Position numbers and translations under genes: made by a program
Notes under the pieces: generated by a model
What the model was told of the DNA's origin: nothing
The model's input: only the letters and a program-made list of their open reading frames with translations
Databases searched by the model: none
Source of the DNA: Cladosporium halotolerans
Taxonomy: Eukaryota
Direction of reading: 5' to 3'
Assembly (NCBI RefSeq): GCF_011745625.1
Contig: NW_027191489.1
Coordinates: 62,001-126,000 of the forward strand
Length of the DNA: 64,000 bases
Part shown: positions 1 through 64,000 of the stretch, in pieces
Layout of the letters: the number at the start of each line of letters is the position of its first letter
Position numbering within the stretch: position 1 is the first letter of the stretch

Positions 1-641
1 CGGATCCAGAGCCAACAGCCTGAGGTCACTGGAAAGGGACATATGTTCACGCCTGACATGAGCAACGATCGTCCCGAAAAGTCGGGAGGGGCGTCATCTG
101 ACCATGAAATTTATCTACCGTGGCATTAGTCGCCAGGTTTGGCTTGAATTATTCCCAGGGCATCCCATATTTTCAAACGACCGGGAAACAATCGTTGATT
201 GAACACGAGTCGACACCTCTTCATCTCTGGTCAGGTCAATTACAGTGTAGCACCATGTTGTCGGCCTTGCTCTCCTGCCATCGTCAGTACAAGTATAATG
301 AAATCTGCGAATGCGCAAGAATCGCACGACTTAAAGCTTCCACGTCTGCGGGCGCACCGACTGCGTGCAGCCATCTTGAATTCGATGCCGAGCATCTGGA
401 GATTCATTTGACACGAGCCGTCCAGGGGATCTTGCGGTATTTCTGATACATTCCATCTGTCTTGGCTGTCTAACTCACACGCTTCCCGCTATTCAATTGG
501 TACACCAGCTCGAGCACTTTTGTCAGAACCAGACAGCCGCGTGCTTTCGTCTGTTTACAGGGACAAAGAAGAAACTCCAGACACCGGGTATGTGAACACT
601 GTACATGACCATCCAAATCAATCGCCCGAAGTCTCTCCCGT

Positions 642-2523
642 TCAAGAATCAGTGATGCAACCGTGGCTAGCATCCTTGACCAGCTTGGCGTACTTGTAAA
701 GCGTGCCCTTCTGGTACTTGAGCGGCGGAGCCATGAACTCGAGCTTCCTGCGCTGCAGCTCCTCGGGGCTCTGGTCGATGATGTCGATGACGTTGTTGTC
801 TGCGTCGATGGTGATGGTGTCGCCGTCGCGGACGAGACCGATGGGGCCACCCTCCTGGGCCTCAGGCGTGACGTGGCCGATGAGGAAGCCGTGGCTGCCG
901 CCGGAGAAGCGGCCGTCGGTGATGAGCGCGATGTCCTGGCCGAGGCCGTAGCCCATGATGGCCGAGCTGGGCTTCAGCATCTCAGGCATGCCGGGACCGC
1001 CCTTGGGACCCTCGTAGCGGATGACCACAACGGTCTTCTCGCCCTTCTTGAAAGTGCCAGCCTCGAGAGCCTCGATGAAGAGGTCTTCAGCGTCGAAGCA
1101 GCGGGCCTTGCCAGTGAAGACGGTTCCCTCCTTGCCGGTGATCTTGCCAACGGAGCCTTCGGGGGCGAGGCTGCCACGGAGAATCTGGATGTGACCGGTC
1201 TCCTTGATGGGGTTGGAAATGGGGCGGATGATGTCCTGGTCGGCCGGGAAATCGGGCACGAGCTCGGCGTTCTGCTTCAGAGTCTTGCCAGTGACGGTCA
1301 TGCCGGAGCCGTCAAGGATGCCCTCCTTGAGGAGGAACTTGATCAGGCTGGGCGTACCGCCGATGTTGTACAGGTCCTCGAAGACGTACTTGCCGGAGGG
1401 CTTGAGGTCAGCGAGGAAGGGTGTGCGGTCAGAAACGGCCTGGAAATCGTCAATGGTGAGGTCGATGCCGACGGAGTGGGCGATGGCGATCAAGTGGAGA
1501 ACAGCGTTTGTGCTGCCACCAGTGATGTTGACAAGAATCATGGCGTTCTCAAGAGCCTTGCGGGTGATGATATCGGAAGGCCTGATGTCCTCCTTAAGCA
1601 GGTTCTTGATAGCACCGCCGGCGGCCAAGCACTCCATCATCTTCGCCTTGCTCTCAGCTGGGTTGGAAGAAGAACCAGGAAGAGACATTCCCATGACCTC
1701 AATAACACTGGCAAGGGTGTTGGCAGTGTACATGCCACCGCAGGCGCCGCTACCAGGGCAAGCGTGCCTAATGATATCGAAGCGCTCCTCCTCGTTGATC
1801 TCGCCAGAAATGAATTGTCCGTAGGCCTGGAAAGCAGAGACGATGTCGAGTTTCTCGTTGCGCGGCTGCTTGCCGCATCCAGCCGCGATCGTGCCACCGT
1901 AAACCATCAAACTCGGCCTGTTCACGCGACCCATGGCCATAATGACACCAGGCATGTTCTTGTCGCAGCCCGGAATGCTGATGTTGGCGTCGTACCACTG
2001 GCCACCCATGACAGTCTCGATAGAGTCCGCAATAAGATCACGGCTCTGCAGAGAGTAGCGCATACCCTTTGTTCCCATGCTGATACCGTCACTAACACCG
2101 ATGGTGTTGAACTGCATGCCGTGAAGGCCGGCACGCTCGACACCCTCCTTGATCTTGTTGTTCAGGCTCATCAAGTGCATGTTGCAAGGGTTTCCTGAGT
2201 ACCACACACTGCTGATACCAACCTGGGCCTTGTCCAGGTCGCCGTGCTCCATGCCAGTCGCGTACAGCATGGCCTGCGACGCGCCCTGGGCCTTAGGCTT
2301 GGTGATGTTGCGGGAGACTGTGTTGAGATCGCGGGCATCTTCGGGGATAGGGCCGGGCTTCTGCAGGTGAGAGGTGGTCGAGAGGGTTCTCCTAGGTGTG
2401 TTGTCAGCTACTTTCGCCAGTACATTCGTCTCGTCTTGCTGGCGGTACGTACGCCAACTTCCACTGGGTCCTGGCGCACCAGGACGGGCGCATAGCGCCG
2501 GTCATGCTCGTTCTGCTCAACAT
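642..2523 (-). CDS. ILV3: Dihydroxy-acid dehydratase, mitochondrial (2 exons; intron about 2392-2452)
   Basis: ORF 642..2270 has IlvD motifs ([35 protein letters not shown]). An upstream exon [24 protein letters not shown] looks like a mitochondrial presequence and joins in frame through a GTACGT...CTGAC...CTAG intron. Confidence 0.96.
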
Positions 2524-3041
2524 CTCGCTCTGGCAATGTAAGAACGAGCGACCAGGGCAACAATGCGATGGCAATGAAAGGGCAAAAAAGTTACAGCTTG
2601 GCTGCTCTCGATGCATATATGCAGCTAAGCGAAATCTAGCGTGCCTGCTATTGGGTGACGAGTCACCCAGCTCTCCGACCTCGGCGGCTGATTCGCCGCC
2701 GCTGCATCGACACAGTCAAGAGACAATTCCAAGCAATTGTCGATCACGAGAAAATAATCTGTCCGTTCAAATCACATCTCAACGATCTTAAGCGGAGCTT
2801 CAAGGCCGTAATGTTTTTCTAACTTCGTGACTGCTCGTCCAATTGATGAAGAAACGAATCTGGTGTACCCAAGCTGCGACGTCCACGTATGGCGACGATA
2901 ATGACATGATAGAATGCACCTCCTCAAATTCATGATCGTATATACGTGATGTGCTTGAAGTGATCTTCAGTTTATGGCGTTTCCGCGCGTGAAAAGTCCC
3001 AAGAGTGTCGTGCACACCTCCCACAATCCATGTCCAGCCCA

Positions 3042-4145
3042 TTAAAACCTCGTCCCATTCACACCCTGCTTTCCCTCCCCGAGCTGGCTCGCCACGACCG
3101 TTGCCTCTCTGACAGCCTTCGCGATCGTCCCTCTCAGCCCGCCCTCCTCCAGCACCAGCATGCCACCCACTGTGCACCCACCTGGGGTCATGACCCTGTC
3201 TCTGACCAGGGCAGGGTGCTCGCCGCCCTGCAGGACCAGTCCTGTCGTACCACGCATTGTTTGAGCAGCCATGATATAAGCCTCTTCCCTCGGGACACCC
3301 ATCGCAACAGCACCGGCAACCATTGACTCCAGCATGATCGCCACGAAGCCCGGCCCTGAGCCGCACAACGCTGTGCAGGCATCCATGTTCTCCGAGGGTA
3401 GATGCACGACGCGGCCGATGCGCGTGAAAATCCAGGTCACGAGCTTGTCTGTTTCTTCCGACAGCGGCGGGTCCGATTTGGCTATTACGGTCATGCTCTC
3501 GCGCACAGTGGCAGCGATGTTGGGCATTGCGCGAACGATCCTGCAGCCACCGAACGCCGGCGCCGGGCCTTTGGGATAGATGATGCTGCTGAGCTGGGCC
3601 TCAGTCACGCCGGCGAGAATGCTGATCAGGACTTTGCCTTGCAGGGCTGAGCGCATCTCGTTACCGCGGAGGATGCGCTCCGCCAGCTCGGGCTTGCAGC
3701 CCAGGATGACAACGTCTGCATCCTGGACCGCTTGGAGGTTGTTGTTTTCGTGGATTGTGACCTTAGTCTCATACTTGGCCAACTCGTCTTGTATCCTCTT
3801 CCCACTCTCCGGTCTTGTCACGCACGCGCTGAATCTGGTTGGAAGTCTGGCAGGTGTCGAAGGATCCGCAGGCGCGAGGGCTTTGGCCTGGTCGGGAACG
3901 TCGGAGGGCGATAGCGAGTCGAAGATGCCGCTAAGAATGGCAGTTCCAAGGTCTCCTACTCGGTGTCAACGACCGGGGTTGACCGTGTCCGAAGTGCGTT
4001 GGCGCATACCGCAACCCAGGACCGTCAGGGTGAGGGGCTTCTCTCCGGCGAATTCGGCCTGCTTGTCTTTGAACCACTGTGCAGACTGCGCTTGGATCGC
4101 CATGGTTTCCTTGAGGATCCAGTCAGGGGCTAGATCGCGCGCCAT
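3042..4145 (-). CDS. PRO3: Pyrroline-5-carboxylate reductase (intron about 3956-4008)
   Basis: Rossmann start LTVLGCG/DLGTAIL is split by an intron. P5CR motifs RAMPN, ALCGSGP and VMTPGGCT are present in ORF 3042..3821. Confidence 0.9.
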
Positions 4146-4573
4146 TGTGTTGTCGGTGGATGTGGGCAGACAGTTGGGCTGAGAAGACGTCCATGAGGCA
4201 CAAAAGTTGACCAAGCATTGATGAGCTTCCCCAGGTTCATCCACCAATTTGAATCACCGGCGCCCCGCCATGTCGTCAATTTGCATGGATCGTTTCATTC
4301 AAGATTGTCGCACCATCAAGGTACCAGGGTAGCGAAGAGAGAGTTACCCATAAGCAAGGAAAAGGTCGACAATCCCAAAAAACCGTTGTCGACTCATCTT
4401 GCTCCATCGCATCACGCGTGCCGATTCGACGAAGACGAAGTCAAGAGCTATATTTACCCACGAGTTCCACTCATCACTCACCTCCCTCATCTCAACTCAT
4501 CATCCAATGTCATTTCGAATTCATGCGTCGAATCTTTTCTGTTTCGAAAGTTTCATGGTCATCGCTATTGGGT

Positions 4574-5828
4574 TTACGCCCCAGGAGCCTTGAAAAGCAC
4601 CTTATGAACTTTTCTCGCCTCGAAATCCTTGTACGCCTGCGGCGCCTCTTCCAGCGACATGGTCTTCCCACACAGCCACCTCACCTTATCCTGCTGCTTG
4701 ACAAGTAGCTTCAGCGCATCCTCAAAGATCGAGCGCACAGGACAACGACCGAAAGCCATCGTGGCATTCTTACTGTACAACTGAAAGCCCTCCAGGTGGA
4801 GAGCATGGTTGTGCATACCAACTGACGAGATAGAGCCCCAGGGTCGGACGAGGTCGAGACTCAGCTGTAGAGCGTCTGGGTGGCCGACGACTTCCATGAC
4901 GACGTCGGCTCCACGACCATTCGTCGCCTTCTTGACCTCAGCGACTGGATCTTGCTCAGTCAAATGAATCGGGATTGCTCCCAGCGCTTTAGCCTCCTCA
5001 AGTCGTTCCGGTACAGAGTCGATGGCATAGACTTTGTCAACCATCGTGACAGCGCAAGCGATCGCACAAAGTCCCACGGGACCGCAGCCAACACAGACAG
5101 TGGTGAAGTCCTTGCGATCGCGCTCGTCCAAGTTTTTCAAGAACCTGCTCGCGGCGAAATATCCCGTGGGGAAGATGTCCGCCATCAGCACGAGCATCTC
5201 CTCCGGGATCTCGGTAGGGACGTGGACGCATGAAGTGTCGCAGAGAGGTACGCGAACATACTCTGCTTGCCCGCCGTCAATGCTATCGGCGCATAGTGCG
5301 TTACCAAAGAGTTGACCTTCGGCGCATCGAGATGCTTGGCCGCGGATGCAGTAGTAGCAGCTTCCGCAAGCTGTGTAGAATGGGACGACAACCTATGGGT
5401 GTAAATGTTAGCTGTATGTGATGGGAGGATAGATTTGCAGCACGAATGCATTGCGCTCTGATGCCGTGCTGTAGAAATCAATATGCCATTACTGACAGAG
5501 TGCAAGAAAGGTGATTTTGGAAACAAATGGTATGGAAATTCAAAAGCTTTGGAAGACTCACCTTGTCGCCTTCCGAAAACTTCGTCACAGCACCGCCTTT
5601 CTCGACAATTTCGCCGACGAATTCATGACCGCAAATGAAACCAGCCGGCGTATTCAGTTGGCCTCGGTAGAAATGTAAATCACTTCCACACAACGCCGAG
5701 GTCGTGACTTTCAGGACGCAATCGGTCGGGTTCTGGATCCTTGGGTACGGCTTGTCTTCAACGGCGACTTCAAAAGGTCCTTTGTAGACGACCGCGCGCA
5801 TCGAAGCCGGTGGTTGAAAAGAGGTCAT
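4574..5828 (-). CDS. Zinc-dependent medium-chain alcohol dehydrogenase (formaldehyde dehydrogenase-like; intron about 5395-5562)
   Basis: ALCGSDLH, GHEFVG, structural-Zn CGSCYYC..C, ADIFPTG and GCGPVG motifs across ORFs 5478..5828 and 4574..5197. Confidence 0.9.
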
Positions 5829-6467
5829 CGCTACCAGGGTTTAATGAATGTGTTGAGTGATCGGTGCCTTGGACAATTAGATTATCCGTATTTACGGCTA
5901 CGTTGCTTTCGAAAGTTGGTTATGTGAGTTCTTCTTGAGGGACCGATAACGGAGGCTGCACCCGCTTTGCGACACTCCATCAATTCATAGCATTTTTATT
6001 GATCGCATACCGTTCGAGATGTGCTTTCAGTCCGTCGAGACCGACATTGCTCTAGAATGAGGAACAAGTAGGCGTACTATCCAGTGCCTCGATAGCAATA
6101 GGGTTTGGCGGGCTAGTGGCTCAGAACGGCGCTCATCATGATACACGCCACCCAACAAGCCCACAACGAGAACCGCCGAAGGAATAATGCTCATCTTGAC
6201 CACAAGAAATCCGTTCATTGGCACTTCAGTATTTTTCAACATTGCTACTTACTAAGCAGCGGTTTACCGAGATCAGTGTAGTGGTCAGCAGCCTTTGGAC
6301 TGAGCAAATTCAAAAGCATGCCTCCGGAAGGTTGAGCTTCGCCGCTCAAGCCTTCGTGTGAGATATATCCAGTCTTTGCTCGCTCGCGAGAGATATTGAC
6401 ACTCGAATTGGATTGTTCAACACCATCTCGAATACGCAACACACTGCGATCGACCAGCATTGCCATA

Positions 6468-7292
6468 ATGCCTGCTTTTCGCATCTCCGTTCGGCTCCTT
6501 TCGCTGGTGGCAGCCATTAGCACTCTGGCCGCATCTGATTCTACTCCTTCTGATGCACCTGACTCTTTGGCAACACCTAGCACGTCAGTCACGTCCGCTT
6601 TGCCTGGGCCTGGGCCTTCTGGATTGTCTATCATGGTTGTCACTGTCACGCCTGTGTTCGTGACAATCACAGCCACACCCGTTGCGCCTGCACCGCCCTC
6701 GGACTCTGTATTGTCTGAGCCATTTGTCAAAACCGTTACCAATGTCAAACAGGGTCCAGTTACGCCCGTCTGGTTGGATCCCACTGCGGAGGTTTATCCG
6801 CCTGGTCCGTACGATGAAGTCAAGACTGTCACGCGAAGTGTCCTGCACGATCCGTCAGTCAACATCTCGCAAGAATACCCACAGCCTGAGCCAACTACCA
6901 CTGCCGAGCCACGAGTACAAATCATCGGCCCAATCCGGCCGACATGGAAGTGCTGGCACCACTACATCGGCATCTACTCCGCTTACCACCTGGAAGGCAG
7001 CAACTGGGGCGTGTCCGGGACGACCATCCAAATGACACTCAGAAATATGTCGTATGACTCTATGGACAATTGGAGATACACCGAGCATCCAAACCAGACG
7101 GGAGGTACAAATTTCACGTGTTCGGTAAGTTCGCTTCTGGCTGACAGGGTGCCGTCGAGTGATTACTGACCAGTTGGATGGCAGTTCAACATGTTGCTTG
7201 GATCGCAGAGGAGGGTGAATAAAGCGCTGGATGGGCTGCTCATGGGCAAGAAAGATAAGAAAGTCAAGTGTCCTTGGAACAAGCATTATTAG
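6468..7292 (+). CDS. Putative secreted protein: signal peptide, P/S/T-rich stalk and small C-terminal Trp/Cys domain (intron about 7125-7184)
   Basis: MPAFRISVRLLSLVAAISTLAAS is signal-like. GTAAGT donor at 7125, CTGAC branch and a GCAG acceptor give an in-frame last exon FNMLLGSQRRVNKALDG...CPWNKHY*. Confidence 0.7.
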
Positions 7293-7720
7293 GGTACCAC
7301 GCATCCCAGCTAATTGACCAAAATGGTGCTAATCCATGCTCGTGAACTCGTGGCTAGCATACCAATCGCCGTGGGCTGCGATTGAAGAGCGCATGACATG
7401 TTCCAGCAATTCAAGTCGATGTTTGTTCGCTCATCTGAAGTACCTAGTGCAATTCACATCAATCGTGTTGAATCTAGTTCTATTTGTCAAAAATCGGGGC
7501 GACACGATATTTGTCCCATCAAAGCGCCTTCTGCACCGAACGTGTGGGGAACGCGTTCACTCGTGATTGTGCGACATCCAGCTTTCACATGCGCTGGCGC
7601 ATCATGTACAATCGATAACACACATGGTAGGTCGGCATTATGCCTCCTTCACATCTCCTCGTCACGCGGTGATTATTTTTTCACACTTATGCGCATGTTT
7701 CCCTTCACATATAAGCAAGC

Positions 7721-9415
7721 ATGCCGCCGCCGCCGACCGCGAGTCTATCCGTAGTCATCAACCGCTCAGAAGCCAGGAGCATGGGCTCCAGTGTGAGCAA
7801 GCTCCCTACTGCACCTAGGATCAAGCCGCGCACATACGACGACAAGCCGTTACCGATCCAAGCGTCCGATTATGCGCCGCGAGATGCAAAGATCGTCAGT
7901 CGGACGTTCGACGGCGGAAAGGTCGCTTTCGAGCTGATGATCGGCCAGACCCTGCTTAGCGATATTGGGCTGGAAGAAGTGCTTGAATACGTCTCGCCTT
8001 ATCACTTGGAGGAGTATGAGAATGACGAATTCAAGAAGGAGGAAGAGTTGCTGCGGATTGCTGAAGAAGAGGACCGAAGAATGAAGGAAGAGGAGCGCCT
8101 AAGGCGCAAGGAACGTGCAAAGACAAAGGGCGTTGTGATCATGCAGGAGAGCAGCGACGAGGATTCTACGAGCCTGGATGTGGTCACAGGGAAGCATGGC
8201 AGGGCGAGGCCCTCCTACAAGCCTTTATTCAAGATACCTGAACAGAAGCGCAGGCGTCGGCGGAGGAGGGACCCGCGTACGGGAGAACTCATACCTCTCA
8301 GCGATGGATCTGACGAATCGGCTGCTGAGAATTCAGCGTCTTCAGATGATACTGAATCCAGACTATCCCTGGACAACATGGGCTTGCCAAAACGACGCCG
8401 AAGGAGAAAGCGTGATCCCGTAACAGGCGAGCTCATGCCTTTGGACTCGAAGTTGACATCAAGCAAACACATGCCTCGCATCGATGGCATCCAGGAGAGT
8501 ATAGCGTCGGATCGAGCTGATTCCGATCAACCCAAGAAACGACCACGCCGCCGAAGGCATCCCATTACTAAGGAATTGATGCCGCTTGGCTGGCGCTACG
8601 AACAAGAGCAGCAGAAGGAGTCGCAGATCCCTGCTATGCAACGACTAAGCCTAACGAAAGAAAGCGAGCCCAAGCGTCGACGCTTAGAGGGAAGCGAATC
8701 ACCTTGGCGAAGGACTGCTTCTCCACCACGCATGCTATCAAGCACATCCCACACGACAAGCAAACGAGAAGAAGTTGGGGCAGCAACTCTTTCGGCATTT
8801 CAGAAAGGCGGCATTGTATCCCTACATGATTCAGATTCAGAGCGTTCAGCAGAAGGGGAGGTCGGTATGGCGCCGGCCGGCCCTAAGCCGAAGCTGATTA
8901 GGCGAAGTTACGGTGGTGCGCCGATTGTCGAGATACCTGCACAGCCGATGGTCAATAGTCTGTCTCAAGGGTTGTCGCACGGGTTGCAATTGCCGGTCCG
9001 CGCATCTCCTTCAAAGTCCTCGACTAGTCGCCCATCCTACAGTAGGCCATCACAACTGAAAGATGAAGACTCGTCATCTGAAGCTCAGAAACCGAAATCG
9101 AGCCCAGTCAAGCCAGCGACAAGTATTGTTCACCCATCTGCTGCCGACTCTGACTCGCAAACTTACGATAGCGAGTCTGAGGATGATGATTTACCCGATG
9201 ACGAGTTCGTGATCGAAGCAATACTAGCGCACTCTTGGTCGAACCCAGTAACCCACCCATCTCACATGGGACAAAAGCCAGTGATGCTATACAAGGTGAA
9301 ATGGGAAGGTCGGACAGATCCGACTTGGGAGCCAAAAACGAGTTTCGGGGACTTGAGTGTCATCAGAGAGTACCAGAAAAGCGTCGGAATGAATGCGGAC
9401 CTTGTGGACGATTAA
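7721..9415 (+). CDS. Chromodomain-containing nuclear protein
   Basis: 564-aa single ORF with a C-terminal chromo-like segment FVIEAILAH...LYKVKWEG..DPTWEP..F, plus basic and acidic low-complexity regions. Confidence 0.85.
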   Translation: MPPPPTASLSVVINRSEARSMGSSVSKLPTAPRIKPRTYDDKPLPIQASDYAPRDAKIVSRTFDGGKVAFELMIGQTLLSDIGLEEVLEYVSPYHLEEYENDEFKKEEELLRIAEEEDRRMKEEERLRRKERAKTKGVVIMQESSDEDSTSLDVVTGKHGRARPSYKPLFKIPEQKRRRRRRRDPRTGELIPLSDGSDESAAENSASSDDTESRLSLDNMGLPKRRRRRKRDPVTGELMPLDSKLTSSKHMPRIDGIQESIASDRADSDQPKKRPRRRRHPITKELMPLGWRYEQEQQKESQIPAMQRLSLTKESEPKRRRLEGSESPWRRTASPPRMLSSTSHTTSKREEVGAATLSAFQKGGIVSLHDSDSERSAEGEVGMAPAGPKPKLIRRSYGGAPIVEIPAQPMVNSLSQGLSHGLQLPVRASPSKSSTSRPSYSRPSQLKDEDSSSEAQKPKSSPVKPATSIVHPSAADSDSQTYDSESEDDDLPDDEFVIEAILAHSWSNPVTHPSHMGQKPVMLYKVKWEGRTDPTWEPKTSFGDLSVIREYQKSVGMNADLVDD

Positions 9416-9868
9416 TGAAACGGTCAAGGGATGTTTGAGCGCTCGCGCGAACGCGTTGTTGCGATATGTCACGAATCATCAGTAATCAAAGCAGCCAGGA
9501 TGAATCTATGGATTTTCAGACATGATACATTTTAGCTTTTTTTGCCCACGAAAAGCGCTGTATCATAAGCTAGTTTGCGCAGATTTCGATTGACCCTACA
9601 GTTGGTTATAGTCTTATGTGAAGGGGCATAGACCATATCTTGCTGCCGTGCTCAGACGGGAGGAAGTGAAGCATGCGGCGGGGAAATCTTTCGGAGCCAT
9701 CGCCCGGAAGCCCGACAAACTCCCGAGTCGCAACGCTTTCACGACGACATCGATCCAAAGCGAGATCCAAAGCCTCTCTTACACACGAAATCCGGGATAC
9801 CCACCAACGAGACGTCAAGATCCTTTCACGAAACTCCTCAACCTACCATCTCAGCTACTATCGCCAAA

Positions 9869-10166
9869 ATGGTCGACGCCAAAACCGATGTCATGCAGCA
9901 GGTGCGCCAGCAAGCGGCCATTACCAACGCCCGCGCTCTCGTCGAGGTACGCCTACCAGCGAATTGTCATGTTTCGCCCACGCAACTCGCTGACAGCTCA
10001 TGTACAGAAAATCAACGAACACTGCTTCGAGCGCTGCGTCCCGACGCCCGGCTCCTCGCTCTCATCCGGCGAGCAAACCTGCTTCAACAACTGCATGGAG
10101 AAGTACATGGGAGCGTGGAACGCGACGAGCAGGCAGTATCTGAGCCATGTGCAGAAGGGCATGTAA
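9869..10166 (+). CDS. TIM13: Mitochondrial intermembrane-space small Tim chaperone Tim13 (intron 9947-10007)
   Basis: Spliced product MVDAKTDVMQQVRQQAAITNARALVE-KINEHCFERC...EQTCFNNCMEKYMGAWN has the twin CX3C motif. Confidence 0.93.
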
Positions 10167-10541
10167 GGAGCAATCAGGTGATCTGTACGAGAAAGTTGTG
10201 GGAAGGACGCATTGGATGTAGGATATCATTTCTGAAAAAGAGCCGAGGCGCGGGGAGGAAGATGTACGATATTTGGGAGAGACGGATTGCGCAGGGGTTT
10301 GGCCATCGTGCCTTGTATAGCAGAAGACGACGGCCTTTGTAACGAATACTGGCTTTGGGACATAGAGGAAGGCAGGGAGCCAAAAGCATTGATGAAGCGT
10401 GGACTATGTCCGCCTCGAAAATGGAAAAGGTATTACAGGATCCGCTAGATGCAACGTTACTGCTACACGCCATGAAAATGCGAGAATCTATGCGCCCACC
10501 AAAATGCTCAGGAGATCAACAAACCATCAACTAGAGATCCC

Positions 10542-11564
10542 CTACTTTGGGCTCGGAAGCCCAGGCTTCGCGAAAGCCTTCTGCCTATCCGCATATTCCT
10601 TGACAATAATCGAGCAGCTGACCTCCTTGCAAAGCTGCCTCCTCCTGGCAGGCGGGAGCAAGCTAGCGAACTCCAGGCCCGAAGCCCTCTCGACAGCCTC
10701 GACGGGCACCTCGAAGTCCTTCAGCGGCTTGTCGTTGCTGATCTTGTCATTGGGAAGCACAAACGCTCCCAAGCTGACGTTTCCGCCAGCCTTCCCGTCC
10801 TCTGCGTAGATGATCTTGTAGAAGTGCGTCGGCACGGCGACGTTGGGCGGCGAGCCGATGACCTCGTAGCTAACCTTCCACTTGCCGTCGGCCTCCTTCT
10901 TCGGCAGGTACAGAGGGCCCGTGACAATCCTGACTGAAGGGTAAAAAGTTGTCAGGCGGCGGCAGAAGTCCTCAAAGTGCGCCCAATAGTCCCGGTTGAA
11001 GCCCTCGCCAACCTGCGGGCACATGTTGCTAAGGGCGAAGGTAGCGTTCATCGCCTCCTGCGACCACTTGCAGTCAGCCGCGGGCACCTGGTGGCCACGA
11101 TCATAGCCGGAGCGGAAGTAGTCCTTGAGCTTGGCGCGGAACTTGTCCGGGATGGTCATGTCCTCCTCGAAGACGGAGTGCCGGCGGTCGCCCTCGCGCA
11201 TGAGGACCGAGGCCGGCGTGATGTGTTCGGCGACCCAGTTGGGGTTGCGGGTTGTGCGGTTGTAGGAGGAGGTCAGGGAGGAGACGGCGCGGAGGTCCGA
11301 GACTGGGCCTGGGAAGCCATATTGGAAAAGGCCGGAGGGGTCGACGGGGGCGGCGGCCGCGAGGGCTTTGGGGTCGACTCTGCCAACTGGCACAGGGGCT
11401 GGGAGAGGAGGGGTGGTCTTCGAGGGTCCTCCAACAGTTGTTGCGGTCGTTGTGACGGTCTGGGTGGGCTCTGGCTGTTTCCTCGTGCCGAAGAAGGCGG
11501 CGGTTGTTGCAGCTCCGACGGCTGCGGATGCGCCAGCGACGGCGGCGAGGGTGAACTTGCTCAT
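10542..11564 (-). CDS. NUC1: Mitochondrial non-specific nuclease (EndoG family)
   Basis: GYDRGHQVPAAD active-site motif, NMCPQVGEGFNRDYW and VAVPTHFYK. Probable start is MSKFTLAAV. Confidence 0.95.
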   Translation of the reverse strand: MSKFTLAAVAGASAAVGAATTAAFFGTRKQPEPTQTVTTTATTVGGPSKTTPPLPAPVPVGRVDPKALAAAAPVDPSGLFQYGFPGPVSDLRAVSSLTSSYNRTTRNPNWVAEHITPASVLMREGDRRHSVFEEDMTIPDKFRAKLKDYFRSGYDRGHQVPAADCKWSQEAMNATFALSNMCPQVGEGFNRDYWAHFEDFCRRLTTFYPSVRIVTGPLYLPKKEADGKWKVSYEVIGSPPNVAVPTHFYKIIYAEDGKAGGNVSLGAFVLPNDKISNDKPLKDFEVPVEAVERASGLEFASLLPPARRRQLCKEVSCSIIVKEYADRQKAFAKPGLPSPK

Positions 11565-12153
11565 AGCGACCGTCGTGTGGTGTGATTGAGGTGTGAGAGA
11601 AAAAGAAGAGTACAAGCGACGGGCTCCCTCGACCACCGTGAGCTACCGTCTCTTCTCGCAGCAGCACCTGTCGGGGGTCATCTGCTCTTCTGAAGCCCAC
11701 GCGGGAGTTTCACATGCGCGCGCCAAAACTTCCAGCACGCGCAGCCAATCACCGCGCGTTATCGGGCACTCTATTTGGACCCTGGCGTGTCTTGGTAAAG
11801 CAGCAAAGCACAGCTTGGTGACGCATTGTGTTGTACAAGGAGCCTAATTTTACCTGCTATATGAGGCACTCAAGAGCTAGTTACCACTATAGCGGGCGTT
11901 TGAAATATTAGAAAAGAACTCTGTAGCTCGAAGACACTCCAAGCATAGCCCGACATGCAACCAAAAAACGCAGACACTCGTCTGGTCTACGACTTACTAC
12001 TCGCTGCTTGCAAAATTCGAATGATCACCTCCAATGCACTATGCGACTCGCTTCATTTGCTGTATATCAATCCCAGCTCGCCAAACAAAAACATCGCTAA
12101 CCAACAACGGAGCAAACGACAACTAATCTGTACAGACCTGTCCTCTCCACCTT

Positions 12154-14086
12154 CTAACTGCGGCTCGCTCTCAGCTCCGCAACCTCTTGTGTGAGAGCCT
12201 CGATCTGCCTGCCCTGCGCCTGCAGCATACCTCTAATCTCACCCAGGACCTCCTTAAGGCCGCCAGCGGCGCTCGAAGCGCTTCTCGACGGCGCGGCGCT
12301 CTCGGTGCTCGTGGGCTCGGCGGGCTGGCTGCTAGAAGGCACTCTAGAAGCGGGCTCAGGCGCAGGAGCGGAAGTCGTGGTGGTGGGAGTGGGAGCCTTC
12401 TCCTTCTCCTGTTGCATGGGCGGGGTGCTGACACCAACCTTCTCCTCCTGTTTGGCGGCGATGATGTTTGCGGGGCGCTCGACGGGCTTCGCAATTTCCT
12501 CGAAGGGGCTGGAGGGCTCCTCGTCGTCGGAAGACTCGGCGTCTTTGTCAGCGAACTTGTTGGCCATGTCTGACATGGACTGCTGGTTGTCTTTCATTGA
12601 GGGGATCTCGCGAGGGGTGGAGGCGGGCTGGGGCGACTCGTTTTTGGGTGTAGCGGCGGCGGGAGCAGCAGCAGGGGCGGGGGTGGGAGCGGCCATTGTC
12701 TTCGCGGGGGCAGCCTTGGGAGCTTCTTCAGCGGCGTATTCCTTGGGCGCCTGGCCCTCGTGGAGGTCGCCCATGTCGACCTTGGCCGGGCGTGCGGTCT
12801 TGCCTTGCAGCCACTCAGAGCTGGTCATGGCGGGCTTGAGGCCGGTGGCGGGAGGGTAAATGTCGTCCTGGAAGACTTCCGCGCGTCTTGGCACGACGAA
12901 AGAGATAGGCTCGATGTATTGGTCGTTGACGGTCTTGTAGGCGCGCATGACTTCGTTGGCGTGCGTGTTGACGCCGCGCTTGGGCATGAAAGCCAGGCCG
13001 CGCTGCGGCTCCGGTGACTTGTACTCGCTCAGCGGCTCGAACTTGTCGTTCTCGTACTCGTAGTAGCGGATGTTGCCGTCTCCCTTGCCAGCAAGGTAGA
13101 GCATCTGGCTGCCATCGTCCCAGAAAGGCATGCAGATACCGGACTGCGAGTCGAGGTAGGTGAAGTCGCCGCCGACGGGCGTGGTCGGGTTGCGAGGGTC
13201 CCAAAGACCAAGCTGGCGGTCGCTCATCTTGCTGAAACCGGTGCTGGCAACACGGTCATGGTCGCCGAGCCAGACGACTCTGCTGCTCTTTGCACCGCTG
13301 TGTCCAGCAACGACGTGGGCAGGCTTCTCTTGGCGAACGTCCCAGAAGCGCAGCTTCTTGTCGCGGGACGAGGTGACCAGCATGTTGCCCTCGGAGCTCC
13401 ACGACAGCGATTGGACCATGTCGGCGTGCTTAAGAGTCAACTTGGCTTGCCCATCTTCCAGGTCCCACAGCTTGACGGTGTAGTCTCCAGATGAGGACGC
13501 AAGGACATTCTCGGCGGCCGGGTTGAAGAGCACGTGGCCAACCTTCCTGTCAGGTGTCAGCCCTGATTTCAAGACGGATGCGCTCTTTCGCAGCCTCTCC
13601 TACCTTCCGTGTCCGCTCAACTTGCCCACCGGCGAAACATCCTCCGGCTCCTCCGCATCAGTGCGCAGGGTGAAGTTCTCCGGCACCTTCCACAGGAACA
13701 CCTTTCCGTCGTCACTTGCACTGGCAACGATGTCGTCGTTGAAAGGACTCCAGTCGTGGTCCAGCACGGCCGCAGTGTGTCCCCTGAACAAAGGCATGAC
13801 CTCCGGCAGCTTCCCGCGCTCCTCCAGAGGGATGACGGCGAATGCGCCGCCGCCAGACGCCTCCCAGTTGACGGACAGGTATTTGGGGTTGCATTTCACG
13901 AGGTTGGTGTCCCAGGCGTTCTTGCTGATGCGGAGGTTGTCGTAGCATTGCTCGCGTCGACTCGGCTGTCCGAAAACGTGCCCTGTTTGCCGTGTGGTCA
14001 GTATGCGATCTGGCATGCGATCACGAGGGGGTTGGTGGGATGGTGGGCTTACGGTACTTGGACGCTCTGACGAAACGACCAGACAT
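12154..14086 (-). CDS. CRN1: Coronin (3 exons)
   Basis: N-terminus MSGRFVRASKY|RHVFG, WD40 repeats, GKGDGNIRYYE, PISFVVPRR and a C-terminal coiled coil. Introns at about 13983-14052 and 13546-13603. Confidence 0.96.
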
Positions 14087-14783
14087 TTTGAAGGCGAGCG
14101 ATGCAGCGGGTCTGGTGTGAGGTGTATTGGCACTTGCGACAAGAAGCAGCGACAGATGCAGCGGAGGTCAATTGTAGACAATGGATCTGGGATGTCCGTC
14201 CCGACTGCGGTATGCGGTAGGGCACAGCCCGGCTCCGACTGCCACCAGCTGTCCTACGCCCGGCCTGTGCGTTCTGCCAGTCCTTGTCCCTGTCGGCTGC
14301 CGCCTCAGCGCCTGTGGGCCTGACGAATGCGCGCTAGCGTCGCGACATGCAGGGACGAGCTTCACCTCTGTTTTGGCCGTCTGCTCTTCGTTTCATCACT
14401 GACACCTCCAACACCCTCATATCATCATCCTGCATCGGATGACGCTATGCCCAAGACTCGCATGCTTCGGTGTGGTCTCAGCCGAGTTCCGCTTGCGTCT
14501 CCATCGATCGTCCCCCTCTCCGCACCCAACCCCGGCCAGTACGCTGCGGGGAAGGGTAAATATTGCTATCGCCATATCATTCATCATGTAGCCATGGTAG
14601 CATCGCCTCTCACTGTTTAGCCAAGCTTTCGCGCGATGTCACTTCGAAATTGTATGCATCCAGGTATAAGTATTCTCTTGGCCTTCTCTTGACTCCCGGT
14701 CACTGTCGACATCAAGCCCTATAGATTGTTAGTTGGTGCATTCGCAGTGCGGATAAACTGTGAAGCCTTTCACTCCGCACAAG

Positions 14784-17372
14784 ATGCTTCCTTTCAATTT
14801 TCTCATAGGTCTTTTACCGATTTGCCTGGCTCAAGAAGGCCTTGTCATCAACCCCAAAAATGCCGACGACAACGGCAATGGCGAAGACCGTGGTTCCCTC
14901 ACGCTGGACATTTCGGACTTGGTCGACAATCGCGCCTTTGCAATGTCGCCTGGTGATGCAAACTTCGACGGCATGCACTCCGGATACCCAGCTCAGTACC
15001 TGCCCGCCTCAGAACTGACCTATTCTGGGGTGAAATACAATTTCCCGCAATATCGCCAATCGGGGAACGACAATGTACTGGCACAAGGCCAGATCATCAC
15101 TCCTGCGAAGGGCCGATATGTCAGCGTCCACATCCTCGCAGCAGCCGAGTCGGCCATTGCCACGGGTTTCGTTAATACCACCTACGCGGACAATTCGACA
15201 GCTTCTAGTCCCATCCTTATCGATCCCTACAAAGATTGGCCGTATCCCTACGGTGGCGACCTGATCTTCCCTTACACGCTTACTAACAGCAGCATTGACT
15301 TCAACAGATCTATGATCTTTCAAAGCGTCGTCTGGCTGGATTCAAGTAAAGAACTCACTAGCTTGCAGCTTCCGAATGTCACTTCTGGTGCGGCTGGAGA
15401 CCCCGGTGGAGCTTCCGAAGAAACTAGATTGCATATCTTCGCAGTAACTCTGGTTCCTGCAACTAGCTCAGGCATCGCTTTGGAGGTCCAGTACGCTCGG
15501 TCCACTCAGATGTGGATGGAGGGAACCAATAAGACTCAGATCGTGGAAGCCGTCATCAACAATGTTGGCGAAGATTGGATCTTGGCCAACAACAGCGTTC
15601 GGGTCACTGTCGACTCACCTGGATTGACGACTGTTGAGCCTGGAGTGATCAACCGTCTGAGACCTGGAGACCAAGCTCGTGTCCAGGTGGGCGTCATCAA
15701 CGTCAACGGGACAACTGCTGGCACTCAGGGACAGGCGACTCTAAACGTCCTTGGCCGTGGAGTCAAAGCTACTCATTCCTTCAACGCTACATATGGTATA
15801 TCATCATACGATGCATCATACGAAAGTATTTACGGCCATGAGAGCCCCACCTGGTTTGGTCAGTCTGGGAAATACGGCATTTTCATCCACTGGGGAGTCT
15901 ACGCTGTACCCGGTTGGGGCAATAGCGGTGACAATGGTCAGTTCCCGTATTTACTCGTTAGTGTCCAATACTGACGGTTACACAGAGTCCTATGCAGAAT
16001 GGTACTGGTGGAGTCAGAATAACGGCCCTGGGAACAAGGACCAAACATACGAATATCACCTTGAGACCTACGGTCCGGACGTGGTATACGACGACTTCAT
16101 ACAAAATTTCACCGCCTCAGTGTTTGACCCAAAAGCATGGGTTGACCTTTTCGCGGATGCTGGCGCACAATACTTTGTGCAAGTTTCCAAACACCACGAT
16201 GGCTATGCGATATTCGATCTACCGAGCAATGTGTCAAACAGAACCAGTGTTGCGCTGACGCCTCACCGGAATCTACTCAAAGAGATCTTCGATGCTGCTG
16301 ATCAGTATCAACCGCATCTCCATAAGGGAACGTACTATTCATTGCCAGAGTGGTTTCATCCGGACTACAAGGAGTACGGATTCGGGTCATGGTATGTCCC
16401 ACCGCGAACACGAAAGCATCAAGGCAGACAATCTGACCGTCCAACAGGCCCGGCGGCAACGCGACCAATACTTACACTAACGAGTCCCTCACATACGAAG
16501 GCTATGTCTCCGTAGACGACTACTTGACTGACATCATCTTGCCCGAAATGCAAACTCTGGCCGACATGGGCACGGAAATCATGTGGTGCGATATCGGCGG
16601 ACCGAACCTCACAGCCGAATTCGCAGCATCCTACTTCAACGACGCCGCAGCTCGAGGCAAACAAGTCCTGCTGAACAATCGATGCGGTCTCCCCGGTGAC
16701 TTCGACACGCCCGAGTACGCACGCTACGATGCCGTCCAAGTCCGCAAGTGGGAAAGCAACCTGGGCATGGACCCCTACAGCTATGGCTACAACCGCGCGA
16801 CGCCCGAAGAAGCATATATCAAGCCCGGCGAGATTGTCACAAGCCTGGTCGACATCGTGTCAAAGAACGGAAACTTTCTGCTGGACATCGGACCTACGGC
16901 CAACGGCACGATTATCGAGATTGAACAGAGAAACCTCCGCGCAGCAGGTGCCTGGATCAAAGACCACGCTGAAGCCATCTTCAACACCACATACTGGGCC
17001 ATCACGCCGGAAGAGGGTCAGGCCGTGCGCTTCACGCAAAACGCGGACGCTTTCTACATTACGGCGCTTTACCCACCCAACGGCACGCTCGTGCTCGATT
17101 CGCCGGTCCCATACGTCGGCGGCGATCAAGTTACGGTTGTGGGTGGAAACCGCAGTGGAGAGGTTGTTCCCTCGAAGCTTCTCGGTAACGGCAGTCTCGG
17201 ATTGACTATCAGTGAGGAAGTCAGAGATGCAGACCAGTATGCTTGGGTGTTTAAGATCGGGTTCGGCGGTGTTGACACGGTGAATGGCACGAACAGCACA
17301 CCGAGTGCCACGGGACAGCCTGTTGCGGAACAGACTACTAGTAGTGCAGGGCAGACGGGTCCGCTTCTCTGA
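14784..17372 (+). CDS. Secreted alpha-L-fucosidase, GH29 (introns about 15937-15985 and 16392-16447)
   Basis: Signal peptide, KYGIFIHWGVYAVP, YAEWY, KHHDGY, IMWCD nucleophile region and SKNGNFLLDIGP. Confidence 0.93.
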
Positions 17373-18231
17373 TTGATGCTATGTCTGTTCGCAGCCACTA
17401 TGTTGCTTGTTTAAGTCCCGGCGGCGAATGACCTGGCATGAGCTATCGATGACCCCCAACTTAAACGCTCGAAAAGCTGTTTGTTGGAATGCGACGAAAG
17501 AAAATGTCAAAAATTGCAGTCGAAACAGAAATGAATCTTGGTCATTGCCGTTGACGTCGTTTCTAGACTTCGCTAAACGGGTACGTGACTGCCCACACGC
17601 GAGATAGTTCTTGGCCTCATTGACTAGTCAGCTCTTGGTTGCAATTCGCGCATCGATGATGTCAGATATTACCTGGAAGAAATTATATCCAGGCGCTGCG
17701 AGATTCCAGGAAGACGCATGTGCAGTCTGCCCAGGTCTTAGTCTCAAGCTCGACATCCAAGTTCTAACGTTTGACTGGCGATGCCAGAGCCATGGGTTGG
17801 CATTGGCTCGGTAAACAACCTGAGCATGGCAGAAACCACTAGTATAGGGTTCGAGAAGATACGAGACGATCAATGCAATTCAGCCTGCTGGCATGAAATT
17901 CCAAGGTAGCCTTCGCGCTCGTCACAAATGCACCCGAACGACACACGGGCCCACATCTCCCCCGCGCTGATCGGAACGCACTCTGTGGAGACCCCAGAGC
18001 CTCCGTCGACGTCGCCACGGCCCGCCATGTCGAAACGGTCCTAAACCAAAGACTTGGCATGAACTATCACTAATGCCTGAATACGAAAGTTATCCCGGAC
18101 TGCGCCCACATCCCGATCTACGAGGATCGGCATTCTGCCCTTTTGAGTGCCGAAACCTGCCACAAGGATACTTAAAGAACAACACGAGCACGACATGATG
18201 GAGGATTCTGTAGCTCCATTGTCACTGCAAA

Positions 18232-20259
18232 ATGCAGCTCCTTTCATCTTTGGCGCTTGCGGCGTCAGCCACAGCCGCTGTCATTCCTTCCAAGCTCCAC
18301 TTGACCGCGCGGCAGGAATCTGCTGTGAACGAGGGTTATGTCTTTGCCTACTTCACGGGCAACTCGATAGAAGGCGAGAACATCTTCCTCGCAGCCAGCA
18401 ACGGCAACAATGCCCTTGATTGGCAGGAGCTTAATGGCGGCGAGCCAATCTTGACTTCGACTGAGGGCACTCGCGGTCTACGCGATCCATTCTTGATCAG
18501 TGTAAGGCGTTCGACTTCCAAAACCATCCAAATCGATTTCTGACATATCTCGCAGTCCCCAGACGGCGGAACCTTCTTTTTGCTGGCCACAGACTTATCT
18601 ATTGGCTCTGGGACGTCTTGGGATACAGCAGTCCGCAACGGTAGCCGGTATCTCGAAATTTGGGAGTCTAACGATTTAGTCACTTGGTCTGAGCAGCGCC
18701 ACGTTCTGGTCTCTCCACCCACTGCTGGCAACACTTGGGCTCCGGAGGCGTACTACGACACTAGCATCGGAGAGTATGTTGTCTTCTGGGCTTCTTCCCT
18801 ATACGAAGAAGACGACACCGCACACGCAGGTACCACTTACCACCGTATGCTGTACGCTACTACTCAAGATTTTGTCACTTTCAGCGAGCCCCAAGTCTGG
18901 CAAGATGCCGGTACTGCCCGCATTGACTCCACGGTCCTCAAGGAAGGTGACCTGTTCTACCGTTTCACCAAAGATGAGGGTGGCGTTACCGGATGTACCG
19001 ACATTATCCAAGAGAGCTCTCCTGATCTCCTGGCGCAATTGAACGGCTGGGAGATCGTGGCCTCCTGCATCGGCCGCGATGCCGGCGCACAAGCAGTCGA
19101 GGGACCAACAGCCTTCAAGTCGAACCCGGACGACGTGAACGGTGAGAAATTCTACCTCTTCGTCGACGAGTACGGCGGCAGAGGCTACATCCCACTCGAG
19201 ACTGCCGACATCGCCAATCCCAACTGGACCTTGTCGAGCTCATACAACCTCCCTGGCGCCCCACGACACGGCACAGTCCTGCCAGTCACCGCCGCTCAGC
19301 TCGCTACAGTCACCGGTGCCCATGCCAAGCGCTCTCTGCACAAGCGCAGCACGCTCATCCCAGGCCTTTACGCCGATCCCAACATCGCCTCATTCAACGG
19401 CAAGTTCTACATTTACGCAACAACCGATGGCTTCGCTGGCTGGGGCGGCAACCAATTCTTCGTCTGGTCATCCGACAATCTCGTTGACTGGGTTCGCTCC
19501 GAAGAGCCCTTCCTCACGCTCAACGGAACCGACGGCAACGTGCCATGGGCCGTTGGAAACGCCTGGGCACCAACAATCGCCGAGAAAGACGGCAAATACT
19601 ACTTCTACTTCAGCGGGCAGAACCCTCAGTACGACGCCAAGACGATCGGCGTCGCAGTCGCAGACTCACCAGAAGGGCCCTTCACCGCGCAAGAGACAGC
19701 GATGATCACAAACCAAGAAGCCATCACAACCGGCCAAGCAATCGATCCCGACGCCTTCCTCGACCCGAAATCGGGCAAGTACTACTTCTACTGGGGCAAC
19801 GGTAGTCCGCTTGTGGCTGAGCTCGGCGACGACATGGTATCGATCCAAGCCGACACAACGGTCGAGATCTCAGGCCTTGAGGACTTCCGCGAGGGCCTGT
19901 TCATGGTTTACCGCGAGCCGTACTACCACCTCACGTATTCCATCGACGACACTGGCAGTGAGAACTACCGTGTCGGATACGCCACGGCGGATAGTCCTAC
20001 TGGTCCGTTCACGTACCGGGGTGTGATCCTGCAGAAAGACGTTGATCAGGGAATCTTGGCTACTGGCCACAATTCGGTTCTAAATGTCCCCGGCACGGAT
20101 GATTGGTACATTGCCTACCACCGTTTCAACATCCCCGATGGTGATGGCACGCACCGCGAGACGACCATTGATAAGCTTTTCTTCGACGAGGAGACCGGGT
20201 TGATTCAAAATGTGGTGCCGACTGTGAACGGTGTTTCTGAGCCGGTGGCTTGTCAGTGA
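18232..20259 (+). CDS. Secreted protein with two tandem GH43-like beta-propeller domains (arabinofuranosidase/xylosidase-type; intron 18502-18555)
   Basis: Signal peptide. Domain 1 has RDPF, WAPE, IDST, EGPT and PRHG; domain 2 has ADPN, WAPT, IDPD, REG and TGHNS. Confidence 0.92.
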
Positions 20260-20516
20260 GTTGAATGCTCAGCTGCGGACTGCCGACCATGGCATTTAAC
20301 GTTGCCAACGAGAAATGAAATTTGTGACATTCTGATCCTGAACGCATATCTTCCATCGTACTTCGATTGCTAACGTGAGATAATGAAGGACCTAGACGCA
20401 GCCACTCGCCGGTTCATAACTGTCCACCTGCGGCACTTTAGCTGCCTGTAACCGCCGCCGAGCCTCAGCCTCCACAAGCGGCGACAGGTCACTTTTCAAC
20501 TAACAGTGCATCTCAA

Positions 20517-21310
20517 TTAGCATGTCGGCAACTTCGAGAGCAATCCTTGCGCTCCGCGGCAGTTAGCCGTGGTTGAGACCTTCGAAGAACTCCCGCTGCC
20601 CTTCGTGACACCCTTGTACTCCTGGCACACCTTCTTAGAAACACCGCAGGAGCCGCTGATGGTAGCCGTATCGCCATAGTTGGAGTTGATGCCCACGAGG
20701 TCGGAGGTAACGCCATTGACCTTGATGTTGCTGATCACGACGTTGCGCGGGCCTCCGTTGTTAGTGCAGTCGCCGCAGCTGCGGTAGACCTTGCCGACAC
20801 CGACGAAGGTCGCGTCCTTGATGGTCACGGTTCCGCGGCCGTTGTGCTGGACGACTTTGTCTTTCGCGGCGTTGGCTCCGCCGCCCTGCCAGAGGACGTT
20901 GCCAGTTCCGAGAGCTGAGACCGCGTCTGAGTAGTCGATGTCAGCTTTTGCGATGCTTTGGATAAATACGAATCGAGGAAAACCTCACCTTCGCAGACGT
21001 CACGGAACCAAACGTTCTTCAGAGTGCATGCACCCTTGCAGTGGATGCCCTCCAGTTGCCTGGCGCCGATGATAACGTTGGAGATCGAAGCGCCATTGTT
21101 GAGAATGAACACCGCGCTCTCATCGCCCGTGTCAGCGTCGGTGTCGCAGTCACGACCGCGATCAAACTCCTTGTTGCCGAAGTCGACGCTACCGGAAATG
21201 ACAGACGGCGAAGAGAGCGAGATGATCGACCCAGAGCGAGTGGGGATGTTGAGGGTTTGAGCGGCCGAAAAGGCTGCCAAAGAGGCGAGAAGAGCAGTGG
21301 TGTACAGCAT
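20517..21310 (-). CDS. Secreted pectate lyase, PL3 (intron about 20927-20987)
   Basis: Signal peptide, EGIHCKG.CTLKNVWFRDVCE|DA, DKVVQHNG and GKVYRSCGDC motifs. Confidence 0.95.
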
Positions 21311-21615
21311 TTTGGAATGGGATTTCGGCTTGTTGGAGAATCTTGCTTGAGGATCTGTTCTTTGAGGGGAGGTGGTATTCTATGGTCGTATTTATATCGT
21401 TTTCCTGACCGCCTGCTCGCTCTTCTAGAGTCCAGATGTTCCAACTGCCATGTGCCTATCCCCAATCCAGCACGGAGACATTGCTGTCGTCCTACGAGCA
21501 TCGTCGTTAGTTGATTAATTTTGGCTTTCTGTCGTACTATGTAGCGGAGAATTCTCTGTCCGTAAGTCTTGACCTTTGTTGACTATACCATCTGTCGATG
21601 GTGGCTAAGGGTTTG

Positions 21616-21623
21616 ATTGGTGG
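21616..21623 (-). promoter_or_regulatory. Possible galacturonic acid-responsive element (CCNCCAA core) upstream of the pectate lyase
   Basis: CCACCAAT on the PL3 sense strand about 310 nt upstream of the ATG. The motif is short and could occur by chance. Confidence 0.35.
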
Positions 21624-22965
21624 GATGCAGTTGTGCCGTTTCAGATTTATGGTTGTGAGGAGGTGGCGGGCCAAGGCCCGGTGACAAAAGATGTAAGCAG
21701 TTTTATGACCGAAGCTCGGTATGCCGAGCTAACGCCCTGAAAGCACTTTTAGGTTAGGTGTGCAGAAGTAGTAAGAGTATGGCTTGTGGCTGGAAGTTGA
21801 CCAGGGTACATGCTGCATGCGTCCGATGACAGACGCGAAAAATTAGATATGCTGCCGCTAACTGGAGCGAGCTGACTGCATAGGCCGCCACAGTTTGACT
21901 TGAAAGACGCAGCATATGCATGGGTGACGATAATCCGGGGTTTCATGTCCAAATCGAACACGGGCCTGCTGTCACTTCTTCACCATGGGCCAAGCCTGAG
22001 ATTTGAGTGGCTGTATTCAAGCCAGCTGAGATGATAATACAATCCCTCTCAACGATGCGATGTTGTCAAGCTCATAAGCCTCTTGGTCAGTCTGACGCCT
22101 GCGGTTGTTCATATGATACGCCAGTTGGTTAGACGCCCCTTTTTCTCCGAGGTCGAATTCTCCGCTCTCACAGCCTCGGCCTCACCTTCGACGCACCAGC
22201 CATGTTTTTCGTCCCGCTGTCTAGCGCGGCGCCAGACCAATGGATCTTTCCGCATCGATGCCCCTGTCCTTGGTAATGCCACCGCTAAATTGGTAGATGC
22301 TCTTCCTATCGACATAGCCGTCGATGTAGCTGGGCTCCCCAGCCAAAGGACGGACAATCGTTTGGCAGTCGACGCTGCAGACGTCCCTGTCCGTGGCGAA
22401 CCAATCTCTGGTGGCATCGATGCCCTTCCCGCTGGCATCGCAGTCGATCTCACTGTCGTTCCCGGGGAGCGCTCCATGGGTCCTAATTTCGGTAGTCTCA
22501 GTATTGATCTCGCGGAACTCGTCTATTGAGCTGGGGATTAGTGGTGCGGGAGTCGACATCAAGCGGAAGAGTTTCACTGCCTAGAGATATTGCTTTGCCT
22601 CAGACCGAATCTTCGTATGTCGTGGAAACGCAAGTGGAACAGCGGCCAGATAGTTCTGAAAGCAAGCGTGTGGCGAGGCTAATACTAGGTCCTCATTGAC
22701 TGAGAGTTGGATCCCAAGTGTTGGACAGCATCATAATTATGTTTGGGAAGTCGGAGTACAACGACCAGCCCGGTGCACATGTATTTGAGACACCTTTCTG
22801 TCAGTTCTACTCGAAGCTTGGACAGCTAAATCTCAGTCAGATAGATCCCAAAGAGGCGTACCTTCTTCTAAAGTTGCATTGCCCACAAGCAGGCTGTCCA
22901 TCGGAGGAGACACATAGAATCAGCTCGGAGAACCCAACTGGCCTCCATTTCACCCCATTGACACA

Positions 22966-24246
22966 TCACTTGCCCTCAGGCCTCCTCAACGCATCCGCCT
23001 CTCTGGCACACTGCTCCGCCATCTCCTCCTGCTCATCTGTCTTGCAAACCAGCACCTTCTTGCCCTCGCCACCCTCCTTACTAATCTCCTCCACAACCTC
23101 CTTGCCAACCTTCCCATTCTTCGCGCCATCAACCTCAAATCCCAAACACTGAACCTTCCTCCCGACCGCCTCCCTCAGCTGAACACCATGCTCACCAATT
23201 CCACCCGCAAAAACCAACGCATCCACCTTTCCCTCCAACTTTACAAAATACGACCCAACATACCCCACCAGACGATCCACAAAAACCTCAAACGCCAATT
23301 TCGCCATCTCATCCCCCTTCTCCGCCTTCGCACTCACCTCGCCGAAATCCGTCGTCCCCGCCAGCGCCTTCCACCCACTCTCCTTGTTCAGAATCTCCTC
23401 CGCGCGCGTGACGTGCAATTCCTTCGAGCTGCCAGGCGAAGGCTGGCCGGCGTCGTGCGTGAAGTGAAAAATCAAGCTGGGGTCGACGTCGCCGCTGCGA
23501 GTAGCACCTGGCAAGCCCGAGAGGGGCGTGAGTCCCATGGTCGTGTCGAGGGACTTGCCGTTGCGGATAGCGCAAGCGGAGGCGCCGGAGCCGAGGTGCA
23601 GGGCGATGATGTTGAGATCTTCCTGCGGTTTCTGGAGGTGGGAAGCGACGGTGCGGGCGATGTAGGCATAGGAGAGGCCGTGGAAGCCGTATTTGCGGAG
23701 TTTGTTCTGTTGGGCCTTCGCGGGGTCGATCATGTAGGTGCGTGCTGGGGCGGGGATGGAGGCGTGGAAAGCGGAGTCGAAGAAGGCGATGTTGGAGGCC
23801 TTTGGGACTGAGGCGTGGACGGCCTTGACGATCTCGAGGGCGCCGGCGTTGTGTAGGGGCGCGAGAGCGGACAGGGCCTCGAGGTGGTGGTAGGTGTCGC
23901 GGTCGATGCGGGTGGGCTTGTCGTAGTCGCCACCGTGGACGATGCGGTGGCAGGCGAAAGCGATGTCATCCGGGTGCTTGAGTTCCTCGAGGTCTGGGTC
24001 AGAGGTGAGGTGTTCGAGGATGGACTTGAAAGCATCTTGGGCGTTGGAGATGTTGTCGATTTTTTTCCCCTTCGCGACGGAGGTCGAGCCACGGGAGTAG
24101 GTGAGCGCCACTGGAGGTGCTGTGAGGCCTGCGATCGAGATGGAGGCTAATTGTTTGGGCGGCGAAGAAGAAGATGGGTTAAAGGTGTAGACAGAGACTT
24201 TCACTGAGGAGGAGCCAGCATTGATAGAGAGGATAATTTGGGACAT
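22966..24246 (-). CDS. ackA: Acetate kinase (intronless)
   Basis: ILSINAGSSSVK, HRIVHGG, LAPLHN, FDSAFH, YGFHGLSY, HLGSGAS, ATRSGDVDP and FAGGIGE motifs. Confidence 0.96.
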   Translation of the reverse strand: MSQIILSINAGSSSVKVSVYTFNPSSSSPPKQLASISIAGLTAPPVALTYSRGSTSVAKGKKIDNISNAQDAFKSILEHLTSDPDLEELKHPDDIAFACHRIVHGGDYDKPTRIDRDTYHHLEALSALAPLHNAGALEIVKAVHASVPKASNIAFFDSAFHASIPAPARTYMIDPAKAQQNKLRKYGFHGLSYAYIARTVASHLQKPQEDLNIIALHLGSGASACAIRNGKSLDTTMGLTPLSGLPGATRSGDVDPSLIFHFTHDAGQPSPGSSKELHVTRAEEILNKESGWKALAGTTDFGEVSAKAEKGDEMAKLAFEVFVDRLVGYVGSYFVKLEGKVDALVFAGGIGEHGVQLREAVGRKVQCLGFEVDGAKNGKVGKEVVEEISKEGGEGKKVLVCKTDEQEEMAEQCAREADALRRPEGK

Positions 24247-24701
24247 CTTGACGGGATTCTGGAGTACAAGATTGTTCAACCCGAGCGGAATGTTTGGTTG
24301 ATGAGAGCAATTAGGGCAGATATTTATTTCCCGGCTGAAGAGCGTTCGTCGATGCAATGAGGGTCTGATTAATGGAGAATGAAGGGAAACTGATTTTCTG
24401 GACCAACGTCTTACAGATTGAAATCACTTACCTCAGAATGCCCACCCGCATGATCTAGAGCTCCAGCTGTGACGTGTGAAGTCAGCGTTGATGCAGCAAA
24501 AGACGGCAGGGCAGCTTGAAGCTCCGCCAGGATCCGGCCGATCGCTGCAGATCCCGCCCGCCTACCACCCAGAGGCGATCTGCGAACGAACCGCATAGCG
24601 CTTGCGCAATAATACGAAAAAGCTTTGTCGGGACGATTCATGGGAGCCACGTGCGAATGATTGGGTATCATTGTAAGCTTTTGCAGCGTCATTGGTACAG
24701 G

Positions 24702-25944
24702 CTACAAGGGTATTATGCTATCGAGTGAGCCTATGCTTCTTCGCCGTCGTTGTTTCCATTCCGCTCGTCTTGATCCTACAGTGACCTCTTCACCCCAGCT
24801 GTTGTCAGCTTTCAAGTTGCGCAGCATCAGTTTCTCTGAACGCTCCGACTTGCTCTTCTTCGGCTTGATCAGCACGAGAATGAACATTCCGACAACTAGT
24901 AATATGAGCAGAAGTATAATCTTCCTCTTCGTGGTCTTCTTTTGGTAGCCCGTCGCGACGTTCAATTCCTTGTCTGCGGCTTTGACGTGTTCGGCGGTCC
25001 GCTCAACATTGTAATCGATTCTGTCCAGCAGAGACCCTTGGTCGATGACCATCGTCTGAAGGTCCTGGAAAATGTTCGATAGATCGATGACGCCCTGCGC
25101 GATCTTCTCAATTTCTCGCTCTCGCTGTTCGATAGCGGCATCGTGAACACCCGTTCGACGGCGTACTTGCGCTGTCTGTAGCAAAGTAGATTGGGCGCTG
25201 CTACGGTCCAGCTCTGAATCTTGCATTGCAGGGTCGGTGTATGGATTCGCAGCAACGTTGGGTGTGCCTGCTCTGCTGTCCAGACTAGCGCTCATGCCTC
25301 CCAATGACCGCATCTTCTTCAGATACGCAGCCTGCTTCTTGCGGAATGTGGTGCTGACCTCGCTGACACGGCTCGCGAGGGAGATCTTCAGATTGCGCGC
25401 CATCGTCTCGTCTTCCTTGGTGAGCCCTCCACGGTGTTCTTGCGTCCTGGCCTGCTCCTGCACCAGCTTGTCTATGCGCTTGATGGCAGATTGGCAGCTC
25501 GCGAAGCCGCGCGTGACCTCCATAGTCAAATCCTCGATTTCCCGCTCTTCGCGTGCCTTGACACTTTCGTCGTCGAATCCTGGGAGGACGTGCTTGGCGT
25601 GGAGTTGGTCCAGCTTCTTCATGGTGCCAGAAACGTCGGTCAGGCGCGAGGTGATCTCGTCCTGGATATCCAGCCATCGCGGAGGCAGGAGGTCCATCTC
25701 GATGACCGCATCGCCGTCGCCGTCGCCTGCTCCCAGCAAGCCGGCACTCTCGCTGTACGGATCGTTGCCTGCATTTCGACCGGGCTGACTGCGTGACGCA
25801 GGATGATGTGTGTATGACTGACGGTAGGATATGAAGCTGGAGAGGCTGGTGTTAGCAGTGCCCGAGGCGGAGCTGCGCACGGGAGGGCGAAGCGTACAGA
25901 TTGGTCCTATCGCGCCAGGCGCCTAGGTTCAGCGCGGTAGACAT
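24702..25944 (-). CDS. TLG2: Qa-SNARE Tlg2 / syntaxin-16 (intron about 25837-25898)
   Basis: N-peptide WRDRTNL|FISYR, LPPRW, SNARE domain VIDQGSLLDRIDYNVE and a C-terminal TM helix followed by a luminal tail. Confidence 0.93.
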
Positions 25945-26402
25945 GGCAGCGCTGTGATGGGGACTGCCTGCAGGAGCATCATGTGACAGTGCTTCGGGCG
26001 TCCATGTGTCGTGTGAGGTATGTTAGGGTAGCGAGGATGAGGTCAATGGGGTTGCTGCGGCCAAGGCATCATTGCTGGCTGGTGCTAGTGGTGCCTCACT
26101 CCGCGCTGCGACGCCGGACTGCCTGCTAGCTGGCTTCGTTCCAGCCTCAGCACCTCAGCCCGCCCCGTAAGGCATCGAATTCAGGCAGGTCTGGCGGCGT
26201 CAGGGTTCGCGCGCGGGCAGCAGCGATTCTGGATGCCCCCCAAAAGTGACGAGCGACCTCCACTCTCCGCCGCCAGCACACGCCTGTTTGCTCCCAACAC
26301 CCACCACCCTCCCGCCGCCTGCATCACCACACCGTCGCCGCCAGCCCACCGCCCTACGACTCCACTCACACAAACCCCTCGGCGACCACAAACCACCACA
26401 AC

Positions 26403-27192
26403 ATGGTATGCCCTCAGCTCACCGCTCCACCCCACGTCTGGCTCGCGATACCCCGCCCTGCCAGCAAAACAAACCAGCTGTGGGCGAAAGGAGCGCCCGC
26501 GACCGCGCACGCATTGGTACACGGGCAGCGCTGACCGCGGTTGTGCTCGCAGGCCGATTCATTGACTGAGGAGCAAGTCTCCGAGTTCAAGGAGGCTTTC
26601 TCCCTCTTCGTAAGTGTCTGCCTGATTACGCGGCGAGCAAGGCTACGGCGAGGCTGACTCTCTGAAACAGGACAAGGATGGCGATGGTACGCAAAAATCC
26701 GGGAAACACACGCAACATGCAAGAGAGTAAGAAGTGTCTGACAAAACAACCCCACAGGCCAGATCACCACCAAGGAGCTGGGCACCGTGATGCGCTCGCT
26801 GGGCCAGAACCCCTCCGAGTCCGAGCTGCAGGACATGATCAACGAGGTCGACGCCGACAACAACGGCACCATCGACTTCCCCGAATTCCTGACCATGATG
26901 GCGCGCAAGATGAAGGACACCGACTCCGAGGAGGAGATCCGCGAGGCCTTCAAGGTCTTCGACCGCGACAACAACGGCTTCATCTCCGCCGCTGAGCTCA
27001 GACACGTCATGACCAGCATTGGCGAGAAGCTCACCGACGACGAGGTCGATGAGATGATCCGCGAGGCTGACCAGGACGGTGATGGAAGGATCGACTGTAT
27101 GTGGAGAGCACGAGATCGCTCTATTTCCATCTTCACTTGCTGAGATCTTACACACAGACAACGAGTTCGTGCAGCTCATGATGCAGAAGTAG
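26403..27192 (+). CDS. CMD1: Calmodulin (5 exons; first exon is only the ATG)
   Basis: Exons ATG | [19 protein letters not shown] | DKDGD | GQITTKELG...DGRID | [11 protein letters not shown], giving four EF-hands with canonical GT-AG introns. Confidence 0.98.
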
Positions 27193-28153
27193 CGCACTTG
27201 CGCCACATCTGCTTCGCCACGAAAAGTGATGACCCTCCATGCACGGCCACCTCGTCTACAGGATCATCCCACCATCTTGGCTGGAAATCAAAAAGCGAGC
27301 GAAACGACCTATGGAAGTCCCCTAGACGAATCCCTTTTCCCACACATGCGGTATCCACGGATCTGATCTCTGTTCCCCCTGCAAGACAGTTAGGCGAGCC
27401 TCGCCTGATCGGGGCCCGGTCATGAGCGTTAGCAAGGAATGGATTTATTTTGTTTCTTCCTGCCCTGCATTTCCTTGATTTTAGTCTACCTTGAGGATCC
27501 CAATCGAGGGGAAATGGAATATCATGCGAGATGACTAGTTGTGCTCACGTTTCACCCATAGCGACTGAGTCATCGCCCTCTTGCTTGCGTTGATCGTATC
27601 TTTCATCTATCATCATTACCGTAAAATGCGACAGTTCGATGTCTACCATTCTATATCTGCGCCTAGACTCGCAAGACCCAAGCTAAGCAACGGACCGGTG
27701 AAAGGCGAACCGGACCCTTGCTCTTGGGCTGGGCAGCTTTGCATAACAACATGCATGTCATATATGGACCCCTTCGCGCCCGTATACAGGAAAAGGCTCT
27801 GAACAAGGGTTGTGAACACTTCTCCGCCGATACCTTGTAGTGTTGATAGCTTGCCCTGGCTCGGCAATGACTGCGGCAGTTGGAAGAAATTCAACTCTCA
27901 GCAGGTCTCCCCAGCCTGGACCCAACGCTTGGCGTCAGACAAGCTGTACCGCAGCGGGTGTCGCTGTTTGTTTCGCAGGGATACCAGGACAAGAACGGTG
28001 GTTGATCACGAGACTAAAGTACTTGCATAACTCAAATCTCAATACGTTTTTCCATTTTTCAAATCTACAGGGTATCGCCGACTCTATTATATCCAAATCC
28101 AAACCTCCCGACTCGCAAAATCTTTGAGGTACCTACCTGACACTCATCTCTAC

Positions 28154-29791
28154 TTACCAAGCAGTGATATCATCCACCTCGGCCTCACCAAACGTGCTCT
28201 CCTTCGCCTGCTCGACCTTCTTCGCGGCCGGCGGCCAATTGACCGGCTCGCGCGCCATGATATCCGGCAACGCCTTGTGCAAGAAATCGAGCAAGAACCG
28301 GTTCACCTGCCTGAACTCGAGCAGGAACGCGTCGTGGCCCTCAGGCGAGTCGATGACCTTCAGCTCCGCGCCCGGGATGCTCGCCGCGAGCTCCTGCTGC
28401 TCGGCGAAGGTGAACAGGCCGTCGGACTGGATGCCGAGCACGAGCGTGGGCTGCTTGATCAGGGCGAGGGCGGCGTGCACGGCGGCGTCCGGGTTGGCGT
28501 GCGCGGGGTCGTCGTCGGTGCGCTGCCGCGAGACGTCGTGGGTGTCGAGCTTGCGCGTGATGGCGATGTAGCAGTTTGCGTCGAAGCGCTTGATGAACTT
28601 CTCGCCCTGGTAGCGGAGGTAGGACTGCGCGGAGTAGTAGGTGGAGATGGGCTTGTTCTTGCGCGCGGAGGGGCGGACGGGCACGGGCACCTCGGTGCTG
28701 CCGGAGAACTGCGGGTCGGTGATGTTGACTGTGGACGGGGCGGGGATGGAAACGGAGTCGAGGGAGGCGTTGCTGCTGGTGCGGCCAGGCAGGCGGGGAG
28801 AGCCGGCGTTGCGGTGGCCTTCGTTGTGGATAGCGAAGTGCTCGTTGCCGGGCGTGGAAGCAGGCGCGGCGCCGTTGATGTTTTGGCGGCGCGAGGGGTC
28901 GGGCGTGTTGCGGCCAAAGCGGGCTTCGAAGGAGTCGCGGCTGCGGTAGGTGAGGAGGGCAGACATGCGCGCGGCCCCTAGGCCGGTGGTCGGAGGGTCG
29001 TCGCGCGTGTAGTAGCCGTCGTCGTACTTGGGGTCTGAGTAAATGCTCTGGCGCTGAGCCTCGCCCCATGAGATGCCCCAGGCGGAGTAGCGGGCTGAGG
29101 TCGCGATCGGAATGATTGTGCGGACGTAGTCTGCGCCGAAGTAGGCGAACTCCAGAACCAGCATGCCACCCATGGAACCTCCGACTACCGCGGCGATTTG
29201 CTTGACACCCAGATCGTCGAGGAGCAGCTTGAAGAGGTTGACGTCGTCGCGGACGGTTGTGAGCGGGAACTCAGGTCCGTACTGTTCATTGCCGGGTATG
29301 CCGTCTTTCGCCGTCACCGGACTGGCGCTGCCGTAAGGGCTTCCCGGGCTGTTCACGCAGACTATGAAGAATCGGCTCATGTCAAATGCTCTTGCTTCCT
29401 TTCCGGGCTCGCCCGGTCCTCCCATCAATGGACCCCACCAGTCTCCTACATCCGCGCTTCCCGTCAAGGCGTGGCATATCACCATTGCATTATCGGCGGC
29501 AGGCGACAAGGTGCCGTAGGTTTTGTAGGCAACCGGAACATTTCTGAGGGTTACGCCAGACTCGAGGACGAATTCGGGAACGACGGCGATTTCTTGGTCG
29601 GGGATCAATTGGACATAGGGATTCTCGATTTGTTCTTCGGGCTTGATTCTCCCTGTCACATATGTGTAAGCTCATGCACAGCGGACTTCGTTGTTTTCGC
29701 TGCCCGTTTCGAGCAGACGGACGCGGGGTCGCATACTGTAGCGGCCGCTATCGGCCTTGGGCAGAGAGCCATTGGTGGTCTCAGTGGACAT
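28154..29791 (-). CDS. MET2: Homoserine O-acetyltransferase (coding intron about 29653-29736)
   Basis: CHALTGS, GGSMGGM nucleophile elbow, GLGAARM..LLTYRS, RFDANCY, SDGLF and EGHDAFLLE. First exon MSTETTNGSLPKADSGRY joins in frame. Confidence 0.95.
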
Positions 29792-29826
29792 GGTCGGTAT
29801 CAGACAGGTACAGTGCTACGGGAGGA

Positions 29827-29880
29827 CTGTGGAAGAGGGTTAGCCGTCGTGAAGGCATGACAATGGCTGAAGCAACATAC
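29827..29880 (-). other. Putative 5'-UTR intron of MET2
   Basis: On the minus strand: GTATGT donor, GCTAAC branch site and CCTCTTCCACAG acceptor, 54 nt long, ending 35 nt before the ATG. Confidence 0.6.
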
Positions 29881-30779
29881 CGAGGCACTTTTTTTCCGAT
29901 GAGTCGAGTGGGATGGGATGACGCTGTCAGCAGCAAGCACGCAAGCATGAAAGTGTGGGGTTGCCGTCGGCGGGAGGGCGCGTTTTGTGTAGGGCTCCTT
30001 CATCGTCGCGGTCGCACCGTCGGCGAAGGAAGCGGTTTCTCCCTATACCTACCTCACCACACGCACGCTGGGCTCGAGGATGGTCGACTGGCTCAGATTG
30101 CCTCGGTGCCGCTGAAGTTATCATGTTGAGCGCCTCATCAGTCCGGGCACAGAAGGGCCTGAGGCTGCACGCGAGACAGGAAGACCCGCAGTCGCGGAAA
30201 AGCGCACCTCACCGTCGCCCTCTGCGACGACGCTCCCGCACTCGCTCCGCCCCGCCGTCTTCACGGCCAATTCACACTGCTCAGAGGTCGTCGTTCTTGT
30301 CATCAGCGGCTTGACGGATAACTTCGGATGACGCTCCGGTTGCTCGCTGTCGCGACTGTTCTAGAAGCTCCAGGCGCCCGCGGGCCGCAGTCGTCTCCGC
30401 AGCATCTGTCCGGCCGACCGTCTGTTCTATCGGTCGTTTCCATGACTGGCAGACATGGGTTGCAGGCCATCATGGCAACAAAGGTTTGCTGCGTTCTTAA
30501 TCGGTGCCGTCGAGCGTTGTGCAAACGTTTCGGAGCATATGCCCGACTCCTAACAAACCGCCATGATAACGAAATGGCATTCTGACAAGCTCCGACCACC
30601 GGATCACCCATGCGACCCGCGGAGGCATGTCGCGGCGGCCTCGGGCCGGCAGACCCACAAGTACCGTGCCTCTTCAACAGAGGGTGGCGATTCAGCGTGC
30701 GACCAATCTCTCGCTGACATTTGCTTGCAACTGACGGTCCTGCAATAGCCCTCATGCTGCACTGGCTAACGCCTCCGCC

Positions 30780-33700
30780 ATGGCGTTGACGTGCGAGCAA
30801 TCCGCCGCCATAGCGGATCGTCAGCGGGTTTGGGAAGTTCGCCGCTTTTGCCAGGCGAGGTACGCACATTGGCAGCCTGCGCCCGGCGAGGATGTCGACG
30901 ACCTATCCAGGCCATCCGAGCAGGATGGTGCTCTTTCAGCCATGCTCCGCTGTTTGCTACACGAGCTTGATGGAGATGTTGCCGCAATATCGCTTCTCGA
31001 CGAGGATACGCAGCATTTCATTTCCATCGTCCACAGATCAACGATGCACCAGCCAGCCATAGGAGCTGCGGAGTGGTACGGTTGCGCGCAGGTTGACCAC
31101 CGGGGAGGCATTTGCGAGAAGACTATTACCATGGAAACGACTTCTGGAAAACATCCTGTTTACGAGGTTCTCGACCTTTCCACAGATGAAACCACCAAGT
31201 CCTTATCCATTGTGGACGGCACAGTAGCCAAATTTCGGCACTACGCGGGCGTGCCCATCTCTGCACCCAACGGGATGAAGATTGGCACTGTGTTTGTATT
31301 TTCAAACCAAGTCAAGGAAGATCCCTTGCCGCCAAATCAATCCCGATTCATGTGCGACACCACTCGTCATGTCACACTTCAACTCGTTCAAACCCTTCAA
31401 GCTTTGGAGAACCAGCGATCTCTACGCAGCAACTCGGCAGTGTCTTCTATGCTGAACGCCCGAGTTCCAGGAAGGACCAATAATTTGGCTCAGACGCTCG
31501 AGGGGATCACAACACCAACATCAAATACTTCTCTCATGACCGACATTTACCAGTCGGCTGCAAAACTACTACAACAAGGCTTCGAATTTGATGGCGTACT
31601 GATACAAGAGCTACCGGTGTTCAACGCCGCTTCAAAGGTCCAAAGACCACCAAAAGATAAAGTACTCGCTAGACACAGCAGCCCGAATGTCCAGTTGCCA
31701 GGGCCCGTGAAGGATCATATCGCCGAACAGCTCCTGGAAGAATTCCCGCTGGGCGCTGTTGTGCATTTGTTATCCGATCATGAGGGCGGAACGTTCCTCG
31801 CTTCTTACCAGGGAAGTCCTTCGAGAGGGGAAATACGGCTGGAACTTTGCGAGCAATTTCCCCAAGCTGAGCAGTTCTTGTTCATGCCCCTCAGAGACAG
31901 CTTTCACGATCGAGATGTCGCCTTCATCCTTGGGTATGCGTCTAAATCTCCCAGGGTGTTTTCCGGTAACACAGATTTACCCTCCTTGTACTCTTTCAGC
32001 ATGGCCATCATGACCCAGGTTCGACGTCTCGAAGCTCAGATCCTGTCGAGAAACAAGTCAGACTTTCTTGGCTCCATGTCGCACGAGATGCGGAGCCCAC
32101 TGCATGGGATACTTGCTTGCATCGAATTGCTGCAACAGACAGACTGCATTGCACACCAAGTCGATTTGCTCGAAAGTGCAGAGGCCTGCGGGCTTCAGCT
32201 TCGCGAGAACATCGACAATATCCTTCTTTATTCGAACATTGGATCACCCACTCCGAACTCCGAGAAGCCAGATCACACAAACTTTGAGGATCATCCAGAT
32301 GACACGAGCGGGAAGGATACAATGCTGGCTCTAGTTCAGGACACTATTTGCAGAAGTGACAGGAAGTGGAAGAGCACAAAGCCTGCCAACGGACACGAAA
32401 GCGGACTCTGGAAGCCGGACAATCGCAAGTCGACCAATCGATCGATTGATCCGACTCTTCACACCATCATCACTGTAGACGCAAACCCACGGGCGAATTT
32501 TCCTCTCCTGCGCTACTCGGGAATTGGAGTCATAATAAACAACTTGTTGGTTCGTATTCTGATATTCATTTCGAGAGGAATTCTTGCTGATTTCTTCAGG
32601 GTAATTGCATCAAATTTACACGACCGGACGGGTGCATTCGAGTCAGTCTGGACACCAAAGAGGACACCGTAAACCTCCGATTCGTGGATTCTGGACGCGG
32701 CATGTCCCCCGACTACGTCAAGAACTCACTTTTAGTACCCTTTGCGCAACAGAACCCTTTGGACACGGGCACTGGGCTTGGATTAGCACTCGTCCAGAAC
32801 GCTGTTCTATCACTTGATGGAGAAACGAGCATTGACACCGACGAGTCAAAAGGCACGGAAGTTCACGTTTCGCTTCCTTGGAACCGCCTCGCCGTCCGTG
32901 CGTGTAACGCCAATGGAGATGCAGACTGCCAGAATCCTCACGAGTACAAACAAGATCTGTCATCGCTGAGCGTGCGGCTTCTGACTCCATCGAGATGGCA
33001 ACATTCGGAAAGCGTGCGCCATCAGCGATCTCTCGAAACACTTACCACTTCTCTGGCACGAACGTTTCGAACCTGGATGAACCTGGAGTTCAAAATCTGG
33101 GAACCATCTGACGTTTTGCCCCAGGTCATGGTGGTCCTCAGCACCGACCTTGATCTCCTGAAAGATGCGGCCGGCGAAAGCTTCGGCAGCATACAGAAAA
33201 TCATACTCTGCCCAGATCAGCAAGCAGAAGAGACGATCGAAGCGTTAAACCCAGCTCCCTTCACCACAATCGCCGGTCCGATTACTCCCTATAAGGCGTG
33301 CGCTGCAGTCTCTCTATGCAAAGACAATATTCAGGATGGGCCAGAGGCCGAAGCAGACTCCTTTTGCGACCAACCGATCACTCAAATCCGCCAGCCCACG
33401 GACGAAAATCAACGTCGGGCTTCATCAATAACCTCACTCGCAATCCAACCCGACACGGACCGTGAATCAAGATCCAATCACCTCAGTACGCGAACCTCCC
33501 TCTCTATTCCCTACCGAAGTCGCTCCCGCCAACGCCATGCCGAACCGCCAGCCGAGCCGCGCTTCCTCTTGGTCGACGATAACGCCATCAACCTCAAAGT
33601 TGTCAGCATGTACGCGAAGAAGTGCAGTAAGCAGCCCTCTACTTCAGCCGGTGGCGGGCAGGAAGCGATCGACGCTTTCAAGACCGGCGACGGCTTCGAC

Positions 33701-33958
33701 ATCATCCTGCTCGATCTCTCCATGCCCGAAGTCTCGGGTTTCGACGTCGCGGCCGCAGTGCGCAAGTTAGAGGAGAGCGAGGGTTACGCGCGGCCGCGCA
33801 CGTACATTGCTGCGCTGACCGGGCTGGTCAGCGATAAGGATCGTGACGCCGCGTTTGCGGCAGGCGTGGATGAGTACGTGACCAAGCCGGCCACGCTGAA
33901 GGATCTGCAGCATGTTGTTGCGAATTGGCGAGGGGCGAAGGAAATGCCGCCTCGATGA
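30780..33958 (+). CDS. Hybrid sensor histidine kinase (GAF - HisKA - HATPase - receiver; intron about 32550-32599)
   Basis: GAF-like RHYAGVPI..PNG..IG, H-box SMSHEMRSPLHGI, NLL|GNCIKFT, DSGRGM, GTGLGLA and receiver LLVDDN...LDLSMP...TKP. Confidence 0.93.
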
Positions 33959-34786
33959 CGCTTACTTCAAAGATAGCCGGTTGGCTAAGTCATGACTATT
34001 TATACGCTTCCGACGGTATTCCCTGATGAAAGGGAGCCGTGTGCGAAGAACCGGGGACCAAGCGCAGAGGTGCGCGTTTCACAATTATGTGTCCGCGACC
34101 TCAATCGTTGTCAACACCCCATATCGCGAAGAGGCAAAGGGTTACATATTCTGACGAAAGATGGCTTGCCGAGGTCACGCGACCACGAATAATGAAAAAC
34201 AACGGGGCGACACATTCTTGCTAGCTGATGGGTGCCGGCATAGGAACGAGTCGAGAAACATAAGCTACAGCTACACGATTCGCTCTCAGCTTTTTCTGAG
34301 AGAGATACAATGCCACAACTCGCTTCGTCTTCGTCACAAATGTCTTCTGACTCGAGCTATCAAACATCTGTCTCGATGAATCCTAAGCTAAGCGTGGCGT
34401 GGAGAAGCTCTGGCACAGCGGACTTCGCAACCATATCAGGCAAGCGGGGCCACTCACGTGCCTGTCAAGAGCACAGCTCCTCACTACGTAGCTTATCACC
34501 TTCATTATCTCTGATAGGGCGTGGCCTATCAAGTTCGTGAAGTGCTATTGGGCGCGCACGACATGTAGCTATACCCTGCTGCGCTCAGTTAGGAATGGTT
34601 GTCCTTTGCCACGACGCGGGGTTGGTAGCATGCGAAGGTATCGCACGGCGGTATCTTAAGGTATTCTCTTGCTCTGCGGTATCTGTGTTGCCTCTTATGT
34701 TGCCTACTATTTAGAGCAAACACGGCGATACGATCCAGACGCTTTTTCGCAGCACGAAATCAGCGGTACGGGCGAGGTTGCACAGC

Positions 34787-36343
34787 ATGTTGCCGTTCGT
34801 CCTGATCGCTTTGGGGGCCCTGTTCTTCATTTCGGTCGGCGTGGCCCTCACCTTGGACAGCAAACAGCGAGAAGTTGTTTTGAAGCGATTCGAAATCCGA
34901 CGCCGACGAGCAACAGGCTCACTGACGCCACCACGATCTCTTTCGCCCGAGAAGCAGGGTTCATCAACGAAAAAGGCTCCCACCGGGCCAGACTTCAGCG
35001 ACGCCTTCCCGCCGAGTCGCAGAGAGGCTTTAGCTGACCTACCTTCCGACGCATTGAAAGGACCTGGTAAATCGGCGAAGGAACTATCCCAAGTCCCGCC
35101 AGACTACAGCAAGAGGTTGCCCAGCGAGAACGCCTGGGATCCCGAGACTCAAGCGGGACATGCCACCGCAACCGGATTCACTCTTGAGGAGATTAGGCGA
35201 TTGGGCGACTTTCCAGACTACGCAGCGCTCAGTGGCGTGCCCCTGCCGGCCGAATACAAGGGCTTTGATATTACCAAAGCGAAGCCTAGACCTTTCCGTC
35301 CCCTAAGATGGGCCTACCATCAGACAATGTGTAAGCCGCATAAGAAACATCAAACGTGTGGCGCAGCCCGACCATGCTGACGGGCGGAAATAGCGCTGAC
35401 CAAACTCGAGACGGATTGGTGGCTCGAGCTCGAGAGCAGCTACGTCGAGCGCATTGCGCAGCGTCAAGCCCTATACCAACAGGACGGGCCCATGGTCCTA
35501 CAGCAGCTGCCGGGCGCCGAGCTGGCGGCCAAGGAGCTCATGGAGATGAGCCTCGAGTTCCTCTGCGCGCGCTACCCGCACTACTTCCGGCTGGACAAAC
35601 GCGCAATGCGCTTCTACAACAGCATCCTCAACACCACCACAGACCTCCGCGCCACGCCGCCCCTCCACGTGCTGCTGGACAACGTGCCGGAGGACTTCGC
35701 GTGCATGCTGCGCGACCCGGCCACGGGCCTGTACAGCTTCCGCGCGGGCGTGATCTGCTCGAGCCTGGGGTGGAACGTGGGCAGCAAGATCGGGCTGCGG
35801 CTGGACGAGATCCACGCGCCGATCCCGGACTACGCGGCCAAGATGCAGTTCTCGATGGACCGCTACTTCAGCAAGAAGCCGACGGACAAGCCCATCCAGC
35901 GCGGCTCGTGGGGGCTCGAGATCGACGAGCCGCTGTTCATGCCGCCGGGCGCGGCGCACGAGGCGCTGCGCGAGACGCAGGACCCCTCGCACACGCTGGA
36001 GCGCTGCCACTTCCGCGTCGACTGGCAGACGCTGCGGCGGCTGCCGCTCTCGGGCGCGGTGGTGTTCAACTTCAAGGCGCTGTTCACGCCCGTGGCGGAG
36101 TTCAGGGACGAGCCGTACGTGCCGGCGCTGCTGCTGAAAGTGCTGCGCGAAGGCAAGCGCAGCCTGATGGAGTACAAGAACACATGGCACACGGAGCACG
36201 TGGTGGTGCCGGCGCTGGAGCGGTTCGCGAGCGAGCAGGTGGCGGCTGGCTTGGTGGAGGAGGATTGGGAGCCGCACACGCTGGCCGAGTCGCCCTTCTT
36301 CCCCGGGTGGAGGGAAAAGTGGGGGCGCCAACAGGGCGTCTGA
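34787..36343 (+). CDS. DUF3445 / heme-dependent oxidative N-demethylase alpha-subunit-like protein with N-terminal membrane anchor (intron about 35330-35393)
   Basis: PRPFRPLRWAYHQTM|ALTKL...WLEL, RYPHYF, EDF, KIG..L.EIHAPIP, IQRGSWG and RVDWQTLRRLP.SGAVVF motifs typical of the fungal DUF3445 family. Confidence 0.82.
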
Positions 36344-37652
36344 TGGCATCGAGGGTTGGCACAGGGGAGTGGTCAGGCCACGGCGGGGCGCTGCTGTCAG
36401 GCCAGGCGTGCGTGGGGTTGCGAGACTGTTTGATGTGAATAGAAGTACCTACACTCACCGATATGTCTAGCTATTGCACGCCGAGAGTCTGACGCGGCTG
36501 TGAAGTGCTGGGCAAAGTCTTATTGCATGTGTACACGGTGCAATCTAACGGTGAGCACATGGCGCGATGCCCGCGTGAGACTTCCAGACGAGCCGATCGT
36601 GTGTTCAACGGCTCGCGCGGCTGAAAGAGCTGCGCTGTATGCTGTGGGGGCGTCATACGTGATTGCGCTCTCGTATCTTGCCGAACGCCATGTCTCTCCT
36701 AAACAATAGCGCCGGGCCGGGAGATGGGGATGGGAGGTCGTGGCGTTCATCTCCACACGCCCAGTGCGCAGCCCCAAAGGCGAAGCGATCGGCGGCGCCG
36801 CCTTAGGTGGTACAAGCAAATCGGCAAGGCTTGTGCCGAATCTTGGTCGGCGTGCATCATGCGCTTTAATTAGAGCTGCAGCTGGCCCAGCCATTCGCCC
36901 ACCACCGCGCGCAGCCCGCCGTGCCCGCCTCCGTCCCCGCCGCCGTCGTGGATGCCGTCCCCAGCCTCCGCCAGCCACTGACACCTTACATTAATATATG
37001 CGTATGTCAAGTAGATGCCTCCGTGGCACATTCAGACCTGCTCAACAACATGTCCCGCGTGCTGCGCGTCTCCTTGCGCAATGTCGATCAATCAAACTAA
37101 CCGGCCACTGATACCGCCGCAGGAGCATTCAGCCTCTCGCTACCGCACAATCCCTCTGTCAGCCCAGGGTCAGATGTCAGCAATGCCTGTCCATACATAG
37201 CCCAATGCAGGACTCCGCCTCGCTTGTTGATCGGGACCCTATCATAGCCTCCCGCTCTTAATGTCCGACCTGCAGCCTTAGCGTTTGATGCGCCAAGGGC
37301 GAGCAGGGCCGCCTGCCCTGCTGATGCATAGCGACTAAGCCCTCGTGCATTTCCAAAAGTAACCGCTAACTTGCCTGACCGGGCCTTGGTGCGCCATGAT
37401 CGGCCTGCTATCGAAAGCATGATGGGTCTTGGTGCCGGTATAAGAGTCTCCAAGCTCCGCCTTGGGAGACTATGCTTTCTGCAGCAAACGGTCTTCCAAA
37501 ACAACTTACCTGCCTCTTCGTCGCTGCTTTCCATCGTGCTCCGCTCGCTTCAGAACACTATCGTTTGATACCTGACACCTGAGGTCAACTGTACCATAAT
37601 CCGCCCGGGCATTTCCTAAGACATCTCCCCGCCACCGCCAACAATACCCACA

Positions 37653-38375
37653 ATGCCTTCCATCAGCTCCGTTGCCCTCTTCTCCCTCGCCGTCCTCGGC
37701 GCCACCGCTGCTCCTTCCGAGAAGCGCTGGAACAACCGCCATGGAGGCCGATGCCTCAGCGACGACCAGGCCGAGCAGGTCGCCGACACCTGGGCGTCTC
37801 TCATCACCGACTACAGCGACGCTCTCGCTGACGCGACCCTGACCGAGAACTTCACCGACTACTCCGAGTCCGTCAACACCCTCATCAACTCCTGCCCTCA
37901 GGGCGACGCGGCCAAGCCCCTCCCGCTCCTCGACCCGACCTTCACAACCCGCGACGCCTTCAAGCTCGGCCAGGGCCAGCAGCCCGCGATCAACTTCCAG
38001 CGCCTCAACCTGTGGCACAGCTGCAACGCCGTCAACCTGCGCTGGATGACGACCAACACCGCGCCGATCCCCAACCCCAAGCCCGTCGTCGGCCTGATCG
38101 CGCTCGAGGTCTCCAAGAACCCCGACTGGAACGCCCAGTACCCGTGGCTCATTAACACCGTCTACAGCGAGTTCGACGCCGGCGCGTGGCTGCAGAACCT
38201 CGTCGAGGCCGGCATCTGCTCGTCCGGCGCCGGCCTGCCCGGCAGCGGTGCGGCGAACTGCTCCGCCCCTGCTGCGCCTGAGCCGACTGCCAACTCCACC
38301 GTCCCTGCGACTCCCTCCACTCCGGCCGAGCCGTACTCCACCCCTGAGCCCACCGACGACTGCGACGAGGAGTAA
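37653..38375 (+). CDS. Secreted Cys-containing protein, probable NTF2/SnoaL-like fold, with a P/T-rich tail
   Basis: Signal peptide plus EKR processing site, strong codon bias, and FTDYSESVN and VYSEFDAGAWL segments. The fold assignment is inference. Confidence 0.78.
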   Translation: MPSISSVALFSLAVLGATAAPSEKRWNNRHGGRCLSDDQAEQVADTWASLITDYSDALADATLTENFTDYSESVNTLINSCPQGDAAKPLPLLDPTFTTRDAFKLGQGQQPAINFQRLNLWHSCNAVNLRWMTTNTAPIPNPKPVVGLIALEVSKNPDWNAQYPWLINTVYSEFDAGAWLQNLVEAGICSSGAGLPGSGAANCSAPAAPEPTANSTVPATPSTPAEPYSTPEPTDDCDEE

Positions 38376-39180
38376 GCGTTGCCATCAGTGCAGCTGAGCG
38401 GACACTCGACCGACCTGTTTCACGGCGGTCTAATATTTCGTATCTTTTCTTTTCTCTTCATCTTCTACACATCAGATCACAGCTTCGATAGCATCGAATG
38501 ATCAATTAATACCATTCTCTGGGACTGGCCTTAAAACAGAGTGACACACCAAAAGGGAATTGCTGGCGGCGATGCAACGGATCAGTGGAAGGAAAATGTG
38601 GCAGTCTGCTTTCGACGATTGTACTATCTTTCTCGTGTGAATAAATCTTATATCAACATTGATACAATCAGTTCACCCGTCGGTCTCCATGCATCACCGT
38701 GAGTCTCAATGACGCTCGTATTCATTTTGTTTGGCGATTCATGGGGAACGATAGCGAGAGCGTGTTCTTCCTGTCTCGCGGACGACATAGGGCGCAGACG
38801 GAGACGCGAGGCTGTCGGCTCGGCGGACATCGTTGCGTCAGATCCAAGACGTTTCATTTCAATGCAGTGCCTGAATGCGCGTTCAAGCGTCATGTTCGTC
38901 TTCAACGTTTCTGCGCGCTTTGATGTCCCCGATCCCTTTGCGCGTCTGATCGCGAGCAAAGCGTTGGACCTCAAGCGTGATCTGATAAATATCGACAGGA
39001 AACCAGCATGGCACGAATGCCGCTTCGCAAATGCGCGACTATCCGATTTCTGCGATTTGGATTGATCGTGCAAAGTACTCGCAGATGCACCAGATCCTTC
39101 TGGAGCGCGCAAATAGGCTCTCAAACGCGCACGCGACTTGTTAAGCTCATGCGAACGACTTGGCTACACCACCGGCGCTC

Positions 39181-41524
39181 TCAGCCATCTGTCGAAAGCC
39201 CAGCCCATTCCCCGCTGTCATCACCATCCACTCGGTCCTGAGCCTCCTCCCGCGCGAGCGCCAACCTCTCCAAATCCCCCGCAAGCTCCTCCGCATTCCT
39301 GCTCTCGTTCTCCTTGCGCGCACGGCCCAGATCGATGTACACGCGCAGGTTCTTCGCGTCCTTGACACCCTCTCTGCCCTTCCCCGACACCAACTGCCTG
39401 TGGAAATCGCGCGCCTTGGCGGCGGACAGCTTGCCCTCGGCCATGGCCATGGTGAGGGTGGCCTTATACGCGGTGGCGGCGAAGGGGTAGGCGAGGGAGA
39501 GGTTGCGGTAGGCCTGCAAGCAGACCAGGAAGTAGAAGCGCCACTCTGGGTCGGGCGGGGAGGCGGTGAGGACGGCGTGAGCGACGTAGATCGCGGCGGG
39601 GGCCCACCAGGCGTGGTAGCGGGATTCCGGGTAGTGGAGCTGGAAGAGGATGAGGATGCGCTTCATCTGGCGGATGGAGGCGTGGAAGACGGCGTCGGGG
39701 GTGGTGTGGATTCTGGGCGAGGGCCGGAGGTGGAGGTTTTTGGATGTCCAGGGGCGGACTATGAGGATGACTATGCAGTGGTAGTAGATGCTGAAACAAA
39801 GGTCAGTCGACGGACTCAGGGCTATTTTGGCCGTTGTCATTGGGGCGTTGTGTCTTACTGCATGGTCATGACGTGGTGCGGGCTCATATCGCTGCGAGCA
39901 CAGCAGCTGGGGAGTTCATTGACCCATTCGAGGAGCTTCCCGTATGTTGATTCTGCAACGGTCAAAGGCACTGGGCCCAGCGTCTCCGCATCCGCACTAT
40001 GGGTCATGGCATTATCGACGATTAAGTACAACTTGCACATGCAAGTGAAGGTACTGCCCATGTACCAAGGTAAGTGGAAACCATGCGTGCCAGGAATTGG
40101 GAACGATAGAGGTGCCTTTGGGGACCGTTGCATGTATAACAAGCTGGAAGTGCTATCAATCAAGTTAGAGGTCAGTGACAGCAAAACGAAAGGGAAGCCT
40201 CACCAAGCAGATGCGAAGTAACCCCATGCCGCGTGCGCATTCCATCGCGCATCATGGCTAAGATATTCAGGAATAGTGGATGGAGCGGACAGGAGGCTGC
40301 CGTTGAATAGACCAAGTCTTTCTGCCATCTCCTTCGCACACTGGTTGAGTCTCCGGGCCTCCAGGTCAAAGCCACCGGTCGCGCCAGCGTAGTCCATCAT
40401 CTTAAGTGCAATGAGGTCGATGAAAGTGTCGCGCGTTCCTTTAGCTTCCCAGAGCGTTACAGCTTTGGCGAAGAATCTCGCGTGTAAATCCCATGCGGTG
40501 GAGTCAATTATCTCATATGCTTGCTGCAAAAGCTTAGTTCGGAGATCTACGTGTGGGACCTTCACAAGGCGTACCATGGCATATGCGAGAAGTGCATTCA
40601 CAAGGAATTGCGAGCAATATCTTTCCCGTCTGCCCACCAAATCGCCTATGAAAAGGCCTGCGTCAAATAGAGCAATGAGAGCATGTTCTGTCTGCAGATA
40701 GTGCGATATGGCCGCAGCGGCGCGATAATTTGATATCGGGACGTCAGTCCAATAGGAGATGTTCAGTCCTTCGAGACGAGGGTCACAAAATAATAACGGC
40801 GTGGATTTATCCTTCAGGTCCGGAACACGGACGTCAAGCTTCATTCTGCACCCTGTCAAGGTTACTTGGGAGGTCAACGTGACAGAATGGATTTCGCGCA
40901 CCTAGTGATCTGATCCAGTCGGTGTGACCCCGAGGGACTCAACAGGTCTCTGGCGATAGATTGCGGATCACCGAAAGCCAAGATGTCGGGATATGCTTTG
41001 GGATGATTGACCAGTAGATCAGCCTGCAGGTTCAACGTTACAGGAATCGTTGAGGCCACGGGCAAACGTTGGTCCATCAATCGCAGTTCTGGACCGGTAG
41101 ACCGCTGGAGCGAATCTGTGCGAAAGCGGTCTTGGATTGGACCACCAGTTTGGTGGCGATCTCTGATGAGCTCCCAAGCGTCGTCCGCCGGTATGGACTT
41201 GAGATGGTCAACAAAATCCCGCAGCTCCTGCAGTTGGCCCTTTAACGACTCGTGTTCGCGTCGGAGAGCGTCTTGTCTCGTCTCGTTTGCATTCTGGGTC
41301 GCATAGACGCAGTCCAGCGACCGCGAGCGGCACTGCTTACATACTGGTCTGGAAGTATCGCACTGCACACCCGTCAGCGTTGACGTCTTGCACATTTTGC
41401 TCTCCTTGGTGCATACGGCGATCTTTCGAGCTCTACACTCGTTGCATGCCGCTCGAACCTGAGAGCGCTTCTTCACTCCTGACGTAGGCCTCGACATGGC
41501 GCGGCTTGGATCCGTAGTGTACAT
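39181..41524 (-). CDS. Zn(II)2Cys6 transcription factor with fungal-specific middle homology region (multi-exon; start could be 41497)
   Basis: ACNECRARKIA|CDTSRPVCKQCRSRSLDC zinc cluster followed by a coiled coil; later exons include CSQFLVNALLAYA and AWGYF. Confidence 0.85.
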
Positions 41525-42427
41525 GTTCAGGCCGCGTGTTATCGGCAGGTTAGTATGGCATTGCAAGGCCGTTGCAGCGGGGCGATGGGACTGGGGACCC
41601 TTGGGTAATGCGTGGCGTAAGACAAATGGTGATAATCAACTGGTGACTGCAATGGGGCTCGCTGTATGAAAGGTGGGCATGAAGCTGACGGCACCTGTGA
41701 ACGCGCGATCGAGCAATCGAGGGAAGCCTTGGGACCGTCGGACTTGCTTCCGCTGCATCTCGATCATCCCTTGCCGCACGAGTTTCGCGCCGAGCGGTAT
41801 GATGAACGGCTCCAAGCCCTGCGAAGCATTGAAGTATTGACGGAGTCTCACGCGGCATCTGAGCTCTCCAGGCGTCCTCGAGACGGAGGAGCACGTTTGC
41901 TAGTACTGACTGCACCTGTCACGTCTCACGCCAAGCAAACCGAGCCCTGCTCTCCACGGGTAGAACACGAGTCTGCCGGACACGCACCACGTAGACCGAT
42001 AGGCGTGTCGATGGGGGGGTAGTTGAGCATGAGGAATGGCTGTAGGTAATTCATCACCAGATCCAGCGGCGAACAAAAGTACGTCTGCCTCAGGAACGAA
42101 AAGGACACTAACTGCCAAGGACACGTGACTTCAGACTCCCCCTTCCCCGCTCGAGGTCCCCTCTCCAACTTCACATCTCTTGCGCGTCGAAGCTGACCTC
42201 ATGTGGAGACCCCGCCCTGTTCAAACGACCTCGGTCTTGGGTAATAGCGGCATATTGGTCCGTTGGCCGGATGATCTAGCCGCGGTCGTGGAAGGCTCCT
42301 CAAGCTTGAAAGGTAGGTCAAGCTACACTGTGTCTCACCATCTTTATCTTTTCGCGTGACATTGTAATACAACATAAGAAGCACCAAAACCAATTGAATT
42401 ATCGCTTTAAAGGTCCCACTTCCTGCA

Positions 42428-44290
42428 ATGGCTGGTGACAAACCCTGGCCCGAAGTGCCGGTCGGCAACGCAAACCATGCCAACACGGCCGTCCTGATCG
42501 TTGGCGCTGGCATCTCCGGCCTCTGCACGGCCATCGACCTCGTGAAGCGCAACAACTGCCGCAACTTCGTGATTGTAGAGAAAAGCAGCGGCGTGGGCGG
42601 CACCTGGTACGACAACAAATATCCTGGCTGCTGCTGCGATGTATGGTCCGCGTTGTACAGCCTGAGCTTCGAGCAAAACAGCGACTGGACGCGCGAGTAT
42701 CCTGGCCAGGAAGAGATCCTTTCATATCTCATTGGCGTTGCACAGAAGTATAAGATCTACGAGCATGTTAGGTTCAACACGTCTGTCGAGGAAGCTACTT
42801 GGGACGGTGAGGCGAAAAAGTGGCGCGTGCAAGTGTCCACTTCGAAAGGCAGCAAGGACGCGGAGTTCAACCCTCAATATGAGATTAAGACCGATTTCCT
42901 TGTCAGTGCTGTGGGCCAACTGAACCAGCCAAAATGGCCAGAGATTGACGGGATCGACGACTTTGCTGGCAAGAAGATGCACTCGGCGCGTTGGGATTGG
43001 TCTTATGACTTGAAAGACAAGAAGATTGCGATCTTAGGCAACGGTAATTCTACCCTTGGATTGTTCGTCTGCTCCCGACTGATAACCTCCAACAGGCTGT
43101 ACGGCTGCTCAGATTGCTCCTGAAATCGTAAAAGTCGCAAAGCATGTCACCATCCACCAACGCACCCCTAACTGGGTCATTCCACGCCTCGACACTGCCG
43201 TGTCCCCATTCATGCGCAGCGTCTACAAATACGTACCGCCCATCCGCCAGCGTAAGAGAGCGGTCATGATGGACTTCCGGGAATGCTTCTATGCTGCCGT
43301 GACGGACGGGTCATCGCCCTTCGCTGAGGAAATCAGAAGACAGAGTCTGGAAATGATGCACTCACAGTTGCCAGATCAGCCCGAGCTATGGGAGAAACTT
43401 ACACCTAAATATAACCCTGGCTGCAAGCGAGTCATCATCTCGGACGACTACTATCCTACTCTCGCCCTACCCAACGTCACTCTCGAGACACGACCGATCT
43501 CCCACATCACTTCGAAAGGCGTCAGCGTCGTCGGTGCCGGCGGCGAGCCAGAAACCATCGAAGAAGACTACGACCTGCTCGTCTGCGCCACCGGCTTCAA
43601 AACCACGCAATTCATGCATCCCATCCAATTGACCGGCAAGAACGGCACCAAGCTAAGTGATGTCTGGCACAAAGGCGCCCAAGCCTACTATGGCACCTGC
43701 GTGGAAGCCATGCCCAACTTCGGGATGCTGTATGGCCCGAACACCAACCTAGGGCACAATTCGTAAGCCTTGGCCCCCTTGTATCCTCCACCGTCCACTT
43801 ATCTAATCTGACTTCCCTTCGCAGCATCATCCTGATGATCGAAGCGCAAAGCCGGTACATCAGTGGACTCATAGCGCCCGTGCTCGACGCACGCCGCGCG
43901 GGAAAAGCTCTCTCGCTATCTCCCAAGCCCTCCAAAGTCGCCGCTTACAACGCACGAATTCAAGAAGTTCTGCAGAAGTCTTCTTTCAACGACCCAAGTT
44001 GCAACTCGTGGTATAAGAACGAGGCTGGGATGATCACGAATAATTGGTCGGGCACAGTGATTGAGTACCAGGAGCAGCTGTCGAAAGTCAATTTCGAGGA
44101 TTATGAGGCGGAGGGGAACGGTATTGAGATTGTGAAGAGGAAGCCGGTCGTAACGCTGGGGAGGGTGAGGGAGGAGACGGTTGTGAGCGATCGGTTCATT
44201 GCGGCGATGAGTGTTCTGAGCGTGGGTGCTGTGGCGGCTGGGTGGGTCCTAAGGAACTCGGGATATCTGAGAGGCCTAAGGGTGAGGTAG
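42428..44290 (+). CDS. FAD/NADPH-dependent monooxygenase of the Baeyer-Villiger (type I) family (introns about 43044-43096 and 43763-43824)
   Basis: GAGISG, GGTWYDNKYPGCCCD, BVMO fingerprint FAGKKMHSARWD, ILGNG|CTAAQ, CATGF, PNFGMLYGPN and a C-terminal hydrophobic segment. Confidence 0.93.
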
Positions 44291-44919
44291 GCTAATGTTA
44301 GTGCGGTTAGAGGTAATGGGCTCTCTTTGGTCGATACAGATTGAGTTTATACTGTAGCTGGTATGCGCGTCGATTCAATGAAAAGTATCACAAGACACAG
44401 GCGGCTCTCCGTAAATTGGCACAATCGATGTTTTTGACGCTGGACCTGGTAGGCGCACCGTTCAGATCCATTGCGGTACACTCTCTGTGGTTGAGCAAGA
44501 TGGGGTGTCTATACCGTAGGAGGTAGGTGCAGCACTGGCATCTGCTCAAGTGCGTTCTGTGTCCTCGCAATAGGATGGGTCGTTCACAACTTGGTTGGAA
44601 GTTGCTTCACCGGGATCCCTCTATCAGGCTCTCCGTGGTCGGGACAGCATGGGTTATCCATGCCGTAGCTGACCGTTGCACCACGACGAGGTTCTCTTAA
44701 GAAGCATCAATGACCACGACGCGATGACTTGAACGTGATGTGCGCTCGCGTGAATCACGCGCTCATGGCCACAACAATGCTTCAAGCCAGTGTCTCCGCT
44801 TCACTCAATACAAACACACCTTGCTCCCACCAAGAAGTAAGTTACCTCGCCGCTCCATTTGCCCTTCAAGTTTGACCTCGCTGAACTTCTCATCGCACAC
44901 CCACAGACACACCACTACC

Positions 44920-45531
44920 ATGGAGCCATTCAAGCGCTCCGATGCGCCCTCCCCGAGCCCAGGCCTCCAGCAGTACCAGCAGCAGCAGAGCAGCAGTACC
45001 AGCAGCACTCCAGCCTCGTCGACACCCCGGGCACAGCAGCAGCACAGCACGCGCTCCCCCTTCTCCACTGACACGATCATCAGTCAGAACAACCCCGACC
45101 TCAGCCGCGCCCAGGCCGCCTTCCGCCGCGCCCAAGAGGCCATCATGTCGGACCCAAACGACCCAAAGCACGAAGAGTTCCGCCGTGCCCAACATGACCG
45201 CATCGTCGCGGACCCCACCCACCCGCTGCACGACATGTTCCGCCGCGGCCAGCAGCACCTCGTCCTCGGGCACCGCCCGACCTCAGCAGCCGCGCCCACT
45301 CCCGCGCCCGCTCAGCCTGTCGACGCAGCCGCCGCGCGCCAGACGATCTTCAACAAGATCCTGAAGGACATGCAGGCGGAGAACGCGGGCCTCAAGGAGG
45401 AATTGGAGGCGGAGAAGAAGAAGAATGCGGAGCTGGAGGCAAAGATTGCGGAGATGGAGAGGGAGATGGGCGGGAAGAAGCGCAAGGTGAGCGGAGAGGG
45501 TGTTGAGGTCGAGAATATGGAGATGGAGTAA
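44920..45531 (+). CDS. Hypothetical protein with an internal 19-20 aa repeat, coiled coil and KKRKV NLS
   Basis: Codon-biased ORF with ATG in ACCATGG context; Q/S-rich N-terminus, FRRAQ repeats and an E/K-rich coiled coil. Confidence 0.75.
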   Translation: MEPFKRSDAPSPSPGLQQYQQQQSSSTSSTPASSTPRAQQQHSTRSPFSTDTIISQNNPDLSRAQAAFRRAQEAIMSDPNDPKHEEFRRAQHDRIVADPTHPLHDMFRRGQQHLVLGHRPTSAAAPTPAPAQPVDAAAARQTIFNKILKDMQAENAGLKEELEAEKKKNAELEAKIAEMEREMGGKKRKVSGEGVEVENMEME

Positions 45532-46242
45532 TCAGAGTCTGTGTACGTCAAATCAGACTCTTAAATCGGTAGGGCTGTCGCGGGAGTGGAGGATAGCTGC
45601 GCCAGGGACGCGCATGGATGCTGGGATACTCAATTGCCCAGCTTCACAGGCTAATGAATTGAAAATGAAATCGTCCTCCCCAGCATTGTTTGAGCATCAT
45701 TTTCTCATGGCTGATGGTGGTAGCACGTGGCGTGTGAGAGACGGAGTCGGCCTGACGTCTGTCGCTGGACGTCGTCGCTCGTAGGGCTGACAGCGGAATC
45801 CTTCGTACCTTGGTCTGCACGAACACTGCCACCTCTTGGCTCAGCCTCATTCCACCTTCTTCTGGCCTGACGTCTCGCCTTGGCATGAACACGCAAATAT
45901 GTAACCCGGCCTGACATCCGAAGAAGGTTCGTTCTGACTTCAGCCTTACATACATCATGCCCAGGCCTCCGGGGCCGGCAGGCGTGCAGGCTTCCGTGAA
46001 TTCTTCGTCGGCAAGGCCCGGAGAGCTGCGATGCCGGGCGGACGTAAGGCGCGTCATCCACTGCAACCTCAATGGCTCCCAAGACCGCCCAAAGCGGCAA
46101 CTCCCCACCCGACCCTCCGCTTGCACCCAAGAGTTAAATACACAAGGCGACTCTTCCCCAGTCTTGGAGAAAGCTTGCCCTGCGAACGGCTTTCTTGTCT
46201 TGAATCCTTCACTCTGCAGCCAATCGCCGCCCGCGACGCATC

Positions 46243-48003
46243 ATGAACTGCCCTTCGCGCACCGACGCCATTATTGAAGATGGCATGAACCAGAACCCGC
46301 CGCCTTTCGCTCCGGACCTTACGACTAGAAGCGACTTCGGACAGATTGCAAACGCACGACTGCAGCGAGACCACCGCGTTGGAGTGGGAGGAGAAGCGAC
46401 AGAAGCAGACATGGTGGCTTCACAGCAGCATCCCAAGCCACCGGACAAGACGGCGAGCGCGACTATCGCGGACGCGGGGGAGGGAGGTGGTGACGGGGGG
46501 CAGGGAAGGGCAGGCGACGGTGCTGAGAGTCCTGAGCGTAACAACTCAGATTCTCAGACGCTGTCAGACCGCCAGCCTTCTCGTGTACCTCCCGTCATCA
46601 ACCGCTCTCTTCACCGCGTCAAAAGCGTCCTACTCAAATATGCCAGATTCGTTGGACCTGGCTTCATGGTTTCAGTTGCCTACATCGATCCTGGAAATTA
46701 TGCGACAGCGGTAGCAGCTGGCGCATCCTACAGGTTCAGGCTTCTTTTCATGGTCCTGGCGTCCAACATTATCGCCATTTTCATGCAGTCCTTGTGCACT
46801 AAGCTAGGCACTGTGACCGGAATGAATCTTGCCGAAAATTGCAAGGCCCATTTCCCACCCTGGCTGAACTACTCGCTCTACTTCTTTGCCGAGAGCGCCA
46901 TCATCGCCACCGACATCGCCGAAGTCATCGGAACTGCCATCGCTCTGAATCTACTTCTCAACGTTCCCTTGGTAGCCGGATGTGCCATCTCCATCGTAGA
47001 CGTGATGGTAATCTTGATCTTCTACCGTCCCAACCGCAGCTCCATGCGCGGTCTTCGTCTCTTCGAACTCTTCGTCTCCCTTCTGGTCATCGGCGTCGTA
47101 GTCTGCTTCTGCTTTCAACTCTCCCTCATTCAGAACACCTCCGTCGGTGAGGTCTTCCGTGGCTACCTCCCCTCCAAAGCCATCGTGCAAGGCCAAGGAC
47201 TCTACCAAGCCTGCGGTATCCTAGGCGCGACCGTGATGCCACACTCACTCTACCTGGGCAGCGGGCTGATCCAAGCACGACTCCGCGACTTCGACAAAAC
47301 CAACAACACCAGCTCCACCGCCGAGCAAACCGACAGCGAAGACGGCGAAGAAGAAGTCAAATACCGGCCCTCCATCACCGCAATCCGGTCATGCCTCTCC
47401 TACTCCATCGCCGAGCAGTCTATCAGCCTCTTCACCTTCGCGCTCTTCGTCAACAGCGCGATCCTCATCACCGCCGGCGCAGCCCTCTACGGCGTCTCCG
47501 GCGCCGACGAAGCCGACCTCTTCGGCATCCACGACCTGCTCTCGCGCACCATGGCGCCCGCCGCAGGAACCATCTACGCGCTCGCGCTGCTGCTGTCCGG
47601 CATCAGCGCGGGGATCGTTTGCACGATCGCGGGGCAGATGGTGTCCGAAGGGCAGCTGTCGCTCAAGATGAAACCCTGGGTGCGCAGGCTGTTCACGCGG
47701 TCCATCTCCGTGACGCCTAGTATCATCATCGCAGGCGCCGTGGGGCGGGATGGGTTGAACGCTGCGCTCAACGGCTCGCAAGTCGCGCTCTCGGTGATTC
47801 TGCCGTTTGTCACGGCGCCATTGATTTACCTTACGTGCCGCAATAAGTATATGACCGTCGCTACGAGGGAGGGTGAAGGAGGCGTGGATGGGATCAAGAT
47901 GCGGAATAACTGGATCACCGGCATAATTGCCGTTTTGCTTTGGTTGTTGATCGTGGTCATGAATGTGGCGCTGTTGGTGTTGGTGGGTATGGGCCTCGCT
48001 TAG
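46243..48003 (+). CDS. NRAMP family divalent metal transporter (Smf1/Smf2-like)
   Basis: VAYIDPGN, GATVMPHSLYL and GQMVSEG motifs, with about 11 hydrophobic segments. Confidence 0.96.
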   Translation: MNCPSRTDAIIEDGMNQNPPPFAPDLTTRSDFGQIANARLQRDHRVGVGGEATEADMVASQQHPKPPDKTASATIADAGEGGGDGGQGRAGDGAESPERNNSDSQTLSDRQPSRVPPVINRSLHRVKSVLLKYARFVGPGFMVSVAYIDPGNYATAVAAGASYRFRLLFMVLASNIIAIFMQSLCTKLGTVTGMNLAENCKAHFPPWLNYSLYFFAESAIIATDIAEVIGTAIALNLLLNVPLVAGCAISIVDVMVILIFYRPNRSSMRGLRLFELFVSLLVIGVVVCFCFQLSLIQNTSVGEVFRGYLPSKAIVQGQGLYQACGILGATVMPHSLYLGSGLIQARLRDFDKTNNTSSTAEQTDSEDGEEEVKYRPSITAIRSCLSYSIAEQSISLFTFALFVNSAILITAGAALYGVSGADEADLFGIHDLLSRTMAPAAGTIYALALLLSGISAGIVCTIAGQMVSEGQLSLKMKPWVRRLFTRSISVTPSIIIAGAVGRDGLNAALNGSQVALSVILPFVTAPLIYLTCRNKYMTVATREGEGGVDGIKMRNNWITGIIAVLLWLLIVVMNVALLVLVGMGLA

Positions 48004-48279
48004 GCCTGAGGTGAGGTTTGGGCGAAAGGTGTTAGTTTTGGCTGGAGTGAACACATGTTGAGCGTGAAGGAGAGCTGTCACTGTCAAGCAAAGATGGAGT
48101 GCTGTAAGCATATCTAGCTCAGTGCCTGAGATGGAGTGGGCTCAATTTGGTACAAGAGACACGAATCAAAAGTGTCAGTGTCAATCCCTTCAGGAGCTAT
48201 GCAATCTGTTCTTTCCTTTCAGTGTCATCAAGCAGCCGTTTAAAGCGATCTGTTCCGATGCCGCTGTAACCCGCCCTTG

Positions 48280-49071
48280 TCATATCGAACCATCCGTCCT
48301 TCTTCTCTTCGCAGAGCGGGTTCTACCCTCCCGGTCGTCCCTCTGGTAAGCCGAGCTCTTGGTCTCAAGCATCCCAAGAAGCTTCAAGTTGATGTCCTGC
48401 CGAGCCGCCACCAGCTTCCTGAACGCCTCGTTCTCCACCAGAATGGCGATGTTCTTCTTTATCCTTGGTAGCACGATAGCCCAGAGCTTCTCGTCGTCAG
48501 GCGCGAAGTCATCGATGGCCGTCACGGCGTCGACGAACTCGTCGGCGTCCTCGCTCGGATCGAAGGACTCGGCGAATTTGGCGCGGGCGAGGGTGTGAAG
48601 AGAGGGAGCCTCGTATTTGAGCGACGCGGTGCAGAGACGAACGAGGTAGGAGCACAGGGTTGAGCCTGCCTGGTCGGGTCCCAGGTAGAGGGAATCGGTG
48701 TAGAAGAACGAAATGAGCGCCTTGATGACAGCTGGATCGTCGTCGCTAGGGAGGTGGATCTCTCCGTTTTCCTCTTCCTGCGCGGGATCGTCAGATTTCC
48801 GGCTCGTTGGCGGACACGATCACAACATGCTTACAGGCAGCGGTTCGCTGAGGATCTTGCGGAAGTGAGTCGATTTAGCGAATAGTACAACCTTGTGCGC
48901 TCGGATACTGAAGTCTTGACAGATTATCGACAGGTCTGAGAAAGCTCTGATTTGGTTCAACCTTCGCGGTGCGTCAATATATTTGAATCGAGACGCCTGA
49001 TTGGGGATCTGTCATTACCATTCGGAGTTAAAGACCAAAGAGAACAGATCTTCCTCTTGTGTGCTGGACAT
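48280..49071 (-). CDS. BTB/POZ domain protein, copy 1 (3 exons)
   Basis: FSDLSIIC...AHKVVLFAKSTHF...|EE..GEIHLPSDDDPAVIKALISFFYT, assembled across two GT-AG introns. Confidence 0.85.
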
Positions 49072-49667
49072 CTTGTACAATAGAGAACAGTAGAAATGTC
49101 AGCGGAAAGGAAAATATAGGTGTCTGGTGTCGTGAGTACGCTCTCGGAGAAGGTGTCAAGAACGTGGCGTCTTCCACGATGAGCTCGGACACCTGTGGAC
49201 CGTCACATGTGAGTGAAGACTCTTTCGTTGAAGTTTGAGAGTGAAGTGTCCGAGGAAATACACCTACTGATCAATACCCGCCTCTGCCGATAGGTTTTTG
49301 CACACGCGCTTAGCTGAGATATATCAGTAGCTTACTGTAGGTGTTGGGAAGATATGCGGCCACGTATGAGTCCCTCCTTTTCCCATCAAGAGTCACACGT
49401 GCAACTTAGGAGCTATGACAAGACAGGGAAGGATGTGGGCGACAGTGAGTTTTCGTTTGAGTGCCACACTATGAACGTCATTGCAACTCTCGACATTATT
49501 CAATCCTGACACCCTTACTTTCGAGTCTTATTCAACTGGAACGCTTTCTTCGTCCTTTCGAACTCTGCGACCAAGCCAAAAAGTGGCGGGTTCGGCCGGT
49601 TTGAAGGGCCCTATCAACAACCTTCAACGGACAGGGATTTCTGCATTCTCCCCGACTTCAAAGGTGC

Positions 49668-50603
49668 TCACTGAATACCATTGTCGCCCCATGCGAAGCC
49701 CAAGTTACCCAAGGCTCCATGGGTACTGCCAACCGGAAGTAGATTGTTCCAAGCATCAGCAGACCTTGAAGCCGCTGGAGCGCCTCCAGGACGAGCACCA
49801 CCTCGGCCTCGGCCCCTGTAGTTGTTTCTTCTAACGCGCTTTGCAGGAGGCTTGTCATCGCTGGCTTGAGATCTGTACGTTTCAAGATCCCGGTCCAATT
49901 TGGCGTTTGGATCCACTGCTTCTAGCAACTTGAGTGCAAAGCTCGGCTGATCCGCAACAAGCTTTTGGAAATCCTGTTCTTGGAGCAGCGCGGTCAGGTG
50001 CCTTTTCGCCTTCGGAAGTAGAGCATCCCATATGGCATCATTGGCAGTAGCTTCACCGATGACCTCGAGAGCAGAGATGAAGTCTTTCGCGTTTGTGACC
50101 GGATCGCAGCGAATGGACAGCTTGCCGAGCACTAGGTCGCGGAGCGCTGGAACGTTGTACTTGTCAGCAGCTGCATAGACATGTACACCGAACACAGATG
50201 GTTCCATTCCCGTGGGAGCAAAAGAGAGGCTGAAACCGTTGGTATAGAGGAAATGCACGATGGCTTTCAAGACCGCTGGCTGATCCTCTGGGAAGTCGAT
50301 CGTAGAAGCATGACCCTCCTGCATAGGATACGTTAGAACTCTGTTTGCCACTCTGATGATTGTTAGAATCATACCATGAATGGCCCACCGAGCAGTTTGC
50401 GGAAGTAGGCTGACTGGGCATAGAGGATGAGCTTGTGTGCTTTGATCTCTTGGCCTTGGCAAGTGAGGGTGACGTCCGAGAAGATATCGCGCGGTTGCAG
50501 ACTGTCAGCATGTTAGAGTAGCCCAAACGAGGAGACCTTGTGGCACCGGGTACCTCCTGAAGTTCTTGTTCAAATCAGTGCTTTCCTTATGAGGGGGCGC
50601 CAT
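49668..50603 (-). CDS. BTB/POZ domain protein, copy 2 (3 exons; RG-rich tail)
   Basis: FSDVTLTC...AHKLILYAQSAYF...GPFM|EG..STIDFPEDQPAVLKAIVHFLYT...VYAAADKY. Confidence 0.88.
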
Positions 50604-51037
50604 CTTGCGCCGGCTGTACTTGGGAGCAGCCTAGAGGGATAATCGAAGGAAGGAGATGCTGAGTGGTCGTGTCGGGCTCGCAAATGAGTTGAGGGAAGCT
50701 GAGGTCTTTTGGGAAGGTGCACGGGCGCGCGGTCACATGGGGCAGGAGCGCGACCGACGCTGCTGCCTAAGCATGTGACTTCACTTCACCTGCGAATGGA
50801 AGGGTAACACTTCAGGTCATGTGAAGCGTTGATACTGCTACGCCGGCCCACAGAATGCCACTGAGAATATTGTAAGAACAGGGAAGTATCATCCTGCGAT
50901 CCCGATCAGGGTCCATGAAATCATTTAACGCGCCGGAAACAGAGAATGCGGCTTCTGAAGCCCATGACCGCGACCAAAGTGAATATTGACGCCGAACTCA
51001 CTCGCTTGTCCACCTTGGCTGCGCGATGCCACCTTCG

Positions 51038-51841
51038 CTAATATCCCCTCGCATTACGCCCTCGATTACCACGGCTGCTAGTGATCCCCAATTCAATCGC
51101 AAACGGGTTCGGCGGAGCTTCCGTCGGCGGCCTGGACGACTTCAGCAGCCTCAATAGCCTGAAAGTGAAGCCCGGCTGATCAACAATGATGTCTCTGAAG
51201 TCCTGACGATTCAGAAGTGCGTCAATGTTGTCCTGTATTCTCGGTAATAGAATCTTCCAGATGATGCCATTTCCGGCGCAAGCATCGACAATCCGCACAG
51301 CATCAACGAAATCGTCCATGTCTCGAGTCGCATCGCAAGAGCGCGCGAACTCGTTTTTGGCGGTTTCGCACAGCGGCGCGCAATCGTACTTGTCGGCAAT
51401 CTCGTAAACGCGGAGGTAGAAGGTCGATGGCTTGTTTTGATCTGGGAACTTCGGGGTTGTCTCGCAGGAAAGCTGGTTCGTGTAGAGGAAATGGATCAGA
51501 GCGGCAACCGCGAAAGATTCATCGCCGTGAAGTTCAACAGTGTTAGCTGCGGACTCCTAGACGAGGATTAGGAGTCAAGCTCGAGACGGTGGGAAGCGAT
51601 AGCCAGACTCACTATGAAAGGCCCGTTGATGAGCTTGTTGAAGTACTCGGATTGAACGCTGAGAATGAACTTGTGGACTGCGAACTCGTGTTCATTGCAG
51701 ATCAGCTTCAAGTCGGAATGGAGGCCTCTTTCTCCGTAGCTATCGATTCAGGTCAGTAAGGTCTTGTGAGCATGATTCCCTACTTTTATACTTCATGATA
51801 TTGGTGGCCAGGTCATTGGTCGTGCGGCGCTGAGAAGCCAT
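51038..51841 (-). CDS. BTB/POZ domain protein, copy 3 (3 exons)
   Basis: HSDLKLIC...VHKFILSVQSEYF...GPFI|ES..NTVELHGD...ALIHFLYT...VYEIADKY. Confidence 0.88.
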
Positions 51842-52167
51842 AGTTGATTATCAATGATTCCGATGTACTTTGCAAGTCCGGTCCGTTAGTCGCGTCGATC
51901 GAGCACCCAGGGTTCTGGCGGAGCTGGCGTCAAGAAGGAAGGCGCGGCGTCGAGTGAGCGAAGTCGCTTGACATGTGATGCACCAGGTGACACGTAGCTC
52001 CTCAGAAACCTGAATGTTCAGAACGTCTCGAGAGCAGAGGGCACTTCTACTCTGGAAGCCCCAAGCGAAAGCATGAGATGGCTGGAACGAATCGGGAGAA
52101 GGGTGAGCACCGCCACGTATCGGCTGCACACCTTTGCATTGCAACTTGCTTTTCTACTTAGGTTGCC

Positions 52168-53181
52168 TTAAAACTTGGGGAAAAACATGGGTGTGTTCTT
52201 CTTCCACTCTTGGTAGTCTTTGCGATCACCGTACCGCTTGTCGTATTTCTTCTCGCTCATCGGAATGCCAGAGACCTGCAGGCGGAAGTTAGCTCGGACA
52301 ATCAGACCGTCATGACGACCTCAGGCACTCACCTTGAAAAGCAGAAACGTAACAAAGGCAGGGCTAACACCAGCCATAGCCAGCGCGCCAGCCTTCGCGA
52401 GCAATCCTCCGCTAAGACCCATACCAGCCCGACCCACACCGCTCAACATAACGCCAGCAGCAGTCGTCGCGATACCGGTCCAAAGTGTGCTCTCGCCGAA
52501 GTAGTTCGGGTGTCTGCTCTTGCTCCATAGGCCGCGAGTCAGGAACTCTTCGCTGTGTTTCTTGGCCTTCTTCTCCTCCATCCATTGACTCTTCTGCCTG
52601 TCCGCTGTCGCCTCGAACGTAATGCCTCCAACGTACAGCAGCAGCCCAAGGATATCCGTCAGACCGAGAGGAAGAGCTGCGAGGGTAGCGGCGGGGATAG
52701 CGTTTATGGCGAGAACAGGGAGCAGGCACAGAGAGACCCAAGTGGCTTGCGCAGTGAAAGCTCCAAAGAACTTAGGTGCACTCTCACGGATGCCATCGAA
52801 GCGGCTGTCGCGGCCATTTTCAGCGGTGATGCGGGAGAAAAGGAAGGATCCAAGACGGGCGGCCCAGAAGGTCACGGCGGCGGACAGGGCGAGCTGGCGC
52901 CAGTTGGCAGCGCGGAGGATTTCGAGGACTCCAGGAAGAGCAGCACTAGGACCGGCGGCGTAGCGAGCGCGGAGCAGAGGGAGGGAAAGCGAGAGAGCAG
53001 TGCAAGAGAGGTAGGTCAAAGAGCCGGAGAGATCGTAGTAGCGTTCGGTCTGGAAAATGATTGAGGGAATGGCTACTGCCGCCTGAATGCCATAGGCCAG
53101 GCCAATGCTAGGCACGAGAGTCCGCAAGAAGGGCGTGCGGTAGTTAGTCGCGTGAAGGAGCGTGCCGATGAGTCCAGACAT
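52168..53181 (-). CDS. DUF1295 / steroid 5-alpha-reductase-like membrane protein (intron about 52277-52333)
   Basis: YDLSGS, RLGSFLF.RI, DSRF, EATADRQK, GLWSKSRHPNYFGE and last exon VSGIPMSE...PMFFPKF*. Confidence 0.9.
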
Positions 53182-54208
53182 CGTGGTTTGAATGTGCAGC
53201 TCACAAGGAGACTGCGAGAAAGATTTGATGGTGCAGAGAAATGTGGCTAAGAGAAAACTCGCGGAGGAATATTATCTCTGGGTTTATACCCACCGCGCTA
53301 TAGCTGTCGAAGGAGGGCTCATTTCACATGCTGCTTGGTTTTGATGACGACATTTCATGTTTTGGGCGATGCGAGATGCGAGAGACGCGACGGAAGCCGG
53401 CTGTCAATCCTCCCGAACGCGCTGGCCCACATCAATCGCCGACGCTCATCGGACACGACCTCACTTCATACCAGTTCCCTTTTTCTGGTACTCGTCTTTC
53501 TTTGGAGTTCAGACGGCTCGGCTGCTGAGGACAGCTCTCTGCGCTTCGGCGCTTGAAGGTTACATAAGCATATTTGGGACGACCGCCGCAAAAGTTTAAA
53601 ACATTCCTCGACTGCCAATTGGACTTATTAGTGGATTGCCAAGTATCTGGCAGACCGTCGTGCTGGTGTGAGCCAAGAGCGCCGCAAGTGATTACTCCTC
53701 TGATAATGCGCGAGGCCCAGTGGCTGGCGATCTACTGCGACGCGACATATTCGGCAGACGCGCAGGCGTAGGATCCCACATTACTACCATCAAGAAGAGA
53801 GAATTGCCATCGACCGCAATGCATTCGAGGCGCCTTTGAAAGAGAACAGCGGCTCCGCGATTCTGACAGCGAGATTCGTCGTCCAGTCATATACTCTCTC
53901 ACGGCTTATACCAGTGTAATGACAGAGCCGCGGTACCCACTCGTCCCCGAATGGAGCCTCAGCGGAGAGTATCCATCCTGACGGTAAGACGCGATGAGGA
54001 AGTCAAATGCTTCCCACTGCTTATTTTCATTCTCCATGTCTATACTGCGTGGCACCTGCACTCATATTAAACTGGCCACCCTCCCCAGCACCTTCCCAAC
54101 TTCTTCACCAACCCCGCAAGTCAACTTCCAACAGAACCTACTGTCAAGTATCACAGACTCGACATTCCCGGATATCTCCAGAAAGCTATCGATAGCAACG
54201 CATCCGCA

Positions 54209-55860
54209 ATGGCCAACATCGAAGCGCAACGCAGCGACCCCTCTATCAAGGAGGCTCCGAGCCCGGTTGTCGAAGAACGCAGGGACTCCCGCACGGAAAT
54301 TACTGACAAGGACCCGATCGCGAAGGCGACGCTCGGGTTTGCCTTCCCTACGGCGAAAAAATGGTGGATCCTCACTGTCATCTTCTGGGTTCAGATCAGC
54401 ATGAACTACAACGCGGCAATCTACGCCAACGCTGTTCCTGGCATGGCCAAGGAATTTGGCATCACCCCGTTCCAAGCTCGTCTCGGTCAAATGGCTTTCC
54501 TCGTCGCTTACGGTTTCGGTTGTGAATTCTGGGCTCCGTTCTCTGAGGAACTCGGTCGCAAATGGATTATGCAAGTATCTCTCGGTCTCGTCAATCTCTT
54601 CCAACTCCCGTGCATGCTGTCTACAGGCTTTGGAACCGTCCTTGCTGGTCGTATCATGGGAGGTCTCTCCTCCGCAGGCGGCAGTGTTACACTTGGCATG
54701 GTCGCCGACATGTTCGGCCCCGAGGATCAGCAATTCGCCATGCTCTATGTCGTCTTCTCCTCCTGCGCCGGCTCCGTCGTCGCACCCATCATCGGTGGCT
54801 TCATGACGCAGTATGCCGACTGGCGCTGGGTCTTCTACTCCCAGCTTATCTTCGGTGCTGTCGTTCAGCTCGCCCATCTGATCATCGTCCCGGAAACTCG
54901 CGCCACTGTCCTCCTCGACCGCGAAGCCCAACGCCGCCGCAAGTCCGGCGAGGAGCCTGACGTCTATGGCCCGAGAGAGATCAGGGGCAACTTCTGGCAA
55001 CGTCTCGACTGCAAACACGTCCTGAGACTGATGTGGAGACCCTATCAATTTCTGCTGACCGAGCCCGTCGTCGCTTTCCTGTCTCTGCTCAGTGGCTTCA
55101 GCGACGCTCTCATCTTCACCGGACTTGACAGCTTTGCGCTCGTCCTGAGCAAGTGGAACTTCACCCCTTCGCAAGTTGGACTGTCTTTTGTCTCGTAAGT
55201 CTCCAACAGAGTCACAATTTCGCGCGAGTTCGTGCTAACAATATGCAGGCTCCTCCTCGGCTACGTCCTGTCCTGCCTCTTTTTCATCCCGTTCTACATC
55301 AACGACCGCCGCGCTATGAGAGCAGCCGGCGGTGAGCACGGCATCAAGCCTGAGCGTCGCATGAAGGGTCTTCTCTGGCTTATCCTCCTCGAACCGATCG
55401 GACTTGCCGCTTTCGGCGCGACCTCTCTCGGCCCGCCCGAGGTTCACTGGATCGCGCCTCTGATCTTCGTCACGATGATTGGTATTGCCAACTTGGCCAT
55501 CTACCAAGCCACCTGTGACTACATGGTATGTACTTCAACTCTGCTTCACCTTGTTCATGAAGCTGACTCGATGCTCAGGTCGCTGCCTATGGCGAGTATT
55601 CCGCCAGCGCCACCGGCGGCAACGGCTTCTGCCGCGACTTCCTCGCCGGTATCGCCGCTCTGTATGCCACGCCGCTATACTCCAACATCAAGCCTGGTAC
55701 TAAGTGGCAGCTTCCGATCCCGTCCTTCATGCTCGCCGCTTTCGCCGTACCGCTGGTCATCGCTCCCTATATCTTCTACTTCCACGGCGAATGGTTCCGC
55801 AGTCGGTCGAAGTATGCTTCGCAGCTTGCCGAGAAGCGTGCGGAGGAGAAGGAGAACTAA
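54209..55860 (+). CDS. MFS transporter, DHA1 drug:H+ antiporter type (introns about 55195-55248 and 55526-55578)
   Basis: WAPFSEELGRKW, AGRIMGGLSSA, PIIGG..WRW, PETR and EPVV motifs in a 12-TM pattern. Confidence 0.92.
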
Positions 55861-56212
55861 CTGCGCCGCTGATGGAATCGAGAAAGATTGTGGTGTTGCT
55901 TTCATGCCTTTTTTTGCTTTGCTGTGCAAGGTCCTCTTTTGTTAACACCAACTATTCTCACAGCCCAAGCCTTGGTGAGAAGTGGGCTGGAGACAAGAGG
56001 CCATAACATTGCGAGGAATTTTCCGCTTTGGTCTCTCTTCGCGCGTCGGATACCCCGGTCTCTTTTCATGTGATTAGTTGAGTCGCTATTGATTATAGAA
56101 AATATGTAGAAAAAAAAAGTATAAAAATATAAAAGCCTTTGAAGGCACCTAAAGCCGCATTTAGTGTGGACCACTAGACTGTATCCATGAAGGTTTTCCA
56201 ATTTGCCTGTGC

Positions 56213-57390
56213 CTAAGCTACTGCCAACGCACTAACATATTGCGGATTCAGTGGGTAATCGATGTATCCTTTCGGGTCCTTGGGCGTGTAGAAGACCGAC
56301 CGGTCGTATTTCTCCAGCGGCAGACCCTCCTTCACACGGTAGACTAGGTCAGGGTTCGTGACAAAATACCGTCCAAAGACAATGACAACATCGTGGTCCC
56401 TGTAAGTTTCGTCGACAGCATGCTTCGCCGATCCCGGTAAGAATCCTCCAGCCAATAGAACAGGGCTAGCATTGTCCCAGGATTTGACCATCCAGGAAAC
56501 CGATTTCTGCCCGCCACAATCGGAATCGTCGTTTCCCTTGATTCGAGCCTCGATTAAATGGAGAAATGATAGGCCAAGAGGCTTCAACTGTTGCAGCAAA
56601 TACTCGAAGGTTGGCTCAGGCTCGTCCATCAGCATTCCGCCAAAGCTGCTGTAGGGACTCAGGCGCATCGCAGTCCTCTCAGCACCCACGGCAGCGATGA
56701 CCGCTTTCGTCACCTCGACGTGAAAGCGGCTTCGGTTCTCAATGCTCCCTCCCCAGCCATCCGTCCGCTGGTTGGAAGTCGTCTGCAGGAAAGCGTCTGG
56801 TAAGTAGCCATTCGCGCCATGGATCTCCACGCCATCGAACCCAGCAGCGATCGCATTCTTCGCCGCCTTCGCATAGTCGCCAATCGCCTCCCAGATCTCC
56901 TCCTCGGTCATGGCCTCTGGTGTGGCATCCTCAGGCGACATCGGAACAGCGCTCGACGAGAGCATCCTGCAGCCTTCCGCTTTGAGGACTTCCGGATCGG
57001 CACAGCGGCCTTGGTGCCAGAGCTGGCAGTAAATCTTGCAGCCCTTCGAGTGCACGACGGAAGTGATCTCTTTCCATGATTCGACTTGGGCGTCTGACCA
57101 GATGCCCGGGCAGTTGCGGCGACCGATGGCGTTCTTTGCGATGATGGTTGCTTCGCTTATGATAAGGGTGCCTGGGACGCAAGAACGTTGCTCGTAGTAT
57201 TCTGCGATTACGGTAAACATTTGAATTGACCATGGTTATGCTTCAGCAAATCCGACTTTAGCTGCCTACCTTTGTTCATGGCGACAGCGTTCCAGTCGTC
57301 GCCCCATCGGAACCGCGTCAAAGGAGCCATCGCAACCCGATGCTCCAACTGGACATTTCCCACAGTGAGAGGCTCAAACAGTCTGGACAT
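56213..57390 (-). CDS. Old yellow enzyme family NADH:flavin oxidoreductase (intron about 57203-57269)
   Basis: LFEPLTVG..L.HRVAMAPLTRFR|EYYEQR, QLWHQGR, GFDGVEIHGANGYL, NQRTD.WGGSIENR.RF, RLSPY and FGRYFVTNPDL. Confidence 0.94.
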
Positions 57391-57633
57391 GATGACTTTT
57401 TGCGGTTCTTTGATCTCGATAGAGTTGATGGGTGTAGACGTCACGGTATTTTGATGCCATTCGTCGAGACGCTTCTACATCTATATACAACATTTAGTCA
57501 AATCCACATCACCGTACAAGCACTTCGGCGATGACTCGGACGAGATGGAGTGGTACTAGGAGGTCGCATATCAATGTATACACCCGGTACCAACCATGCC
57601 GAAGCCGACACCAATCACCGGCGTGCATTCTTA

Positions 57634-57652
57634 TCGGGACTTTTTTTGCCGA
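57634..57652. promoter_or_regulatory. Candidate Zn2Cys6 site TCGG-N11-CCGA upstream of the OYE gene
   Basis: TCGGGACTTTTTTTGCCGA, 244 nt upstream of the OYE ATG. Confidence 0.45.
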
Positions 57653-57939
57653 CCGATGCACCAAGACTAATAAGCTGGCGTAAAGAATCGATAGGCTTTT
57701 TGGCAAAGATACCAGTACGGTTCGCTTAGTCACAAAGTGGGTGTCAAGGACGAATGACTCCATTCTTGTAAGAAACACCAAACAATAGCCTTTCTCAACG
57801 TGATCGGATTATGACGCTCAAGGTACTGGACGCTGCGCAGAAACAGATTCCCATATTGCATGTACAGTAGGTAATTGTAAGAACAATAACGATCCATAGA
57901 AACTCAAAATCTTCCCCCTCTCGCAGCCCATCATCCCGA

Positions 57940-59965
57940 TCATACATCAGCCTTGCAACCTTTCTCGCCCACGTGAAACTCCTCCGCATCAGTCATAGGC
58001 GGCGTAGCAGGCGCAAAATACTCCTCGCCATCCCGCTCGCCCTCAAAGAAGCCCTCGCGGCCCTCGTTAGCAAGCCACTCCCTCTCAAACGGCGCAGCCT
58101 CGCGACCGGTAGGGAATATCTGCGGTTTGAAGAAGATCGCAATGATATAGTAAATGACGGCCGAAGTGAAGAACGTCAGCAGCCAGCCCATCATGTACAT
58201 GTATCGCGCAGCATTGCTGATCAGCTGCGGTTCATACTGTCCGATCAAGCCGGGGATGCCCATAGTAGTGCCCAGCAGCCAGGCGGCGACGCCGCACCAG
58301 TTGACGCCGGACCAGAACCAGTAGAGGCCGGAGGATTTGCCGTCGTAGCATGAGGGTACGTGTACGTTGCCCTTGCGGACAAGGAAGTAGTCGACGATGA
58401 TGCATGCGCATAGAGGTGCCATGAAGATGTTGTATGAACCCAGGAAACTGTGCGCTGTCAGTACGGAGACGGCTTGAGTCAAGATAATACGAAGAAAAGC
58501 CTTACCTCAGGAACGCGGAAGCGTTCGCCATAAGTTGCCATGGCTGAACGACAACACCCAGAATGGCGCAGAGCACCTGACCACGACGAATCGTGAGCCA
58601 TTTGGGGAAAAGACCGGTCATGTCCGCGCCAAAAGGAATGCTGTTGGCGCCGAAATTGGTGGCGAATACGCCAAAGAAGAAGGCCAAAGCCACGAAAAAT
58701 ATTCCGGCACGAGCACCGGCATTGAAATAGTGGTCAAGGATGGCGTCCAAAAGATCCCAAATATTCCAATGGGCAACTCCCCATCGCGCCTGGATGCTGG
58801 TCGTGCTTGCCATGCCTAGGAAGAATACGACGATAGAGGAGACGAAGACACTGATGCCTTGACTAATTCCAGCATCGCGGGGCTTCTTGCAGTAACGCGC
58901 AAGATCTGGCTGATTGACGAGCATGGGAGACAAAGACCCGAAGATCGTGTTGATCCCAGACATGATGCTCCAGCCGAGAGGGGTAACAGAAGGCGAAAGC
59001 TCAGCCCCTGAAGATGCCAGATCCATTGCTTTCAGGCCTCCACCGTTGGCCATGCACCATCCGAATAGTGCAAATGCGGCGATAGGCATCGTGCATCCTT
59101 TGATGGTGAAGATGTAGTGAATGCTTTTCGGATGGATCCACATCTATGAATAGTCAGAAGATACTTTGCAAGAGCCAACATCGGGCCACTTACGAATGGG
59201 AACTCCATGAGCCATGCCATGAAGAAAGCCAATAGCTGTTTCGATGTGACATTTGCGGTCGCAGAAAGTGTGTTCTCAAAGTTGTGCCACGAACTTCCAA
59301 AGATGCAGCGAAGCATCACCGATAGAACATTGCCAGCATAGAAAGACTGTATGCCGTACCAGATGATACACACAATCGCTCTGATGAAGACGAAAAAGTA
59401 GGAACCATACATTCCCATGACCGATCGGGCCAGAACTGGGCTGCAGCGGATTAGCGAAGCACAAATGGAAGATCTGGAAAGGAGAGAACACACAAGCCAA
59501 TGTGGTATTTTACACCTGGACGAGCCATGAGGACAACCACGACGGCGGCGAGGAATGACCCAATGCAAGCAGAGACGAAGGATTGTTGCCATGTCTGCGC
59601 AATGTCAGCTTCGAGAATATACCGACTGCTTTGCTGATAGCTCACCAGGCCAACAGTCACCAGCGCAGAACCTGTGTTCCAGCCCACGAGAGAAAACTGA
59701 TTTGAGAGCCAGTATAGCGGCAAGTTGAACCTGAATTTCTCTCTGTCAGGACCAAATCACAATCTGATCGCACGTGAAGGACATACCATGTCCAGGTCCT
59801 CTGCTCCACCGGGGTCGGCTCGAGATCTTTGTTTGACCACCTCGGATCACCAACCGTAGCATGTCCTTCATTACCTTCCGGTGACTTCAGGAAGTCAATG
59901 AACGCCTGCTTCGATCGAAATGGTGCAGCCATGTAGGCCTTGCTTGGCGCCTTGAACTTCACCAT
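57940..59965 (-). CDS. NCS1 family (Fur4/Dal4-like) nucleobase/allantoin permease (multi-exon)
   Basis: WSNKDLEPTP.EQRTWTW, PGVKYHIG, RSVMGMYGS, WYGIQ, NQPDLARY, ANSIPFGAD, IRRG, QPWQL and FLGSY motifs. Confidence 0.93.
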
Positions 59966-60220
59966 CACGCCTCGAGCTTGGGAGATGATCTTTCTTCGGT
60001 GTCGGCGTTGCCAGGATGTTGGAGATCTTCCAGGATGAGGAGTTATACAATTTCAAGAGTATTCCCCTTGCAGAAAGGAGCGCAGAGTCGAATCGTTCAT
60101 TCTATCTCATCAACAGAGATTATCGCCTCACATATACATAATGCTGAATGATGGCTCTTTGCCACCTTGAGACATCGCACAGCTCGCAATGAGGGTGACA
60201 GACGCATCCCAGCAGTTTCG

Positions 60221-60239
60221 TCGGCGCATTTCCAGCCGA
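60221..60239. promoter_or_regulatory. Candidate Zn2Cys6 site TCGG-N11-CCGA upstream of the NCS1 permease
   Basis: TCGGCGCATTTCCAGCCGA, 256 nt upstream of the permease ATG. Confidence 0.45.
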
Positions 60240-60662
60240 TGCAGTACAGTGCATCTTACCATGCCGACGGCAACATCCATGAGAGGCCTTGGAACCTTAC
60301 AGGTGCTAACGTATGAGTCGACAGGCTTGAGTTATCGGGAGAGTGACTGACTCGTGTACACGAGGACAGAGTTGAGGACGTTGGGCAGACTGGTCTTTAT
60401 CGATGCCCCTCCCAGCCCGATTGGTGTTAGACACGTCCTCAGAGATAAGATACTTGGCGTCACAGGCGCAAGTCCCGCTCAATCCTGCCTAGCTCTTATC
60501 TTTCGTCTGAGCTGGGTCGCGCTAGCACTGGTGTGATACACGAAGCAAGATGTGTGATCGCTGTAAGTCAGGCTAATAAGTGCCTCGTGGTGATGAGACC
60601 ATCCACGCCCCTTGGCCGTCAACGCACCATGCCTCGAGCTCCGCTTGTCCGTCAAATCAGAC

Positions 60663-60680
60663 TTTCGGCACGGACCGAAA
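60663..60680. promoter_or_regulatory. Ppr1/UaY-type site TTTCGG-N6-CCGAAA in the divergent permease/TF promoter
   Basis: TTTCGGCACGGACCGAAA has perfect 6-bp inverted arms and matches the TCGG-N6-CCGA consensus of Ppr1/UaY. A second CGG-N6-CCG lies at 60906-60917. Confidence 0.55.
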
Positions 60681-61282
60681 TGGGTTCGCGACATCGAACG
60701 CGTCGATTCATCCGTCCTTGCGGTTAGTCGGAAAATCGTACACAGAATCTCCACTATCGACAACTGTAATAACAATCATATGAAGATCTCACACCACAAA
60801 CACTCTACTGACTAACCATCGGCGATTGCTGCTCAGCCCGCAGCGTGAGACACCATATTGTAGGGTAGTACAATAATTTCCCCTCCCTCTATTCGGCGCC
60901 GAAATCGGATTGGCCCGGTCCGACTGCCTTTCCCGGTGGCTGCGGAGAGCCGCTTGCGGAGAGTTTGGAGGCGTGGGAGGCTCATCGGTCCAGTCGCGAA
61001 GAGGAAGGATGGCTGACTATCCAGACCACTTGGATACACTTAGCTCCAGCCGGGCCATCTTCATCACGGCCGGGCTCCTGATCAGCTGACGATAGTGGAG
61101 ATAGCACTCACTTCGACCACTCAGCCGAGCCAGCCTCCTGCCGTCGCAACATCCTCAAACATCTCCGTAGGTCCGATCGGTTTATTTCTTTCCTTGCACA
61201 CTGTCTCACATATCGGGTGTTTTTGTCCCTTGTCTGTCGCCCATTTGAGTGTTGAGAACTACACGTGACTTATCGTGGTACA

Positions 61283-64000
61283 ATGGCTGCGCATTACCGC
61301 AATGACAGCGTGCTTGGCCACAAGGCTGCCATTGGCGACGGGCAGTCTACGCAGACCCAGCAGAACGCAATGGAAAGATCATTTCCAGCGAACGAGACAA
61401 ATGCGCATTATGATCGCAGGACCTCCGACATTAGCAATGAAGCGGCTGCCAAAAGCGTTGGCCCAACTTCATCTGCGCCTCGAAAGCACCGCGTGCCTTT
61501 GGCGTGTAAGAGGTGCAAACGAAGAAAGCAGCGGGTACGTACTTCTGGCATGCGTCTGCCTACGCTGTTTCATTGAGTCGCACAATGCCTGATCATAACG
61601 CTCTTATTATAGTGCGATGGCACCCGCCCCTGCTGTAAATCTTGCGACAGGGTGGGTGTGGCGTGTGCGTATGAGAAGTCCGTCCGTCCTCAGTATCCCG
61701 GCGGAAAAACATTGTACGTTGAGATCCATTCCTAAAGTTTGATGACGCTCGGTGTACTAGCAGAACTACAGGTACATCAACGCTTTGGAGGAGCGCATTG
61801 CATTTCTCGAAGCTCGAATACCCGACCAAGCCGAGGATCACTTCGTTGCTGAAGCAGACGACAACCCCGTATCCACCTCCGATGCTGTAGGACAAGCGCC
61901 AATGGCAAGATTTCCAAAACGACGAGACTCTTCTCATCAGTCCATGGGAGATTCGGTCTCTGAGGATGCCGATTTCGACGACAGGAGCTCTCTGGTAGAT
62001 GGCGTGGCTTACCTCTCTCTCTGTGCATCTGGCACCACAGACACAACTTCGGAGCCGTACTATGTCGGCTCTAGCTCTGGAGCAACGATCGCCCGTGTCA
62101 TCCAGTCGTCCATCTTCCGAGGTGCGGGCAGCCGAGCCGCAAATCATGCGGCACTTCAAGAAGAAAACCGAACAGCACATTCCTCAAGGCCGCTCACACC
62201 GCCGCTTTCGACGGAATCAGATCAAACGCCATGCGATTTTCCTGAGCCTGAACAAGCTCGAATGCTGTTCGACATTTTCTTCGAGCGTATCCACACCCGT
62301 TGGCCGATCCTGGATCGCGTGGTGTACGAGCGCTCGTTCGAGAAGCAGTATATCCTGGGTGCTTTGACGGTGGTCGAGCGGAGCATATTCCATCTCATCT
62401 ATGCGATTACTGCTCGATTCTTGTCTCTGACGAGAAAATTGTGTAGTGTTGACTCTGAGGTAATGTGATCAGCATGGCGATGGAGGGCGCCTGGCTAACA
62501 GTATGCAGCGTCACCTTCTCGCCGCCACAGCATCGATGGATTTCATTTTGGAGCAACACAGCCTTGCCACCCTTCAATTCCTGGTCCTTCTAGGGGTTCA
62601 CGGCCAGAGATCCCCGTATGGTGCAGGCGCTTGGTCTCAGATCAGATATGCTACTTCTGTCTGCATCGAGATGGGCTTGCACAGAAAGCGAACTCGGATC
62701 GCTTCAGTAGAGCAAGCAAGAGATGCTGAGATCCGTCGCCGCGTGTTCTGGGCTTGCTATTGCCTTGACCGTTCTACAAGTATCGTGCTTGGCCGTGCGT
62801 TTGCAATTTCTGACAAAGACATTAATGTCGAGGTATGCTACACGCATGTATTCTCATCAGACTCTTGCTAACATCACAAAAAGCTCCCTAGCGCTGGCGG
62901 CCAATTTTGGAGCTTGACGCACAAAGAAGCTCGTGACCCGGCAAAGGGGCACTGGTCAAATGTTGAGCCCTTCATTCATATAATCAAGTTGGACCGGATC
63001 AACTCACGGACCCACAAAGCTGTGTTCCGTGTCGACCGGGACATCCTTAGCGGTCCGCCTGAAGAGAAGGCCAAGCTTGATCAGAAGATGGCCACTATCA
63101 GATCTGACCTGGATGAATGGCTGAGCACATGTCCTCAAACCCCCAAAGAAGGCAACAAGATCACCTGGATGTACGACCCGGAAAGCGCCTACCTCGACGC
63201 GCGGGACTTCTACGGGGTGTGAGTACCATTTGCACGAATATCACTTGCCACTAGCTCATAGCTGTGTAGGCAATACCATAAAGCCGTGCTCTTTCTCTTC
63301 ACGACACTTCTTCCGACTCTGGACAAGTCTGACCCGCGCTTCATCACCTGTGCCCACTCCGCCACTGCCGTATGCACAGCGTATAAGAGACTCAACCAAA
63401 ACCGGACACTCACATACACTATGATTTCTCTACATTCAGTCTTCGTTGCTGGCCTTACGCTGGTTTACTGCATCTGGCGTGACCGATTGCTTTTCTCCTA
63501 CGAGACTCTTGAGGCGACAAGAGATTGCTCCCAGTCTCTCACTATTTTCGGCGAGAAGTGGCCAGGCGCAGTCAAATACCGCGACATCTTCGATGCCCTC
63601 TCCGGAAGTGTCCTCAAATCTATCGTCAATCCCGGACCGTCAGTGCCTCATGCTGGAGCATCCTGTCCTGTGGCAGCCAGCAATGCCATAGATCCAACTA
63701 TATCCAGCCGACAATCTCACAGCCAGCGAAGCGGCCAGCATCGAGCAAAACGAGGCTCAATTCCGCATGAAGAACAGACAATGGGCAACACGGTGCCCGA
63801 AGCCGTAAAAGAGGCGTTCATGGAAGTTGACGGGGAAGCGCCCGGCGGATGGCAAGGGTGGCGCATGTGGAACGACATGATGAAGGACGACACGACCCTT
63901 GTCCCAGACCCGGCAACTCGATCAACGGCGAACCCACAACGATCTGATGACCTTACTTGGCATGCGTATGCGGACACTGGCTTTTACGGTGTCGATCCAG
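61283..64000 (+). CDS. Zn(II)2Cys6 transcription factor, Ppr1/UaY-like (multi-exon, 3' end beyond the window)
   Basis: ACKRCKRRKQR|CDGTRPCCKSCDRVGVAC, YINALEERIAFLE dimerisation helix, YVGSSSG, EMGLHR, RRRVFWACYCLDR..S..LGR; the frame is open to the window end. Confidence 0.9.

Follow-up and report, generated by a model that had tools for sequence, protein, structure and literature searches.

Reductive pyrimidine catabolism employs dihydropyrimidine dehydrogenase, dihydropyrimidinase, and beta-ureidopropionase, which in that order reduce the C5=C6 bond, open the ring by hydrolysis, and hydrolyze the carbamoyl group. In the bacterial cyclic-imide pathway (Blastobacter), an imidase opens the ring and a half-amidase follows; to our knowledge, neither an Old Yellow Enzyme (OYE) nor an NCS1 protein is involved. 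Malonamidase E2 (MAE2) acts on a half-amide, and the NCS1/Fur family includes uracil carriers. Gal4-type Zn2Cys6 proteins recognize CGG-N11-CCG, and the sites of UaY and Ppr1 are inverted CGG half-sites at spacing 6. Ureides are among the substrates of NCS1 permeases (see PMC8306328). Aspergillus nidulans breaks down nicotinate with the OYE HxnT, the CE4 cyclic imidase HxnM, and the amidase HxnN, whose closest structures are given as OYE1, HpPgdA, and FAAH1, respectively (PMC9304392, PMC8478523).

On the minus strand of the window, which is the whole 64-kb stretch of DNA analyzed here, an NCS1 and an OYE gene stand in tandem, and a Zn2Cys6 regulator gene diverges from both; this arrangement, reported in the initial annotation, was confirmed by Pfam and the gene models (Table 1). 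Synteny in 26 non-redundant relatives places the trio in a conserved cluster of six genes, of which it forms half, so that the self-contained unit envisaged earlier is not borne out. The full set comprises NCS1, OYE, a PuuE-like CE4 hydrolase, a malonamidase-E2-like amidase, an MFS transporter, and the Zn2Cys6 regulator; a literature search returned no description of this six-gene cluster. We propose that the cluster is probably a substrate-induced regulon that imports and degrades an unsaturated cyclic imide or ureide.

The OYE gene has two exons encoding 369 aa (78% identity to P0007, gapless alignment). The Pfam Oxidored_FMN match spans 56216-57235(-), and exon 2 belongs to the Old Yellow Enzyme family PF00724 (248 bits, cut-off 27). 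Residues 168-173 of the spliced protein read HGANGY, which we take to be the H191/N194 substrate-binding His/Asn pair and the Y196 proton donor of OYE1. None of the spliced RNA contigs (runs X1 and X7) covers the OYE intron. The NCS1 gene has six exons encoding 585 aa (79% identity to P0124, gapless alignment), and Transp_cyt_pur (PF02133) matches three of its minus-strand exon ORFs (57943-59604) at 57-103 bits (cut-off 23.5), which places the protein in the NCS1 family; the ortholog P0124 scores slightly under the cut-off of the TIGR00800 subfamily model (339.7 versus 353.1 bits). Spliced RNA contigs of X1 and X7 confirm NCS1 introns 2-5 (four of five), and the first intron is placed only by its GT..AG ends and gapless homology. 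The regulator gene has six exons encoding 810 aa within the window, whose end cuts the gene ~24 codons before the stop, and its alignment extends to residue 791 of 815 of P0246. All five of its introns, including intron 2 (61714-61771), are present in spliced contigs of the same two runs; the NCS1 and regulator genes are thus transcribed. The spliced N-terminus, spanning an RNA-confirmed splice junction, reads CX2CX6CX6CX2CX6C and assigns the protein to the Zn2Cys6 family, and Pfam Fungal_trans matches 62464-62868(+) at 1.2e-19. Most regulator orthologs contain both PF00172 and PF04082. Some of them carry the name "Positive regulator of purine utilization", which is only automatic.

Table 1 Genes and putative regulator sites of the locus, in window positions
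Feature	Position	Strand	Basis or remark
OYE ene-reductase exon 2, stop codon included	56213..57201	-	Pfam Oxidored_FMN, 1.9e-73
OYE intron	57202-57269	-	GT..AG ends and gapless alignment over the junction
OYE exon 1, ATG at 57390	57270..57390	-	GT..AG ends and gapless homology
One-mismatch site copy (CCGG...CCGA), OYE promoter	57584..57602		50 nt from the perfect copy at 57634
TCGG-N11-CCGA site	57634..57652		Upstream of OYE, 244 nt from its ATG (57390)
NCS1 (Fur-type) permease gene	57940..59965	-	Pfam Transp_cyt_pur, three exon ORFs
NCS1 exons	59965-59787, 59730-59646, 59594-59494, 59440-59194, 59143-58506, 58447-57940	-	ATG at 59965
TCGG-N11-CCGA site	60221..60239		Upstream of NCS1, 256 nt from its ATG (59965)
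Third TCGG-N11-CCGA copy	60905..60923		Upstream of the regulator gene, 378 nt from its ATG (61283)
Zn2Cys6 / Fungal_trans regulator	61283..63999	+	Pfam Fungal_trans; all five introns in spliced contigs
Regulator exons	61283-61534, 61613-61713, 61772-62459, 62509-62832, 62884-63218, 63270-63999	+	ATG at 61283

The comparison set comprised 37 related fungal contigs, 26 of them non-redundant, and the cluster is spread over Dothideomycetes and Sordariomycetes (Pezizomycotina), with NCS1 identity down to ~50%. Of the 18 evaluable non-redundant groups, 17 have the regulator gene in divergent orientation to NCS1; in L030, no regulator adjoins NCS1. As the downstream neighbor of NCS1, 19 evaluable groups have the amidase (8), OYE (7), the cluster MFS (1), or none of these (3), and an OYE gene that is not this neighbor is found beyond the regulator. 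These arrangements support the co-conservation on which the initial annotation had made its reading depend. All six genes were seen in six groups, and the Pfam families detected in relatives include MFS_1/TRI12, Polysacc_deac_1, and Amidase. OYE was not found within 10 kb on either side in L014-L016 and L018, where the other five genes are present. Locus tags agree with the clustering in Verticillium albo-atrum (ACHAQH_009613 for OYE, 009616 for the regulator, and 009617 for NCS1), Phialemonium thermophilum (VTK73DRAFT_2404, 2405, 2408), Cylindrodendrum hubeiense (g4042, g4047, g4048), Fusarium commune (ACKAV7_012175, 012176), and Aureobasidium pullulans (QM012_002761, 002762). In three relatives that share the layout of the window (L008, L017, L025), the PuuE-like CE4, MFS, and amidase genes lie beyond the regulator. 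By this synteny, the same three genes should lie just past the window edge, which matches the earlier guess of a hydantoinase or amidase there.

The best solved structure for the OYE is chanoclavine-I aldehyde reductase 4qnw (EasA; 8e-103). EasA/FgaOx3-type OYEs serve ergot alkaloid synthesis, and the pairing of MFS and Zn2Cys6 genes is typical of secondary-metabolite clusters, features that would fit a set of tailoring and transport genes rather than catabolic ones. However, the Pfam scan, which in relatives covered long ORFs of 120-130 aa or more, gave no match to a PKS, NRPS, terpene cyclase, or prenyltransferase in the whole of L001 and L025, in the flanks of L016, L022, L023, L029, L030, and L033, or in 56 kb of the window. 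Furthermore, the genes flanking the cluster differ among relatives, and we consider a role in secondary metabolism very unlikely.

The CE4 protein of the relatives aligns over ~270 residues with the Pseudomonas PuuE allantoinases 3cl6 and 1z7a (about 1e-69 to 1e-70), and its sole NCBIfam match is "allantoinase PuuE". In addition, NCS1 orthologs are automatically named allantoin permease, and one related group retains the cluster without an OYE gene. The genes might accordingly serve allantoin or hydantoin (ureide) use, with NCS1 importing allantoin or a 5-substituted hydantoin, CE4 acting as a true allantoinase or hydantoinase, the amidase cutting the ureido group, and OYE being accessory. However, the CE4 ORF (L017:4068-4916), which lacks ~33 N-terminal model positions, scores 280.7 bits against TIGR03212 (PuuE), short of the curated 424.6, and the substrate of the enzyme may thus be something other than an allantoin-like compound. 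The NCS1 ortholog P0124 also falls far under the allantoin-permease equivalog cut-offs (144 versus 620 for NF008476 and 104 versus 800 for NF047713). These fungi already possess a DAL1-type allantoinase pathway, and allantoin breakdown leaves unexplained a conserved OYE that shares the regulatory site described below. We therefore regard a ureide cluster of this kind as unlikely.

The relatives' amidase matches malonamidase E2 at 7e-40 and has the Ser-cisSer-Lys triad of the amidase signature family PF01425 (K62, S131, and S155 in MAE2). Both serines are retained in the alignment to MAE2, and visual inspection showed the lysine as KD in the fused models P0121 and P0154. In a set of 80 bacterial loci that carry related amidases, three had an OYE-like gene, one an NCS1-like gene, and one a CE4-like gene; the nearest bacterial counterparts of the amidase thus generally lack PuuE-like or NCS1 neighbors, a point against the proposed reading.

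The initial annotation had pointed to a TCGG-N11-CCGA repeat at 244 and 256 nt upstream of OYE and NCS1, and both distances were confirmed. A third copy, absent from that annotation, precedes the regulator, where it would allow possible autoregulation; its center, ATTGGCCCGGT, is a poor fit to the family consensus. A second intergenic copy was also found in L029 and L031. The one-mismatch copy in the OYE promoter is weak taken alone because 34 such copies are expected per window by chance. In six relatives with the same layout (L008, L017, L019, L024, L025, L026), OYE is preceded by a pair of copies separated by 35-59 nt.

The window contains five perfect copies versus 1.53 expected, a count reached in 1 of 100 shuffles, and two of them, at 14467 and 36821, lie in unrelated places. 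Taken by themselves, these two observations would be compatible with chance neighbors and a chance motif that form no functional unit. However, three of the five copies fall within ~1.9 kb of promoter DNA, where ~0.045 are expected from the shuffle mean, and gene order and site are kept in the 26 non-redundant relatives down to the lowest NCS1 identities. In 305,701 bp from 26 representative loci, in which spacings of 0 to 20 were compared, there were 55 copies at spacing 11 and 0-19 at each other spacing, an approximately tenfold enrichment confined to spacing 11. The intergenic DNA of the cluster holds 46 of the 55 copies, a density of 0.71 per kb, compared with 0.02 per kb within the cluster's genes and 0.06 per kb elsewhere in these loci. 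Coincidence is already contradicted by these data, and we assign it almost no likelihood.

Promoters were scored for a perfect site within 700 nt upstream of each gene in evaluable non-redundant groups. Such a site preceded NCS1 in 17 of 20 groups, mostly 189-299 nt from the start, and OYE in 12 of 14; the counts were 6 of 12 for the amidase gene and 3 of 11 for the CE4 gene. Within this distance, three groups lacked it at NCS1, and at least half of the groups lacked it at each of the other two genes, amidase and CE4. Motif conservation, set in advance by the initial annotation as a test of its reading, is thus upheld at NCS1 and OYE. In a 15-sequence alignment of NCS1 promoters, the site is the main conserved island. 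The fuller consensus of the site shared by the cluster promoters is TCGGCTSNAAANNTGCCGA. A TTATCG (GATA-type) block is also kept in NCS1 promoters and weakly hints at nitrogen control.

The cluster MFS matches TRI12, an efflux-pump family, besides MFS_1, and the window OYE resembles the NCBIfam N-ethylmaleimide reductase subfamily (1e-61; 209 bits, under the 403-bit cut-off). Since OYEs reduce maleimides well, the cluster might confer detoxification of, or resistance to, an imide toxin (maleimide or a glutarimide antibiotic) that would be reduced, ring-opened, and exported via the TRI12-like pump. However, a toxin would hardly call for a dedicated NCS1 importer whose gene shares the regulatory site, and the GATA-type block, albeit weakly, also speaks against this function, which we judge improbable.

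For the proposed substrate-induced regulon, we suggest that the cluster's own Zn2Cys6 protein binds TCGG-N11-CCGA as a dimer and, as an activator, would turn the cluster genes on when the substrate is present, the neighboring regulator rather than another Zn2Cys6 protein being the presumed binder. The NCS1 permease would import a small heterocycle whose ring is an unsaturated cyclic imide or ureide, OYE would then reduce its activated C=C bond, the CE4 enzyme would open the ring by hydrolysis at the imide bond, and the amidase would free ammonium, as a source of nitrogen, from the half-amide or ureido acid so formed. Pyrimidines resembling uracil or thymine, hydantoins, and imides of the maleimide or dihydroxypyridine type are the candidate substrates. 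The earlier reading of an uptake, ring-reduction, and regulator unit is supported by co-conservation and motif conservation, with a putative biochemical function. We give little credence to a more specific assignment, in which the cluster would be a non-orthologous reductive uracil/thymine pathway of filamentous ascomycetes: OYE would replace dihydropyrimidine dehydrogenase, the PuuE-type CE4 hydrolase dihydropyrimidinase, and the amidase-signature enzyme beta-ureidopropionase, with a Fur-type NCS1 uracil carrier feeding the pathway and a dedicated Zn2Cys6 activator acting via TCGG-N11-CCGA.

The site resembles that of Gal4 in its inverted CGG half-sites 11 bp apart, and the regulator has the CX2CX6CX6CX2CX6C motif. 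However, the half-sites here are extended (TCGG/CCGA), the center is A-rich and conserved, and there is no orthology to Gal4. A UaY/Ppr1-type site does not fit, with 6 copies at spacing 6 versus 55 at spacing 11 in the 26 loci. The earlier label "Ppr1/UaY-like" is therefore valid at the family level only.

Like PuuE allantoinase and the permeases PucI, Mhp1, and FurA, the cluster pairs a metal-independent PuuE-type CE4 hydrolase with an NCS1 permease of the ureide-carrying kind. However, both proteins score under the curated equivalog cut-offs, and the cluster adds an OYE and a malonamidase-like amidase, a combination that we know of in no allantoin pathway. The proposed order of chemistry is the same as in reductive pyrimidine catabolism, whereas all three cluster enzymes come from other families and are not known to act on uracil. 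The Blastobacter pathway likewise combines cyclic-imide opening with a half-amide amidase, and the closest solved relative of the amidase here is malonamidase E2.

The cluster does not match the hxn nicotinate cluster, since the closest solved structures (EasA 4qnw, PuuE 3cl6, and malonamidase E2) set each enzyme in a different subfamily from its Hxn counterpart, judged by the structures published as closest to the Hxn proteins. The parallel with HxnT drawn in the initial annotation accordingly stands as functional resemblance and not as orthology (4qnw here versus OYE1 for HxnT). In the relatives' loci scanned, Pfam revealed no counterparts of other hxn enzyme genes and no further enzyme families between the six cluster genes. 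The importer here is an NCS1 protein, compared with the MFS proteins HxnP or HxnZ in hxn. However, the lower hxn pathway also clusters OYE, CE4, and amidase-signature superfamilies with transporters and a pathway regulator, and it follows the same logic as that proposed here, in which an unsaturated N-heterocycle is reduced, its imide ring is opened by hydrolysis, and deamidation yields nitrogen.

The gene set described here is probably a substrate-specific fungal catabolic gene cluster with a well-supported candidate operator and a testable function. The window DNA was fungal and intron-bearing, and Pfam scans of all of its long ORFs, together with hand-built models, located the OYE, NCS1 and regulator genes of this cluster. 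Their layout, and the inverted repeats that the initial annotation had placed upstream of OYE and NCS1, were confirmed as written by the gene models and the motif count.

Features of the window (positions in nucleotides from its start)
Feature	Position	Strand	Basis or relation
Site copy	14467		Outside the cluster promoters
Acetate kinase homolog	22969-24423	-	Pfam only; outside the finding
Hybrid histidine kinase gene	30735-33955	+	Pfam only; outside the finding
HODM_asu-like gene (haem-dependent oxidative N-demethylase alpha-subunit-like)	35381-36340	+	Pfam only; outside the finding
Site copy	36821		Outside the cluster promoters
MFS_1 transporter gene	54071 to about 55945	+	Convergent with the OYE gene
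OYE gene	56213-57390	-	Pfam (Oxidored_FMN) and hand-built model
One-mismatch site copy	57584		50 nt from the OYE-promoter copy at 57634
Site copy	57634		244 nt upstream of the OYE ATG
NCS1 gene	57940-59965	-	Pfam (Transp_cyt_pur) and hand-built model
[GC]ATATG[AT]G block	60127-60136	-	NCS1 promoter
Site copy	60221		256 nt upstream of the NCS1 ATG
GATAA nearest to the place of the aligned TTATCG block	about 60332-60336	-	NCS1 promoter
Site copy	60905		378 nt upstream of the regulator ATG; absent from the initial annotation
Regulator gene	61283 to window end	+	Pfam (Fungal_trans) and hand-built model
Regulator intron 2	61714-61771	+	Set from spliced contigs

Over its whole length, the spliced OYE product (369 aa) gave a gap-free alignment with a Parastagonospora protein of 369 aa (78% identity); the spliced NCS1 product (585 aa) likewise aligned gaplessly with a Didymella protein of 585 aa (79% identity). 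The regulator, whose N-terminal CX2CX6CX6CX2CX6C motif spans the first intron, comprised 810 aa within the window and reached residue 791 of the 815 of its best ortholog, so that ~24 codons are missing past the window end. Spliced contigs from two public RNA runs (X1 and X7) confirmed the five introns of the regulator gene and, in the NCS1 gene, introns 2-5. The OYE intron and NCS1 intron 1 were placed by GT..AG ends and gapless homology only, and the comparison with X1 and X7 gave no spliced contig over the OYE gene. In the NCS1 contig of run X1, position 58449 was joined to 58515 with seven other letters between them, the X7 junction being 58447/58506; the X1 contig stems from a close relative with a difference at that intron or exon end.

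The site, TCGGN11CCGA, occurred five times in the 64 kb, compared with 1.53 copies expected, and five copies were reached in one of 100 shuffles. Apart from the copies upstream of the OYE, NCS1 and regulator genes, the remaining two are roughly the chance number for the other 60 kb. One-mismatch copies had an expectation of 34 per window, a background too high for counts of one mismatch or fewer to mean anything.

Both the gene order and the site are conserved in related fungi. Orthologs of the OYE, NCS1 and regulator genes were common across Dothideomycetes and Sordariomycetes, with identities of 60-83% (OYE), 60-85% (exon 5 of NCS1) and 42-66% (exon 3 of the regulator), and a Fur protein of Aspergillus nidulans (P0198) was 56% identical to the window NCS1. 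Judging by locus tags, the orthologs are neighbours in, for example, Verticillium albo-atrum (ACHAQH_009613, 009616, 009617), Phialemonium thermophilum (VTK73DRAFT_2404, 2405, 2408) and Cylindrodendrum hubeiense (g4042, g4047, g4048). Five public models of ~1000 aa (P0121, P0135, P0136, P0154, P0185) had the NCS1 ortholog fused to an amidase, a hint that an amidase gene adjoins NCS1. In the fetched loci the tblastn matches of the two genes stood ~500-600 nt apart, so that the five are probably models merged in annotation rather than real fusions.

Metagenome contigs scanned with an NCS1 alignment yielded 37 fungal loci in 26 non-redundant groups, which were mapped by tblastn; the queries were the window proteins plus the amidase portion of P0121. 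The trio, proposed at the outset to form one unit, was kept together in many ascomycetes. In 17 of the 18 groups that could be evaluated the regulator and NCS1 genes were divergent, locus L030 being the exception. The downstream neighbour of NCS1 could be evaluated in 19 groups and was the amidase in eight, OYE in seven, the cluster MFS in one and none of these in three. Whichever of OYE and the amidase was not downstream of NCS1 lay 4.5-5 kb past the regulator, and the gap between held an MFS_1/TRI12-like gene and a Polysacc_deac_1 (CE4) gene. The complete six-gene set was visible in six groups. One group (L014-L016, L018) kept the amidase, MFS, CE4, regulator and NCS1 genes with no OYE within 10 kb, and L030 had OYE, CE4, NCS1 and amidase genes with neither a regulator adjoining NCS1 nor a perfect site copy. 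The genes flanking the cluster varied between relatives, and Pfam scans of the flanks of six loci (L016, L022, L023, L029, L030, L033) found only unrelated genes and no further shared cluster genes. The window has the 'NCS1 then OYE' layout, and the relatives' loci L008, L017 and L025 predict the CE4, MFS and amidase genes immediately beyond its right end. In these loci the CE4 gene is convergent with the regulator and is followed by the MFS gene and a divergent amidase gene, with a site copy between the last two.

The MFS_1 gene beside OYE in the window was considered as the cluster MFS and rejected. It had no tblastn match at 1e-10 in the 37 loci, its match to the cluster TRI12-like MFS was local and of 26 bits only, and it is not an ortholog of that protein. 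The window motif search found no site copy upstream of it.

Counting TCGG...CCGA pairs at spacings of 0-20 in all 37 loci gave 68 copies at spacing 11, compared with 0-29 at the other spacings; the 26 representative loci, 305,701 bp in total, gave 55 and 0-19, respectively. Of these 55 copies, 46 were in cluster intergenic DNA (0.71 per kb), three within cluster genes (0.02 per kb) and six beyond the cluster (0.06 per kb). The repeat first noticed upstream of NCS1 and OYE proved to be conserved at both promoters: a perfect copy was present within 700 nt upstream of NCS1 in 17 of 20 groups and of OYE in 12 of 14. The corresponding fractions were 6/12 for the amidase, 3/11 for CE4 and 10/17 for the regulator, whose intergenic region is in common with NCS1. 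Divergent OYE/MFS or amidase/MFS intergenic regions also carried site copies. The NCS1-upstream copy was 189-299 nt from the start in most groups, a range that includes the window distance. Relatives with the window layout had one or two copies upstream of OYE, with pairs spaced 35-59 nt apart, and the window pair at 57634 and 57584 agrees with these paired copies.

The site consensus from the 26 representative loci was TCGGCTSNAAANNTGCCGA. When read on the strand of the gene, the OYE- and NCS1-upstream copies of the window fit this consensus, and the copy at 60905 fits it poorly. In an alignment of 15 NCS1 promoters, the site was the main conserved island, flanked by two smaller conserved blocks, [GC]ATATG[AT]G and TTATCG. 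The former is ~70-80 nt downstream of the site and is possibly a core promoter element. The latter, upstream of the site, is a GATA-type core that may reflect nitrogen-metabolite control; the nearest GATAA in the window is slightly displaced, ~371 nt upstream of the NCS1 ATG.

The enzymes were compared with solved structures and family models. The window OYE retains HGANGY, and its closest solved structure was chanoclavine-I aldehyde reductase (4qnw, 8e-103), with OYE1-3 and NemA behind. The CE4 protein of the relatives matched the PuuE allantoinases 3cl6, 1z7a and 3s6o at ~1e-70 over ~270 residues, compared with only 1e-9 for HpPgdA. It is PuuE-like by sequence; its score against the NCBI PuuE model was 280.7 bits, below the cut-off of 424.6, so that it need not be an allantoinase. 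The relatives' amidase was closest to malonamidase E2 (MAE2; 7e-40) and keeps both catalytic serines. Arg158 of MAE2 is also conserved in the cluster amidase, but this residue is general to the amidase family and thus uninformative on the substrate. The NCS1 ortholog scored far under the allantoin-permease equivalog cut-offs.

Among 80 bacterial loci with related amidases, no recurrent pairing with PuuE-like, NCS1 or OYE genes was found. An OYE-like gene was present in three, an NCS1-like gene in one and a CE4-like gene in one, so the bacterial relatives are of no help on the substrate. An OYE gene directly upstream of the amidase was seen in Cellulosimicrobium only. Two Cellulosimicrobium loci (L057:2412-9091 and L038) carry a same-strand row of CN_hydrolase, MFS_1, NMT1/THI5-like binding protein, OYE and amidase genes, and no bacterial amidase came closer to that of the cluster than theirs (40-58% identity in segments). 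In this row, bacteria may have a counterpart in which OYE is paired with a malonamidase-like amidase.

Co-regulated fungal clusters for the catabolism of N-heterocycles, such as purines and nicotinate, are known, and few have been worked out. The present cluster is widespread in plant-associated Dothideomycetes and Sordariomycetes, where its members are annotated by generic names only, and full-text searches of the literature found no publication that describes this set of genes. The regulon is directly testable, since its candidate operator is sharply defined and a regulator is dedicated to it. Knowledge of the substrate would extend fungal metabolism by a route for scavenging nitrogen and would give a function to one NCS1/Fur branch as well as to the fungal PuuE-like CE4 and malonamidase-like enzymes. 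Family membership of the NCS1/Fur protein and the PuuE-like enzyme seems to point to a ureide substrate, e.g., uracil, thymine or hydantoin; that of the malonamidase-like amidase and OYE seems to indicate a maleimide- or dihydroxypyridine-type unsaturated imide.

In the proposed mechanism, a dimer of the cluster-encoded Zn2Cys6 protein would bind the TCGG/CCGA inverted half-sites 11 bp apart and activate all cluster promoters once the substrate is present. The NCS1 permease would import the substrate, OYE would reduce an activated C=C bond, the PuuE-like hydrolase would open the ring at an imide bond and the amidase would release ammonium. From the protein families involved we infer the DNA binding, the induction and each of the enzymatic steps.

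Among pathways that have been worked out, the nicotinate (hxn) pathway of A. nidulans comes closest as a precedent. In its published accounts (PMC9304392, PMC8478523), 2,3,6-trihydroxypyridine is reduced by HxnT (OYE), the ring is opened by HxnM (CE4 cyclic imidase) and the product is deamidated by HxnN (amidase); the closest structures named there are OYE1 for HxnT, HpPgdA for HxnM and FAAH1 for HxnN. The cluster enzymes, in contrast, are nearest to EasA, PuuE and malonamidase E2, and the cluster importer, unlike that of hxn, is an NCS1 protein. Pfam scans of the relatives' loci found no further enzyme families between the six cluster genes. Given the different nearest structures, the NCS1 importer and the lack of a further enzyme family, the cluster, as judged from sequence, would work like the lower hxn pathway yet lies outside it. 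In it, the 'ene-reductase, CE4 ring hydrolase, amidase' logic of hxn appears to have been assembled a second time, independently.
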